The notes under the pieces: generated by a model
Seen by the model: only the letters and a program-made list of their open reading frames with translations
Told to the model about the DNA's origin: nothing
Database searches by the model: none
Source: a virus
Taxonomy: Duplodnaviria > Caudoviricetes
IMG/VR virus record: IMGVR_UViG_3300026085_000098
Coordinates: 1 to 64,000 of that record
Length of the DNA: 64,000 nucleotides
Reading direction: 5' to 3' (one strand)
Shown here: in pieces, positions 1 through 64,000 of the stretch
Layout of the letters: each line of letters begins with the position of its first letter
Numbering within the stretch: the stretch's first letter is position 1
Made by a program: the position numbers and the translations under genes

Positions 1-152
1 TTCATCTCAAGGTCTAAACCAACTTCACCATCATATTTGAGTTGTTCACGTTCAATAACACTGCTGCCCTTATGCTGCGCTATTTCGCCTATGCTTGCAT
101 ATACAGGTGTGCTTAATACTAAGGCACTAATCAGACTGCGTAATATCAACAT
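1..152 (-). CDS. N-terminal fragment of a secreted FecR-domain-like protein (runs off window; not in ORF track)
   Basis: ATG at 152 overlaps the curlin stop. Reads MLILRSLISALVLSTPVYASIGEIAQHKGSSVIEREQLKYDGEVGLDLEM: a signal peptide followed by an IG-x5-G-x3-I-x-R pattern typical of FecR-domain proteins. Confidence 0.5.
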   Translation of the reverse strand, partial: MLILRSLISALVLSTPVYASIGEIAQHKGSSVIEREQLKYDGEVGLDLEM

Positions 153-864
153 CATGACCATCACCTGAGAATGTAGCATCTACAGTATTATCATATATTC
201 CACTTTGTTTAATATAGTAGTTGCTTCCTCCGCCGGTGATGTCTAATGTTACGCTATGTCCTGCACTGTCTCCATCTCCATCTTGATCTATTTCAACTAC
301 TACACCACCTTGACCCGATGTGTATGTAGTTGTAGAATCTGATGATGTTGCTGTGCTTAATGTAGCACTGTTGTCTAATGTTACGTTAACCACAGCACTT
401 GTGCCATCTATATTAGTAATTAAAATATTTCCATCGCCATCAATTGTAAAGTCTACTTGGGCACCGTCAGCATCTGCTGTTTCGCCAATTTTCAGAACAA
501 ACTCGTTGCTGTCACCTGTTGTTGTAATATTAAGTGTTACATTTTCACAGTTCACACCTGAAGTAGCATCACAGGTTAAATCAACGGTGTTGCTGCTACC
601 TGTAAACTGCCAAGTACCTGTATAAGTGTTGCCCTTTATCACCGCATCAATTACATTGCTGTCGCCAGTCTGTGTAATGCTGAATGTCATATCATCGCCA
701 TCCAGAGTTACATCGGTTGTTGAATCGCCAAACTCGTTATTTTGGCCGTCTTGGGTAATATCCAGATCTAGAGTGTCACCAATTTGTGTGATGTAAATCT
801 CGTTAGCGTATGCTGCACTTGCGAGAACCAATGACAGGATGGCCCCGTATAGTATTGCCCTCAT
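127..864 (-). CDS. Secreted curlin-repeat (CsgA/CsgB-like) protein
   Basis: Signal peptide ending AYA, then repeated I-x-Q-x-G-x-x-N strands (ITQDGQNN, ITQTGDSN, ITTTGDSN, IDQDGDG, IKQSG). GGAGG Shine-Dalgarno favours ATG 864 over GTG 873. Confidence 0.7.
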   Translation of the reverse strand: MRAILYGAILSLVLASAAYANEIYITQIGDTLDLDITQDGQNNEFGDSTTDVTLDGDDMTFSITQTGDSNVIDAVIKGNTYTGTWQFTGSSNTVDLTCDATSGVNCENVTLNITTTGDSNEFVLKIGETADADGAQVDFTIDGDGNILITNIDGTSAVVNVTLDNSATLSTATSSDSTTTYTSGQGGVVVEIDQDGDGDSAGHSVTLDITGGGSNYYIKQSGIYDNTVDATFSGDGHDVDITQSD

Positions 865-986
865 ATTTTTCACCTCCGGCCTTTCGCCATACGTATTTAT
901 ACAGTACCCTTGTTTTATAAATACACTTATATTTAGTGTAAATATTTTTACAGTAAAGTGAGCATATAATGAATATAAATACAGTT

Positions 987-1241
987 ATGAAGACACTAGA
1001 ACAAGGACAAAAAATACACAAAGAACAACAAGCGTTCTGGGATACATTTGAAGAAATGTGGCCTAAAGAAGAAAGACATGTAGAAGAAAAATGCTTACAC
1101 GATGAAGTAGACGATTTTATAATAGATAAAATTGCGGCAGCATTAAAAGAATGTAATCACAATCGCACACACACTGCTGATAAACTTGGAATTAAAAGAG
1201 AAACACTTTTGGCTAAGATGAAGAAGTATTGTCTTCTTTGA
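987..1241 (+). CDS. Fis-family helix-turn-helix protein
   Basis: C-terminal IAAALKECNHNRTHTADKLGIKRETLLAKMKKY matches the Fis/HTH_8 pattern. Start at 987 (or 969), just after TATAAATA at 974-981. Confidence 0.75.
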   Translation: MKTLEQGQKIHKEQQAFWDTFEEMWPKEERHVEEKCLHDEVDDFIIDKIAAALKECNHNRTHTADKLGIKRETLLAKMKKYCLL

Positions 1242-2016
1242 ACTTCCAAAGATTTTGTTGTTCACCTTGGTAAATCAATTCAATAACTGCTGCCTCTATG
1301 GCTGCTCTTACTGCATAGTTTGTTGCTTCATTTACAGTATATCCTGTTTCAATTTCTAGTGCTTCTGTACCAAGATCTAAAAACTTAAATACATTCCCAC
1401 CTTGTCTAAAACTTGCTATAGATTTTTGTGCAGCGACACTTACTAAAACACGGCCTGTGCTAACACTTACTAAACGCATAGAAACAGTAACAGTATCAAC
1501 TCTGTATTCAGTTGCAGTTCCTACACCTAAATACATAGCACCGTTGCCGCCTGTTTCTATATTACTATCATATCCAATAATGCCACCTTCCAATAGTATA
1601 CCTGCAAATTTCATTGCTGCTAATGGAGTAGGATTATCTTTTTCGTAATTCTCTCTAGTATTACGTATTAATTGACGTTCCTTAATAACATGATCCATAC
1701 CGCCACGCTCTACAACTTCAAACCAACTGCCATTGCCTGCTTGCAGAAGAGCATCTATTACCCATGCTTCTGCACCTTGAGTGACAGCACTGCTTAAATT
1801 TGCTACATTATCTGCTGGTTTACGCTGGCCTGTTTTGTCTGTAAATTCATACACACCAATTGTCATTTTAGGTCCATCTATAGATGGTAAGTCATTTAGT
1901 TCCTGCACCATTGGATTTTCTTGAATGATAGGGCCTTGTTGTAAACTTTTAGGCAGGTTACCTTTTGCAGCACACCCTGTCAGGATCAAACTCGCTATTA
2001 AGATTAAGTACTTCAA
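1213..2016 (-). CDS. csgG: Curli secretion channel lipoprotein CsgG
   Basis: Lipobox LTGC; VYEFTDKTGQRKP, WFEVVERGG and EGGIIGYDSN motifs of CsgG. Confidence 0.9.
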   Translation of the reverse strand: MKYLILIASLILTGCAAKGNLPKSLQQGPIIQENPMVQELNDLPSIDGPKMTIGVYEFTDKTGQRKPADNVANLSSAVTQGAEAWVIDALLQAGNGSWFEVVERGGMDHVIKERQLIRNTRENYEKDNPTPLAAMKFAGILLEGGIIGYDSNIETGGNGAMYLGVGTATEYRVDTVTVSMRLVSVSTGRVLVSVAAQKSIASFRQGGNVFKFLDLGTEALEIETGYTVNEATNYAVRAAIEAAVIELIYQGEQQNLWKFKEDNTSSS

Positions 2017-2489
2017 AAATTGAATTCTCCTGCGCCTGGTATTGTAATTTCTGTGTAGCCATCTGGGCCATCTACAATAAGTGTGATACTGCCTGTAGTT
2101 TCATCTCTTGTCCAAGTGATAGTAGCACCTTCAACTTCTGTAGTTCCAGTGTTTGCACATGCTGGTTGATCTTCATCTCCACATGCCGCAAACATATTGT
2201 CTACAAGTTGTTTGGAAAGTGTAGCATATATACGTGATTCTAAGTTACGAATAAATTTATTAAGAACTGTGTTTTCAAGTTCACGTGCAATACGCTCTTC
2301 TTCACGTTTTGCTTCATCTTCTCGGTCTTTTTTTCTATTAAAGGTAAGTTGTTCAAGGCTCAACATGTGAGCACTATAACCTTGTCCGCTAAATGCTGGT
2401 GATTTGAACTGGTGTACTAAATCTGCACCTGCAATACCAGGTTTAGATAGATACCAGAATGAAAATAATACTAATAAAAAGTAACGCAT
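2013..2489 (-). CDS. csgF: Curli assembly component CsgF-like
   Basis: Signal peptide, then an LVHQFKSPAFSG N-terminus and LESRIYATLSKQL; 4-nt overlap with csgG. Confidence 0.75.
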   Translation of the reverse strand: MRYFLLVLFSFWYLSKPGIAGADLVHQFKSPAFSGQGYSAHMLSLEQLTFNRKKDREDEAKREEERIARELENTVLNKFIRNLESRIYATLSKQLVDNMFAACGDEDQPACANTGTTEVEGATITWTRDETTGSITLIVDGPDGYTEITIPGAGEFNF

Positions 2490-2500
2490 AACATTACTAT

Positions 2501-3481
2501 TTAGCCTGTGCTGACTTGTATTCCTAGATCACGCATCTGTCTACTTTTAGCATTGTAAACAACACCTTTTGAAGTTTGTTTGACAAAATCATGTAATTGC
2601 TCGCCATTGATAATATACTGGTATTGTGATACACCAATAATTAGAATGCCGTCATGACCTGCTGCTGCTTTATAATCATCAAACATGGCTATGTTCCATG
2701 CCATTCTAAATTTAGGAGTACCAAATGTAGATTCTATTTCAGGACGCTTGCCGTTAAACCATGCTTGGTTCACTGCTTTTGCGAATTCTTCAGTAGGAAA
2801 ATCTGCAGGCAGGCCGCCTTCTGTTGGACTTGCTGCAACTACACTTACTGATTTACCTTCGTATGGTGTACCCGCAAGTGCTTGTGTCATTGGAGTAATA
2901 TCTAATTTATGTCTGTCGTTATAGATACGGCCGCCACCCGATGATAAACTTTTGCCGCCTCCTTTGATTTCAATTTTCTTACCATTAATAATAAGATCAC
3001 CGCCTTCGTTTTCGCCTACATAACGAATTTTCTGGCTCATAATAGCAAGTGCAGCTTCTGCTGGTCCTGCGTCACTTTTAGAAAAGTTTTGTCTTGTAAG
3101 GTTAACAAATAATTTTTCAGGAATACCGTCTGTAACTGCGTCAAGCAAAGGTGCAGGACCTTTCATGCCACCTGCTGGGATCAAGGCATTTATATTAATA
3201 AATTCCTCACCTGCGTTCCATCTTTCAACAAAATCTTTTACTTCATTAGTTGTACCTAGATCAGGAATAGTTTTTACAAGATATGCAATTTCTTCTGCAC
3301 CGATATCAGGGTCTTCGTGTGCTCTGATATAGTTTTCGATACGTGTGCCAATTTGTGGTCCTACAATCAACTTATAAGTTTTATCAAATAAAGGATCGTC
3401 TGCACGTTTTTTTGATAGTGCTCTAATAACTCTATCTTTTTTCTGCTGGTCTGTTACTTCTCTTATTTCTCTATAACGCAT
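2501..3481 (-). CDS. Putative PD-(D/E)xK nuclease-fold protein with head-protein-like N-terminus
   Basis: GPAE...GGDLIINGKKIEIK resembles the E...D...E-x-K catalytic motif; N-terminus MRYREIRE. Confidence 0.45.
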   Translation of the reverse strand: MRYREIREVTDQQKKDRVIRALSKKRADDPLFDKTYKLIVGPQIGTRIENYIRAHEDPDIGAEEIAYLVKTIPDLGTTNEVKDFVERWNAGEEFININALIPAGGMKGPAPLLDAVTDGIPEKLFVNLTRQNFSKSDAGPAEAALAIMSQKIRYVGENEGGDLIINGKKIEIKGGGKSLSSGGGRIYNDRHKLDITPMTQALAGTPYEGKSVSVVAASPTEGGLPADFPTEEFAKAVNQAWFNGKRPEIESTFGTPKFRMAWNIAMFDDYKAAAGHDGILIIGVSQYQYIINGEQLHDFVKQTSKGVVYNAKSRQMRDLGIQVSTG

Positions 3482-3503
3482 ATTAAAACTCCTGATACAA
3501 TAT

Positions 3504-4190
3504 TTATCTCACATCAGGGAACAACATGTCCTTGCAAAACTTGTCAACGTCTTCTTCAGGTAAGCCGAGTGATTTCATCACCGCCGGAGTGTGTGGATTT
3601 TTACGTTGGTTTTCGCAGTAATGATTTTGAGATGCTATTACTATATCTCTGTTTCCGTTTCCTGTGTAATCACCAATTTCCATCATGTATGCTTCAAGAT
3701 TGCTCAATGCTTTTTTAATAATAGCATCTGCTTCCTCTTCTGTCTTTACGTTACCTGCTGCTAACATTTTTTCCGTAAAAATAGCCTGCGCCCATTCTGG
3801 TAGTTCTCTTTGTTTGCTAGGTATAATATCTTCAACACTCATATAATAACCTTCAATCATAGGATGATTAGGATCACTACTTGGCGAAAAGTCATGGAAC
3901 GCACCTGTCATCTTAGTCTTACCTGCAATAACATCAAAGCCATAAATTGGTCCGTCATTGTTTAACACAGGAAACACACATACATGCATCATCCAAAGTC
4001 CTTTTGAATCTCTTGCATCTACAACATCAATGTGCGCTCGGCGAACAGCATCATTTGCCCAAACACGGTTAATCCAGCCATCTCTATTGAAATATTCTAG
4101 TCCATCTTCTTGTATTTCTTTTGCGTTCTTATCAAATATTTCAATAATCTTATTTTGACAATCTATTAATTTATCCCAAATCATGCTCAT
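3504..4190 (-). CDS. pcyX: Ferredoxin-dependent bilin reductase (PcyX/PcyA family)
   Basis: RRAHIDVV, GFDVIAG, AFHDFSP, RELPEWAQAIF and YCENQRKNPHT motifs; coupled to a heme oxygenase gene. Confidence 0.85.
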   Translation of the reverse strand: MSMIWDKLIDCQNKIIEIFDKNAKEIQEDGLEYFNRDGWINRVWANDAVRRAHIDVVDARDSKGLWMMHVCVFPVLNNDGPIYGFDVIAGKTKMTGAFHDFSPSSDPNHPMIEGYYMSVEDIIPSKQRELPEWAQAIFTEKMLAAGNVKTEEEADAIIKKALSNLEAYMMEIGDYTGNGNRDIVIASQNHYCENQRKNPHTPAVMKSLGLPEEDVDKFCKDMLFPDVR

Positions 4191-4723
4191 TGATCTAACT
4201 CCTCAAATAGTTGCATAGCAAATTCAAAGCATCTATTTGCTTCATCTGCCATACCGTCGTGTAACCGTTCTCTTACTGTTTCTTTTAATTTGTCTACATT
4301 TGCAAATTGGTACATGTATCCAGATCCAGGGTTACGTTTTTTAATCATTTGTCCACCGTACATGTCGCCAAAATGTCTAACATAGATATGTGCTAAAACT
4401 TCGTCTTGTTCAGTCATACTCATAACATACTGAGTATAGTCAGCAATCACAGGACATAATAAACTGGCATCTCTTGTTATATTATATTCTTCTTCTAGTT
4501 CTTCCATATCGGCTCTAATATTTGCTGCTCTTGCAATACCTTCTATGCCTTCGAGAACATTTAATTCGTTTGCCTTAGTTTCTAAAACAGAGTATAGACA
4601 AAATTGATTGTAGATATATTTGTAATATTCTTCAGGAGACATGCCCGTCAATAATTTGCGGGCATGTTGTGTGCGTTCTGCTTTTTGATGGTTTTCCCAT
4701 GTTAGTTCTTTTAGTTTAGACAA
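4187..4723 (-). CDS. hemO: Heme oxygenase
   Basis: LKELTWENHQKAE (proximal His) and AHIYVRHFGDMYGGQMIKK motifs. Confidence 0.9.
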   Translation of the reverse strand: MSKLKELTWENHQKAERTQHARKLLTGMSPEEYYKYIYNQFCLYSVLETKANELNVLEGIEGIARAANIRADMEELEEEYNITRDASLLCPVIADYTQYVMSMTEQDEVLAHIYVRHFGDMYGGQMIKKRNPGSGYMYQFANVDKLKETVRERLHDGMADEANRCFEFAMQLFEELDQ

Positions 4724-4778
4724 AGTTTTTCCTTTAATAAAAAAGTAATTATCATAACTTTACTTTAGAATTTCTCTA

Positions 4779-5096
4779 TTATGAATCTATTTCTTCTACT
4801 CTAACTCTTAAAGGAAATCCATTTTCTCTAGAAACACCTGTTGCTTCTAATGCTTTTTGTTCAGCAATCTCAAAACTATAAATTCCTACAATGCCTGAAC
4901 CTTCTTCGTGTATTTGCATTGTAATATTGTGTGCTTGATCTTCTGAGTGTTTAAAAACTTCAACAAGCAAACTTACAACAAAGTCCATAGGAGTCTGTTC
5001 ATCATTTAGAAATACAACTTTGTATTGACCAGGTTCTTTATATTCGATTGTTATTTTTTCATCAATTTTAATATCTTCTAAAATATTAGTCATCAT
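4779..5096 (-). CDS. clpS: ClpS N-degron adaptor
   Basis: YKVVFLNDEQTPMDFVVSLL, IHEEGSG and FPLRVRVE motifs; start set at ATG 5096 after AGGAG. Confidence 0.9.
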   Translation of the reverse strand: MMTNILEDIKIDEKITIEYKEPGQYKVVFLNDEQTPMDFVVSLLVEVFKHSEDQAHNITMQIHEEGSGIVGIYSFEIAEQKALEATGVSRENGFPLRVRVEEIDS

Positions 5097-5107
5097 ATCT
5101 CCTAAAT

Positions 5108-5127
5108 GGGGGGATGTCACTCCCCCC
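5108..5127 (-). terminator. GC-rich stem-loop between hsp20 and clpS (weak terminator or mRNA stabiliser)
   Basis: GGGGGGA-TGTCAC-TCCCCCC inverted repeat; no strong U-tract. Confidence 0.45.
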
Positions 5128-5134
5128 TAGACTT

Positions 5135-5596
5135 TTAGCCTTCGATTGTTTCGTGTACAGCACCATTGTAGTCTGTAATTTTAATTTTCTTTGGTTTTTG
5201 TGCTTCTGGTACTTCACGTACTAGATGAATATTTAACATTCCTAGTTCTAGAGTAGCATTAGCAACTTCTACATGCTCTGCAAGTGTAAACTGTCTGCGG
5301 AAGTTACGTCCGCCGATTCCTTTATGAAGATAGTTTACTTCTTCATCACCTTTTGGAGCAGTACCTTCTACAGTCATTACATTCTTTTCTACTGTAATAT
5401 CTAGGTTGTCCATACCAAATCCTGCGACTGCAATACTAATCATATATTCGTCTTCGTTGATTTGTGCAATGTTGTAAGGTGGATACCCGTTTGATTTGCT
5501 GTTTGCAAAATCTCGTGTCATTTCATTAAAGATTCTATCAAATCCAATAGTTGCACGATGTAGATGGGGTAAGTCTAGTGTTGTTAATCTTGTCAT
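5135..5596 (-). CDS. ibpA: Small heat shock protein (Hsp20/IbpA family)
   Basis: GYPPYNI, IAVAGF, YLHKGIGGRNFRRQFTLAEHVEV and GMLNIHL motifs. Confidence 0.95.
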   Translation of the reverse strand: MTRLTTLDLPHLHRATIGFDRIFNEMTRDFANSKSNGYPPYNIAQINEDEYMISIAVAGFGMDNLDITVEKNVMTVEGTAPKGDEEVNYLHKGIGGRNFRRQFTLAEHVEVANATLELGMLNIHLVREVPEAQKPKKIKITDYNGAVHETIEG

Positions 5597-5602
5597 TTCA
5601 TT

Positions 5603-5646
5603 TCTCCTTATTAAGCAAGATATGTGATGTGCCCTTTTCGGCGCAC
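5603..5646 (-). promoter_or_regulatory. ROSE-like RNA thermometer in the hsp20 5'UTR
   Basis: UCUUGCU-UAAUA-AGGAGA pairs over the Shine-Dalgarno with a bulged G; preceded by a GUGCGCC-GAAA-AGGGCAC hairpin. Confidence 0.55.
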
Positions 5647-5650
5647 AACT

Positions 5651-5681
5651 TATTTATACATTATTAATTAATTTTTGTCAA
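5651..5681 (-). promoter_or_regulatory. Composite sigma70 plus T4-like late promoter for hsp20
   Basis: TTGACA(5681-5676)-N17-TATAAA; the -10 element extends to a perfect TATAAATA (5658-5651). Confidence 0.75.
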
Positions 5682-6220
5682 GTCCGATTCCATAATTTTA
5701 TTATAGATTTTCCTCTTTGACTTCCTGCAAAAGTTAATATTGTAGGTATTTTTCGCACTGCATGGGTTTCGAATAATTCTGCCCACCAATCTGCTGATTG
5801 TATAGTACAGTGTGCATTTTCTCCGTTAGGTAAAAACTTTTTTGCAAGTCCACAATCAATAAAATGAAAGTTTGCTTTTCTAGATTTTTGTGTGCAGTAT
5901 CTAATAATTTTTGGTAATATATGTTCAGGTATATGTTCCAAACAATCAGTACTCATTATCATGTCATGATGTTTTAAAGGTAAAGTTGAATATCTAGGCA
6001 CTGCTGGATCATAATAGGTAGGTTTTAATTTTCCCCATGGTCTTACTATCATAGGACGCCAGTGCTTTGCTTTGCCACATCCAAAGTCTAATAGAGTTTT
6101 ACAACCTGTTTGATCAAAAAGTTTCTTTGCAATGATCCACTCGTCAGTTTTTGGTCTTCCATCATACCAGCCTTCATTGTGCATGATTTTATACTGCTTG
6201 TTATATTTTTTATCTATCAT
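5678..6220 (-). CDS. Class I SAM-dependent methyltransferase
   Basis: LLDFGCGK motif I and STDCLEHIPE; start moved to ATG 6220, downstream of the guaC stop. Confidence 0.75.
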   Translation of the reverse strand: MIDKKYNKQYKIMHNEGWYDGRPKTDEWIIAKKLFDQTGCKTLLDFGCGKAKHWRPMIVRPWGKLKPTYYDPAVPRYSTLPLKHHDMIMSTDCLEHIPEHILPKIIRYCTQKSRKANFHFIDCGLAKKFLPNGENAHCTIQSADWWAELFETHAVRKIPTILTFAGSQRGKSIIKLWNRT

Positions 6221-6227
6221 TAAGCAT

Positions 6228-7436
6228 TTAATTACCAATAGTTGATTTTTCGTATACTGAGTTGTGTGTTTGTGTACAACGTATGAAAGTTGCACATTTG
6301 CTGAGTTGCTTGAGTTTCATTGCACCTGTATAGGTACAAGCACTGCGTACACCTCCTAAAATATCTTGTATGGTATTAGCAACAGATCCTCTGTAAGGTA
6401 CAAGCACTGTGCGTCCTTCAGAAGATCGATAGTCTTTCAAACCATCAAAATGTTTATCGTTTGCACTTTTTGAACTCATGCCATAAAATTGTACAAATTT
6501 CTTCTTTTCAAAAACAGGCTGCATCGGAGGATCAAATTCTCCTTTTTCAATTGCTTCAAGTGCCCGTTGTCTTTCTTCTTCAGGCATTCCTTCTGGAAAA
6601 GGCTGCATCTTTGCTTCCATGGTTTGATATGTTTTAGTGATTACTTCGCCACCGCCTTCATCGTGTCCGGCAAGCATACCACCTAGCATTACAAAGTCTG
6701 CACCAGCAGCAAAGGCTTTAGCAACATCACCAGGACAAGTACAACCACCATCAGCAATGATATGGCCACCCAATCCGTGTGCTGCGTCTGCACATTCGAT
6801 AACCGCACTAAGTTGCGGATATCCCACTCCAGTCTGTATCCTAGTAGTGCATACGCTACCAGGACCAATACCAACTTTAACAATATCAGCGCCAGCAAGA
6901 ATCAATTCCTCCGTCATTTCTCTAGTAACTACATTTCCAGCAATAATAACTAGGTCTGGAAACTCTTTTCTCACTTTACGAACATGGGCTGCGAAATGAT
7001 CGCTATATCCATTTGCGATATCCATGCAAACATATTTTAATTTATGATCGCAGTCTTTTTTTACTTTGTACAATTTATTGTAATCACTATCACTTGTACC
7101 TATACTCATTGCTACAAATTCTGTACGTTCCATAGGACCATTAAAATATTCAATAAGTTCATCTGCACTGTAAGTTTTTACAAGACAAGTAAAGATTTCA
7201 CCTTCTGCAAGTTTGTCAGCCATTGCAAATGTACCAACACCGTCCATGTTTGCAGCCATAATAGGAATACCAATAAAATGATATTCATCTGGGGTAGGCT
7301 CAGCAATGTTATGATCGTAATTTCTAAATTGGAATTTACGATTTAGTTTAACTTGACTACGACTAACCAATGTACTGCGCTTAGGACGAATTAGTACATC
7401 TTTGTAGTCTAATTTTAAATCTTCTTCCAAACGCAT
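6228..7436 (-). CDS. guaC: GMP reductase
   Basis: [37 protein letters not shown] and GVRSACTY motifs. Confidence 0.95.
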
Positions 7437-7439
7437 TTA

Positions 7440-7688
7440 TCAATAACCCATTTCTGCTTTACGTTTTAGTTCGTTTTTCTTAAAGCGTCTAATGGCTGCT
7501 TCTTTTGCTTTACGGCGTTTAGTGCCTTTTGATTCGTAAAATTCACGCTTACGAAGTTCTTGCAATAAACCGTCTTCTGCAACTTTTTTCTTAAATTTAC
7601 GAAGTGCTTTATTAACATCGTTGTTGTGTACTTCTACATATAATCCGCTGAACTCAAAGTCGTTGCGGCGTCTCATTTTATTATTCAT
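7440..7688 (-). CDS. rpsU: Ribosomal protein bS21
   Basis: VNKALRKFKKKV..DGLLQELRKREFYESKGTKRRKAKEAA. Confidence 0.92.
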   Translation of the reverse strand: MNNKMRRRNDFEFSGLYVEVHNNDVNKALRKFKKKVAEDGLLQELRKREFYESKGTKRRKAKEAAIRRFKKNELKRKAEMGY

Positions 7689-7716
7689 TAATTACTCCAT
7701 TTTTTATATGATAATA

Positions 7717-8103
7717 TCAGTTAGAAACTTTGTCAAGTAAATTTTGTTCAAACCATGTAAGGTCATAAAATCTGTTTTTACTAAGATGATGAAATCCTAC
7801 TCTATCTTCTTGTAGTGTATAATATGTATTTGGCTGTGCAACCAAGTGTGATACAAAATTAGTAGTTAATAGATCTAAATTATCAATATCAACTATTGAT
7901 ATGTCTACCATTTTGCATAGTCTTAAAAACCAAGCAGGTTCTTCTTCTACGCCAGTATAAAGATACACGTTTACAGGTATATCAATACGTCTTAAAATGT
8001 CCTGTAAATCTGTACGCAGATTTTGGCTTGGACAAAGCAAAAGAATACTATAACAGTCGTTAGCAATAATATCTGGTGCAGTAATAATAGTTACGTCACT
8101 CAT
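7717..8103 (-). CDS. Hypothetical phage protein
   Basis: 128-aa ORF overlapping its neighbour; no recognised motif. Confidence 0.6.
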   Translation of the reverse strand: MSDVTIITAPDIIANDCYSILLLCPSQNLRTDLQDILRRIDIPVNVYLYTGVEEEPAWFLRLCKMVDISIVDIDNLDLLTTNFVSHLVAQPNTYYTLQEDRVGFHHLSKNRFYDLTWFEQNLLDKVSN

Positions 8104-10330
8104 TATCTTTTATACGCTGCCAAATTGAATTTTCATTTTGTTCCTCATTTTGATTGTAAGATTGTTCCCAAGGAAGTGTGTCAATCTTACCTTTTATATA
8201 TTGGTCTTTCCAAAACTTAATTGTCTGATCTGGATGAAGTCTTTTCCATTCTTGTTTGCTAGTTTGATAACTTAAATCAGTTTCTAGTAAGGCTAGTCTT
8301 TCAGTCCTTTTTTTTTGAATTACTTCTTCAGTGTCTTGCGTATAATCTTGGATTTGTTCATCCAATCCCTCGGTAGAGTTTCCTCCATCATTTCCGGTTC
8401 TAGACTGGGTATTATCTCCCTCATCCTCTCCACTGTCAACGTTGATGTCGTTTGCTTCACTGGTTCCGGTGTTTTCGGCTGATTGAACATCGCTTCGTTC
8501 TTCCTTGTCCTCTCCGGATCGTGTATGTTCATCATGCTGAGTATCATTGCTTTGATTATCAACTTTAAATCCTGTATTGGCTACAATGCGCTCTGCCCTA
8601 GCACGATCATAGTCTTCCCAATATTGCTTATCGATTGGTTTTGGTTTCCTATGGAATTCAAATGTATATTGGCTTGCGATTAGCAATAGAACAGCAAGCG
8701 GATCAAATACAAATATAATTGTAATGATTACCCAACGCACTGCTTCTTCTAGTACATCTCTGTCTGCGTCCTCATAGATAAATTCTGCAATATATTTGAT
8801 TGGACCTACTTCTGCTTCCAGCTTTCTATATTCTGCTTCGATAGCATATTTTTGTTCGGTCATTTCATCAATTAATACATTTGCATCTCTGATACGCTGT
8901 GTCTGTTCGTCGATTATAGCGTCTACATCTGCGCCGCCGTCGACTCTAATTCTGTCTCTTAACCTCTGTATTAAATCATTACTTGCAGCAATTTGTGCAT
9001 CTGCGCTTTCACGTAATTGTTTAATAGAATCTCGTGCTGCATTAATACGAGGATCATCTGCTTGACGCAAGGCAGTGATTTGTTCTTGTGCTGTTTGCCT
9101 TGCGCTCCTATTAGCAGGAATATCTGTGTTTAAAACTGTATCAATTTTGTTCTGTATACTTTGTTTAGCAGTTTTACTATCTTCGATTGCACTAGATCTT
9201 ATGCTGTCAATAGCATCTAGTAAATTTTGCTTTCTAGTGTTAATGTTGTCAGTCTGTGTACCACGCAAGTCTTTCACTAGTTCTGTCAAACGGGTTCTTT
9301 CGTTATCTAGTGTTTGAGTTGCTTGTGTTCTTAAATCTGTTTCTTGTGCTTGTAGTTGAGAAATACGTTCCTGTTGTGCTTCCACCCAAGACTGTAATGC
9401 TCTACGTGTATTACTACCAAACAATCCATCGCTTGTTACACCTATAGTCGCTTGACCTTCCTGTATCTTAGCACGTTCTGTACTTTGCAACTTGTTTGTT
9501 GTTACAACAATTGATTCTTCAATTGCAGCAATTCTAGTTTTTAAACTTTCTATAGCACTTGTGTCTATTTCTAAATTAGAAATACGCTGTTCATACTCGT
9601 TTGCTTGCGCATTAATTCTTTCTAAATCAGCATCTAATTGTGCAATTTGTTCATTGTATGGTTGAACTTGTTCTTCAATACTTGCAACACTAGTGCCGTC
9701 TAATTCCCTACGTAGGTCTAAAACTACGCTATTTAATCTTGTAAGTTCATTATCTAAACTTTTAATTTCGTCATCATAGACTGCAACCCTGTCTTCTAAC
9801 ACTGACAATTGTGTTTGTATAATTGCATTTTGTTCATCGATAGCAGGTTGAATTCTTTGATATGCACTGTCTATGCGCTCTTGTTCTTTGTCAATTTGTG
9901 ATTGTATATCGTCATTCAAATTGCCTGTGCTTGATTCTGCTTTTTGTATTTTTTCTTCCGCACGAACGATTATAGATTCTTGTCTAGCAATTTCAGTTTC
10001 TAGTCTTTCTACTTGTTCTACACTTTCAATGCTTGCACTTGTTTGTTCAATGTGCGCTTTTGACAAGAAGCCAAAAATGCCCATGCTAGTAATAAACATA
10101 AGAACAACAACTGATAGAGCAAGATAGGTTCTAAGCCACCACTTGGCTCTTCCCCAGTAGCGATGTAGCCAAACTGCTGTAACAAGTTTACCAATTTCTA
10201 ATGCACCGCCCATAATCATTATAGGTAAAGCGGCAGCCGCAAATATTGCGACTAGCCCTGCGATACTATAATAAATTGCTACTGCTGAAATTGTTAATGC
10301 AGTAAAAAATACTAAAAAACCTAATACCAT
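8096..10330 (-). CDS. Membrane-anchored long coiled-coil protein with embedded peptidoglycan-binding-like motif
   Basis: About 3 N-terminal hydrophobic helices, a long heptad region, a C-terminal TM segment (VRWVIITIIFVFDPLAVLLLIA) and an acidic tail; internal IGVTSDGLFGSNTRRAL. Confidence 0.65.
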   Translation of the reverse strand: MVLGFLVFFTALTISAVAIYYSIAGLVAIFAAAALPIMIMGGALEIGKLVTAVWLHRYWGRAKWWLRTYLALSVVVLMFITSMGIFGFLSKAHIEQTSASIESVEQVERLETEIARQESIIVRAEEKIQKAESSTGNLNDDIQSQIDKEQERIDSAYQRIQPAIDEQNAIIQTQLSVLEDRVAVYDDEIKSLDNELTRLNSVVLDLRRELDGTSVASIEEQVQPYNEQIAQLDADLERINAQANEYEQRISNLEIDTSAIESLKTRIAAIEESIVVTTNKLQSTERAKIQEGQATIGVTSDGLFGSNTRRALQSWVEAQQERISQLQAQETDLRTQATQTLDNERTRLTELVKDLRGTQTDNINTRKQNLLDAIDSIRSSAIEDSKTAKQSIQNKIDTVLNTDIPANRSARQTAQEQITALRQADDPRINAARDSIKQLRESADAQIAASNDLIQRLRDRIRVDGGADVDAIIDEQTQRIRDANVLIDEMTEQKYAIEAEYRKLEAEVGPIKYIAEFIYEDADRDVLEEAVRWVIITIIFVFDPLAVLLLIASQYTFEFHRKPKPIDKQYWEDYDRARAERIVANTGFKVDNQSNDTQHDEHTRSGEDKEERSDVQSAENTGTSEANDINVDSGEDEGDNTQSRTGNDGGNSTEGLDEQIQDYTQDTEEVIQKKRTERLALLETDLSYQTSKQEWKRLHPDQTIKFWKDQYIKGKIDTLPWEQSYNQNEEQNENSIWQRIKDNE

Positions 10331-10834
10331 TTATTCCCACCTATAAAAAATATGCACACCAATCCTTCCTACTAACTGTAAATCCTTTGCCCATCTTGGC
10401 TCTACGTAGTTGGCATGATAATGAGTAGCACCTTCGGTAATACCTCTGTGTTTTCTATCCCATACCATAAACCATGCAATCTGTTGAGCATCTATCCATG
10501 CATCAGTGTCTTGTGGACGATCTGATTTTCCATCACAATACCAACTAAATTGGCATTGATTGCGTTTCATACTTCCGTCTGGATGTTTGTTTCCTTGCTT
10601 GACGACTTCGCAAATACTATCTGGATATCGTGTATCTTCTACACGATTTATTACCACGTCTGCAACGGCTACTCGGTCTGCGTAATTACTTCCCCTTGTT
10701 TCATAATATATATTTAGTGCGAGACAATACACCTGCGGATGTGTTTTCTCGCTGTATAACTCTGTCTTTTTTGTTGTTGCGTGTACACTTGTTGTAAGCA
10801 TAATCGCAATTAAGCCTAAGATTATTCTTTTCAT
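10331..10834 (-). CDS. Cell wall hydrolase (SleB/Hydrolase_2 family)
   Basis: CLALNIYYETRG, VVINRV, CQFSWYCDGK, GATHYHA and IGVHIFY motifs; signal peptide. Confidence 0.9.
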   Translation of the reverse strand: MKRIILGLIAIMLTTSVHATTKKTELYSEKTHPQVYCLALNIYYETRGSNYADRVAVADVVINRVEDTRYPDSICEVVKQGNKHPDGSMKRNQCQFSWYCDGKSDRPQDTDAWIDAQQIAWFMVWDRKHRGITEGATHYHANYVEPRWAKDLQLVGRIGVHIFYRWE

Positions 10835-10887
10835 TTCTGCCTCGTTTATATATTTAAGTGGTTTTTTGCATGTTTTTTATGCGTAGA

Positions 10888-11250
10888 TTAGTTTCTACGC
10901 ATTTGTGCTATATCTTTAGCATCATCTTTCTTATCTGCAAACACAGGAACCATATTGCTCTTATGCATTGTTGCAACACCTAACAATGTACGCTCGCCTG
11001 AATATACATTGCGTTCTTTTTGTGGTGCATGACCGTCAATACGATCACTAGTTGGAACTGTGTTAGCACTGCGATTACTATAGTCTGGCATTTCGTAACG
11101 ATAGTCTGAACCTTTGCCAGTATAGCCCATAGACGCAAGCCATGTTTCATGCTCTGCTTGCGCACGTTGTAGTCTTTTGTTGTTAGATTTTTTCTGCTTA
11201 CGATTGTACTTGGTTGTGGTCATATATGGACCTACAAGATGCATCGACAT
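10888..11250 (-). CDS. Conserved hypothetical phage protein
   Basis: C-terminal YSGERTLLGVATMHKSNMVPVF motif seen in T4-like phages; AGGAG RBS and its own promoter. Confidence 0.65.
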   Translation of the reverse strand: MSMHLVGPYMTTTKYNRKQKKSNNKRLQRAQAEHETWLASMGYTGKGSDYRYEMPDYSNRSANTVPTSDRIDGHAPQKERNVYSGERTLLGVATMHKSNMVPVFADKKDDAKDIAQMRRN

Positions 11251-11281
11251 AATAAACTCCTAGTTGTGTTACTACTAGTTT

Positions 11282-11309
11282 AATATAGCATCTTAAAATT
11301 ATTTGTCAA
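11282..11309 (-). promoter_or_regulatory. Sigma70-type promoter
   Basis: TTGACA-N16-TATATT. Confidence 0.65.
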
Positions 11310-11862
11310 CCTCTTTAAATCTTACTAATACACTATTCCTATCATAACCTCTCTGCGCAACACTATGATAGGAATCTTCAGTATTTTCAAATACAGTACA
11401 ACTATTGTTTATTAAAGGTAATTCTATAAATGGTTTTCTGTCAACACCATGCAAAATAGTGCCTCCATCAGGACGGTCTGCTACGCTAAAAAAATATTGA
11501 AATGTAAAACTCCGTCCTTTATCATCCCATACATCTCTATGTACTCGCTGAAGTTTCATCCAAGGTCTGTCCCTTTTAAATGAAGGGCCTTGATTTTCTA
11601 ATTTCATTAGTGTTTTTGATCTAAATTTTTCCTGTAATATTGGCGCAAGATCTAAAGCAAAAAAATCAAACAAGTCTCCTTGCGACATACCTTGCCACAT
11701 ACTTTCTTGGTTGTAATTACGCTTTGTCATTTTGTCTTTTTTATATTCCGACTTTATAAGTTTTTGGAATTCTAAAGGAAACAGATCCTTAACTACAAAA
11801 TGAAGGAAAGGATCTGTTTTAAAAGGTTCTTGTAAAATTTTTTCTCTTACATCAACTATCAA
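11299..11862 (-). CDS. 2OG-Fe(II) oxygenase-like protein
   Basis: H-x-D (VHRD), distal His (SYHSV) and Arg (RNSVL). Confidence 0.6.
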   Translation of the reverse strand: MIVDVREKILQEPFKTDPFLHFVVKDLFPLEFQKLIKSEYKKDKMTKRNYNQESMWQGMSQGDLFDFFALDLAPILQEKFRSKTLMKLENQGPSFKRDRPWMKLQRVHRDVWDDKGRSFTFQYFFSVADRPDGGTILHGVDRKPFIELPLINNSCTVFENTEDSYHSVAQRGYDRNSVLVRFKEVDK

Positions 11863-12304
11863 GAACTACAACACCCTCACGTAAAAGCTTTTCTCTGTTG
11901 GCCATGTGTTTCATTTGAATTTCTTCTTTGCTACCGCCAAAGTATGCTACAGCATGTCCCTCTTCAATAAGTATGTCAGTGGCTCTACGTACTTCGCCTT
12001 CCCACTCTTCGACAAGAAAGTCTCCCAAAATTCGTCCGAACTTACCTTTTTTATCTTCTCCGCTTTTATCAATCTCTGTTTTGAGAACTTGAATAGATCC
12101 AATAGGCAATAATTCTTTTAATCTATTTTTACTTGCAAGACCAAAAGCCTTTTCAGTTTCATCTCTTGTTCTAGATTCCGGAGTGTCGATACCCATCATT
12201 CGTACTCTTTCTTTGTGCAGCCAAACACCAAACCCTAAATCTATATCTATGTCAACAGTATCTCCGTCAACTACCCTTAAAATTTTACATTTATATTCAT
12301 ACAT
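11852..12304 (-). CDS. Thermonuclease (SNase-like) family protein
   Basis: RVVDGDTVD, RMMGIDTPE and KFGRILG motifs. Confidence 0.85.
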   Translation of the reverse strand: MYEYKCKILRVVDGDTVDIDIDLGFGVWLHKERVRMMGIDTPESRTRDETEKAFGLASKNRLKELLPIGSIQVLKTEIDKSGEDKKGKFGRILGDFLVEEWEGEVRRATDILIEEGHAVAYFGGSKEEIQMKHMANREKLLREGVVVLDS

Positions 12305-12321
12305 TTTTTTGTATTCCCTCT

Positions 12322-12477
12322 CTAAGCAGCCTTGCCTTGGCCTCTACTTGGCTTGTATGAACGTTTTTTATCTTTATTCATACTACTCAGTTTAATTGAA
12401 CTTTTGGTTTTACCAATACTTGTTTTCTTTTTATATTTTTCTGGTTTCCATACTGCACCAGTTGTACCTTTAGCCAT
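12322..12477 (-). CDS. Small basic hypothetical protein
   Basis: MAKGTTG... with a GGAGAG RBS; K/S-rich. Confidence 0.55.
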   Translation of the reverse strand: MAKGTTGAVWKPEKYKKKTSIGKTKSSIKLSSMNKDKKRSYKPSRGQGKAA

Positions 12478-12799
12478 TGCCCTCTCCCCATTCATCCATA
12501 ATAAATTCTCCAAATGCCTGTCCAAATATCCACATCAGAACCAGCAAATGGGCTGCAATATATATTAACACTGGTATCACAACAAAACTCACCCAACGTG
12601 GCTTTTTTTCTAACCAATGTAATAACTGCTTGATCCTGTTCTTAACACCATCCATCAAATACTTGCCTACTACATAACGTATTACTCGCATTACAATAAG
12701 AATAGGTGAACTCAAAACGTCAAACAGTATTAAAAACAAATCAACAGAGACATCTACTATTGAATCTATGTTTAATTTTTTCTTAATACGTTGCCACAT
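12470..12799 (-). CDS. Hypothetical membrane protein
   Basis: Two hydrophobic segments; translationally coupled to neighbours. Confidence 0.55.
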   Translation of the reverse strand: MWQRIKKKLNIDSIVDVSVDLFLILFDVLSSPILIVMRVIRYVVGKYLMDGVKNRIKQLLHWLEKKPRWVSFVVIPVLIYIAAHLLVLMWIFGQAFGEFIMDEWGEGNG

Positions 12800-12993
12800 C
12801 AGCCAGATGAGAACATATTAATTAGTTCTGGACCAAAGTTTCCTGCTGCCCAACCTAGTGCTACAATAGCAACAACACCCATGACTAACCATTTCATTTT
12901 AAAATCGTCTACGTCCATGCGTAATGCTACAAGTTCATTTCCAAGGATTCGAACACTTACTTCGAGCTTTCCTTTGTCGTCTACCTCTGACAT
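12799..12993 (-). CDS. Small membrane protein
   Basis: One TM segment (WLVMGVVAIVALGWAAG); GAGGGAG RBS and upstream TAAATA. Confidence 0.6.
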   Translation of the reverse strand: MSEVDDKGKLEVSVRILGNELVALRMDVDDFKMKWLVMGVVAIVALGWAAGNFGPELINMFSSG

Positions 12994-13043
12994 AATAATG
13001 ACTCCCTCTTAATATATGTGTATTTATTGTTATATTCACAAAA

Positions 13044-13063
13044 AAAGAGCCCAGAGGCTCTTT
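13044..13063 (-). terminator. Rho-independent terminator after the porin gene
   Basis: AAAGAGCC-CAGA-GGCTCTTT stem flanked by A/T tracts. Confidence 0.75.
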
Positions 13064-13085
13064 CTTTTATTTTATGTTCTATAAA

Positions 13086-13874
13086 TTAGAAACTAAAACT
13101 TACGCCAACTGTTGGAGTAAAGTCTTCTGTGTCTACATTATAGTTTGCACCTGCTGATAGTTCAGCACCGCCAATACCATAAACATACTCACCACCAATG
13201 TTTTGTAGTGTGTCATCTTGATCACCATTAATGTATGCTGTTAGACCCATTGCTTTTGTAACACCTTCAAATGCAAACTTTTCTGCGTCTACATCATATG
13301 TTACTGTGCCGCCTAACGAAGCAACACCTAGATCAAGACCAGAGGCTGATGCACCTACCACAGTGTTTTCACTGTCAAGGTTGTAGTCGCCTGCAACTGT
13401 TAAAGCAAATGCACTTGTGTTGATTGTGTAAGCACCTTGGATGTTTGAGATGTCTGTGATGTCTGCTGTCCAGTCTGTGAAACCAACTGCTACTGCTGCT
13501 GCACCTACAGTCAGTTTAACTGATTCTGCCATTGCTGGTGCTGCTAGTGTTTGCTCACCTTCTGCTCCAACAAATACACCATTGTCATCGCCAATAGCGA
13601 CTCCGATAGCATTTACAGTTGTGCCAACTGTCCAGTTATCAAGAGTAAGTGCACCACCGTCTGTTGCACTCATGTCTAGATCAACAGTTGCTAGACCTGA
13701 TACGTCTACACCTAAGTCCAAACCCATTGCACCACCCCATTTATCTGTTGTAGCGTTTTGTGTGAACTTTAGTTCCACTTCACCTGATAGTACCGGGCCT
13801 GGTACTGCTGGTGTTTCAGCGTATGCCGCGCCTGCGAACATAACTGCTGCTATAATACTAAATACTTTGCGCAT
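13086..13874 (-). CDS. Outer-membrane porin-like beta-barrel (Rhodobacterales type)
   Basis: Signal peptide AYA, alternating amphipathic strands, acidic loops and C-terminal VGVSFSF. Confidence 0.75.
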   Translation of the reverse strand: MRKVFSIIAAVMFAGAAYAETPAVPGPVLSGEVELKFTQNATTDKWGGAMGLDLGVDVSGLATVDLDMSATDGGALTLDNWTVGTTVNAIGVAIGDDNGVFVGAEGEQTLAAPAMAESVKLTVGAAAVAVGFTDWTADITDISNIQGAYTINTSAFALTVAGDYNLDSENTVVGASASGLDLGVASLGGTVTYDVDAEKFAFEGVTKAMGLTAYINGDQDDTLQNIGGEYVYGIGGAELSAGANYNVDTEDFTPTVGVSFSF

Positions 13875-13904
13875 AATATTTCCTTTTTGTTGTGTGTAAA
13901 AATA

Positions 13905-13945
13905 GTGGGCAAGAAGTAGTTGTTCTTGCCCACGTTTTATTTATA
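13905..13945 (-). promoter_or_regulatory. Late promoter followed directly by an 11-bp hairpin in the porin leader
   Basis: TATAAATA at 13945-13938; GTGGGCAAGAA-N7-TTCTTGCCCAC at 13933-13905, followed by TATTTTT. Confidence 0.65.
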
Positions 13946-14010
13946 TAAACTCCATGCTGCAACTGCACAATTATTAAACCAATAGTTACAATTGTTGCAA
14001 ATATACAACA

Positions 14011-14229
14011 TTATCCTCCTACATAAATTCCTTTGCTTGGCTTATACCAAACTTTTTGATGGTGTATACGTCCTAATAGTTCTTGTATCTCATGCATCTC
14101 ATTTTTGAGTTGCTCGGATGTTTCTCCTTGGGCAATAGCAAGACCTCTACGACCTGCTTTTGCTCTAAGGGCATGTTCAATTATTTCAATATCACGAACA
14201 GTCAATTCAAACTTTAGATTCGGTTTCAT
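14011..14229 (-). CDS. Conserved hypothetical phage protein
   Basis: 72-aa ORF (FELTVRDIEIIEHAL...LLGRIHHQKVWYKP). Confidence 0.6.
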   Translation of the reverse strand: MKPNLKFELTVRDIEIIEHALRAKAGRRGLAIAQGETSEQLKNEMHEIQELLGRIHHQKVWYKPSKGIYVGG

Positions 14230-14443
14230 TTAATACTTCTTTCGTTATTTTATTAGCCGGCATACAAGCAACATTTACTATTGTATCGTTGAATCCTGCA
14301 ACATTGATAACTTCTATTGCAAGTCTATCGCTGTTAGCAGGATCGTTGATATATGCTTTACATTGGTTTTGTGTGTCAAATTGTAAACTTTTGATTGCAA
14401 ATGGATCTGCTTCCAACATTGCAAATACGATTAACCACTTCAT
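14207..14443 (-). CDS. Small secreted or membrane hypothetical protein
   Basis: Hydrophobic N-terminus and two Cys; coupled to neighbours. Confidence 0.55.
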   Translation of the reverse strand: MKWLIVFAMLEADPFAIKSLQFDTQNQCKAYINDPANSDRLAIEVINVAGFNDTIVNVACMPANKITKEVLNETESKV

Positions 14444-14649
14444 TTTTTAACATTCAAATTCATTGGAGAATATTGTTCTCCGTTATACCCGCTACCAGTG
14501 CCGTCTACGCCTGAGTTGCAAGCAAATACAACAACACATAAAAAGAAAGCACTCCACAGTGTGGCACGTTTACTCCAAAGGATGAATCCATCCATTGCTT
14601 CTTCTGCTTGTTTTTGTGCTGCTGCTCTTACATCATCACTCATTGACAT
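14440..14649 (-). CDS. Small membrane protein (aa3-type cytochrome oxidase subunit IV-like size and pattern)
   Basis: QAEEAMDGFILWSKRATLW followed by one TM segment; family assignment tentative. Confidence 0.4.
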   Translation of the reverse strand: MSMSDDVRAAAQKQAEEAMDGFILWSKRATLWSAFFLCVVVFACNSGVDGTGSGYNGEQYSPMNLNVKK

Positions 14650-14738
14650 AGATCCTCATACTTGGTAGTATGGGCTCTGTGTAATACACCGTTTGGCAGT
14701 TTTTCAGTGGTGAATAGTTTTAGAAAATATTTTAGCAT
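14640..14738 (-). CDS. 32-aa peptide (not in ORF track)
   Basis: MLKYFLKLFTTEKLPNGVLHRAHTTKYEDLCQ; AGGAG RBS; first gene after a sigma70 promoter. Confidence 0.6.
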   Translation of the reverse strand: MLKYFLKLFTTEKLPNGVLHRAHTTKYEDLCQ

Positions 14739-14761
14739 CTGTGTCTCCTGTGTGTATATAA

Positions 14762-14790
14762 TATATAGCAGGTCAACTGTGTAAAGTCAA
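14762..14790 (-). promoter_or_regulatory. Sigma70-type promoter
   Basis: TTGACT-N17-TATATA. Confidence 0.6.
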
Positions 14791-14819
14791 CCTTACTTGG
14801 GTGTGTAAAATTGTAGCAG

Positions 14820-15164
14820 TTATTCAATATTACGAACTTGCCTTCCGCTATGACACATTTTTATACATAGCGGAGGAGGATTATCACTATTCCATGCTTT
14901 TTCACAACAATGATTTTGATAGTAATCATGATTTACTATATCATATAAATCATAGTAATTTAAATTATTCCAATTAGGATCTTGCTCGAAAGCCTTGGTC
15001 AGTGCTTTATCAGACATTAAAGTGTTATCTGTAGGATGTGCATAACTTTCTACTAGGTAATGACAACAAGGCCATACTTTCCCATCAATGTTAATTTCCC
15101 AATCCCGTTCTATTGCATCATCAAATTCGTTATAACTCATACAATCTATATTATACATAGCCAT
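14820..15164 (-). CDS. Stand-alone SPASM/twitch-like Fe-S domain protein
   Basis: INIDGKVWPCC...PPLCIKMC; GAGGA RBS overlaps the radical SAM stop. Confidence 0.6.
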   Translation of the reverse strand: MAMYNIDCMSYNEFDDAIERDWEINIDGKVWPCCHYLVESYAHPTDNTLMSDKALTKAFEQDPNWNNLNYYDLYDIVNHDYYQNHCCEKAWNSDNPPPLCIKMCHSGRQVRNIE

Positions 15165-15828
15165 ATTCCTCTAATAATGATGTTGCTTCGTCTATAATTA
15201 ATTTATCACACAAACCTTCGGCAGGATTATCTGTCCTGGTAATTTTAAATACTAGTTGCCTTTTTTCAAGCTTTAGTCCTTTAGCAATGCTGACTACTTC
15301 TGGTATTGTTTTGTAGTTCCAATTAAAAAGAATATAATGCCATTCTATTCTGCCGCCGTTTTCATGAAATGCAATCATGTTATCCCATGCTTGTTGGAAC
15401 TTTACACCTTTTCTGTATTTCCAATTCATTTCATGATCTATTCCATCAATGCCAAATGCAATGGTTAGTTTTCTATTCTTTTTTGCCTGCGCTGCATACC
15501 AGTTCGGTCGACGTATCCCCCCGTTTGTATTAATTAGAACACCATTTACTATATTATAGTCAAAAGCAATATCCAAAATTTCGTCTATACAAGGATGCAT
15601 CATAGGATCACCTAACTCTCCGCATAGTTGTAATTGGCCAAACTTTTGCCATTTAGTGTAGCCACTATCTAAAAATTTTTTAAAGTTAGATGGGTCCATG
15701 TGAAATTGATTTTTTTTAATCCAATTAGAAGGAGTACCGTCTTCGTTATTTCTTTGACACCCTGCACAGAAGGCTTGACAATAACTTGAAATAGTTATAT
15801 CAAAAGAGTTAATTTGTTTTTTTACCAT
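15151..15828 (-). CDS. Radical SAM protein
   Basis: CQAFCAGC (CxxxCxxC), GELGDP, INTNGG and FGIDG motifs. Confidence 0.85.
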   Translation of the reverse strand: MVKKQINSFDITISSYCQAFCAGCQRNNEDGTPSNWIKKNQFHMDPSNFKKFLDSGYTKWQKFGQLQLCGELGDPMMHPCIDEILDIAFDYNIVNGVLINTNGGIRRPNWYAAQAKKNRKLTIAFGIDGIDHEMNWKYRKGVKFQQAWDNMIAFHENGGRIEWHYILFNWNYKTIPEVVSIAKGLKLEKRQLVFKITRTDNPAEGLCDKLIIDEATSLLEEYGYV

Positions 15829-15844
15829 TAAGCCTACTATATGT

Positions 15845-16152
15845 TATGCCACTTTCTGTTGCTAGGCTGTGGCCGCCCCCTTAATTATGCTGCTAGAGCG
15901 TAACCAGAAGGTGCAAAGTTTGAATTTGCATCTAGTTTTTTTGACCAATAACGCAGTCATCCGGTTAACTCCACTTCACTTTCACACCTGTCGATCCCAT
16001 GTCAGGCCCATCATAAACGCACTTTCTTGGCTCGGTCAGGAGTTGTGTGCTGCACCACACCTATTATGCAGATAGGCGAAATGCGTTTATGGTGGACCTG
16101 CCCGGAATTGAACCGGGGTCCAGTATGTGTCCACGTTGCTTCAACGCTAACA
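15845..16152 (-). ncRNA. ssrA: Circularly permuted (two-piece) tmRNA
   Basis: T-arm CCCGG-TTCAATT-CCGGG, then CAGGTCC-A-CCA (16100-16090), precedes the 5' acceptor strand GGGCCTG (16009-16003), giving a G3-U70 Ala identity pair. Tag frame 15929-15885 encodes ANSNFAPSGYALAA-stop. TATAAATA at 16163-16156. Outer ends are approximate. Confidence 0.93.
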
Positions 16153-16154
16153 GT

Positions 16155-16724
16155 TTATTTATAAAGTCTATATTTTATAGTGTCAACCACTCTTTTACTT
16201 AAAACAATTTCGTAATGGTTTCTATCAATTGTTGTGTATTCTACATCGCCTCTGCAAGTCATTGAATGTCGTGTAACAATACCATCATTCTTTCCTGATA
16301 ACCAAGGAACATCACCTGTTGTAGTAACAATTTGTAACCAAGGAACTTTTATTGAAAGTTTTCTACTGCCTTTTATAAACGCACTATGTGGCGTAATGTC
16401 TCTAAATAATTGGTATCCTGGATTAAGTAAACCTCCCCAAGTTGCTATCTCGCTACCATTAAACGGTGTAGCAAGGCTAACTACACCTTTGATGTCAAAT
16501 AAATTTTGTAAGTACGTTGCATATACTCCGCCTAAACTATGTGCAATGATACTAAAAGGCCCCTTGTTTTCCTTTAGGATTTCTTTCATTTCATCTAGAT
16601 TTTCTTCAGCAGTTGTTTCTTTATCATAATTCAGAAAAATAGGATCTTTTGCTTTTATTTCTTTTTGAATATAAGCAAAACTTCTTTCGCTTGCTGTAGC
16701 GCCATGTATGAAAATTGTTTTCAT
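16155..16724 (-). CDS. Alpha/beta hydrolase
   Basis: FIHG, AHSLGG nucleophile elbow, LATPFNGS, DGIV and catalytic His (RNHY). Confidence 0.85.
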   Translation of the reverse strand: MKTIFIHGATASERSFAYIQKEIKAKDPIFLNYDKETTAEENLDEMKEILKENKGPFSIIAHSLGGVYATYLQNLFDIKGVVSLATPFNGSEIATWGGLLNPGYQLFRDITPHSAFIKGSRKLSIKVPWLQIVTTTGDVPWLSGKNDGIVTRHSMTCRGDVEYTTIDRNHYEIVLSKRVVDTIKYRLYK

Positions 16725-16731
16725 ATATTAT

Positions 16732-17232
16732 TTATAGTGGGTTTTTGCAAACCATTATTATCAGTGTGCGTCTTTGCTCTATACAATCAATAGCATCAAA
16801 GTCATGCCAAGTTTGCTCACCTCTAAAGAATGCTGTGCCACCGTTTTGTATATAAGGGTTTTGATGAGAAAACTCTGTTTTATTTTTATAGATTTTTGTA
16901 CCTGTGCCTGTGTCTGCTAAACCTAAAACAAAAGTAAAAATCTTTTTAGGATTGTCTGTATGTACTTTATTGTACTGCCAGTCTATATCAATATTATCAA
17001 ATTGTAATTCTAAGTAGTGTCTAGAAAAATCATACTTCAATATATCAGACAAATCTAGCATAGGTTCTTCTAGCAAATCATGCCATTTACCTTCCTTAAA
17101 AGGATGCATTGTACGTGAATCATAACGTGGTAAGTTTTTACTATATTCGTTAAACTCTTTAAACACATCTTGAGGAAGAAAATCATGTATTAGATATTGT
17201 TTCCAAGGGTGTTCTATTTTCTCAACTATCAT
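16732..17232 (-). CDS. 2OG-Fe(II) oxygenase-like protein
   Basis: VHTD...TWH...RR pattern. Confidence 0.7.
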   Translation of the reverse strand: MIVEKIEHPWKQYLIHDFLPQDVFKEFNEYSKNLPRYDSRTMHPFKEGKWHDLLEEPMLDLSDILKYDFSRHYLELQFDNIDIDWQYNKVHTDNPKKIFTFVLGLADTGTGTKIYKNKTEFSHQNPYIQNGGTAFFRGEQTWHDFDAIDCIEQRRTLIIMVCKNPL

Positions 17233-17768
17233 ACAAGAACACTTTCATCTCGCCATTGATCATTTACATAATTTACAATAACACTGATCCTATCATCTTG
17301 TAAAGGTTCTAGTTTGTGAGGTTCATTCCCTGTGTTTACAAAAAACCATCCACTACCTCTTTTGGCTCTTGTTTTTATATTGTTGAAAGTTGTGCTTGTT
17401 TCTTGGTAATCTAGATATAATTGCAATGAAAAAGTTTTGGCATCATCGTCACAATGATCTTCTAACCAACTACCTTTAAGATCTTTACAAAGTTCAATTC
17501 TCAATCTATCAGTTGTGTAATCTTTACCTACAGTTTCGCCAAACATTCTTCTTGTTTCGTACGAATCAAAAAACTCAATTAAGTCCCAAAAACAAGGATG
17601 TTCATAGTGATGCATCCAATGCCTAACATTTTTATCTGTTCGTTTACCATTCAATGATCCCCAGGAAAGCACTTCAGACTCGTTTATAATGCATCTTATA
17701 AGTTCATCGCTTATAAGTTTTTCAAACTGCCAAATTGTGTAACCTACATTAACTGTGTTTAATATCAA
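17229..17768 (-). CDS. 2OG-Fe(II) oxygenase-like protein
   Basis: DHCD...EPH...RIS pattern. Confidence 0.7.
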   Translation of the reverse strand: MILNTVNVGYTIWQFEKLISDELIRCIINESEVLSWGSLNGKRTDKNVRHWMHHYEHPCFWDLIEFFDSYETRRMFGETVGKDYTTDRLRIELCKDLKGSWLEDHCDDDAKTFSLQLYLDYQETSTTFNNIKTRAKRGSGWFFVNTGNEPHKLEPLQDDRISVIVNYVNDQWRDESVLV

Positions 17769-18495
17769 TTACCACTCTCCATTCTGTTCTAAATTTTTGG
17801 TATACCAATTGATTATCGACATAGACTCTGCCTTTAACAATCTTAAATTCTTTTGGAGGATTGTATAGTGTAGGATCGGCTAGTTCTTGCGGCCAATCTT
17901 CTATTACCTCTTGAATATAACAAAGTCTATCTTTTGTTACCTTTTGTATTCCCCGCGGACAATTTTCAGCAAGGTTATCATAACTTACATAGTTTAAATT
18001 TTTGATGCTAAATTCATGATCCTTAGGATCGCAAAATTTCATATGTGGAAAACGCTGCTGAATGTCTCCTTTGTAGTCTGTAAAAATAGCATACACAGGA
18101 TAAGGATATACTCTTTGAAAATATAATCTAGTGTTACCAGGATGACACGCAACTTTTTTGCCAAAGTAAACAACACACATTGGGTGTTTAATCCTTCCAC
18201 CTTCGGCAATATCTTTTCCTATCACTGAAATTGCGTTTGTTTTTTCAAGTAAGTCAGCATTTGCTCTAGGATGGTTAGACAGAAATTTTGGTCCACAACG
18301 TTTTGTCATATCACTTACCATTTCTTCTATGTCATCTGAAATGCCGCTGTATGGTTTATTTCTAACAAGCCCTACATCTTCAAGTGTGGATTTTGCTACA
18401 TAGGTTTTTGTGCCACAGAATCTATCAAAGTCTGCAAGTAGTTCTACTAGTTGGTCATATGATTTTAATTTTATGTGTTGATTTATAGGGCTCAT
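17749..18495 (-). CDS. Hypothetical protein
   Basis: Start placed at ATG 18495, 7 nt after a -10 box; HPGNTR motif, possibly ParB-like. Confidence 0.55.
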   Translation of the reverse strand: MSPINQHIKLKSYDQLVELLADFDRFCGTKTYVAKSTLEDVGLVRNKPYSGISDDIEEMVSDMTKRCGPKFLSNHPRANADLLEKTNAISVIGKDIAEGGRIKHPMCVVYFGKKVACHPGNTRLYFQRVYPYPVYAIFTDYKGDIQQRFPHMKFCDPKDHEFSIKNLNYVSYDNLAENCPRGIQKVTKDRLCYIQEVIEDWPQELADPTLYNPPKEFKIVKGRVYVDNQLVYQKFRTEWRVVIDIKHS

Positions 18496-18502
18496 ACTAA
18501 CT

Positions 18503-18565
18503 ATATTACTACGTAAGCAATTGATTGTCAAGAATTATTTTACTGATTGTCAAGAATTATTTTAC
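18503..18565 (-). promoter_or_regulatory. Sigma70 promoter with a perfect 22-bp tandem duplication of its -35 region
   Basis: TGATTGTCAAGAATTATTTTAC at 18522-18543 and 18544-18565; TTGACA(18531-18526)-N17-TAATAT(18508-18503). Confidence 0.75.
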
Positions 18566-18569
18566 GTGT

Positions 18570-18896
18570 TCATTCGACGTGACTCTGGACCGTTATGTCT
18601 AACACTTGCTGTAGACTCATTCCTTGGTATTGAGGATTTAATCTTACAACTGCTCCTGCTTCGTCATCTTGATCTCTTTTATGTAAACCAAAATAAATTG
18701 TTAAATCATCTTCGTCAATATCTTCTTGTCTTTTATTTGCTGCCCAAAGTGCTGACATTAAAAGTAACGATACTGTCAAAGGTTTATCTTCTATTTTTCG
18801 TTTGGTAATATACTCAATAGTGTTACGTCTAACTTGAGTATAATAGTTGGCTCTTGCTGCCAAATCGTTAAGGTATTTTACGTTTTCTCTATCCAT
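18570..18896 (-). CDS. Hypothetical protein
   Basis: 108-aa ORF coupled to the upstream gene. Confidence 0.55.
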   Translation of the reverse strand: MDRENVKYLNDLAARANYYTQVRRNTIEYITKRKIEDKPLTVSLLLMSALWAANKRQEDIDEDDLTIYFGLHKRDQDDEAGAVVRLNPQYQGMSLQQVLDITVQSHVE

Positions 18897-19167
18897 TTTT
18901 TACCAGCGGAGAATCAGGATGGAACCAGTACAGAAGACTACCGCCAGCTTCTAATTGTTTTAATAGATCATCAGTTCTATAGAATGTAGGAGTGTGTCCA
19001 TGCATGTGTACTTCCCAATTGTCACTACCGCCTTCGTTAAACACATAACCAGGCTTAGATCTTTTGAACTGGATAAATTTATAATCTAAAGTTTCCCCAT
19101 CATATTCTGTAGGGTGTACATTATACTCTGCTAATAAGTGCAATCTTAAATCTTCTACGGTATCCAT
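18889..19167 (-). CDS. Hypothetical protein
   Basis: AGGAG RBS and upstream TAAATA. Confidence 0.6.
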   Translation of the reverse strand: MDTVEDLRLHLLAEYNVHPTEYDGETLDYKFIQFKRSKPGYVFNEGGSDNWEVHMHGHTPTFYRTDDLLKQLEAGGSLLYWFHPDSPLVKNG

Positions 19168-19189
19168 TTATATCTCCTACATGTATTTA

Positions 19190-19369
19190 TTACATTTCCA
19201 TTTTCTTATCTTGGATTTGTTTACGTCTTTGAGGTATAAGAGCCTTTAATTCATTGAGTGCCTGTCGTGCTCTTACAGCACTAACCTTAACACCTTCTTG
19301 TTCAAATTTTTCTGATTCTCTAATATAGGTTGTGAATAGGGCTTTTAGTTCATCATGTAAGTCAGTCAT
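19190..19369 (-). CDS. 59-aa histone H1-like (Hc1-family-like) small protein (not in ORF track)
   Basis: MTDLHDELKALFTTYIRESEKFEQEGVKVSAVRARQALNELKALIPQRRKQIQDKKMEM; TAATG overlap with the PAAR stop. Confidence 0.55.
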   Translation of the reverse strand: MTDLHDELKALFTTYIRESEKFEQEGVKVSAVRARQALNELKALIPQRRKQIQDKKMEM

Positions 19370-19680
19370 TAATCACCAATTATTACTGTTGATTGAGTAG
19401 AAGAGTTTATTTTATTTGCATCACATGCATCATTTACTCTTGCTGCTAATGCTGCTTCAATGTATACACTACCACTACTTCCTGCTATTGAAGCAGTATG
19501 TGGAACACAGGTTATTCCTGAGGTAATTTCATGTGATACAGTATTATCGCCTAAACGACATGCTAGAATACCCTCAACATAAACAGTCGACTGGCCAGGA
19601 CTTGCTAGTGTAGTTGTACCATCACAACCGTGTCCTGTCAAAACACCATCACCTGCTCTTGCTGAAAGGTTATCTGCCAT
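19369..19680 (-). CDS. PAAR-domain tail spike tip protein (T4 gp5.4-like)
   Basis: ARAGD..TGHGC, TVYVEG..ACRLGD..VSH, GSGSVYIE..AARVND repeats. Confidence 0.85.
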   Translation of the reverse strand: MADNLSARAGDGVLTGHGCDGTTTLASPGQSTVYVEGILACRLGDNTVSHEITSGITCVPHTASIAGSSGSVYIEAALAARVNDACDANKINSSTQSTVIIGD

Positions 19681-19970
19681 TATACCATTTGTACTCCGGT
19701 TGTACTTGTAATATACTGCTTGGCCATTTCTGTGTCAGTTTTAGCAACAAACAGAATACTATGTTTATTTAACCTAATATCTGCACCTTGAGGTACAGTG
19801 AAAGCATATGGACCTAAGCCGATACCTTGTTGTGTTGCCATTAGAGCAAGTGGTTTTTGAATTGTAAGTGTTGTATCATTTTCTTCTACAAAACGACCTA
19901 CAATTTCATCACCACTAGTAATTTTTACAGTAATGGTGTCGTGTTTTTTATATGGTGCTTCAATTAACAT
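19680..19970 (-). CDS. Sm/LSm-fold protein
   Basis: ITVKITSGDEIVGRF...LTIQKP Sm1-like motif. Confidence 0.6.
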   Translation of the reverse strand: MLIEAPYKKHDTITVKITSGDEIVGRFVEENDTTLTIQKPLALMATQQGIGLGPYAFTVPQGADIRLNKHSILFVAKTDTEMAKQYITSTTGVQMV

Positions 19971-20221
19971 TATAATGTGTATCCTGTTCCGTTATAGCCT
20001 GTATCTTCGATATATTTTACAAATTGCTCGTAGCCTCCTACTTTAAGACCGTTTACAACAATCTGTGGAAATGTACGTGCTTCTGGAAACTCTGTTAGCA
20101 CTTCGTCTCTGTCAAAGTCTTTTCCCAGTTCTCTGTATTTAAATGGATAGTTATATTTCTCGCATAATGCTTTTGCTTTTGTGCATGACGGACATGCTGG
20201 TTTACCCCAAATGTATATCAT
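19970..20221 (-). CDS. grx: Glutaredoxin
   Basis: CPSC active site and RTFPQI..GGY motif. Confidence 0.92.
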   Translation of the reverse strand: MIYIWGKPACPSCTKAKALCEKYNYPFKYRELGKDFDRDEVLTEFPEARTFPQIVVNGLKVGGYEQFVKYIEDTGYNGTGYTL

Positions 20222-21345
20222 AGTGAAAATCCTTTGAATGTATCTTCTGTTACGTCTTGTTTTGTACCACCGTTGATGTAACTGGTGATTTCTGTTTCTT
20301 GTGGAGCCACTTGTACGTCTGCACCACTAATCCATTTTTGTGTCCAAGGTAACGGATTTGTTTTGATTGTGTAAGGTGACTTTAATGCAACGTTTGTCAT
20401 TCTGCGTGTGCAAATAAATTCAATGTAGTCACTTAGTAGTTGTGTGTTAAGTCCGATCATCGAACCATCTTTAAACAAATACTCTGCCCATGCTTTTTCT
20501 TGATCAACTGCATCTACAAACATCTGAACGCATTCTTGTTCTGTTTCTTCTGCAATTTTAGCAAAGTCAGGATCATCTTTCTTAAGAAGTTTTAGCAACA
20601 TCTGTGTTGATGCAAGATGTAGGTTTTCATCACGAGCAATTAGTTTGATAATCTTCGCATTACCTTCCATCTTCTTAAGTTCTGCAAACGCCCATGAGCA
20701 AGCAAACGAAACATAAAAACGGACGCCTTCCAAAATGTTGACACTCATTAAGGTAAGCCAAAGCAGTTTTTTCATTTCATACAAATCAACTTTTACTTTT
20801 TTACCATTGACAGTATGTGTGCCTTCACCTAGTAGATTGTAATAGCCTGACAGGTTAATCAATTGATCATAGTATTTTGAAATGTCACCTGCACAGTCTA
20901 CAATTTCTTCAATGTTCATTAGTTCATCAAAAATTTTACTCGGGTTGCTGTAAACATTGCGGATGATATGTGTATAAGAACGTGAGTGAATAGTTTCTGA
21001 AAACGTCCATGTCATAATCCAATTTTCTAATTCAGGCAAAGAAACGATAGAACCAAATGCTTCTGCTGGTGCACGACCTTGTACTGAATCTAATAGAATT
21101 TGACGTTTTAGGTTTGACGTAAAGATATGCTGTTCAAAGTCTGTTAAGCCTTTAAAGTCTTTTGCATCTTTATAGATATCAACTTCTTCCGGGCGCCAAA
21201 AGAAGCCCAGTTGTTTATCAGTCAATTGATCAAACTGTTTATATTTCAGTGTGTCATATCGCTGAATTGTCGGGCCGCCTGTAGGATCTAAAAATGCTAG
21301 AACCTGTGTATGGTCGGCACGGTTAGTTGTGTCAAAAACGCTCAT
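20218..21345 (-). CDS. nrdB: Ribonucleotide reductase class Ia beta subunit
   Basis: FFWRPEEVD, LLDSVQGR, ETIHSRSY, LEGVRFYVSFAC, RDENLH and VAPQETE motifs. Confidence 0.97.
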   Translation of the reverse strand: MSVFDTTNRADHTQVLAFLDPTGGPTIQRYDTLKYKQFDQLTDKQLGFFWRPEEVDIYKDAKDFKGLTDFEQHIFTSNLKRQILLDSVQGRAPAEAFGSIVSLPELENWIMTWTFSETIHSRSYTHIIRNVYSNPSKIFDELMNIEEIVDCAGDISKYYDQLINLSGYYNLLGEGTHTVNGKKVKVDLYEMKKLLWLTLMSVNILEGVRFYVSFACSWAFAELKKMEGNAKIIKLIARDENLHLASTQMLLKLLKKDDPDFAKIAEETEQECVQMFVDAVDQEKAWAEYLFKDGSMIGLNTQLLSDYIEFICTRRMTNVALKSPYTIKTNPLPWTQKWISGADVQVAPQETEITSYINGGTKQDVTEDTFKGFSL

Positions 21346-21366
21346 GTGTGTCTATCCTTTTTTATT

Positions 21367-21394
21367 ATTATAATGATTTTAGGCTATTTGTCAA
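21367..21394 (-). promoter_or_regulatory. Sigma70-type promoter for nrdB-grx
   Basis: TTGACA-N16-TATAAT. Confidence 0.7.
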
Positions 21395-21395
21395 C

Positions 21396-22037
21396 CTATA
21401 CTTTAATTATCTCTAAAGGTTTGGATTGTTTCAGGAGAGAGTAAAATTTTTTCTTATGAACTGGGTGTTGCCTTGGATTTAATCTTTTATTGGGATGTCC
21501 TATCCCAATTGCCATCATAGGATCGAATTTTTTATTAGTATATCCATATAATAAATCTGCTAATGCATTTTGATCTAAACATATACAGTTACCTGTTCTT
21601 AGACCAATTCTATTTGCTTCAAAGTTTATAATACCTGTAATTGTTCCTATAGCGATGTTTTTGAATTGTTCATATTCTTCTTCATCATCCCAATACTTGT
21701 GCATATCTGTAGGAGTATTTTGGCATAGGATTGCAACACATGGAGCATCTACTTGAGGATTACCTAAAAATACTGCTTTGGGATCAGTTTGTTCTTTAAA
21801 AAACTCATTATACTCTCTTACATGTCTTTGTTCATCAGGGTGACCTGATAGGCTATAAATATTTTTTATTAAATCTTTATTTTTAGTAAAGATCACTTTT
21901 ACAAAATTATAGCCATCTTTCATGTTTGCCCATTTTATACACTCTGCAAGATAATCTATAAGATGATCTGAAACTTCAGCATCATCGAAATTACGATGAC
22001 AGATTTTCATATGTCTAATGTTTTCTAAATCACGCAT
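21396..22037 (-). CDS. Nitroreductase-fold protein
   Basis: RHMKICHRNF, IAIG...ANRIGLRTGNCICLD and MAIGIGHP motifs. Confidence 0.6.
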   Translation of the reverse strand: MRDLENIRHMKICHRNFDDAEVSDHLIDYLAECIKWANMKDGYNFVKVIFTKNKDLIKNIYSLSGHPDEQRHVREYNEFFKEQTDPKAVFLGNPQVDAPCVAILCQNTPTDMHKYWDDEEEYEQFKNIAIGTITGIINFEANRIGLRTGNCICLDQNALADLLYGYTNKKFDPMMAIGIGHPNKRLNPRQHPVHKKKFYSLLKQSKPLEIIKV

Positions 22038-24340
22038 GTCTCACAGTACTCGTCTTCTTCAACTAAAGTATAACCATTTGCATCTGGCTCTTCTTGTTCC
22101 ACAACAAGTTTTGAAATATCTAACTCTCCCTGCCCATCGTTTGTATTAAAGTAGTAGAGTTGTTTGCCTCCATACTTGTAAAACATAAGCAGGTGTTGTA
22201 ACATTGTTGACATTGGAATCTTTTCATCATCGTAGAACACAGGGTTATAACTTGTGTTCACTGAAATACCTTGATCGATATATTTTTGTAGCACCGCCAT
22301 AATTTTCAAATAACCTTCTGGCGATTGTTGGTCCCATAACAAATCATATTTGTTCTTAAGACGCTTGAATTCTGGAACTACTTGTTTCAGTACACCATGC
22401 TTTGATTGCTTTACACTGATATATGCTCTTGGTGGTTCGATACCGTTTGTAGCGTTTGCAATCTGCGCACTTGTTTCACTCGGCATTAGAGCCATTAGTG
22501 TTGAGTTACGAATGCCTGTTTCTTTGAGTTGCTTGCGCAATCCTTTCCAGTCCATGCGTTCTTTGTGTTTCACAAGATCGTCTACATCTTTTTTGTATGT
22601 TTGATTAGGTGTAATACCTTGTCCATATTTTGTTTCTGGTGTGCCAGGACATGCACCTTGCTCTGCTGCAATATCAGCACTTGCTTTGATTAGATAGTAA
22701 CTCCATGCTTCAGCATATTCATCGATTAGTTCTAAACCAGCACTATTGATATTTTGATAATTAAGACCATGTTTTGCAAGCCAGTATGCAAAGTTAATAA
22801 TACCAACACCTAGCGGGCGGCGCTTTTCTGTTGAAAGTTGTGCAGCAAGAATTGGATAGTTTTGATAGCTTAGTAGTGCGTCTAAACCACGTACTGCCAG
22901 TGTACATGCTTTTTCAAAATCTTCTGGTGTACGCACATTGCCCCAGTTGATTGCTGAAAGTGTACATAGTGAAATTTCACCCTCTGGATCATTCAAGTCA
23001 TTTAGTGGCTTTGTTGGTAAGTTAATTTCTGCACATAAGTTTGACTGTCTAATAGGCGCAACTTCTGGTAGAAATGAGCCGTGGTCGTTTGCATTGTCTA
23101 CATTCTGTAAATAGATACGTCCAGTACTTTTGCGCTCCTCCATAAACGATGCAAAAAGTGTAGCAGCAGGAATAGTTTTCTTACGTAGTCTAGTGTTTCT
23201 TTCTGCGTTTTCGTATAACTCTCTAAACTTATCTTGGTCGGCAAAGAAAGCATCATACAAACCAGGAACATCACTTGGTGAAAATAATGTAATGTTACCA
23301 CCAGTAATTAGTCTTTCGTACATTAACTTGTTGAACTGTACACCGTAGTCCATATGACGAACACGATTTTCTTCTGTGCCTTTATTGTTCTTTAGCACAA
23401 GAAGTTCTTCTGCTTCTAGGTGCCAAATTGGATAGTAGATAGTTGCTGCGCCGCCGCGCACTCCACCTTGGCTACATGACTTAGTTGCGGCTTGAAACAT
23501 TTTATAGAAAGGAATAACACCTGTGTGATATGCATCTCCTTTGCGTATCGGTGAACCAATAGCACGAATACTTCCGCCACCGATACCAATGCCTGCTTTT
23601 TGACTTACATATTTTACTATAGATGAACTAGTAGCGTTAATGCTGTCAAGGCTATCATCAGTTTCAATAAGTACGCAACTACTAAACTGTCTTTGCGGTG
23701 TACGTACACCCGCCATAACAGGAGTAGGCAAACTTATGTCGTGTAAACTAATCGCATCATAATAATCTTTCACCCATTTCAATCTTGTTTCTTTTGGATA
23801 GTTTGCAAATAAACTTGCTGCAATAAGAATATAGCACATTTGTGGTGTTTCAAAGATCTCACCAGTTACTCTATTTTGGCAAAGATACTTACCACGCAAC
23901 TGCTCCATTGCAACATAGGTCAGGTTTTCATCACGCTCGTGTTTTACAAAGCCTTCGATTTTATCCCATTCTTCGTCGTTGTATGTTCCGAGCAATTCTG
24001 GATCATAAAACCCTGCTTCTGTATTACGTTCTACTAATTCACGGACTGTGCATGGAGTATATCCGCCATAAACTTCTTTACGTAAATGATAATTGATAAG
24101 TCTACCGCCAACATACTGATAGTTAGGTGTTTCTTCTGTGATTAAATCTGCTGCGGCTTTAATCAATGTTTCTTGAATTTCGCTGGATTTCATTCCATTA
24201 AAAAATTGGATTTGACTTTTGATTTCTACCTCGCTTGGACTAACACCAGTTGTGTCTTTACATGCATTAAAAACAACCTTATGTAGTTTTTCAATGTCTA
24301 GTGGTTCTTTTCGTCCATCTCGCTTGGTAACTTGAATCAT
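22025..24340 (-). CDS. nrdA: Ribonucleotide reductase class Ia alpha subunit with ATP-cone
   Basis: VTKRDG ATP-cone, TPVMAG, FSSCVL, QSNLCAEI, LMPSETS, KQLYY and C-terminal CxxC; start moved to ATG 24340. Confidence 0.97.
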   Translation of the reverse strand: MIQVTKRDGRKEPLDIEKLHKVVFNACKDTTGVSPSEVEIKSQIQFFNGMKSSEIQETLIKAAADLITEETPNYQYVGGRLINYHLRKEVYGGYTPCTVRELVERNTEAGFYDPELLGTYNDEEWDKIEGFVKHERDENLTYVAMEQLRGKYLCQNRVTGEIFETPQMCYILIAASLFANYPKETRLKWVKDYYDAISLHDISLPTPVMAGVRTPQRQFSSCVLIETDDSLDSINATSSSIVKYVSQKAGIGIGGGSIRAIGSPIRKGDAYHTGVIPFYKMFQAATKSCSQGGVRGGAATIYYPIWHLEAEELLVLKNNKGTEENRVRHMDYGVQFNKLMYERLITGGNITLFSPSDVPGLYDAFFADQDKFRELYENAERNTRLRKKTIPAATLFASFMEERKSTGRIYLQNVDNANDHGSFLPEVAPIRQSNLCAEINLPTKPLNDLNDPEGEISLCTLSAINWGNVRTPEDFEKACTLAVRGLDALLSYQNYPILAAQLSTEKRRPLGVGIINFAYWLAKHGLNYQNINSAGLELIDEYAEAWSYYLIKASADIAAEQGACPGTPETKYGQGITPNQTYKKDVDDLVKHKERMDWKGLRKQLKETGIRNSTLMALMPSETSAQIANATNGIEPPRAYISVKQSKHGVLKQVVPEFKRLKNKYDLLWDQQSPEGYLKIMAVLQKYIDQGISVNTSYNPVFYDDEKIPMSTMLQHLLMFYKYGGKQLYYFNTNDGQGELDISKLVVEQEEPDANGYTLVEEDEYCETCVI

Positions 24341-24392
24341 TATCTTTTCCTTTTTAATAAAATGAGGCACCTACAACGCTGGTAGATGCCAA

Positions 24393-24818
24393 TTAACGTA
24401 ACTTTAATAATTGGTATTTATTATCTACAACAAGGTGGTCAGGTAAACTAGATGCTTTTACTGCTTTGCTTCTGTCAAAGCCAATTACAGCGTTATCTAC
24501 ACAAAGCAGGTGCATTAGTTCTGATTTCTCCCTATCAATGCATGTATGTATCTCGAATTGCTTCTGGGAAAAACGTTCGGTTAATTGAAGCGTATATGCT
24601 TTTCCTAGAATTGTTGCAAACTCGCAATACGAATTTTCGTAAATCAGTGTCCAAGGATCTGGCCACGTTTGTTCATCATATGGATCAATGTGTATACTGA
24701 CTAAAGGTGCAGTATTATATAAATTTATTACATCTTGGATAGGATCCTTTGCAGTCTCCAAGCCTTCTCGAAATAATTTCCAAGCACGGAGTCTATCCTC
24801 ATATTTTAAATCAAACAT
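24393..24818 (-). CDS. Conserved hypothetical phage protein
   Basis: RLRAW..FR...WPDPWTLI..N.YC motif. Confidence 0.6.
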   Translation of the reverse strand: MFDLKYEDRLRAWKLFREGLETAKDPIQDVINLYNTAPLVSIHIDPYDEQTWPDPWTLIYENSYCEFATILGKAYTLQLTERFSQKQFEIHTCIDREKSELMHLLCVDNAVIGFDRSKAVKASSLPDHLVVDNKYQLLKLR

Positions 24819-26446
24819 TAAGACCTATAGTTTACTGTGTATACAAAATTATCGTTCGCTACTGGGATTGTGTTTTTTAATGTAATATGGATAGTGTCAT
24901 CTGTGCCATCGCTGTTGTTATCAACAACAGATGCTGCCCATGTAAATGCTGTGTTATATAAAGCTGGCCCTGTATGTGTATATACATCGCTCAACTGTGG
25001 TGTTACTAAACTTGCGTTATTAACAATCGAAAGTGTGCCTTCTCTTTGAATACCTTGTCCAGTTTCTGTATATAGATATTCAATTTCAATGACACCGTTT
25101 TCAATCAAAGGAACTTTTATCATTTCTTTAGCAGTGGTTTGTTGTCCAATTTCAAATTGGTTAGTAAATTTTCCTACTACTTTGGTTTGACCATCTACTT
25201 CTGGATAGTAAACAGAATCAATAAAGAAGAAACCACCATCCGGGTTGTTAGGAAGTAACTTACCTGTTCTATCAAAGAAGTCTGTTTCACTTAGATTTGT
25301 GTTGCTCGAAAGTGCAATAACTGGACTTACTGTGCCGTCTGTTGTATCACCAAGATTTGTACCTACTTCAAAAAACTTATTATCTCTAGATACGTTGTAT
25401 TCTCCGTGTACAATTTTTATACCTTCACGCTTTATCTGATCAAATTTACAATTTGATATAGTGCTAAACCGTGGACCATAGTTACTACCAGGAGTACCTA
25501 AACTCATAGCCTCACCAAATGCCATTGCAACATCTCCATATGTAAATTCACAATCTTTCCATGTATTATCTCTAATATCATGATCACTATACACGTGATA
25601 TTCAAAACTGTCAATCATTATATTGTCAAACACATTACCGATACATGTAACTGAATCACTATCTGAGTTCATTTCGATTGCTTTTTGATTTCCTGTTGCT
25701 GATACTTTCCACTTACCTGTCATTTTAAGATTTTTGAATTCGCCAAATGCACAGTTGTTTAGGAATAGTATTCTTCCTGTTTCACCTTGATGTTCTAGAT
25801 ACATATCACTTATACCAATAAATCTACACTGTTGTGGATTTATAGCATTGTAAGGCTCTGGACTATCTACTGGAATAACACCATTACCTGCATAATTACT
25901 GCTGACTGTTTGAAACATAGGAGTGTTTGCCGCAGTCATTGTAATCTTCGTATTTTCAACACCTGCACCAATTAATTGTACAAACGGTGGAATCGGAATT
26001 GTTGCGTTGATAAAATAATTGCCTGCAGGAAAATATAATTTATATCTTAATGCACGATCTGTAAGTCCGTTTAAAAACAAAGAATCTATTGCTTGAATTA
26101 ATTTTGTTGTAACATTTGTTCCATCTCCGATTACACCAAAGTCTGCAACAGAAACAAAATCATCTAATTTATCTTGTAAACTTCTTTTGTAAGGAGCACT
26201 CGTTCCCCAAATAGAACTAGTTTTTTTAAAACTATAAGAATCAGTAAAGTCAAATATATCATCATTTGCAGTTAGGATTTGTGTATTACCTACTGCCGGC
26301 GCACCTTCTGATACTGCGCCGTTACCAATGTATAATTTTTGTGTGTCAATTGCCCAACCAATTTCACCTGATGCGAGTTGTGGGATACCTGTTGTACCTT
26401 CACGCCCTCTACGTTGTTGAATTCTAGAAATTTGAATTACAGCCAC
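24818..26446 (-). CDS. Virion structural protein (Mtd-N-like N-terminus, pectate-lyase-like beta-helix)
   Basis: GTG start; IQQRRG..PQLASGEIGWAIDTQKLYIGNG; SVADFGVIGDG..LYFPAGNY. Confidence 0.7.
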   Translation of the reverse strand: MAVIQISRIQQRRGREGTTGIPQLASGEIGWAIDTQKLYIGNGAVSEGAPAVGNTQILTANDDIFDFTDSYSFKKTSSIWGTSAPYKRSLQDKLDDFVSVADFGVIGDGTNVTTKLIQAIDSLFLNGLTDRALRYKLYFPAGNYFINATIPIPPFVQLIGAGVENTKITMTAANTPMFQTVSSNYAGNGVIPVDSPEPYNAINPQQCRFIGISDMYLEHQGETGRILFLNNCAFGEFKNLKMTGKWKVSATGNQKAIEMNSDSDSVTCIGNVFDNIMIDSFEYHVYSDHDIRDNTWKDCEFTYGDVAMAFGEAMSLGTPGSNYGPRFSTISNCKFDQIKREGIKIVHGEYNVSRDNKFFEVGTNLGDTTDGTVSPVIALSSNTNLSETDFFDRTGKLLPNNPDGGFFFIDSVYYPEVDGQTKVVGKFTNQFEIGQQTTAKEMIKVPLIENGVIEIEYLYTETGQGIQREGTLSIVNNASLVTPQLSDVYTHTGPALYNTAFTWAASVVDNNSDGTDDTIHITLKNTIPVANDNFVYTVNYRS

Positions 26447-26477
26447 TCGTCTTACTCCTTGCTAAATGTATTTAGCC

Positions 26478-26657
26478 TTATACCTTGACGAAGTAAGTCT
26501 GAGGATACCAATCATTCTCAGTTCCAGTTGGGGTTGTTACAGCAACAAAACACTTACCCGTGTCGCCGTCATTACGAACTTCTAAAATTGTTCCTTTATA
26601 AGTCGAATATGGTCCTTCAACAAATTCTACATTATCACCGACTCTGTAATTTTCCAT
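26478..26657 (-). CDS. 59-aa stand-alone KOW-domain protein resembling the NusG C-terminal domain (not in ORF track)
   Basis: MENYRVGDNVEFVEGPYSTYKGTILEVRNDGDTGKCFVAVTTPTGTENDWYPQTYFVKV; AGGAG RBS. Confidence 0.75.
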   Translation of the reverse strand: MENYRVGDNVEFVEGPYSTYKGTILEVRNDGDTGKCFVAVTTPTGTENDWYPQTYFVKV

Positions 26658-26678
26658 GATTTTCTCCTTGTATCGTAT

Positions 26679-27359
26679 TTATGCGTATTTTTCGTAATAT
26701 GCATAAACTCTATTCCACCATTCTTGTTCCCATTCGCCAAATTCATCTGGCCACAAATCAAACTGCTGGTACTCACCTGCACGACTACACATAAAGATAT
26801 GTCCTTCACGTATGTTTGTGCCATGCACTTCGTTGTGTGCAATTGCATATGCTGTAAGTTGTAGGAAGTAATCTTCAACCCATTCAACTTTCTTAGGACG
26901 ATTCGTCTGTTTAAAATCCATGATGCAAGGCTGTCCTTTGTATACTCCTACAAGATCTGTTGTACCTGCATACATCTGTGGAACATAGAGTGGAACTTCG
27001 CTACCCCATATCTCATCTACATGATCCATTGCATTTGCTTTAATCTGCTCTGCCATCATGTGTGCTTGCTGTGCATAAGGGTTGCTGCCAGGTTGTGGCC
27101 ATTCTCCAAACTCAATGTAGTCTTCAAGATACTTGTGCATCCTTGTTCCTACACCTGCTGCTTCAGTTGTGATTTCTTGTGCTTTCTTTTCACCTACTCG
27201 TCTACGCCATTCGATAAGATGTGTCTTATCTTTTGTTTCGCCTAATATGGTAGTAACACTTGCTACTGGTGGGCCGCCTGGCGTTTCATACCTGCGCTTT
27301 CCGTTAACTTCTACTCGTTTGAGTTTTTCGTATTTGTATTTTTCTAATATTAAGGACAT
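26679..27359 (-). CDS. PD-(D/E)xK exonuclease-like protein
   Basis: SVTTIL, GTRMH, YAGTTD, IMDFKQT and QLTAY motifs. Confidence 0.85.
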   Translation of the reverse strand: MSLILEKYKYEKLKRVEVNGKRRYETPGGPPVASVTTILGETKDKTHLIEWRRRVGEKKAQEITTEAAGVGTRMHKYLEDYIEFGEWPQPGSNPYAQQAHMMAEQIKANAMDHVDEIWGSEVPLYVPQMYAGTTDLVGVYKGQPCIMDFKQTNRPKKVEWVEDYFLQLTAYAIAHNEVHGTNIREGHIFMCSRAGEYQQFDLWPDEFGEWEQEWWNRVYAYYEKYA

Positions 27360-27364
27360 AATAT

Positions 27365-27393
27365 TTTATAGCATCTATTTTTAAATAAGTCAA
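27365..27393 (-). promoter_or_regulatory. Sigma70-type promoter, probably giving a leaderless mRNA
   Basis: TTGACT-N17-TATAAA, 5 nt before ATG 27359; no Shine-Dalgarno. Confidence 0.6.
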
Positions 27394-27402
27394 TATAATG
27401 TT

Positions 27403-28359
27403 TCATGGTGCATGGTATAGTGTTACAATTTCTTTGATAGGACGATCCTTAAAAAGCGATTGATGTTTTTTTGCAATACTTACAAATAGATTGTAATTAT
27501 GATTTACAATATCTGTAAAATCTTGTGTGGCAAATAATTCTTTTGCAAATTTTATTCTTTCTATTATTTTATCCATATTACTTGCAAATGTTATATAAGG
27601 ATATGGCAAGTATTTTTCAAATGTTTTAAAACCTAAGTTTTCTAACAACTCATTTGAGCCGTTACCCGCTATCAAAAGAAATGGACTATGATTAGCAATT
27701 GGCCACCATGTTTTTTCTGTTATGATAGGATAAGAATGGCACCAAGTTTCTGATACTATTTCAAAATCAGTTTGTTTATATAATTTTTTGTTTCTTTTAC
27801 CCATAGAATTAAAACTACCGTTTTCGTCAAAAGCTTTCTTCATATCTCTTATAGGAGCATGTTTATCTGCAAATCTAAAAAATTTTTTATCAACTTTAAA
27901 TTCTGGAGGAGCATGTTCACCATTAAAACTCCAAAGATTACCTTGAAGCAAATTATTTTCGTGAAGTTGTTTCGCTACAGGATATCTATTGTCTTTCCAA
28001 ACTTTCCCCATTAAAAATAAAAACTTTTTATGTCCGTAAGAATATGGTGCAGGCTTACCATTATGATCATAAACATACATCAAACAAGCAGGAATTATTC
28101 TTACTTCATCCCATAATGACAAATCAGTAGACTTTTTCCCACAAGGATGTAAAGGATGATACCAAGAATTAATTATCAAAATATGTTTACATTTTGGATA
28201 TTTTTCTTTTGCTATAAATGCAAATTTATTGAAGTCTATGTTATAAACTTCTCTAGTTGCATTCCAGTAGATTTTATCATTACATACTTCTAATTCAAAG
28301 TTACCGTCGGAATAGTGTAATATTTCTAAGTCTACTACACTGTTGATAAAGTTTAGCAT
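27403..28359 (-). CDS. Putative glycosyltransferase-like protein
   Basis: FEIVSET...ITEKT..PI..HSPF..LGFKTF pattern resembling GT10-like phage proteins. Confidence 0.45.
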   Translation of the reverse strand: MLNFINSVVDLEILHYSDGNFELEVCNDKIYWNATREVYNIDFNKFAFIAKEKYPKCKHILIINSWYHPLHPCGKKSTDLSLWDEVRIIPACLMYVYDHNGKPAPYSYGHKKFLFLMGKVWKDNRYPVAKQLHENNLLQGNLWSFNGEHAPPEFKVDKKFFRFADKHAPIRDMKKAFDENGSFNSMGKRNKKLYKQTDFEIVSETWCHSYPIITEKTWWPIANHSPFLLIAGNGSNELLENLGFKTFEKYLPYPYITFASNMDKIIERIKFAKELFATQDFTDIVNHNYNLFVSIAKKHQSLFKDRPIKEIVTLYHAP

Positions 28360-28652
28360 TAATCAAAGTCGCCTACCTTTGTTGCCCTCTTTGCCATTTT
28401 AGAAACAGTGTCTTTTTCTTTACGCTTCTTTTGTGGTAAATCATCTACTTCACTTGTTTTAAATTCGATTACATCTGCACTTGGATCTACATTTTTAATA
28501 GCATCATTAATTCTAGGATCTTCTTTCATTGCCCTCATAAGAACATCACCATTGAATTGAGTTTCGCCTGCATTACGCATCAAGCGATCCATTTGTGAAA
28601 TACTGATTTGAGATACATCTTTGTCTCGTAAGATATTAATCACACGATACAT
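28359..28652 (-). CDS. Hypothetical protein, possibly the -1 frameshift extension of the upstream head-core gene
   Basis: No Shine-Dalgarno before ATG 28652; the frame is open upstream (K-V-S-E-N-I-D-T-T-N-M) through the A9 run. Confidence 0.65.
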   Translation of the reverse strand: MYRVINILRDKDVSQISISQMDRLMRNAGETQFNGDVLMRAMKEDPRINDAIKNVDPSADVIEFKTSEVDDLPQKKRKEKDTVSKMAKRATKVGDFD

Positions 28653-28675
28653 ATTAGTAGTGTCAATATTTTCAC

Positions 28676-28688
28676 TTACTTTTTTTTT
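28676..28688 (-). other. Candidate -1 ribosomal frameshift or transcriptional slippage site
   Basis: TCA AAA AAA AAG TAA: an A_AAA_AAG heptamer directly before the stop; the downstream ORF is in the -1 frame. Confidence 0.6.
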
Positions 28689-29482
28689 GAAAGTGTTTGA
28701 GCAAGTTTACGTGGATTAACAGATTCTTTTTTTACTTTTTTAGTAATGCGTTCGATGCTTTCACGCTTTTCGCGACCTGCATCTTCTTCGCCGCCTGCTG
28801 CTGCTGCGTCTGCTCCAAACTGATCGTCTGAACCTTCTGCGTCACCATCTAGATCTGGCATGTCGTCCATGTCTGCTGTTGGTTCCATTTCTGGTTCCAT
28901 GTCCATGTCATCATCGCCCATCATGTCTGCTGGCTCTGCTTCGCCTGTTAGTTGGCCAACGCCACTTGTTAATGCAGCACGAGTTGATTCTAATGCACCA
29001 TATAATTCATCTAGTGCAGGTTTTACTGTTTGTGTAAATGTTTCTGCTGCTTCTGTACCCATTTCGTCACGAATTGCATCTGCAAGTTCTAGCATTGATT
29101 CTGACTGCATTTCTGCTGTGTCTTCCATCCAACCTGTAACTCTGTCAACCATATCTTTGGCTGCCATTACTAGTTCTGCTTCGTCTTCTGCACCTTCAGT
29201 TACAACCGCTTCTTCCATTTCTTCAATGTCACCACGCTCTGATAGTTCTGCATTTAGAACATCAAGCATCATTCTTGATTTTTGATAATCATCACTTTCG
29301 ATAACATTGTTAAAACTTTCACTCATTTCAACTTGTGATAGTTTTGTACGGATTCTATTACGAACGTCCTGTAGTTGTTCTAGAGTAAACTGCTCTAGAT
29401 TGATCTTTTTACCAAATCTCTTTCCTAGAGATTCGTTTAAACTTTTTGCTGTGATAGGTGTAGCGAACTCTTTTATTTGCAT
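28676..29482 (-). CDS. Putative prohead core/scaffolding-like protein
   Basis: Very acidic and helical, with many I/L-x-E sites; late promoter upstream. Confidence 0.6.
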   Translation of the reverse strand: MQIKEFATPITAKSLNESLGKRFGKKINLEQFTLEQLQDVRNRIRTKLSQVEMSESFNNVIESDDYQKSRMMLDVLNAELSERGDIEEMEEAVVTEGAEDEAELVMAAKDMVDRVTGWMEDTAEMQSESMLELADAIRDEMGTEAAETFTQTVKPALDELYGALESTRAALTSGVGQLTGEAEPADMMGDDDMDMEPEMEPTADMDDMPDLDGDAEGSDDQFGADAAAAGGEEDAGREKRESIERITKKVKKESVNPRKLAQTLSKKK

Positions 29483-29514
29483 TATTCTCTTCCTAATGGG
29501 TTTGTTATAGTTAT

Positions 29515-29946
29515 TTATCTAATTTGTGATAATATTACGTTATCTAGAAGGCGAGTTGCTTGGTCAATTCTATCCTGTGCATCGTCTCTTCTGATTTCTA
29601 AATTATATTGTCTTTCGCTGTCTTCGGTAGATGCAATCACTGCATTATAAAAACAACAATCGTTAGTAAACTTTTCTATAATACTATCCTGTTGTTTAAT
29701 AGTATATGTTTGCGATTTGTTTAAATGTGCGTAAGATAATGCAATACCTGCAATTTTAGAAAAAACAACATCTACAGTTGTATTTTTACGTGTATCGATT
29801 ATCACATATCCATGACGTTTGCTTGGACGTATCATGTAATGACCTACACGAATTCTATTGCCTTTTTTAAAAGGTGCGATTACTTCCTTTGTCTTTTTAT
29901 CAACAATTTCTTGAAGTTCAGTGAGTGCTTGTTCCAGAGTTTTCAT
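29515..29946 (-). CDS. Hypothetical protein
   Basis: 143-aa ORF within a coupled cluster. Confidence 0.6.
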   Translation of the reverse strand: MKTLEQALTELQEIVDKKTKEVIAPFKKGNRIRVGHYMIRPSKRHGYVIIDTRKNTTVDVVFSKIAGIALSYAHLNKSQTYTIKQQDSIIEKFTNDCCFYNAVIASTEDSERQYNLEIRRDDAQDRIDQATRLLDNVILSQIR

Positions 29947-30139
29947 TGGGTTTTACCACCATCATACCTTTATAATTGACTCTAGTCAAGAGGCTTTTCT
30001 TGACTAAATTTTCAGCAACGAATTTTTCACGTTCTGTTAAGTTATCAATATAACAAGGACTATTGATCTTGTCAAGAAGATTTTGTTCTTCATTGGTGAT
30101 AAAAATATCAAAGTCTGTTATAAGGTCGTTCATCTTCAT
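29918..30139 (-). CDS. Hypothetical protein
   Basis: 73-aa ORF with ATGA overlap. Confidence 0.6.
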   Translation of the reverse strand: MKMNDLITDFDIFITNEEQNLLDKINSPCYIDNLTEREKFVAENLVKKSLLTRVNYKGMMVVKPNENSGTSTH

Positions 30140-30564
30140 ACTGAAATTGATCTCTTAACGTCTGCTTTTTTATATGTTACACTATTAGGTTGTGATGGTG
30201 ACTTTGTACCCTCTGGATTTTCCAATTCTACTTCGTCACCCTTGACTGCTTTTACTTTAAACTCTGTAGGGCCGCCTGCTTGCCCAGTTGGTAATTTTAC
30301 TTTTTTACCCGGTTGTAGTAATTTATCCTTTGCAGCATCTATTGCTGACGCTGCTGCTGTTCCAGTTGCTCCAACTGCTGTTCCGACGCCCTTTGCTGCT
30401 GCGCCTACACCTTTTGCAATTCCGCCAACTGCTTTTCCAAGGCCACCAACTGCGCTTCCTACGCCGCCTACTGCCTTTGCTGCACCTACTGCTAATGGAA
30501 CTGCTAATAGAGGCAAAATTTCGTCTAATTTTTCTTTTTCTTCTATAAACTCTTCTGCTCTCAT
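30136..30564 (-). CDS. Ala/Gly-rich putative internal virion protein
   Basis: MRAEEFIEE N-terminus and A/G-rich amphipathic repeats. Confidence 0.6.
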   Translation of the reverse strand: MRAEEFIEEKEKLDEILPLLAVPLAVGAAKAVGGVGSAVGGLGKAVGGIAKGVGAAAKGVGTAVGATGTAAASAIDAAKDKLLQPGKKVKLPTGQAGGPTEFKVKAVKGDEVELENPEGTKSPSQPNSVTYKKADVKRSISV

Positions 30565-30881
30565 CTTCTTCTCTTTGTTTTAAGTCCACGTCTATACTTT
30601 GGACGTAACTTATTTAACCTCGTTATCTTATTTGCAGTAGGACGTCTGACTGTATGATAACGTCTAATACTTTGACTACGTGCTCTAGTGCGTCTAGTTT
30701 TCTTTGCTGAAATACTCTTTTTACCACTTATTGGTGTTGAACAAGTACTAGCTTTAGCGACAACTCGACCACGTTTTGCACCACTTGTACATCTATAACG
30801 CCTTACCATTGTGCCTTTAGGACCACGTCCCCAAGTAGCACGAAAGTTTTCACCTATGTCTATGACTTCTGCTACGATCAT
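30561..30881 (-). CDS. Highly basic protein (RYRC domain)
   Basis: WGR..VRRYRCTSGAKRGRVVAK..TC; Arg/Lys-rich. Confidence 0.65.
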   Translation of the reverse strand: MIVAEVIDIGENFRATWGRGPKGTMVRRYRCTSGAKRGRVVAKASTCSTPISGKKSISAKKTRRTRARSQSIRRYHTVRRPTANKITRLNKLRPKYRRGLKTKRRR

Positions 30882-31699
30882 CTTCTTTTATTCAACTGTT
30901 TTAATCTTTTACTTGCAGGGTTGACACGCTTGGTTCTTTTTGCTTTACGTGCCATTTTTGTACCAATTGCCTTTTTTAGTCTTTTGAATCTTGCACTTTG
31001 TTTAAAGTCAAGTGGTGCAAAACATTGACTCATTTTGCTAACAATTCTGCCGTGTCTTCTTCCCCCAGAACATCTATACTTGCGGACAACTCTTTTACCT
31101 GTGCGTCCCCATACCTGCTTTTCGTCAAGAGATTCTTTTTTTGCTTTTTCTATTTCTTCTTGACCTTCTTCAGATTTAAACCAACTGATAATCCATTTAC
31201 CCATTTTGTAAATAGTATAAATTGACAACAATCCAAGTCCAAGACCGACTAGTATTTTAAATGCAGTTTCACCTATTAAAGAAATTATCCATTCAATAAT
31301 ATCTTCTATAATATCTCCTGCTCTTCTTAACTTACGTCCTATGTTTCTTGGCGGACGATTATCCATTCCCATTTTCCTATCGATGGCTGCGGCTGCTGCA
31401 AGTTCGCTTGCTTTGACTCCATCTAAGTAGGCTTGTATATCTTCTACACTAACATCGTATGCTGTAGGAGGAAGCATGACTCCTGTAGGAATATCTATAT
31501 TAGATTCTATGTCGTTTTTAAAATCTAAATCTATATTTGGAAATTCTATATCTGCTTGTTCAAGTGCTTTACTTGTGATATATGCTGCAAGAGTTATTCC
31601 GCCTGCTATTAACATTTGTGTTAAAATTTGTCCAAGAGGAATAGCAATTGCCACTTCGTCTATTTTTTGTTTTTCTGATATGAGGTCTCTTACTAGCAT
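30878..31699 (-). CDS. Putative internal protein with C-terminal basic RYRC domain
   Basis: Acidic N-terminal half, hydrophobic segments, and C-terminal WGR..VRKYRCSGGRRHGRIVSK..QC. Confidence 0.65.
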   Translation of the reverse strand: MLVRDLISEKQKIDEVAIAIPLGQILTQMLIAGGITLAAYITSKALEQADIEFPNIDLDFKNDIESNIDIPTGVMLPPTAYDVSVEDIQAYLDGVKASELAAAAAIDRKMGMDNRPPRNIGRKLRRAGDIIEDIIEWIISLIGETAFKILVGLGLGLLSIYTIYKMGKWIISWFKSEEGQEEIEKAKKESLDEKQVWGRTGKRVVRKYRCSGGRRHGRIVSKMSQCFAPLDFKQSARFKRLKKAIGTKMARKAKRTKRVNPASKRLKQLNKRR

Positions 31700-31711
31700 G
31701 TAGTATTTATG

Positions 31712-31948
31712 CTAGATTTGCATTATTATAACTACAATAGTGGATAGCAATCCTGCTACAATTGTTCCTGCGGCTCCAATAATGACCTTGGTCAAACTAT
31801 TTTGTCCTGCTTGCATTTGATCCGCAATACCGTCTAGTTTATTTTCAACTGTAGTTAAACGCTTTTCAAACTGCTCGTAACGGAGGGCACACAGATCAAC
31901 ATGTGCTTCTAATGATTCTTTTTCTAATGCGGTTGATGTTAAAGACAT
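31712..31948 (-). CDS. Coiled-coil plus C-terminal TM small protein (XhlA/holin-like architecture)
   Basis: LEAHVDLCALRYEQFEKRL coiled coil, then IIGAAGTIVAGLLSTIVVIIM. Confidence 0.55.
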   Translation of the reverse strand: MSLTSTALEKESLEAHVDLCALRYEQFEKRLTTVENKLDGIADQMQAGQNSLTKVIIGAAGTIVAGLLSTIVVIIMQI

Positions 31949-32025
31949 CTATTTTTATTCCTTGTAAGTAAACTCGAAGTTGGCCTTAATGTTGTAGATG
32001 CCTAAATGTTTTTATAACACTAATA

Positions 32026-32412
32026 CTATTTATCTTTTATAACAAAAGTATTTCTATCTGCACTTCCATTAGTCAAAAATGCAGAAACCGTGAAATCATT
32101 TGTTTCCTCTAGATCAGTTATTATTGGAACTAAGTCAAAATCATTTATCAAATCTTCTAATGGAAATTCATTTTCATACTCAAAATCTAGTTGCCATACC
32201 TTTTGAATACCTTTTATATTATTTCCAAAGTCTAGTTTATCTGTTTCTATTTCTGATACAATAGGTTGATTGTTAACGATAGCATTTGCCCTTAAACTTG
32301 CTGTTTGAATTACTGTAAGATAATTTTGCTGTTGCTTATATTCATAAGGATCATCGCCCCTTCGTGCATCAGTTCTTGTTATATCAACAAGGGTATACAA
32401 ACTACATCTCAT
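32026..32412 (-). CDS. Hypothetical protein
   Basis: Start moved to ATG 32412 (MRCSLYTLVDIT); the longer track ORF overlaps a terminator and another gene. Confidence 0.6.
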   Translation of the reverse strand: MRCSLYTLVDITRTDARRGDDPYEYKQQQNYLTVIQTASLRANAIVNNQPIVSEIETDKLDFGNNIKGIQKVWQLDFEYENEFPLEDLINDFDLVPIITDLEETNDFTVSAFLTNGSADRNTFVIKDK

Positions 32413-32427
32413 ATTGTACTTATTCCA

Positions 32428-32457
32428 TAAAAAAAGGGTCCACAAAATTGTGAACCC
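32428..32457 (-). terminator. Rho-independent terminator
   Basis: GGGTTCAC-AATTTT-GTGGACCC followed by a T7 tract. Confidence 0.85.
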
Positions 32458-32480
32458 TTTGGTTAGCCCTATTATGCTTA

Positions 32481-32864
32481 TTAAGCGATAGAAGCACCTG
32501 ATGCAGTTAGTGCTGCGATTGTTGAAGTACCGCCTGTTGCTGCATCGATTGCTGCTTCTGCTGCACCCCATGAACCGTCAGCAGCACCTGCTGTTGAACC
32601 GTCGTTCATTGAATTTGCATTACATACAAACACAACGTTGTTTGATGCTGGTGTACCTACACCATATAGTTCTGCAAAACCTTCTAGTGCTGCAACTGCT
32701 TTGTGGAATGTGCTGTTTGCTGCTGTGTATCCTGTTTCGATACCTGTTAATGTGATTTTGAAGAAACCTAGTGCTGGTGTACCGTGGTCGAAACCAACTT
32801 CTGTTGTTCTTGCGTTAGCGCCAACTGTTGTTGAGCCAACTGATACTGAATATACGTCTGCCAT
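32481..32864 (-). CDS. Small Ala/Gly/Thr-rich virion protein (likely abundant, possibly decoration)
   Basis: Own TAAATA promoter, AGGAG RBS and strong terminator. Confidence 0.6.
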   Translation of the reverse strand: MADVYSVSVGSTTVGANARTTEVGFDHGTPALGFFKITLTGIETGYTAANSTFHKAVAALEGFAELYGVGTPASNNVVFVCNANSMNDGSTAGAADGSWGAAEAAIDAATGGTSTIAALTASGASIA

Positions 32865-32972
32865 TTTAATCTCCTTTAATTTACTCTATGGCTGTCCCAC
32901 GCTCAGTGGAACTCTTATATTGTATTTACCATTTAGGAAAAATTATAGGGGTTTATGGCCGAAAAACGGAGT

Positions 32973-34061
32973 TTAATTGGGTCTCCAACGGTGTCTTGGC
33001 ACTAATTTTACTTTACCTGTAACGTAACCTTCACCGCCTTTTTCAGTACCAGTCATTTGCTTGATGTCAGCAGGCGCATCATCTAATTGATCAATAATAT
33101 GATTCTTTACTGCTGCAACTTTGTTCAATAACGCAAAGATTGCAGGTAAACTTTTAGGACTTTGCTTGTGCTTTTCATATATTTTTACTTGTTTAGGTTG
33201 ACTAACTTTGCTTGTTTTCAGCCAATTAAAAAATCCATCTACATTAATTTGGTCTAGTTTTTGCGCTTTGACTGTTTGGTTACTAAATGTGTAGATAATG
33301 TTTTTAAGATCTGATAAGCCCGGTTGTGATTCTAAGAAATTATCAATAAATTTTGCATTGGCTTTTGCCATTTGTCTAATTTCATTTGTTTCTTTTGTAT
33401 CTACTGTAGGTGTATGTGGTACATAGGTTTGTGCAAATGCAACAAGATCATTTGTTTGTATACCTTTAACATCATCTAAAGGTTGTCCTACTTTTGCACC
33501 AAAACTATCATATTTGCCATGTAATGCTACACCTACTTTACTATTTGCAATACGTTTGCCAATTTCGCTGTTAGGATCTACACTGTAAGTAACCTTGTTA
33601 GGAGTAAATTCAATTCCTGATTTGCCTTTTGTTGCTGGCTTTCTTGGTGTGTAGAGCAAGTCTCCGTAGACATAGCCTTCAAAGTCCTTCGGAAATCCCG
33701 CTTCAATAATTTTAAATAGATCTGACATCTCCGCAGCAAAATCTTTTCTCCATGGTTCCTGTTCAGCACCTTTGCCTGTGTTCATAATAAACTGTGCTAG
33801 ATCATTAGCATCAGTACTCATGTTTTTGCCCCAGCCGTTTTTACCAGTAAGTACGAACGTACCGTCAGGCTCGCGGCCAAAATATACAGTTGGATTGCCG
33901 TCCCATTTAATAGCAACTTTGCCTTGTCCTTGACCTAGTTGATCTAATGTGTCAGCAGCTTTCATTGCACCTGCTGCACCATCAAAAAATACAAGATCTT
34001 CAAGGTGATTATATTCTCTACCTTGCTGTGTTTCTACTAAACGGAACTCTCTATATCTCAC
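32973..34061 (-). CDS. ATP-dependent ligase-fold (RNA-ligase-like) nucleotidyltransferase
   Basis: Motif I IKWDG, motif III YGDLLY, motif IV EGYV and motif V KVKL. Confidence 0.6.
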   Translation of the reverse strand: MRYREFRLVETQQGREYNHLEDLVFFDGAAGAMKAADTLDQLGQGQGKVAIKWDGNPTVYFGREPDGTFVLTGKNGWGKNMSTDANDLAQFIMNTGKGAEQEPWRKDFAAEMSDLFKIIEAGFPKDFEGYVYGDLLYTPRKPATKGKSGIEFTPNKVTYSVDPNSEIGKRIANSKVGVALHGKYDSFGAKVGQPLDDVKGIQTNDLVAFAQTYVPHTPTVDTKETNEIRQMAKANAKFIDNFLESQPGLSDLKNIIYTFSNQTVKAQKLDQINVDGFFNWLKTSKVSQPKQVKIYEKHKQSPKSLPAIFALLNKVAAVKNHIIDQLDDAPADIKQMTGTEKGGEGYVTGKVKLVPRHRWRPN

Positions 34062-34893
34062 TGATAAGTTCCTTAATTCTTCTTAGGTGCTTGTCTGATA
34101 AACTTTCATTAGGTAGGCCTTTGCCTTCTTTTTCCATTGTATCTAGCCAAGGACCAACTAATGTTTCAAAGTTTGGATCCTTTCTAAGAAATGCAATTAT
34201 GCTTTCAACAGTATAAGTATCTTTTTCTGTTGCACCTTTTCCGAGCAGTAATTCTGCGATGTCGTTCCAATTGTTAGCAATAACTTTATCACCTTGTGCT
34301 GGATCAACTACGCCAAACTTAGGACTAAATTTATATCCTCTACCTCTTGCTATACTAGACAATAGAATTGCTCTATCTTTACCACTGTAGGCTGCTGTTC
34401 CACCACGCTTTGCTCCACGTTGATAATCAGGGTCATCTGTAAGCATGAAGTCAGTTTGCACAAATCCTTTGCCGCCTTGAATAGGCATACGGAAGTGTAC
34501 TTGGTCGCCAGCATCGTGAATATAACCGCCTGTAAATGGTACTGCGCTTTTATCACCAGTTTTAGCAATCATGTCCTTTTTGCTCATGTTCATGATTTGA
34601 TCATCTGGAATGCCTTGCTTCTTGCACCAAGCGACAAGTTTTGCTTTTAATTCTTCTTTGCTTATTTTGTTTAGGTCAGTGTTTAGATCTAAGTCACCAG
34701 AACTATTCTTTTCAAATGTTCCATCAGGATCTACTTTCTTGCCTGTTGTACCTAGCAAGTCATCGTCGACAAACTCTAAACCTACAATCTTTTCAATCGC
34801 AGCAACCGTAGGTCTTACTGCTGGTGTAGGAATACGCTGTGTGAGTGGTCCTTCGGTTGTTTTAAAAACATTGCCGCCTTCTTTAAGAATCAT
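34051..34893 (-). CDS. Pol-beta-superfamily nucleotidyltransferase-like protein
   Basis: LLGTTGKK...SSGDLDL and third Asp in VQTDFM. Confidence 0.6.
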   Translation of the reverse strand: MILKEGGNVFKTTEGPLTQRIPTPAVRPTVAAIEKIVGLEFVDDDLLGTTGKKVDPDGTFEKNSSGDLDLNTDLNKISKEELKAKLVAWCKKQGIPDDQIMNMSKKDMIAKTGDKSAVPFTGGYIHDAGDQVHFRMPIQGGKGFVQTDFMLTDDPDYQRGAKRGGTAAYSGKDRAILLSSIARGRGYKFSPKFGVVDPAQGDKVIANNWNDIAELLLGKGATEKDTYTVESIIAFLRKDPNFETLVGPWLDTMEKEGKGLPNESLSDKHLRRIKELISEI

Positions 34894-35143
34894 TCTTTTG
34901 TGACTCCTTGATTTTTTCTACACCTGTAGAGAATTTTCTCGGATTAGAATTACGTATACTATTAAGAAATCTGCGCTCTAGGTCAAGTGCTTGTTCTTGT
35001 GGATAGGTATCATAAATTTTTCCTAAAAGATTGATTGCGCTTTCAATAATATTAGTACCCGTAGTCTGAATAAACTCGTTACTGTTATCTTTGCGATGTA
35101 TATTATTAAGTTCTTCAAGTATGCTTCTTGTTTTTTTTCTCAT
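34883..35143 (-). CDS. Conserved hypothetical protein
   Basis: TRSILEEL...LERRFLNSIR. Confidence 0.6.
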   Translation of the reverse strand: MRKKTRSILEELNNIHRKDNSNEFIQTTGTNIIESAINLLGKIYDTYPQEQALDLERRFLNSIRNSNPRKFSTGVEKIKESQKNDS

Positions 35144-35179
35144 TGGCTTAATTCCCTGATATAGTATTTAGCCTAGTTT

Positions 35180-35244
35180 AAGAAAGAGGGGCTCACCGTT
35201 GGCCCCTGCGTGTTTATTGCGTAACAACCCGGATTGTATCAATC
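35180..35244 (-). ncRNA. Candidate ~65-nt small RNA
   Basis: Lies between a sigma70 promoter and a GGGGC/GCCCC terminator; no ORF; 5' GATTG-ATA-CAATC hairpin. Confidence 0.55.
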
Positions 35245-35248
35245 TATT

Positions 35249-35279
35249 ATTATATAACATATAACAATGCCTATGTCAA
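35249..35279 (-). promoter_or_regulatory. Sigma70-type promoter for the candidate sRNA
   Basis: TTGACA(35279-35274)-N17-TATATA with TG extension; an alternative TATAAT lies at N19. Confidence 0.65.
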
Positions 35280-36019
35280 CTTCTAATTTTAAGGTTGTAG
35301 TTAATTGCTTCTTGTAGTATTGATAAGTCAATTCCTGCAGATTTTGCAGTTTTAATTATTGCCGATGTATCTTTAGGAAAACAGTGGCCGCCAAAGCCTC
35401 GTTCTTCTGTAACTTGTGTGTGACTTTCTGTAATGCGTTCATCTTGTGCAATTTCTTTTCTAACAGGTTCATAATCAATACCAAATTCTTCGCAAAGATC
35501 AAAGATCTGATTGAAAAATGCAACCTTTGTGGCAAGAAAACTGTTGCGGAAATATTTAATTAATATAAGTTGCTCAACATCATGCACTCTAATGTCTATA
35601 CAACCTAAGAGTTCTAAGAAAAGACTTTGCCAATGATGGTACCCATTGCCGCCTATAAGTATGGTATTACAATTTTTAAAATCTTGTAATGCAGATGCTG
35701 CTCTTAGAAACTCAGGTGAAAAACAAATTTCTCTATCAGGATAAAGTTCTTGTATTGTGTTCCAACCTTCTAAACTAATTGTGCTTTTAATAAGAATAGG
35801 TACGTCTGGAGCGTTGCGTAACACATCTAAAACATTGCTCATGTCACAACTGCCGTTATCTGCTTCTGGAGTAGACACGCAAACAATAATCATATCAGCA
35901 TGTCGCAAATCGCCATAGTGTTCCTTAACAGGATCACTTATAATTACAGTATGAGATTGCTTAAAGATGCTTTCGTGTGCTTGTCCTACAAACCCGTAGC
36001 CTGCAATTCCTATTTTCAT
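35276..36019 (-). CDS. UDP-glucose/GDP-mannose dehydrogenase family protein (lacks the C-terminal domain)
   Basis: IAGYGFVG, CVSTP, IKSTI, FSPEFLR, KYFRNSFLA and GFGGHCFPKD motifs. Confidence 0.85.
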   Translation of the reverse strand: MKIGIAGYGFVGQAHESIFKQSHTVIISDPVKEHYGDLRHADMIIVCVSTPEADNGSCDMSNVLDVLRNAPDVPILIKSTISLEGWNTIQELYPDREICFSPEFLRAASALQDFKNCNTILIGGNGYHHWQSLFLELLGCIDIRVHDVEQLILIKYFRNSFLATKVAFFNQIFDLCEEFGIDYEPVRKEIAQDERITESHTQVTEERGFGGHCFPKDTSAIIKTAKSAGIDLSILQEAINYNLKIRS

Positions 36020-36186
36020 TCGTTTTCTTTTCTCGCAAATTTAATATCACAATAACCACAAACTACATAACCGTCGTGTGGCACTTTGTAATATGTAAGA
36101 GGGTGATCGTTGTTTTCACCAGAACACTTTGCAGTGTCACCATCTACATATACAATACGTTCTTCGTAACCTTTTACTCTATTCAT
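36016..36186 (-). CDS. 56-aa zf-CHCC zinc-finger protein (NDUFS6/NUMM-like; not in ORF track)
   Basis: MNRVKGYEERIVYVDGDTAKCSGENNDHPLTYYKVPHDGYVVCGYCDIKFARKENE; C..HP..CGYC; ATGA overlaps at both ends. Confidence 0.8.
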   Translation of the reverse strand: MNRVKGYEERIVYVDGDTAKCSGENNDHPLTYYKVPHDGYVVCGYCDIKFARKENE

Positions 36187-36419
36187 CGTTTACCTAATGC
36201 TCTCAACATCATTTGTTGATCATGTTTCTTTAGATATTCTTCTTCTATAGTTCCATAAGAACCGCATTTGTCTAATTCATTTTGTACATAAAATAATAAA
36301 TCATAAAGTTCTCTTTTGCAATCCCAAGTAACGTAACCGTCCATTCTTGGATCTGTTGCTGCAAAAGTTATTTTACCTATTAATCTACATATTTCTTTAG
36401 TATTCCAATCTTTGATCAT
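36183..36419 (-). CDS. Hypothetical protein
   Basis: Start moved to ATG 36419, after the pstB stop. Confidence 0.55.
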   Translation of the reverse strand: MIKDWNTKEICRLIGKITFAATDPRMDGYVTWDCKRELYDLLFYVQNELDKCGSYGTIEEEYLKKHDQQMMLRALGKR

Positions 36420-36429
36420 ATTGTATATA

Positions 36430-37218
36430 TTAACCAAAGTCTCCTGATACGTAAGCTTTGGTTTTACGATGGTTAGGATTCTCAAAGATTTTCTTTGTGC
36501 TGCCCTTTTCGATGATCTCTCCCAAATGAAAGTATGCTGTGGTATCAGAGATACGTCTAGCCTGTTGCATATTGTGCGTCACAATAACAATAGTATAGTT
36601 TTTCTTCAACTCTAGTATCAGTTCTTCAATGGCATTGGTTGAGATTGGATCCAATGCTGAACACGGTTCGTCTAAAAGTAAAATCTGTGGATCTACTGCA
36701 ATACTTCTAGCAAAGCATAATCGCTGTTGCTGTCCACCTGATAGTCCAAACGCATTGTCGTTAAGTCTATCCTTGACTTCGCTCCATAGGTTTGCTTTCT
36801 TTAAACTGTCTTCTACGATAGCATCTAATTGCTCTCGTGTTTCTGCCATACGATGTAGTCTAGGACCATACGCAATGTTTTCGTAAATGCTCTTGGGAAA
36901 AGGATTAGGCTTTTGGAACACCATTCCAACTGATTTGCGTAGGTTGTTCACATTTGTGTATTGTGTTCTATAGATGTCTGTGCCATCAATATCAACGCTA
37001 CCTTTGGTAACACAATCATCAATAAAGTCGTTCATCCTGTTAAGGGCTCTAAGGAATGTACTCTTGCCACAGCCACTTGGACCAATCAGTGCTGTTACAT
37101 TGTTCTTGCGTATGTCCAAGTCCGCATTAATAATAGCGTGATTGTCTCCGTACCAGATGTTCAATCCTCGCACGTTCATCTTCGCACTCTTGTTAAGTTC
37201 TAGTGTGTCTCTTACCAT
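36430..37218 (-). CDS. pstB: Phosphate ABC transporter ATPase
   Basis: [36 protein letters not shown] and VTHNMQQA motifs. Confidence 0.97.
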
Positions 37219-38411
37219 TTTATTTCAAACCTCTTTCGTAACCAGATTGCTAATAAGTTTAATGCCACTAGGGCAACAAGTAGAACAAGGATAGCCGCAC
37301 TGGTTTTCTCGGCAAAGCCTCGCTCGGGTGAGTCTGCCCATAGGAAGATTTGGACAGGTAATGTTGTAGCACTGTCTAATACACTGCTAGGAGGAACAAG
37401 AATAAACGCAACCATACCAATCATCAGTAGTGGAGCCGATTCGCCTATGGCTCTGGCAATACCAATAATGGTTCCTGTGATAATACCAGGCATTGCCGCG
37501 GGCAACACTTGATAAATTGTTGTTTGTAATCTACTAGCACCAAGTCCATTTGATGCGTCACGTATTGCTTGTGGCACTGTTCTCAAGGCTGTCCTTGCTG
37601 AGATTACGATTACGGGCAACACCAACACAGCCAGTGTGATGGCTCCAACGATACTGGCACTACGAGGCATACCAAAGAAGTTGATCAGCACTGCTAGGCC
37701 AAGCAAACCATACACAATACTAGGTACAGCCGCTAGGTTGTTGATGTTTATCTCCATAAAGTCTCTGTAACGTCTCCAGCCTGAGCCTTTGCGTTTGGGG
37801 AACTCCTCCATATAGGTAGCACAACCTACACCTATGGGAAATGCTATACAAATAGCCAAGCCAATAGTGTAAACTGTACCTACTACTGCTCCCCAGATGC
37901 CTGCTATCTCAGGGCTTCTACTATCTGAGTTCGTCCAGAAGTCCCAATTCCATGTGCGATAGATCGTACCTCGTTCTATTTCAGCATCAACGATATTACG
38001 CTGTGCATCTGATAATTTATCGTATACACCTTTGACATACATATCAACATCTGTGTGTGCTACTAAAGTATATGTGCCTGGTGTTGTGATGTCTATTGTT
38101 GAATAGGCATTAGGTGTAACAAGTCCACGCAAGTTCTTCTTGCCTGTTCTATTCAGTTCTCCTACATAACCTTCGCCTACATCATATAATGCACTGTTGA
38201 TTGTACTCTTGGTACTCGACTCTATCTGTGTTACAGTTAGATCAATCTTTGTTTGTGTGAACGCACCGATGCCTCTGTAACCTAGTGTTGTAAAGAACAC
38301 AATCATTAAAACTGTGGTAAGAGTCAATGCTGCTTTACACGCATACTCAAGGCCTTTTTGTAGGCGTCTGCGTTTGCCGCTTAGTTTACTGTTTAAGTCT
38401 ATCGATTGCAT
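37212..38411 (-). CDS. pstA: Phosphate ABC transporter permease PstA
   Basis: [27 protein letters not shown] and TLPVQI motifs. Confidence 0.95.
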
Positions 38412-39333
38412 TCTTATAATTCCTATATGCTATCCAGTTAAGGATGAACGTTACAACGAACAGTGTAAACGCAAGAGCAAATGCACTAAGGGTTTTCGCA
38501 CTGTCAAACTCTTGGTCGCCTATGAGTAGTGTGACGATTTGAACTGTGACTGTTGTGACTGCGTTTAGAGGATTGGCTGTTAGATTTGCTGCAAGACCTG
38601 CTGCCATAACCACAATCATAGTTTCACCGATTGCTCTTGCGATTGCCATAATAAATCCAGCGACAATGCCTGGTAATGCTGCTGGCAATATAATATCTTT
38701 TATACACTCTTCTCGTGTGGCACCAATACCTCTAGCACCATCACGCATAGCACTGGGCACTGCTTTTATAACATCATCTGTGATTGAACTAATCAGTGGT
38801 ATAATCATTATACCCATTACTAGTCCTGCGGCCAGTGCTGACTCTGTAGCAACATCTAATCCAAATGTTACACCTATACTTCGCAGCCAAGGGCCTAGTA
38901 CAATTGCAGCAAAGAATCCATATACCACTGTAGGAATTCCTGCAAGTATTTCAAGCAATGGCTTAACTATCATTCTCTGTGCAGGTTTAAGATATTCTGC
39001 CGTGTATATTGCACTTAATAATCCTATAGGAGCAGCAATACACATTGCTATAATGGTTATAAAAAGTGTGCCCCATAACAATGGAACAAATCCAAACTCG
39101 CCTGATGATCCTACTGAATCTGCTCTAAAGGCTGTTTGTGGGCTCCAAGTAGTATTAAAGAAAAAGTCCTGTGGTGGGACCATGGTAAAAAATTTGATTG
39201 TTTCGTAACTCAAACTTGCGACGATCGCAAATGTAATACCAATGGTGATCCAAGAACTTAAACGAAAGAAGCCTTTTAATAAATCTTCGTTGAGACCATT
39301 TTGTCTCTGTTTTGGTCCTATCCATATAAACAT
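38386..39333 (-). CDS. pstC: Phosphate ABC transporter permease PstC
   Basis: LEILAGIPTVVYGFF, ARAIGETMIV and DQEFDSAKT motifs. Confidence 0.95.
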   Translation of the reverse strand: MFIWIGPKQRQNGLNEDLLKGFFRLSSWITIGITFAIVASLSYETIKFFTMVPPQDFFFNTTWSPQTAFRADSVGSSGEFGFVPLLWGTLFITIIAMCIAAPIGLLSAIYTAEYLKPAQRMIVKPLLEILAGIPTVVYGFFAAIVLGPWLRSIGVTFGLDVATESALAAGLVMGIMIIPLISSITDDVIKAVPSAMRDGARGIGATREECIKDIILPAALPGIVAGFIMAIARAIGETMIVVMAAGLAANLTANPLNAVTTVTVQIVTLLIGDQEFDSAKTLSAFALAFTLFVVTFILNWIAYRNYKNAIDRLKQ

Positions 39334-39348
39334 CTATAACCTCATTGC

Positions 39349-39370
39349 GGAGTGGGCCGAAACCCACTCC
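39349..39370. terminator. Perfect stem-loop in the pstS-pstC spacer
   Basis: GGAGTGGG-CCGAAA-CCCACTCC; likely stabilises or partially terminates the pstS mRNA. Confidence 0.65.
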
Positions 39371-39380
39371 TTTTATGATC

Positions 39381-40376
39381 TTATTGTAACACGTTTGCAC
39401 GTACTGTGTCAAGCTCTTTCTGTGGTAGAGGAATAAGTCCTGCATCACCTAATGAACCATCTGCACCTGCCAAGTCGTCTGACAAGTATAGTTCCATGAA
39501 CTCACGCATACCTGGAATAACACCCATATGCTCTTTTTTAGCATATACATATAGTCCACGGCTTGCTGGATATGAACCGTCTGCGATTGATTCAAATGTT
39601 GGTGCTACGCCTGAGATAGGAGAGCCCTGAATAACATCTGTGTTTTGGTCTAGGAATGAATAACCAAAGATACCATAAGCATTTGGATTGTTAGCAAGTT
39701 TCTGAATGATAAGGTTATCATTTTCACCTGCTTCTACATACGCACCATCTTCACGGATACCATGACAGATACCTTTGAATGCTTTTTTGTCTTTTAGTTC
39801 TTTGACCCACTTGTAAGTCTTACAACCTGATTCCATTACCAGTTCGCTCCACGCATCACGTGTTCCTGAACTTGGCGGAGGACCTAGCACTTCGATTTTA
39901 ATTTTTGGGAATTTAGGATTAATTTCGCTCCAATATGTAAATGGGTTTGGAACAAGATTACCATTCTCTTGTGGAACATCTTTTGCCAGTGCTTGGAATA
40001 GTTCACGTGGTGTGATTTCCAATGCTTCACCTGTGTTTGCCACTGCGAACACAATACCGTCATAACCCACTTTCATCTCTAGTGGTGTTACACCGTTTGC
40101 TGCACAAGTTTCTGCTTCGCTTGATTTGATTGCTCTTGAAGCATTTGTGAAGTCTGGGTGATCAACACCTGTGCCAGCACAGAATAGTTTCATACCACCG
40201 CCGGTGCCTGTTGATTCAATAACAGGAGCAGTGTTGCCCTCTGCAGCAAATGTTTCTGCTACGATTGTTGTGAAAGGATATACTGTAGAACTACCTACAA
40301 CTCTAATTTCTCGTGCTTCTGCGACAGTCGCCACAGCAAAAACGGCCACGAGTGCCGCTAACATTGATTTAACCAT
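39381..40376 (-). CDS. pstS: Periplasmic phosphate-binding protein PstS (alphaproteobacterial type)
   Basis: Signal peptide; VGSSTVYP, ESTGTGGG, ASRAIK and GPPPSSGTRD motifs; start moved to ATG 40376 after AAGGAG. Confidence 0.95.
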   Translation of the reverse strand: MVKSMLAALVAVFAVATVAEAREIRVVGSSTVYPFTTIVAETFAAEGNTAPVIESTGTGGGMKLFCAGTGVDHPDFTNASRAIKSSEAETCAANGVTPLEMKVGYDGIVFAVANTGEALEITPRELFQALAKDVPQENGNLVPNPFTYWSEINPKFPKIKIEVLGPPPSSGTRDAWSELVMESGCKTYKWVKELKDKKAFKGICHGIREDGAYVEAGENDNLIIQKLANNPNAYGIFGYSFLDQNTDVIQGSPISGVAPTFESIADGSYPASRGLYVYAKKEHMGVIPGMREFMELYLSDDLAGADGSLGDAGLIPLPQKELDTVRANVLQ

Positions 40377-40447
40377 TTTTTTCTCCTTATATGGTTTGCC
40401 CTGTTGGGCCATCATAAAATAAAGATGTAGAGTTGCCCCTACGCCGT

Positions 40448-40493
40448 TATTTATAATTTACTATAACATAAGTTTGTAACAGAAATATGACAA
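40448..40493 (-). promoter_or_regulatory. Pho box/-10 promoter plus T4-like late promoter for pstSCAB
   Basis: TTGTCAT-ATTT-CTGTTAC (40493-40476), a 10-nt spacer, TATAGT (40465-40460), then TATAAATA (40455-40448). Confidence 0.85.
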
Positions 40494-40629
40494 TACCTTT
40501 TTGCATATCGGGTATATCAAAATAACATAGCAAAACGGTCAGTTTTTATGCTATATAATATTGTAGAAGGAGAAAAACTAGCACTTGCTAGACTCGGATC
40601 ACACATACATATATAGATTGGAAAACAAA

Positions 40630-40869
40630 ATGACAACTTTAGTTGCGAACACATTTGGTTGGTTAGGTTTTGCGGGCCTTGCTAACTGGTTCAAAAAATT
40701 GGCTGTAAAACTACAAGCACGTAGATTAGCCAACATCACCGTAAACGAATTATCAAGACTTTCAGACAGAGAATTAAACGATATGGGTCTTTCACGCTGT
40801 GACATTCGTTATGTTGCCGAAAAGCATTATGAAGATACTGTAAACGCAAACTTGAAAGGATGGGTGTAA
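40630..40869 (+). CDS. DUF1127 family protein
   Basis: TVNELSRLSDRELNDMGLSRCDI signature. Confidence 0.85.
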   Translation: MTTLVANTFGWLGFAGLANWFKKLAVKLQARRLANITVNELSRLSDRELNDMGLSRCDIRYVAEKHYEDTVNANLKGWV

Positions 40870-41048
40870 TGGCTGAAGCAATTATGAAATACACATTCGC
40901 ACCACTCCAAGGATTTTGGGCAGGGTTTTATAACTTCTGTGAAATCGCAGGTTATGCAAGAGCAGCATCAGAACTAGCACGCCATGGCTACTATGAAGAA
41001 GCAAAGAACTGTATGATGCAAGTTTCGAGACTACGCAATGACAGGTGA
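40869..41048 (+). CDS. Small hypothetical protein
   Basis: [19 protein letters not shown]; TAATG overlap with the DUF1127 gene. Confidence 0.6.
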
Positions 41049-41274
41049 TATTGTAACTATGGGCGCCTACATTGGCGCAGGATTTGCTTGTTTGGGCATG
41101 GGCCTTGCAGCAATAGGTGTAGGACAAATTGTAGGTCAGTTTTTGAACGCCGCAATGGCTATGCCGCATCGTAGCACAGAACAAAACGCAAACCTATTTG
41201 TAGGTATTGCTTTTGCCGAAGCACTTGGAATCTTTTCATTCTTAGTAGCATTGTTGTTGATGTTTGCAAGTTGA
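41038..41274 (+). CDS. atpE: F0 ATP synthase subunit c homolog with divergent polar loop
   Basis: Two TM helices, GAG.AC.GMG..A.GVG, and [22 protein letters not shown] (proton-carrying Glu kept); the loop reads AMAMP rather than ALRNP. Confidence 0.9.
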
Positions 41275-41275
41275 T

Positions 41276-41506
41276 ATGCAACCTCAAGGACCGATGTCTG
41301 CAGAGATAGTAGACAAACTCGGAGTTATCTCATTTATAATGATGACGACTCTGATAATGGTTTGTATCCTAATTGGATTCTACGCTGTGTTTGATAGTTA
41401 TTCAACACCACAACCAAATTGGAAAGCCGCTTGTATCGAAGCAGGCGGAGTTCCAGTTCAACTAGGATCAGACTATTTCGATTGTAAAGTAATAGAAAAG
41501 TCTTGA
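41276..41506 (+). CDS. Small membrane protein
   Basis: One TM segment, then a C-x3-GG..x..C motif. Confidence 0.5.
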   Translation: MQPQGPMSAEIVDKLGVISFIMMTTLIMVCILIGFYAVFDSYSTPQPNWKAACIEAGGVPVQLGSDYFDCKVIEKS

Positions 41507-41531
41507 CATAAATACAATTTGCTAGTATGTT
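41503..41531 (+). promoter_or_regulatory. Composite sigma70 and late promoter
   Basis: TTGACA-N17-TATGTT with TAAATA at 41509-41514. Confidence 0.65.
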
Positions 41532-41568
41532 AAATTATTAGCCAACATTCACACACAGGAGACACACA

Positions 41569-41865
41569 ATGAATGATATGACAAAACAAATGGAGCAATT
41601 CGCTGACATGTTCAAATCAGCAATTCCACAAGTCAAAACTAACAAAAACGGATACGAAATCCGCACAAAGGTATTAGAGTTCGCACAGAACCAAACATGG
41701 CAAGACTATCACGCCAAGTGGGGTCAGTTCGAAACTACTGTTAAAAAAGACGGTGACGAAGTCGTTACTGAAGTAACAATGCCAGAAGTGCCTGGCGCTG
41801 ATAAAGTGCTAGAAGCAGCCGAAAAGTTCTATAACTTTGTAAGCGGTAACATAAATAAAAAGTAA
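41569..41865 (+). CDS. Conserved hypothetical phage protein
   Basis: KNGYEIRTKVLEFA...VLEAAEKFYNFV motif; AGGAG RBS. Confidence 0.7.
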   Translation: MNDMTKQMEQFADMFKSAIPQVKTNKNGYEIRTKVLEFAQNQTWQDYHAKWGQFETTVKKDGDEVVTEVTMPEVPGADKVLEAAEKFYNFVSGNINKK

Positions 41866-41920
41866 TATAGTTTACACTAAAGTATTTTTTGGGCATAGCC
41901 TGTATAGTAATATTAAAAAA

Positions 41921-41990
41921 AGCCCTTGTTAGCAAAATCTCAAGTGCCTAGACTTTGACCCTCTAGCACTTGTAAAAGTTAGCAGGGGTT
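41921..41990 (+). other. Long interrupted RNA hairpin in an intergenic region
   Basis: CCCUUGUUAGC/GUUAGCAGGGG stem, A-rich internal loop, CAAGUG/CACUUG and CUAG/CUAG stems, 11-nt loop. Confidence 0.6.
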
Positions 41991-42005
41991 AACCTTGGAG
42001 TAAGT

Positions 42006-42215
42006 ATGCAAACCAAAACAAATGTTTTTTACGAAGTTTATGAATGTGTTGACGAGGAAAATGACGAATGGGCAATCCGTTCAAGTCACATGGAAGAAGA
42101 AGTTGCAGAGAAATGGATTATGGATCTTATTAAAGATAATCCCAAGTACGAAGATGTTAATTTTAGAGTTGATGAATGTACAGAGGAAACATTAACCGAT
42201 CCAAATCTGACGTGA
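42006..42215 (+). CDS. Small acidic hypothetical protein
   Basis: GGAG RBS; convergent overlap with the 1429-aa gene. Confidence 0.55.
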   Translation: MQTKTNVFYEVYECVDEENDEWAIRSSHMEEEVAEKWIMDLIKDNPKYEDVNFRVDECTEETLTDPNLT

Positions 42216-45200
42216 TGGTTCTTGTGTTTGTCCTGAAACTTTGAGACCATCGCCCTCACCCTTTAAAACTATTTCAATTGTATCATTTGCATAAATTTGT
42301 TTAAACTTGGTATAGTAATATTGATTAGTAATACTACTAAATTCTAGTGGCGCAGTTGTTCTACGACTGACACTTTGATTGATATTGTCTTGTACTTCTG
42401 TTTCTAAGAACGCCTGCGGTGTAAAGTTAAAGATAACATCTATTTCATCTGTTGCTGCAAATCCTAGTTCACCTTCATTATCAATGTTAACCATTATCTC
42501 TGTGCTTGCTGCAACAAATGTTACAAAATCTGCATCATCGATAAATTGTCTTGTACTACTTTGTGTAGAACTATCACTAAGTTCTGTAGCAGTTGTGCTA
42601 TCAATATTATAAATTACATCTATATCTTCTGTAGCTGCAAACGATACAAACTCTACATTTTCAAAATTGTAGATAAATTCTGTATCAGTTGCGCCTAATA
42701 CACCAAGTTCTACTGTATCTTCAAAATTAAATGTTTTTGCTACAGTTGCTAGAGCATCTAGTTCTAGTTCACCTGTAGTTACAGGTAATGCGTATAACTG
42801 GTTGTGAGGACCGTCTACTTCAACTTCTATAAGTGGTGTTTCTACACTGTTTAATGTAGAACTTTGAGTTTGTATTGCATTAAATGTCACAAACTCTACA
42901 TCTGCAAAGACATAGATAATTTGTTGATCACTTGCTGTAACAACACCTAGTTCAGCATCATCAACATAGTTGTAGATTACTTTCTCTACAGAAGTTGTTG
43001 CAATTTCTAGTTCTACAAGTGCATCTCTATTGGTTGTAAATGATGTATCAACTACCCCTAGTTTGACAAAATCTGCTGTATCATCATAAACAAAAACCCT
43101 ACTTACGGCTGCACTTGCTTCTAATTCTAATAGTTCAGTATTAGCAAACGCAAATGTATTCTCTTGAGAACTGCTTGGATCAATTTCAAGTTCTGCTTCA
43201 AACGTTGGATAGTCATAAATGATGTTTAATACTTCGCTAGATTCAATTTCCAATGCAACAGTTGTTTGAATATTACGTATAATATCTTCGTCAACTGCAA
43301 CCAGTGCTTTGAATATCGCATCGTCATCAAACTCGAATATCTGTACGATAGTATCACTTGCTGCAATTTCTAATGCGCCAGTTGTTTGAACATTGCGTAT
43401 AATATCTTCGTCAACTGCAACCAGTGCTTTGAATATTGCATCGTCATCAAATTCAAATATCTGTACAATAGTATCACTGGCTTCAATTTCCAATGCAATA
43501 GTTGTTTGAACATTGCGTATAATATCTTCGTCAACTGCAACCAGTGCTTTGAATATTGCATCGTCATCAAATTCAAATATCTGTACAATAGTATCACTTG
43601 CTGCAATTTCTAAGTTTGCTGTATCTTCTATGTCATAAATGACTTTTAATACTTCACTGGCTTCGATTTCTAAGTTTGTTGTATCTTCTATGTCATAGAT
43701 TATATCAGTGTCAGTTGCGCCAAGTTTGATAAATGTTGCACTATCTGCAAATACATGTGTTGTACTTGTTGTATGTGTTTCTCCTATTTCAAGTGATGGA
43801 GAATCAGTATAGTTGTAGATAATATTAGTAACATCAGTTTCACTTATTTCTAGTGTGCCTGTATCTGATACTGCAACCGTAATTTCAAACGGATAAAGAG
43901 CATCGATTTCTAGTGCGCCTGTTGTAGTACTAGCATAACTTTGCGTACTAACATCACTAGCATCAATTTCTAGTGCGCCTGTTGTAGTACTAGCATAACT
44001 TTGCGTACTAACATCACTAGCATCGATTTCTAATTCACCTAGGTTATGCGTATAGTCAGTATAGTTGAATAGCACCGTTTGTGTGGCTGCATCACCTAAT
44101 TCAAGTTCACCTAAATTGTGTGTATAATCTGTATAATTGTATAGTATTTCAAATGCGTCTGCATCGCCAATAACAAGCGGTGTTGTATCAATGCTACCAA
44201 GTGTTACAACAATACCTGTCGCGCCGCCTTTGATAAATGCACCTGTGTCAACAAAGTCATAAAGTGTTTTTGTTGTAAAGGTTGTACCTATTTCAAGTTC
44301 TGCGGTGTTATCTAATCCAATGTAACTTACTAGGTGCGGTGAAGTTGCATCAATCTCAAGTTCACCTAAGTTATGAGTATAATCAGTATAGTTGTATATT
44401 AAGCCTGCACTTGCATCTGCTTCAACTTCTATATCTCTCGCAACACTTGTAGACCATAGAAGCATATCATCAAGATTAGCAGGATCACCTTGATAATATC
44501 TTATCTCATCAAATTGAAAACCTGAAGTTGTTAAGTTATAAGTTTGGTTATTAAAGGTTGCTGCAACAAAACTTAAACCACGAGGATTAGTATCTAACAG
44601 AATTGCCTGTTTTCCATTACGTGTAATTGCAGTTGCCCTAGGCTTGTCATAATTATAATAACTACGTGTACCTAATACTGTTTGACTATTAGACAGATGT
44701 CTGATTGCATGTTGTATAACACCTGCTTTCCAAAACGTTATGTAAACTTCATTGTCGTTTAAATCATAGCCTGTTTCATTTACCGCTGTATTGATATTTG
44801 CTATCATATCATTAACAAATGGACTGTTTGTAGAACTAAATTCTAAAACATATTCATAGACACTTTGTGATGATAGTCTATAAGAACTAGACACTGAAAG
44901 AACTTCAACAGGATTAAATCCTTGTCTAGGTTTGTATGTTGTAGAAATAGAATCATCTGCGTCAATTTCTGTAGTAATAGTGTCTGTAGGTATATTGTAT
45001 CTTACATTTGTTTCCGCTTGAGATGTTTCAAGTTCTAATTCAACAGTAGTTACAATATTATAAACTTTTTCTATCACACTTGTTACACCAATCAATAATG
45101 GTGTAACTTCTACGGTTGCACTGATTGATACAATAGATGTAGGTGTTATAAGAGCAAACTGTGCTGTATCATCATAAACAAACTTTTTGCCAACGGTATC

Positions 45201-54926: not shown

Positions 54927-56909
54927 TTAACTATAGGCTCCAGCATCCAATCTTGTTACTGTTGCCCAACCTCCTGTTAGAGTAAATTGATTTGAATCAA
55001 AACTTGCAAGACCTAGATCACTTTGTGCGATCCCTGTTGAATTTGCTCTAGTACTTGCTGCGTTCATGTTCAGTTTGCTTTGTACAATTGCTGCACTTGC
55101 AGATACTTTTGCGTTTGTTATAGCACTATCTTTTACTTGTAATTCATCACTACCGTTTATTTCAATAGTTGTATCGTCTACATTGACATCAAGTGTACTG
55201 CCTGTTTTGTCTAAACCAGCACCTGCTGTGATTTGTCCAGCACCTGAGAACTGTTCAAATGTAACATCGTCTGTACCTAGTGTAGGTGTACCGTTATGTG
55301 TTGCAACAAAACCTGCATCAGCATGAACAGTACCTTGCTCTACGAAGAAGAATGTACCACCTGTCATTTCTGCTGCTGTATCTGCATCAGGTGCTCTTGT
55401 TAGAACAAAAGCACTTACACCATCTACACCTACAGTGGTAACTTTATAGATACCGTTTTCTGTAGCATCACTTTGGTTTTTGACAAGCACTCTATCATTT
55501 TGTACAAGTGTAACACCGTCTAATGTAATTGCTCCGTTTGCATTGCCAGTTAAAGTTCCTGCTGAATTATTATATGTGGCAGTTAGGTTTGCTGTAGTTG
55601 CTGCTTTAACTGATTCTTTAACATCAAGTCCTTGAGCAACTTGGTCGACGTATTTTTTGTTAACAAGTGTATCATCGTCAAATCCTGTGCGACCTTCATA
55701 ACCCGACGGCACTTTTACAACACCTTCACCATTTGGTGAAAGATCTAAATTACCGTCTGTGTCGGTTGTTGTGATTGCATTACCGTCAACTGTGATATTA
55801 TCAACATCTAAACTTGTTAAACCGTTTATATCAGTAATAGTTGTGCCAAGTGCTGTTGCATCAGAACCAATTGTGATGCTATCATTTGCTAGTTTAGCAT
55901 TCGTAACATTAGCATCAGTAATTTTTGCTGTAGTCACTGCGTTTGATGCAAGTTTTGCTGTCGTGACTTGACTGTCTGCAATTTTAAGAGTTGTGATTGC
56001 GTTGGTTGCAATTTTAGCTGTTGTGACATTACCGTCGGCAATTTTACCTGTTGTGACGTTAGCATCGGCAATTTTTGTTGTAGTAACTGCACCAGTAGCA
56101 AGTTTGGCTTCGGTGACATTAGCATCAGTAATTTTTACAGTAGTTACTGCATCATCGGCAAGTTTTGATGTAGTAACATTAGCATCGGTAATTTTTGCTG
56201 TTGTGACAGAGTTAGAAGCAAGTTTTGCATCTGTGACATTTGCGTCAACAATTTTAGCAGTAGTTACAGAATCATCTGCTAGTTTCGCAGTTGTAACATT
56301 TGCATCAGCAATGTTTGCTGTTTCAACTGCACCGGCAGCAAGTTTGGCTGCTGTCACAGCATCGTCTGTTATCTGTGCAGTATCAATGCTTGCGGCTGTA
56401 ACTGCTATAGTGCTAGTGCCCGCTGCATCGTCATATGTAATTGTAATTGATTGTCCTGCAACAACACTTCCGCCTGTAATATCTTCGATATATTCTTCTA
56501 GTGATGTGTTAGCATCTCCTACATAGATGTTTCCAATGACGGTTTTACCAGTTCCGTTTGGGGAGATTGTAATGTTACCATTTGTATCAGTTGAACTAAA
56601 CGTGTTTCCGTCTAGTTTTAAATTATCAACATTCCATTCGCTAATCTTTTTGTTAGCGTCAAGCAATGCTGCTGCACTTGCTGTAGCAGTACCAAGTGTA
56701 TGGTCCATCAATCCAGTGTAGTATTCTCCGCCGATCTTAATTGGAGTGTTAGTATTAGTAGTTGGATCACCAATCATTAATCTGCCGCCGTTACCCCCGG
56801 CTGCACTGTCTGTGTTGCTTGTATCGTAAATATATACAAATTCACCTTGGTCTAGTGTAGAAGGTAAGTTTGCAGTATTAGTACGTTTAATCTGTAAAAC
56901 TGTTGCCAT
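54927..56909 (-). CDS. Tail fibre with 10-aa VTTAKIADAN-type repeats
   Basis: More than 15 tandem decapeptides, plus the DRVLVKNQ...ENGIY..LTRA.DAD module. Confidence 0.75.
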   Translation of the reverse strand: MATVLQIKRTNTANLPSTLDQGEFVYIYDTSNTDSAAGGNGGRLMIGDPTTNTNTPIKIGGEYYTGLMDHTLGTATASAAALLDANKKISEWNVDNLKLDGNTFSSTDTNGNITISPNGTGKTVIGNIYVGDANTSLEEYIEDITGGSVVAGQSITITYDDAAGTSTIAVTAASIDTAQITDDAVTAAKLAAGAVETANIADANVTTAKLADDSVTTAKIVDANVTDAKLASNSVTTAKITDANVTTSKLADDAVTTVKITDANVTEAKLATGAVTTTKIADANVTTGKIADGNVTTAKIATNAITTLKIADSQVTTAKLASNAVTTAKITDANVTNAKLANDSITIGSDATALGTTITDINGLTSLDVDNITVDGNAITTTDTDGNLDLSPNGEGVVKVPSGYEGRTGFDDDTLVNKKYVDQVAQGLDVKESVKAATTANLTATYNNSAGTLTGNANGAITLDGVTLVQNDRVLVKNQSDATENGIYKVTTVGVDGVSAFVLTRAPDADTAAEMTGGTFFFVEQGTVHADAGFVATHNGTPTLGTDDVTFEQFSGAGQITAGAGLDKTGSTLDVNVDDTTIEINGSDELQVKDSAITNAKVSASAAIVQSKLNMNAASTRANSTGIAQSDLGLASFDSNQFTLTGGWATVTRLDAGAYS

Positions 56910-56945
56910 TGTTTTTTCCTCTAAAGCTGATGCTAAACATATTTA

Positions 56946-57422
56946 TTAAAAAGATCCTCCGTTTAACCGTAAGGTTCCTGTTGTTGTGTCAATATTGTTA
57001 GTTGCTTGCCATTCAGTGCCGTTGTATTGCAATAAAGAGCCTGCATTTGGATTGTTTGCAGACACGTCATTTAAATCTGCAAGGTTTGATGCGCCTCCGC
57101 CACTACTATTGCCTACTTGAAGTTCAGACCAATTTCCTGCATTGTTAGGCATTTCTCCTGTGGCTTGGTTTCGTGATTCTCCTGATAGTAGTTCGTAGGT
57201 ATAATATTTGCCGCCTGTAAAACCAGTATAGGAGTTTGCTACAAAAACAATCATTCCAGGTTGTAGTCTTTGTCGCGGAATATCCTGAAGCGTATCTCCT
57301 GTTACGCCTTCTACATATTGTAAGCCGCCCCTTAATTCGTTTGATAGAGCAATAGGATGATCACCATCCGGGCTCCAAGTCCCAGGCCATGTATTTCGTG
57401 TTAAACCATCATAGTTTGCCAT
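56946..57422 (-). CDS. Virion structural protein
   Basis: LRGG...RLQPGMIVFV and LADLNDV...LLQYNGTEW fibre motifs. Confidence 0.6.
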   Translation of the reverse strand: MANYDGLTRNTWPGTWSPDGDHPIALSNELRGGLQYVEGVTGDTLQDIPRQRLQPGMIVFVANSYTGFTGGKYYTYELLSGESRNQATGEMPNNAGNWSELQVGNSSGGGASNLADLNDVSANNPNAGSLLQYNGTEWQATNNIDTTTGTLRLNGGSF

Positions 57423-60301
57423 TAACTAATCCTTACATATGTGTTGCCAGGCTGCAATACTATACCATACAAATTGTAGGTCACTGGACTATAATCTGAT
57501 GGCGCATTGTCTGGCGCTAAATTTAATGTTGCAGTTGTTTTACTAACTGAACTTAATAAACTGCTAGTTGCACCTGTTTCAAACGTAGATGGTTGAGTAG
57601 CAAAAGAACTTACACCAAACCAAAATACTTTGGGAACATTTGCACTATTGGTTATTGTTGTATTTATTGAGCGTCCGTGATGTGCTGTAGTGGTAACGTC
57701 ACTATGAAAAACATTTCCGTCTACAACATCTGTTCTTGTAGGAACATCTGTAACACTGTCACTGAAATAATAAAAACTAGGATACTGCCACACTGTAGAA
57801 ATTGTAGTTTGCGATGTATCAGTATCAGTTACTGTATAAGAAGTCCCTGTTACACCTTGTGGTCTTGTAAAGTCCACACTCAAAGCCAATGTTCTGCCGG
57901 TGTTGTTATCTTTATGCAAGGGTGTAGTAAAATTAAATGTCCCACTACCACTTGCATTTGTTACTGTACCACCTGTAGGCGTAACAGTTGCACTATAGTT
58001 CGAACTATTTGCAATACCCGAAATATTGACATTATATCCTACAGAAGTTATAGTTGATAAGAAAAGTGTATTAGGTGCTGACTGCATTGATATTAATGCA
58101 TTAGCGTTTGCCCAATTTGCTCTAGCAACAACAGGATTACTAAACGTAATCAAATCATCGTTAGCATCTACAAAGTTTACTGTAGCAGATGCACTCCCGC
58201 CCGAAAGTGTAGTAGAACTAGATCTAATAAATCCATCGGCTTGATTGGTAAAAGTTTGTGTCCAGTCTACACCGCCTGCTGGTGCCGGCGCAGGGGCCGT
58301 TGAAAAATATGAACCAACATTAGCAGGATCACCATTAGCAAGAACAAATCCTACTTGATTAGATAGACTATAGACTTCGGCAACATAATTTGAAGTAAAA
58401 TCATCCGGGTTATCAACTGTTACAGAAAACTGTGTTGCCACTTCATCCCACTGTAAATTTGTTTGTGATGCAGAACAGTTAGGAGTAAAAGATGCTATCT
58501 CTAATTCTAGTAAATCATTAGTGTTAATAAACACTTCACGTATTGTGTATTCAACACCATCTTCATTAAAAATTGTACCTACTCTAGAAGTGCCGCTGCC
58601 TGAAAACTTTAATCCATTAGATGATGCACTCCCTCCGCCACCGGCTACATCACTAGAAATAATAGCACTAGGTGCCCATTCTGTGCCGTTCCATTTTAAA
58701 TACATGCCTGAAGTTAACGTAACGCTAGTGTCGACATCATTTAGATCATTGATACTTAGAGTTTGACCTCCACCGCCCGAACCTGTTGCCAATGTAGCAA
58801 AAGAAAAGTTTCCTTGTCCATCTGTAGTAAGCACCTGTCCATTTGTACCATCTTCAATACCTAGTTGTGTAAGACGTTCAGGCAAATCTGCTTCTAGTCT
58901 AGTGATTCTAACGTCTTGAGATGTTTGTGTAGTTGTGATTGTTCCAACAGTGGTTGTTAATCCTGCAATCGAATCAGCATTATCTTGTATTAAATCTGCT
59001 TGAGCCGAATGTTTGGTGTTAAGATCTGTTATTGCTGTATTTGCAGTTGCAATATTAGCAGTATTGGTCGCAGTCGTTGTTTTTAATACTGCTATGTCAG
59101 ATGCGTTTGACTGTGCCAATCTATTTTCTAACGTTTCGATATCAGTTTCATTTGCACTTACCCTTATAGTAAGGGCCGAAAGGTCTGCTGTAAGTGTTGT
59201 TACATTACCTTCAATGGTTGTGATATCTCCTTCAATGGTTGTGATATCTCCTTCAATGGTTAGAATATCGTTATTGATAGTAGTAATGTTGTTATTAATA
59301 GTAGTAACATCGCCTTGCAGATTTGTAATATTTGTTTGGTTTGTTGTATTGTTTTCTACAAGAGTAGTTTGTGTGGCAGTTAGATTAGTTATATTACTCA
59401 CGGCAGTGTTGAGTGTACTTGTCATGTTTGTAATATTAGTTGTGTTGTTACTAACCGCAGTATCTATTCTTGTAATGCTAGTTGAATTATCTTCAATAGT
59501 GTTTTCAGCAGCATCTATTCTAGTTGTGTGTTCTAAGGTAAGAGAATTTAAGGTAGTAATGCTTGAAGCATTACTTGCAATATTAGTTGTGTTGGTTGTA
59601 ACAGAACTGTTTAGATCAACTACATCCTCTTTTAATTGATCTATGTCGCCTTGAATTGTTTCTACATCTGATACTAAATCATTATTGTGTATCCAAAGAC
59701 CATTTGTTGCACTATACATTAGAACTGCATTATTTGCAGCATCTCCTGATGTTACATTTGACAAGTCGCCTAATTGAGCAGGAACATCTCCTAGTTCATC
59801 AAACTTTCCATCAACATAAGAAGTTGTTGCATATTCTAATCCTAGATCAATGCCTGCTAAAACTGTTGACCAATCTATACTATCTAGATCTACAGTAGCT
59901 ATAGGTTCTACTCTAGTACCGTCTGCATTACGCATTACTGTGCCAGCAGGTATCTCAAGACGTCCACTTGTATCTTCTTTTAGTGTAAGGTTGCCTAGAT
60001 AGATTGTTGTACCAGACAAATATAAATCACGCCATTTTTTTGTAGAGTGTCCTAGATCTTGCTCGCCTGATACTGCTGGTCGTAAATGATGATTAGCATT
60101 AAGTGTTAGAATATTTCCAGAGTATGTAAATGGTAAACTAGCATCACCAATTACAACACCACCAGGTGTCACACCGTCACTAATACGGAGTGCTCCTAAT
60201 TCATCTTTTCCGAAAAATATATCGCCAGGATCGCCAACAAAACTTGTTTTATCGGCCATCGGTCGGTAACCAAACCCTAGTCTATAAATGCCCCCGGCCA
60301 A
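57422..60301 (-). CDS. 959-aa fibre protein with long trimeric coiled coil
   Basis: Heptads (TIEGDIT x3, 21-bp repeats), GTNGQVLTTDGQGNFSF and LNDV..LKWNGTEW motifs. Confidence 0.7.
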   Translation of the reverse strand: MAGGIYRLGFGYRPMADKTSFVGDPGDIFFGKDELGALRISDGVTPGGVVIGDASLPFTYSGNILTLNANHHLRPAVSGEQDLGHSTKKWRDLYLSGTTIYLGNLTLKEDTSGRLEIPAGTVMRNADGTRVEPIATVDLDSIDWSTVLAGIDLGLEYATTSYVDGKFDELGDVPAQLGDLSNVTSGDAANNAVLMYSATNGLWIHNNDLVSDVETIQGDIDQLKEDVVDLNSSVTTNTTNIASNASSITTLNSLTLEHTTRIDAAENTIEDNSTSITRIDTAVSNNTTNITNMTSTLNTAVSNITNLTATQTTLVENNTTNQTNITNLQGDVTTINNNITTINNDILTIEGDITTIEGDITTIEGNVTTLTADLSALTIRVSANETDIETLENRLAQSNASDIAVLKTTTATNTANIATANTAITDLNTKHSAQADLIQDNADSIAGLTTTVGTITTTQTSQDVRITRLEADLPERLTQLGIEDGTNGQVLTTDGQGNFSFATLATGSGGGGQTLSINDLNDVDTSVTLTSGMYLKWNGTEWAPSAIISSDVAGGGGSASSNGLKFSGSGTSRVGTIFNEDGVEYTIREVFINTNDLLELEIASFTPNCSASQTNLQWDEVATQFSVTVDNPDDFTSNYVAEVYSLSNQVGFVLANGDPANVGSYFSTAPAPAPAGGVDWTQTFTNQADGFIRSSSTTLSGGSASATVNFVDANDDLITFSNPVVARANWANANALISMQSAPNTLFLSTITSVGYNVNISGIANSSNYSATVTPTGGTVTNASGSGTFNFTTPLHKDNNTGRTLALSVDFTRPQGVTGTSYTVTDTDTSQTTISTVWQYPSFYYFSDSVTDVPTRTDVVDGNVFHSDVTTTAHHGRSINTTITNSANVPKVFWFGVSSFATQPSTFETGATSSLLSSVSKTTATLNLAPDNAPSDYSPVTYNLYGIVLQPGNTYVRIS

Positions 60302-60312
60302 TGCTCAACCCC

Positions 60313-60543
60313 CTATGCTATTTCATCCTCTTCTGGCTCGTCAGTTAGTTGAGATATTGCAACAGACTTTTTGCCCTGTTCTGCTTTAGCAAGTTCTAGT
60401 TCTTGCTGTTGCGGGGGGATCATTGCATCTGGCTTCTCGCCTGCGTCTGGCTCGTCAGTTAATGGCATATCAATCTCAGGATCTCCGTCACCGTTGATCT
60501 TGATGTTAATAGGCACATTAATTGTAAATTCTCTTGCTCGCAT
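60313..60543 (-). CDS. Small acidic protein
   Basis: Probable start MRAREFTINVP at 60543. Confidence 0.6.
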   Translation of the reverse strand: MRAREFTINVPINIKINGDGDPEIDMPLTDEPDAGEKPDAMIPPQQQELELAKAEQGKKSVAISQLTDEPEEDEIA

Positions 60544-60547
60544 TAGG

Positions 60548-60706
60548 TTATTCTTCTTTTGCTGCTTCTTTTTTAGCAAGTTCTTCTGCTTCGTCCCAAA
60601 CTGTACTGCCTCCGTCGGCTCCTTCAGGTTGAAGTTGACCAAGTTCTTCTGCAAGTGCTTTTGTTTGTGCTTTGTTATCCCACACTACATGTTTTTCCCA
60701 AGCCAT
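60548..60706 (-). CDS. 52-aa acidic peptide (not in ORF track)
   Basis: MAWEKHVVWDNKAQTKALAEELGQLQPEGADGGSTVWDEAEELAKKEAAKEE; AGGAG RBS and upstream TAAATA. Confidence 0.65.
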   Translation of the reverse strand: MAWEKHVVWDNKAQTKALAEELGQLQPEGADGGSTVWDEAEELAKKEAAKEE

Positions 60707-60864
60707 TTGATATCTCCTATTATGTTATTATTTATTATAATTTAAGGACTTCTAAAATTAAGATGAGTTTGATTATCCATTTCGTGCAGTATGCCTTCAG
60801 CAAACACACCCATTTCGTGTGTGCCCGACACAGGAGTTAACTGCATTTGGATGTCAAAGGTTGA

Positions 60865-62463
60865 TTACAGTTCAATCCAGTTTAGGCTGGCACGAACACT
60901 ACCAATATTTTGTCCGCTGAGTATGCCTATGCTGAGGAAGTCTCCTGGAGGAATGCTCAAGTCTAGATTGGTTAAATCCCATGTGATATTGCCGTTGATG
61001 GGCAAGGTGAACACTCCCAATGGTTTGTGATTGGCAATGGTTATGTCTCCGGACACAATGTCTCTGCTCACGCTACTGTGTGTGCCTACTGAAGTCCATT
61101 CGCTAGTGCCTGTGTGAGTACCGTTTAGGAACAGATACACCACCGCAGGGTCATTGCCCTGGAACGCTATGCTCATTGACTTTAACTTCATCAGTCGTAG
61201 ATTGATCTTGTCCTTGTAGATCCGTTTGTTTTTGAAACTCACAATATGGTGTGCTGTGGTTGTGGTATGACCTAACGAAGACTTTTCATTGCTGGGATAG
61301 CCAACACTAAAAGTATTGTCCTTGGCTATACCTTCCAGTGCTATCATCATACTAGCACCTGAACAGTGAGCATCTGTAACAGTACTGCCTGTGAGGTTAG
61401 CCGCCACATAACCAATCTTGAAACAGGGGTTGTCTGTGTGAACATCTGTGACACGACCGGAGAAGTGACTGTGATGTACAAATATCATATCGCCTGTGAG
61501 GGGATTTTCAACGGCCCAACGTATCTCACCTGCTCCCAACCAACGGAAGTTGATCTGAAACACATTCAGTTTGGTAAAGTCAAGTGTGACTCCGCTTGGA
61601 CCTGTGCCGTCCATCTTGTCCACGTCCCAATCTTCTTGGTAGGTCCATGTTTCTGTTTGTGCCACGCCTGCTTGTGCTGTTGCTATTGTATAAGTGCCTG
61701 TGCCTGTGGCTGTGAACGCACCTGCTTTAGCACCAAGGCTGGTGGATAGGAAACGCACTTCGTTGCCCAACTGTTCTGTGATCCAACCTGTGAATGTTGC
61801 CGCGGCTATGGTTGCCGCCACTGTTGTGGTGTTGGTTGAACTGATAGCAACCACTGTGGCTACACCGTTGAGTGTGATTGTAACATTGCCTGTGCCGCCT
61901 GCTGTGACTGTTAGCGTTTCAATGTGTGCTTTACCACCGTTGGCAATCATTACACCAAACTTGCCTGTGGCCGAATCACGGCCAAACTGCATTGCCTGTT
62001 CCTGTGCGAACAAGCCTGCTCTCAGTGTAACGCCTGGGTTCACTCCTTCGCTGACGCCTTCAAACATTGCTGTGAATCTTGCCATCATACCCTGTCCAGG
62101 ACGATAACGAGCAACACGATTGCTTCTTACCACACCGTAACCATAAGCACCCGTGCCCGTGTGTGTTTTCATCAATGTGCCTGTGCTTTCAATAAAACCT
62201 GTGCCAAAGTTAAATGTTTCAAACTCGTAAGGATCGTCTATGCCATACAAGCCGTCCAACTGTATGATAGGAGTGACGGGTACTGCGATGTTTTCACCAA
62301 ACGCACTGTATGCCGCGGCATTACCACCGTGGGCAATATTAGTAATACCTACACGTAGAGTGGGTTGCCCATTGCTGTTGTAGTCTAGAGCGTGAATTAG
62401 ATCATTGGTGTTAGGCTCAAATGTATGAGTATAGTTCGTGCTGTTTGGATTTAGATTTGGCAC
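60865..62463 (-). CDS. Virion protein sharing a domain with the 2263-aa protein; elevated GC
   Basis: RYRPGQG and MDGTGPSGVTLDFTK...WLGAGEIR motifs. Confidence 0.7.
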   Translation of the reverse strand: MPNLNPNSTNYTHTFEPNTNDLIHALDYNSNGQPTLRVGITNIAHGGNAAAYSAFGENIAVPVTPIIQLDGLYGIDDPYEFETFNFGTGFIESTGTLMKTHTGTGAYGYGVVRSNRVARYRPGQGMMARFTAMFEGVSEGVNPGVTLRAGLFAQEQAMQFGRDSATGKFGVMIANGGKAHIETLTVTAGGTGNVTITLNGVATVVAISSTNTTTVAATIAAATFTGWITEQLGNEVRFLSTSLGAKAGAFTATGTGTYTIATAQAGVAQTETWTYQEDWDVDKMDGTGPSGVTLDFTKLNVFQINFRWLGAGEIRWAVENPLTGDMIFVHHSHFSGRVTDVHTDNPCFKIGYVAANLTGSTVTDAHCSGASMMIALEGIAKDNTFSVGYPSNEKSSLGHTTTTAHHIVSFKNKRIYKDKINLRLMKLKSMSIAFQGNDPAVVYLFLNGTHTGTSEWTSVGTHSSVSRDIVSGDITIANHKPLGVFTLPINGNITWDLTNLDLSIPPGDFLSIGILSGQNIGSVRASLNWIEL

Positions 62464-62466
62464 AGA

Positions 62467-63492
62467 TTATAGCCCCCATTTGTTTGATAGATAGTTTTCC
62501 ACGTTAGAATATTCTGTACTAGTAAGAACTCTATTGAATATAATAACTTCTGCAACATAGCCACTGAGTCCACCTGTTTGCGCATCATTGTCTCCAATGT
62601 AGAATGTGCCAGCGGCTCCTGTGGTTGCTGGAACACTACCTGAACTTGCTGCTGTGCCTGCTGTGGTTTTGTCCAGTCTATAAGTTAAACTTGTGCTACC
62701 GCCATCATATATCAATGTGTGTTGATGCCAAGTGTCTGCACTAACGGTTGCATCTGTGGTTCTTGTGTATCCGCCACTCATTGTAAGTTTCATTGTGCCA
62801 CCATCACTGAACATACCAAAGTCTGCTGTGTCAGTGTCAGTCATATATTCTGTGCCTGTTGCTGTAAGAACGTTGCTTACAACAAAGATTGTAAATCCTG
62901 TTGCACCGTTCAATTGAGTAAACGGATTAACATTCAAGTTGTCATTGCCATCAAATTCAATATAACCATATCCGTTTTGTAGTGTTGTGTTTTCATATGT
63001 AGGTTTAGCACTGCCGCCGTTAGGATTAGCATTGTGAGCAAAGTTAGATTTGTCTGTCCATTGTGTGATCTGTCCTTCGTCTGTAGCACTCGGAACATAT
63101 GTTGTTGTGTCAGCACCATCGTACCAAATCTGTAGGTCAGCAAGTGAATCACCGCCAACTGATTCCTGAATACTTTCTGGTGCAGCAATAGCACCTACTG
63201 CAATCCACGGACGTTTTTGCAGCAATCCATCAGGGTTTGGATTGTCATCTGCTCCTGGAACGTTGCCATTGTATATGTCCGGCAATGAACTTATATCGTA
63301 TGTGTTGTTTGAACGATAATAGTTTACTGTATCATTGTCAGTGCCATCGTCACTCCATGTGCCGTATACACCTACAACACCACCCGGATCGTCCGTGATA
63401 ACTCTGCCTTTGCGTTTGGCTTGAGCATATTCTAATTTAGCAACCTGTCTTTCTTGTTTAGTTGCGAGTGTTGATATACCGTTCGCTGCCAT
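62467..63492 (-). CDS. LamG/concanavalin-like domain virion protein
   Basis: LQIWYDG...WTDKS...FDG.D...WHQHT..YD...GYVAEVIIFNRVL...VENYLSNKWGL. Confidence 0.75.
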   Translation of the reverse strand: MAANGISTLATKQERQVAKLEYAQAKRKGRVITDDPGGVVGVYGTWSDDGTDNDTVNYYRSNNTYDISSLPDIYNGNVPGADDNPNPDGLLQKRPWIAVGAIAAPESIQESVGGDSLADLQIWYDGADTTTYVPSATDEGQITQWTDKSNFAHNANPNGGSAKPTYENTTLQNGYGYIEFDGNDNLNVNPFTQLNGATGFTIFVVSNVLTATGTEYMTDTDTADFGMFSDGGTMKLTMSGGYTRTTDATVSADTWHQHTLIYDGGSTSLTYRLDKTTAGTAASSGSVPATTGAAGTFYIGDNDAQTGGLSGYVAEVIIFNRVLTSTEYSNVENYLSNKWGL

Positions 63493-63737
63493 TATTCGTA
63501 TCCTCTCGGGTCTTTTACTCTAATATCTGCAGGATGCTTAGGCTTATTAGGGCCGCCGCCAGCTAATGATGTTATTCTATCTACATTGGCGACAATTTCA
63601 TTAGGAGTATTACTATACATTCCTTGTGAAGGATTGTCAATCATATCTTGAACCATGTGCTTACCGTCTTCTTGGTCCATCTTTTCTTGGGCATCAATAT
63701 AATCAATTAGGCCACGTAATATATCTTGAATTCGCAT
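63492..63737 (-). CDS. Hypothetical protein
   Basis: MRIQDIL N-terminus; GGPNKPKHPADIR; AGGAG RBS. Confidence 0.6.
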   Translation of the reverse strand: MRIQDILRGLIDYIDAQEKMDQEDGKHMVQDMIDNPSQGMYSNTPNEIVANVDRITSLAGGGPNKPKHPADIRVKDPRGYE

Positions 63738-63754
63738 TTATAACTCCTATACAC

Positions 63755-63768
63755 TATTTAGTTAAATA
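63755..63768. promoter_or_regulatory. Back-to-back divergent late promoter motifs
   Basis: TATTTA-GT-TAAATA: TAAATA on both strands. Confidence 0.55.
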
Positions 63769-63772
63769 CGGT

Positions 63773-63970
63773 ATGTTCAAACTTATAAAAAAATGGTTGC
63801 ATGAATATAACAAATATCAAAAAGACATGAGAGACATGGGATATTTTTATCATATACACGGGTGGGGCGTATACTCACACTTTGATAGAGAAACCTATGA
63901 AGCATGGCTAAGTAAAATGCATGATAGACACAAAACCATTCAAACAACTTCTAAGCACACTAAAGAGTGA
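63773..63970 (+). CDS. Small hypothetical protein (probably leaderless)
   Basis: ATG 4 nt after TAAATA; 65 aa. Confidence 0.55.
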   Translation: MFKLIKKWLHEYNKYQKDMRDMGYFYHIHGWGVYSHFDRETYEAWLSKMHDRHKTIQTTSKHTKE

Positions 63971-64000
63971 AGGAAAATACAGAGTTTTCAACGACATTGT

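Follow-up and report, generated by a model that had tools for sequence, protein, structure and literature searches.

A circularly permuted, probably functional tmRNA gene on the genome fragment of a probable roseobacter phage

A circularly permuted tmRNA gene was found on the minus strand, at 16151-15845, of the phage DNA analysed here (hereafter the window, a stretch of 64,000 nt comprising bases 1-64000 of a 73,706-bp IMG/VR record, 35% complete according to CheckV). ARAGORN and two Rfam models agree on this gene. Judged by its sequence, it is very likely complete and accessory to the phage, and it is probably functional. It is a new example of a published class, the phage two-piece tmRNA (PMC9004378). 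What is new in the sources searched are modest additions to that class, namely a putative hybrid promoter, a mosaic of modules with a non-alpha tRNA-like domain, and a possible link to hsp20-clpS.

Detection and structure of the tmRNA gene

ARAGORN reported a permuted tmRNA at 15794-16183 with the tag ANSNFAPSGYALAA. The full Rfam model RF04321 (tmRNA_permuted, positions 1-213) was matched at 16151-15885 with 107.3 bits (E 6e-20), against a curated threshold of 47 bits. RF01849 (alpha_tmRNA) was matched at full length at 16190-15845 with 76.6 bits (E 5e-19, threshold 50 bits) and was retained as the best member of the tmRNA clan for this gene. The signal is far above chance expectation. The initial annotation had proposed a phage-encoded permuted two-piece tmRNA with an ALAA tag of the ClpXP type, and had named ARAGORN and a covariance model as checks. 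Both hit the gene, the assignment of the tag was judged correct, and all of the elements that had been listed were found on the minus strand by reading the sequence. The acceptor piece, with its CCA end, precedes the spacer, which is followed by the coding piece with its GGG start (Table 1).

Table 1. Positions of the features at the tmRNA and hsp20-clpS loci of the window.
Feature	Position	Strand	Remarks
Alpha/beta-hydrolase-like gene (UPF0227), upstream neighbour	16155..16724	minus	Marks the locus in 39 related contigs
-35 hexamer TTGACA	16181..16186	minus	Inside the 3′ end of the upstream hydrolase gene
TATAAATA box	16156..16163	minus	8/8 T4-type late consensus; doubles as sigma-70 -10 (TATAAA)
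Acceptor piece, ~62 nt	16090..16151	minus	From Rfam alignment and module table; 5′ end predicted
P2 5′ strands	16151-16121	minus	Within acceptor piece
T-arm CCCGG/TTCAATT/CCGGG	16117-16101	minus	Read from sequence
Acceptor 3′ strand CAGGTCC + ACCA	16100-16090	minus	Read from sequence
Intervening segment (spacer), exactly 80 nt	16010..16089	minus	Predicted to be excised; closed by 9-10 bp helix
Coding piece, ~165 nt	15845..16009	minus	Starts GGGCCTGAC at 16009; 3′ end predicted
Acceptor 5′ strand GGGCCUG	16009-16003	minus	Coding piece
D-loop	16002-15990	minus	Coding piece
P2 3′ strands	15990-15964	minus	Coding piece
PK1 region	15963-15935	minus	Coding piece
Tag reading frame	15885..15929	minus	GCA resume codon; tag ANSNFAPSGYALAA at 15929-15888, stop TAA at 15887-15885; ARAGORN and sequence reading
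3′ pseudoknot	15848..15878	minus	Shared with related phages and Rhodobacterales
Radical SAM gene, downstream	15151-15828	minus	ATG at 15828
SPASM gene, downstream	14820-15164	minus	After radical SAM gene
Second hybrid promoter TTGACA-N17-TATAAATA	5681-5651	minus	Drives hsp20-clpS
hsp20	5135-5596	minus	PF00011, 2e-16
clpS	4779-5120	minus	PF02617, 5e-29

The acceptor stem has 7 bp (GGGCCUG paired with CAGGUCC), the ACCA end is encoded, and G3 (16007) is paired with U70 (16096). The helix that closes the spacer is formed by ATAAACGCA (16090-16082) and TGCGTTTAT (16021-16013), with a duplex energy of -12.0 kcal/mol, and no ORF of 25 codons or more lies inside the 80-nt spacer. Folded together, the tRNA-like domain and spacer reach -51.4 kcal/mol (z = -4.0), and none of 200 shuffles was as good. 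These helices vary among the phage relatives with their pairing intact. Seven variants of the acceptor stem occur in the phage family, every one exactly complementary, and the T-stem varies in the same complementary manner. The spacer-closing helix exists in eight versions, paired in all of them, and the length of the spacer itself ranges from 12 to 214 nt.

The P2 helix (CAGGTGTG/CACATACTG) comprises 8 bp with one bulged A, the pairings being CACAU-A-CUG with CAGGUGUG and GUUAG with UUAAC. Its duplex-energy z-scores are about 0 and uninformative, and support for P2 therefore comes from the covariance model and from covariation of the pairs adjoining the tRNA-like domain (CUG/CAG, CAG/CUG and UCG/CGA). 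PK1 is the weak point of the structural model. Rfam flagged non-canonical pairs here, alignment by eye supports a single helix of 5 bp (UGACU/GGUCA; the relative L022 differs by one G-to-A change), and the region is wholly missing from the closest relatives, L004-L008. The 3′ pseudoknot is H-type and common to seven related phage copies and all five Rhodobacterales tmRNAs compared. Its first stem pairs GGGC (15878-15875) with GCCU (15867-15864) and its second GCCAC (15873-15869) with GUGGC (15852-15848). Both stems covary, the first as GGGC/GCCU or GGGU/ACCU and the second in seven complementary versions, around a loop (AGCAACAGAAA / GCAACAGAA) that is invariant across the compared copies. A different 3′ pseudoknot, in which AGCCUA would pair with a downstream UAGGCU, was dropped, as it is GGGC/GCCU that covaries.

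The tag contains an Ala resume codon (GCA), a C-terminal ALAA and a TAA stop. Tags of phage relatives include ANDNFAPSGYALAA, ANDNFAPSGFALAA, ANDNRAPEMALAA (L022), ANDNYAPEMALAA, ANANRAPAMAIAA, ANENFASEDLRLAA and AKANYSLAA, and the C-terminal (L/M/I)AA is kept in all relatives. In five Rhodobacterales genomes the tags are ANDNRAPMALAA, ANDNRAPAMALAA, ANDNRAPVAMAA, ANDNRAPVALAA and ANDNHAPVAVAA; the phage tags resemble such tags, for example ANDNRAPVALAA. From this comparison the phage tags therefore look to be derived from Rhodobacterales, with the C-terminal degron kept. The L022 tag, ANDNRAPEMALAA, is nearly identical to host tags. The tag of the window keeps both ends, but its middle is unlike that of the host tags (ANSNFAPSGY... 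versus ANDNRAPV...).

Source phage, related loci and mosaic sequence

The source is probably a marine, T4-related phage. The fragment has a G+C content of about 37%, and its genes, tightly packed on the minus strand, include those for ribonucleotide reductase, tail-fibre-like and virion proteins, and pstS. The best isolate matches of a virion structural protein are from Synechococcus phages S-T4, S-B43 and S-B05 (42-44% identity), of which S-T4 belongs to the Kyanoviridae and has its homologue of this protein between the terminase subunits. The best 80 bacterial matches of an atpE-like gene (41038-41274) all come from Rhodobacterales, at 60-72% identity. A roseobacter-type (Rhodobacterales) host is favoured from these sequences with moderate confidence, which is held at that level because the G+C gap to roseobacter hosts is large.

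Using the hydrolase gene as a marker, the locus was collected from 39 IMG/VR contigs (49-99% identity), 16-17 of which contain a tmRNA above the Rfam threshold. The tmRNA lies immediately downstream of the hydrolase gene in L004-L008, L013/L014, L016, L017 and L019-L024, and about 0.8 kb farther downstream in L018 and L038. No such tmRNA is present at the locus in L009-L012, L015, L028-L037 and L039-L041. A similar tmRNA is carried by L048, which is part of G206, a 201-kb genome that is complete and has terminal repeats. ARAGORN gave false negatives for seven copies that Rfam detects (L004-L008, L017 and L018), the closest relatives among them, and standard finders thus overlook some phage two-piece tmRNA genes.

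Several of these loci depart from the arrangement seen in the window. L004 (4535-4853), L005 (4535-4791) and L006-L008 have, at the same locus, a stripped-down tmRNA without PK1 or the outer P2; these copies score 82-93 bits with Rfam and are undetected by ARAGORN, and the spacer of the L005 copy is 29 nt. The copy in L017 (4529-4842, same locus) is barely at the Rfam threshold, and then as a beta-type tmRNA. In L018 (5315-5809) a 214-nt spacer holds a 60-codon basic ORF (MRYSNPWSGN...). An array of tRNAs (Pro, Cys, Met, Ile and others) takes the place of the tmRNA in L026 (3160-3760) and L027 (4582-5181), and stands behind TTGACC-N17-TATATT. The phage tmRNAs of L002 (380-761) and L003 (4724-5062) are of the beta type and have exactly the T-arm and acceptor stem of the window.

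Segment-by-segment comparison of the tmRNA with these relatives revealed a mosaic. Agreement with L004/L005 extends over the promoter, tag, 3′ pseudoknot and the genes on either side (34/35, 42/47, 52/59 and 73/79). In the 5′ leader, which includes P2 strands, and in the P2/PK1 region, the window instead agrees with L022/L019/L048 (31/31 and 46/53) and shows no relationship to L004/L005 (10/31 and 17/53). Over the 3′ half of its tRNA-like domain it is identical (31/31) to L002/L003, which share nothing else with the window. Moreover, an exact 25-mer from the T-arm/acceptor core was found, among viral contigs, only in L002 and L003, and in none of 185,579 bacterial species genomes. The T-loop TTCAATT and the D-loop ACATGGGATCGAC of the window are the same as in L048. 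An alpha-type T-loop (GGCGGTA) with an ...AGG... D-loop is present in all five Rhodobacterales and in 8 of the 11 copies of the phage family, the window being counted among the 11 but lacking this combination. The domains of L016 and L018 equal that of Roseovarius except for one D-loop base.

The simplest reading of these sequences is that recombination between phage tmRNAs would explain the body and tag blocks, and convergence is possible for the short G+C-rich stems. If the domain was swapped in this way, the swap might be an adaptation, for example to the SmpB of a new host or to escape a factor recognising the alpha-type domain. None of 50,697 isolate phage genomes matched the locus in blastn. 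The tmRNA likewise had no blastn match in 201 Rhodobacterales genomes, so that no donor can be named.

The hybrid promoter and the hsp20-clpS genes

Upstream of the gene, the TATAAATA box overlaps the stop codon TAA (16157-16155) of the hydrolase gene. Read as a sigma-70 promoter, the site has a -35 match of 6/6, a spacer of 17 nt and a -10 match of 5/6 (TATAAA, without the last-position T); as our consensus promoter scanner requires that T, the site was scored by script instead. The motif NATAAATA is genuine and strongly intergenic in this phage. The 8-mer TATAAATA is not over-represented in the whole window (9 found, 7.3 expected), and its minus-strand copies are all intergenic (6/6). Minus-strand copies of ATAAATA are intergenic in 16 of 18 cases, though intergenic sequence makes up 7.4% of the total, and these intergenic sites lie 4-78 nt upstream of gene starts, structural genes among them. 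This concentration in intergenic sequence argues that the T4-type late motif is really in use. The minus-strand ATAAATA sites also provide a usable map of late promoters for this phage.

At 16 of the 18 ATAAATA sites the -35 match is only 1-4 of 6, which is the background level. At the other two, a perfect TTGACA is spaced at exactly 17 nt, for which the background frequency is 0.002: the site at the tmRNA (16186-16156) and the one at 5681-5651. TTGACA was found at all 11 related phage tmRNA loci, at a spacing of 17 nt in ten and of 16 nt in L018. Nine copies have TATAAATA as their -10, L048 has TATATATA and L018 has TATACT; in L018 the sigma-70 element and a stand-alone TATAAATA are separate and the latter is at its usual distance from the tmRNA. 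TTGACA occupies three different reading frames of the hydrolase gene among the relatives, and at tmRNA-less loci the -35 is kept with a -10 of TATAAT (L009 group) or TATATT (L026 group). Since its conservation does not depend on reading frame or context, TTGACA is an element at the DNA level and not a by-product of coding.

From these sequences, the tmRNA promoter looks like a sigma-70 early promoter fused to a late box, from which the gene would be expressed throughout infection. The initial annotation had placed the gene under a late promoter, which would mean that the phage late polymerase alone reads TATAAATA and that TTGACA is irrelevant. The late box itself stood up to analysis, since it matches the T4 late consensus in full, its motif is clearly used in this phage, and 9 of the 11 related copies keep it, as does L018 in the form of a separate box. 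Late-only expression seems rather unlikely, however, for this box is combined with a full -35 (6/6) at exactly 17 nt, whereas 16 late-type boxes have -35 scores at background level, and the -35 is conserved even where the -10 is TATAAT or TATATT. Likewise, the ssrA gene of phage Melnitz has been assigned to an early promoter (PMC9004378). Expression both early and late is thus the more likely, because the -35 is conserved and the other late boxes are without it. Of the late machinery, gp55, gp45 and gp23 were found in G206, a complete, more distant, tmRNA-bearing relative, but neither on the 73.7-kb fragment nor on the fragment of a closer relative (G205), so that the machinery is inferred from the motif and from G206 only.

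The ssrA genes of Rhodobacterales hosts have a weaker promoter (TTGCAA-N17-TATATT), no late box and an extra 5′ hairpin; theirs is also an upstream sigma-70 promoter, but at a different distance. Since this TTGACA-N17 promoter is also retained at phage loci lacking a tmRNA, it may be resident in the phage and not inherited with a bacterial ssrA. On the downstream side, the radical SAM ATG (15828) is ~20 nt past the last helix of the tmRNA. No terminator was found between the tmRNA and the radical SAM/SPASM genes, the first terminator-like site being at 14793-14770, and these genes are therefore probably co-transcribed with the tmRNA.

The only other hybrid promoter in the window is that of hsp20-clpS. 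A hybrid promoter is not general for hsp20, as most of 80 related loci have a late-type box only, and the shared promoter type is therefore a feature of this lineage only. ClpS is present in two tmRNA-bearing relatives (G205 and G209); G206 has a tmRNA but no ClpS, and G207 and G208 have neither. In E. coli, ClpS diverts ClpAP from SsrA-tagged substrates, and a functional link between tmRNA and ClpS is therefore conceivable. Taken together, we tentatively propose that in this phage group the tmRNA behaves as a cassette whose modules recombine, the copy of the window having a non-alpha tRNA-like domain, and that tmRNA, Hsp20 and ClpS form a proteostasis set of this lineage on a shared hybrid promoter, although we rate this joint reading as less probable than its opposite.

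The hsp20 5′ UTR (5597-5650) contains a conserved hairpin, CGCC-GAAA-GGG, at 5646-5629, followed by AUCUUGCUU and AAGGAG. Related phages retain the hairpin in 50 distinct upstream regions (in L136-L215, before position 1501), and it has no match in Rfam; it may be an RNA thermometer or an anti-Shine-Dalgarno element.

Proposed role and comparison with known systems

In the mechanism that we propose, transcription would start near 16151 from the TTGACA-N17-TATAAATA promoter, read early by host sigma-70 RNA polymerase and late by a gp55-type late polymerase, and the precursor may extend into the radical SAM/SPASM genes. Host RNase P would cleave 5′ of G16009 and 3′ processing would end at A16090, with removal of the 80-nt spacer. 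The predicted products are an acceptor RNA of ~62 nt and a coding RNA of ~165 nt, joined by the acceptor stem and P2. Once charged by host AlaRS, the phage tmRNA would be brought by host SmpB and EF-Tu to ribosomes stalled on broken mRNAs, translation would resume at GCA 15929 and append ANSNFAPSGYALAA, and the product would pass to host ClpXP. The benefit to the phage would be that ribosomes are kept free during degradation of host and phage mRNA.

A search of the rest of the genome for smpB had been suggested by the initial annotation. No match was found in the 73.7-kb record or in five large relatives, including the complete 201-kb G206, and the phage tmRNA must therefore use the SmpB of its host. 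We assume that the two are compatible, with a T-loop unlike the alpha type of the putative hosts. The initial annotation had also suggested that the phage tmRNA replaces a host tmRNA cut by defences. This found no support. In T4-infected E. coli, four host transcripts are stable, SsrA among them (PMC9697503), which speaks against phages generally having to make good the loss of host tmRNA. According to work cited in the same paper, the tmRNA of Caulobacter is cell-cycle regulated by degradation (PMC9697503), and phages of alphaproteobacteria would thus have reason to bring their own.

Alternatively, the phage tmRNA might compete with that of the host, so that a tag chosen by the phage is added to rescued proteins and alters adaptor recognition or the choice of protease, perhaps jointly with phage ClpS. 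Such reprogramming would account for a tag that differs from host tags in its middle and not at its ends, and would fit the phage ClpS and Hsp20 behind the same promoter type and the co-occurrence of ClpS with tmRNA in G205 and G209. We nevertheless hold it to be improbable, given that the tags of some relatives are almost host-identical (ANDNRAPEMALAA in L022) and that G206 has a tmRNA without ClpS. Far less probable still is a decoy, an RNA sequestering SmpB or ribosomes and so blocking trans-translation in the host, for which a precedent exists in the CDS-less tmRNA-like RNA of mycobacteriophage DS6A (as cited in PMC11915505). Competition for host SmpB would follow from the lack of a phage smpB, and the tRNA-like domain is atypical for the host; against this, the tag ORF is intact in its resume codon, stop and degron and is conserved in all relatives, and covariation keeps every structural module. 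A host ssrA captured by chance, or left as the remnant of an integration site and without a role in infection, is equally hard to sustain: ssrA is a common integration site and the gene is missing from over half of the related loci, but it is complete, strongly diverged from every host copy and kept intact through compensatory changes, has neither a blastn match in the Rhodobacterales genomes nor its 25-mer in any bacterial species genome searched, and stays at one locus in relatives with 54-99% protein identity in the neighbouring gene.

Ribosome rescue through host SmpB, the reading that we prefer, places the gene beside several known systems. For the OM43 phage Melnitz, Buchholz et al. 2022 (PMC9004378) described an ssrA that is complete, two-piece and of the alpha type. 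That study counted 53 two-piece tmRNAs in isolate phages, of which 50 were marine or aquatic, and of 47 related contigs 17 had permuted tmRNAs. It also reports the permuted form from a betaproteobacterial lineage, cyanobacteria and marine phages (PMC9004378). The statement of the initial annotation that the form is characteristic of alphaproteobacteria is thus incomplete. Like Melnitz, pelagimyophages such as Mosig and related virome contigs, the window has a complete permuted alpha-type tmRNA in what is probably a lytic marine myophage. As in the Melnitz group, the gene is accessory ("common but not defining"), with a sigma-70-type promoter and other genes directly after it (PMC9004378). Unlike that group, the window has no glutamine riboswitch at the Rfam gathering level, represents a different phage clade with a different probable host (Rhodobacterales), and has a promoter that is also a full late-type box and a T-loop that is canonical, not alpha-type.

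The two-piece tmRNA of Alphaproteobacteria works in Caulobacter (Keiler, Shapiro & Williams 2000, as cited in PMC9004378). The window shares with the alphaproteobacterial form (RF01849) its gene order, P2 pairing, a tag of the form ANxN...ALAA, a short stem-closed spacer and a 3′ pseudoknot with a GCAACAGAA loop. It differs from Rhodobacterales tmRNAs in its RF01849 score (77 bits versus 282-306 in hosts), in its T-loop and D-loop (TTCAATT and ...TGGG... versus GGCGGTA and ...CAGG...), and in a spacer of 80 nt versus 20-24 nt, and it is AT-rich. Huge phages carry tmRNA and SmpB (Al-Shayeb et al. 2020, PMC7162821). The window resembles them in that a ribosome-rescue RNA is borne by a phage, but whereas their sets can include SmpB, there is no smpB on the fragment or in the complete 201-kb relative.

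These findings leave the accepted picture of phage tmRNAs unchanged, and with them a probable roseobacter-phage lineage joins the marine phages known to carry a ribosome-rescue RNA. They also offer testable leads, namely a promoter made for early as well as late firing, the exchange of tmRNA modules between related phages, and a possible link between tmRNA, ClpS and Hsp20 through which protein quality control in the infected host would be controlled.
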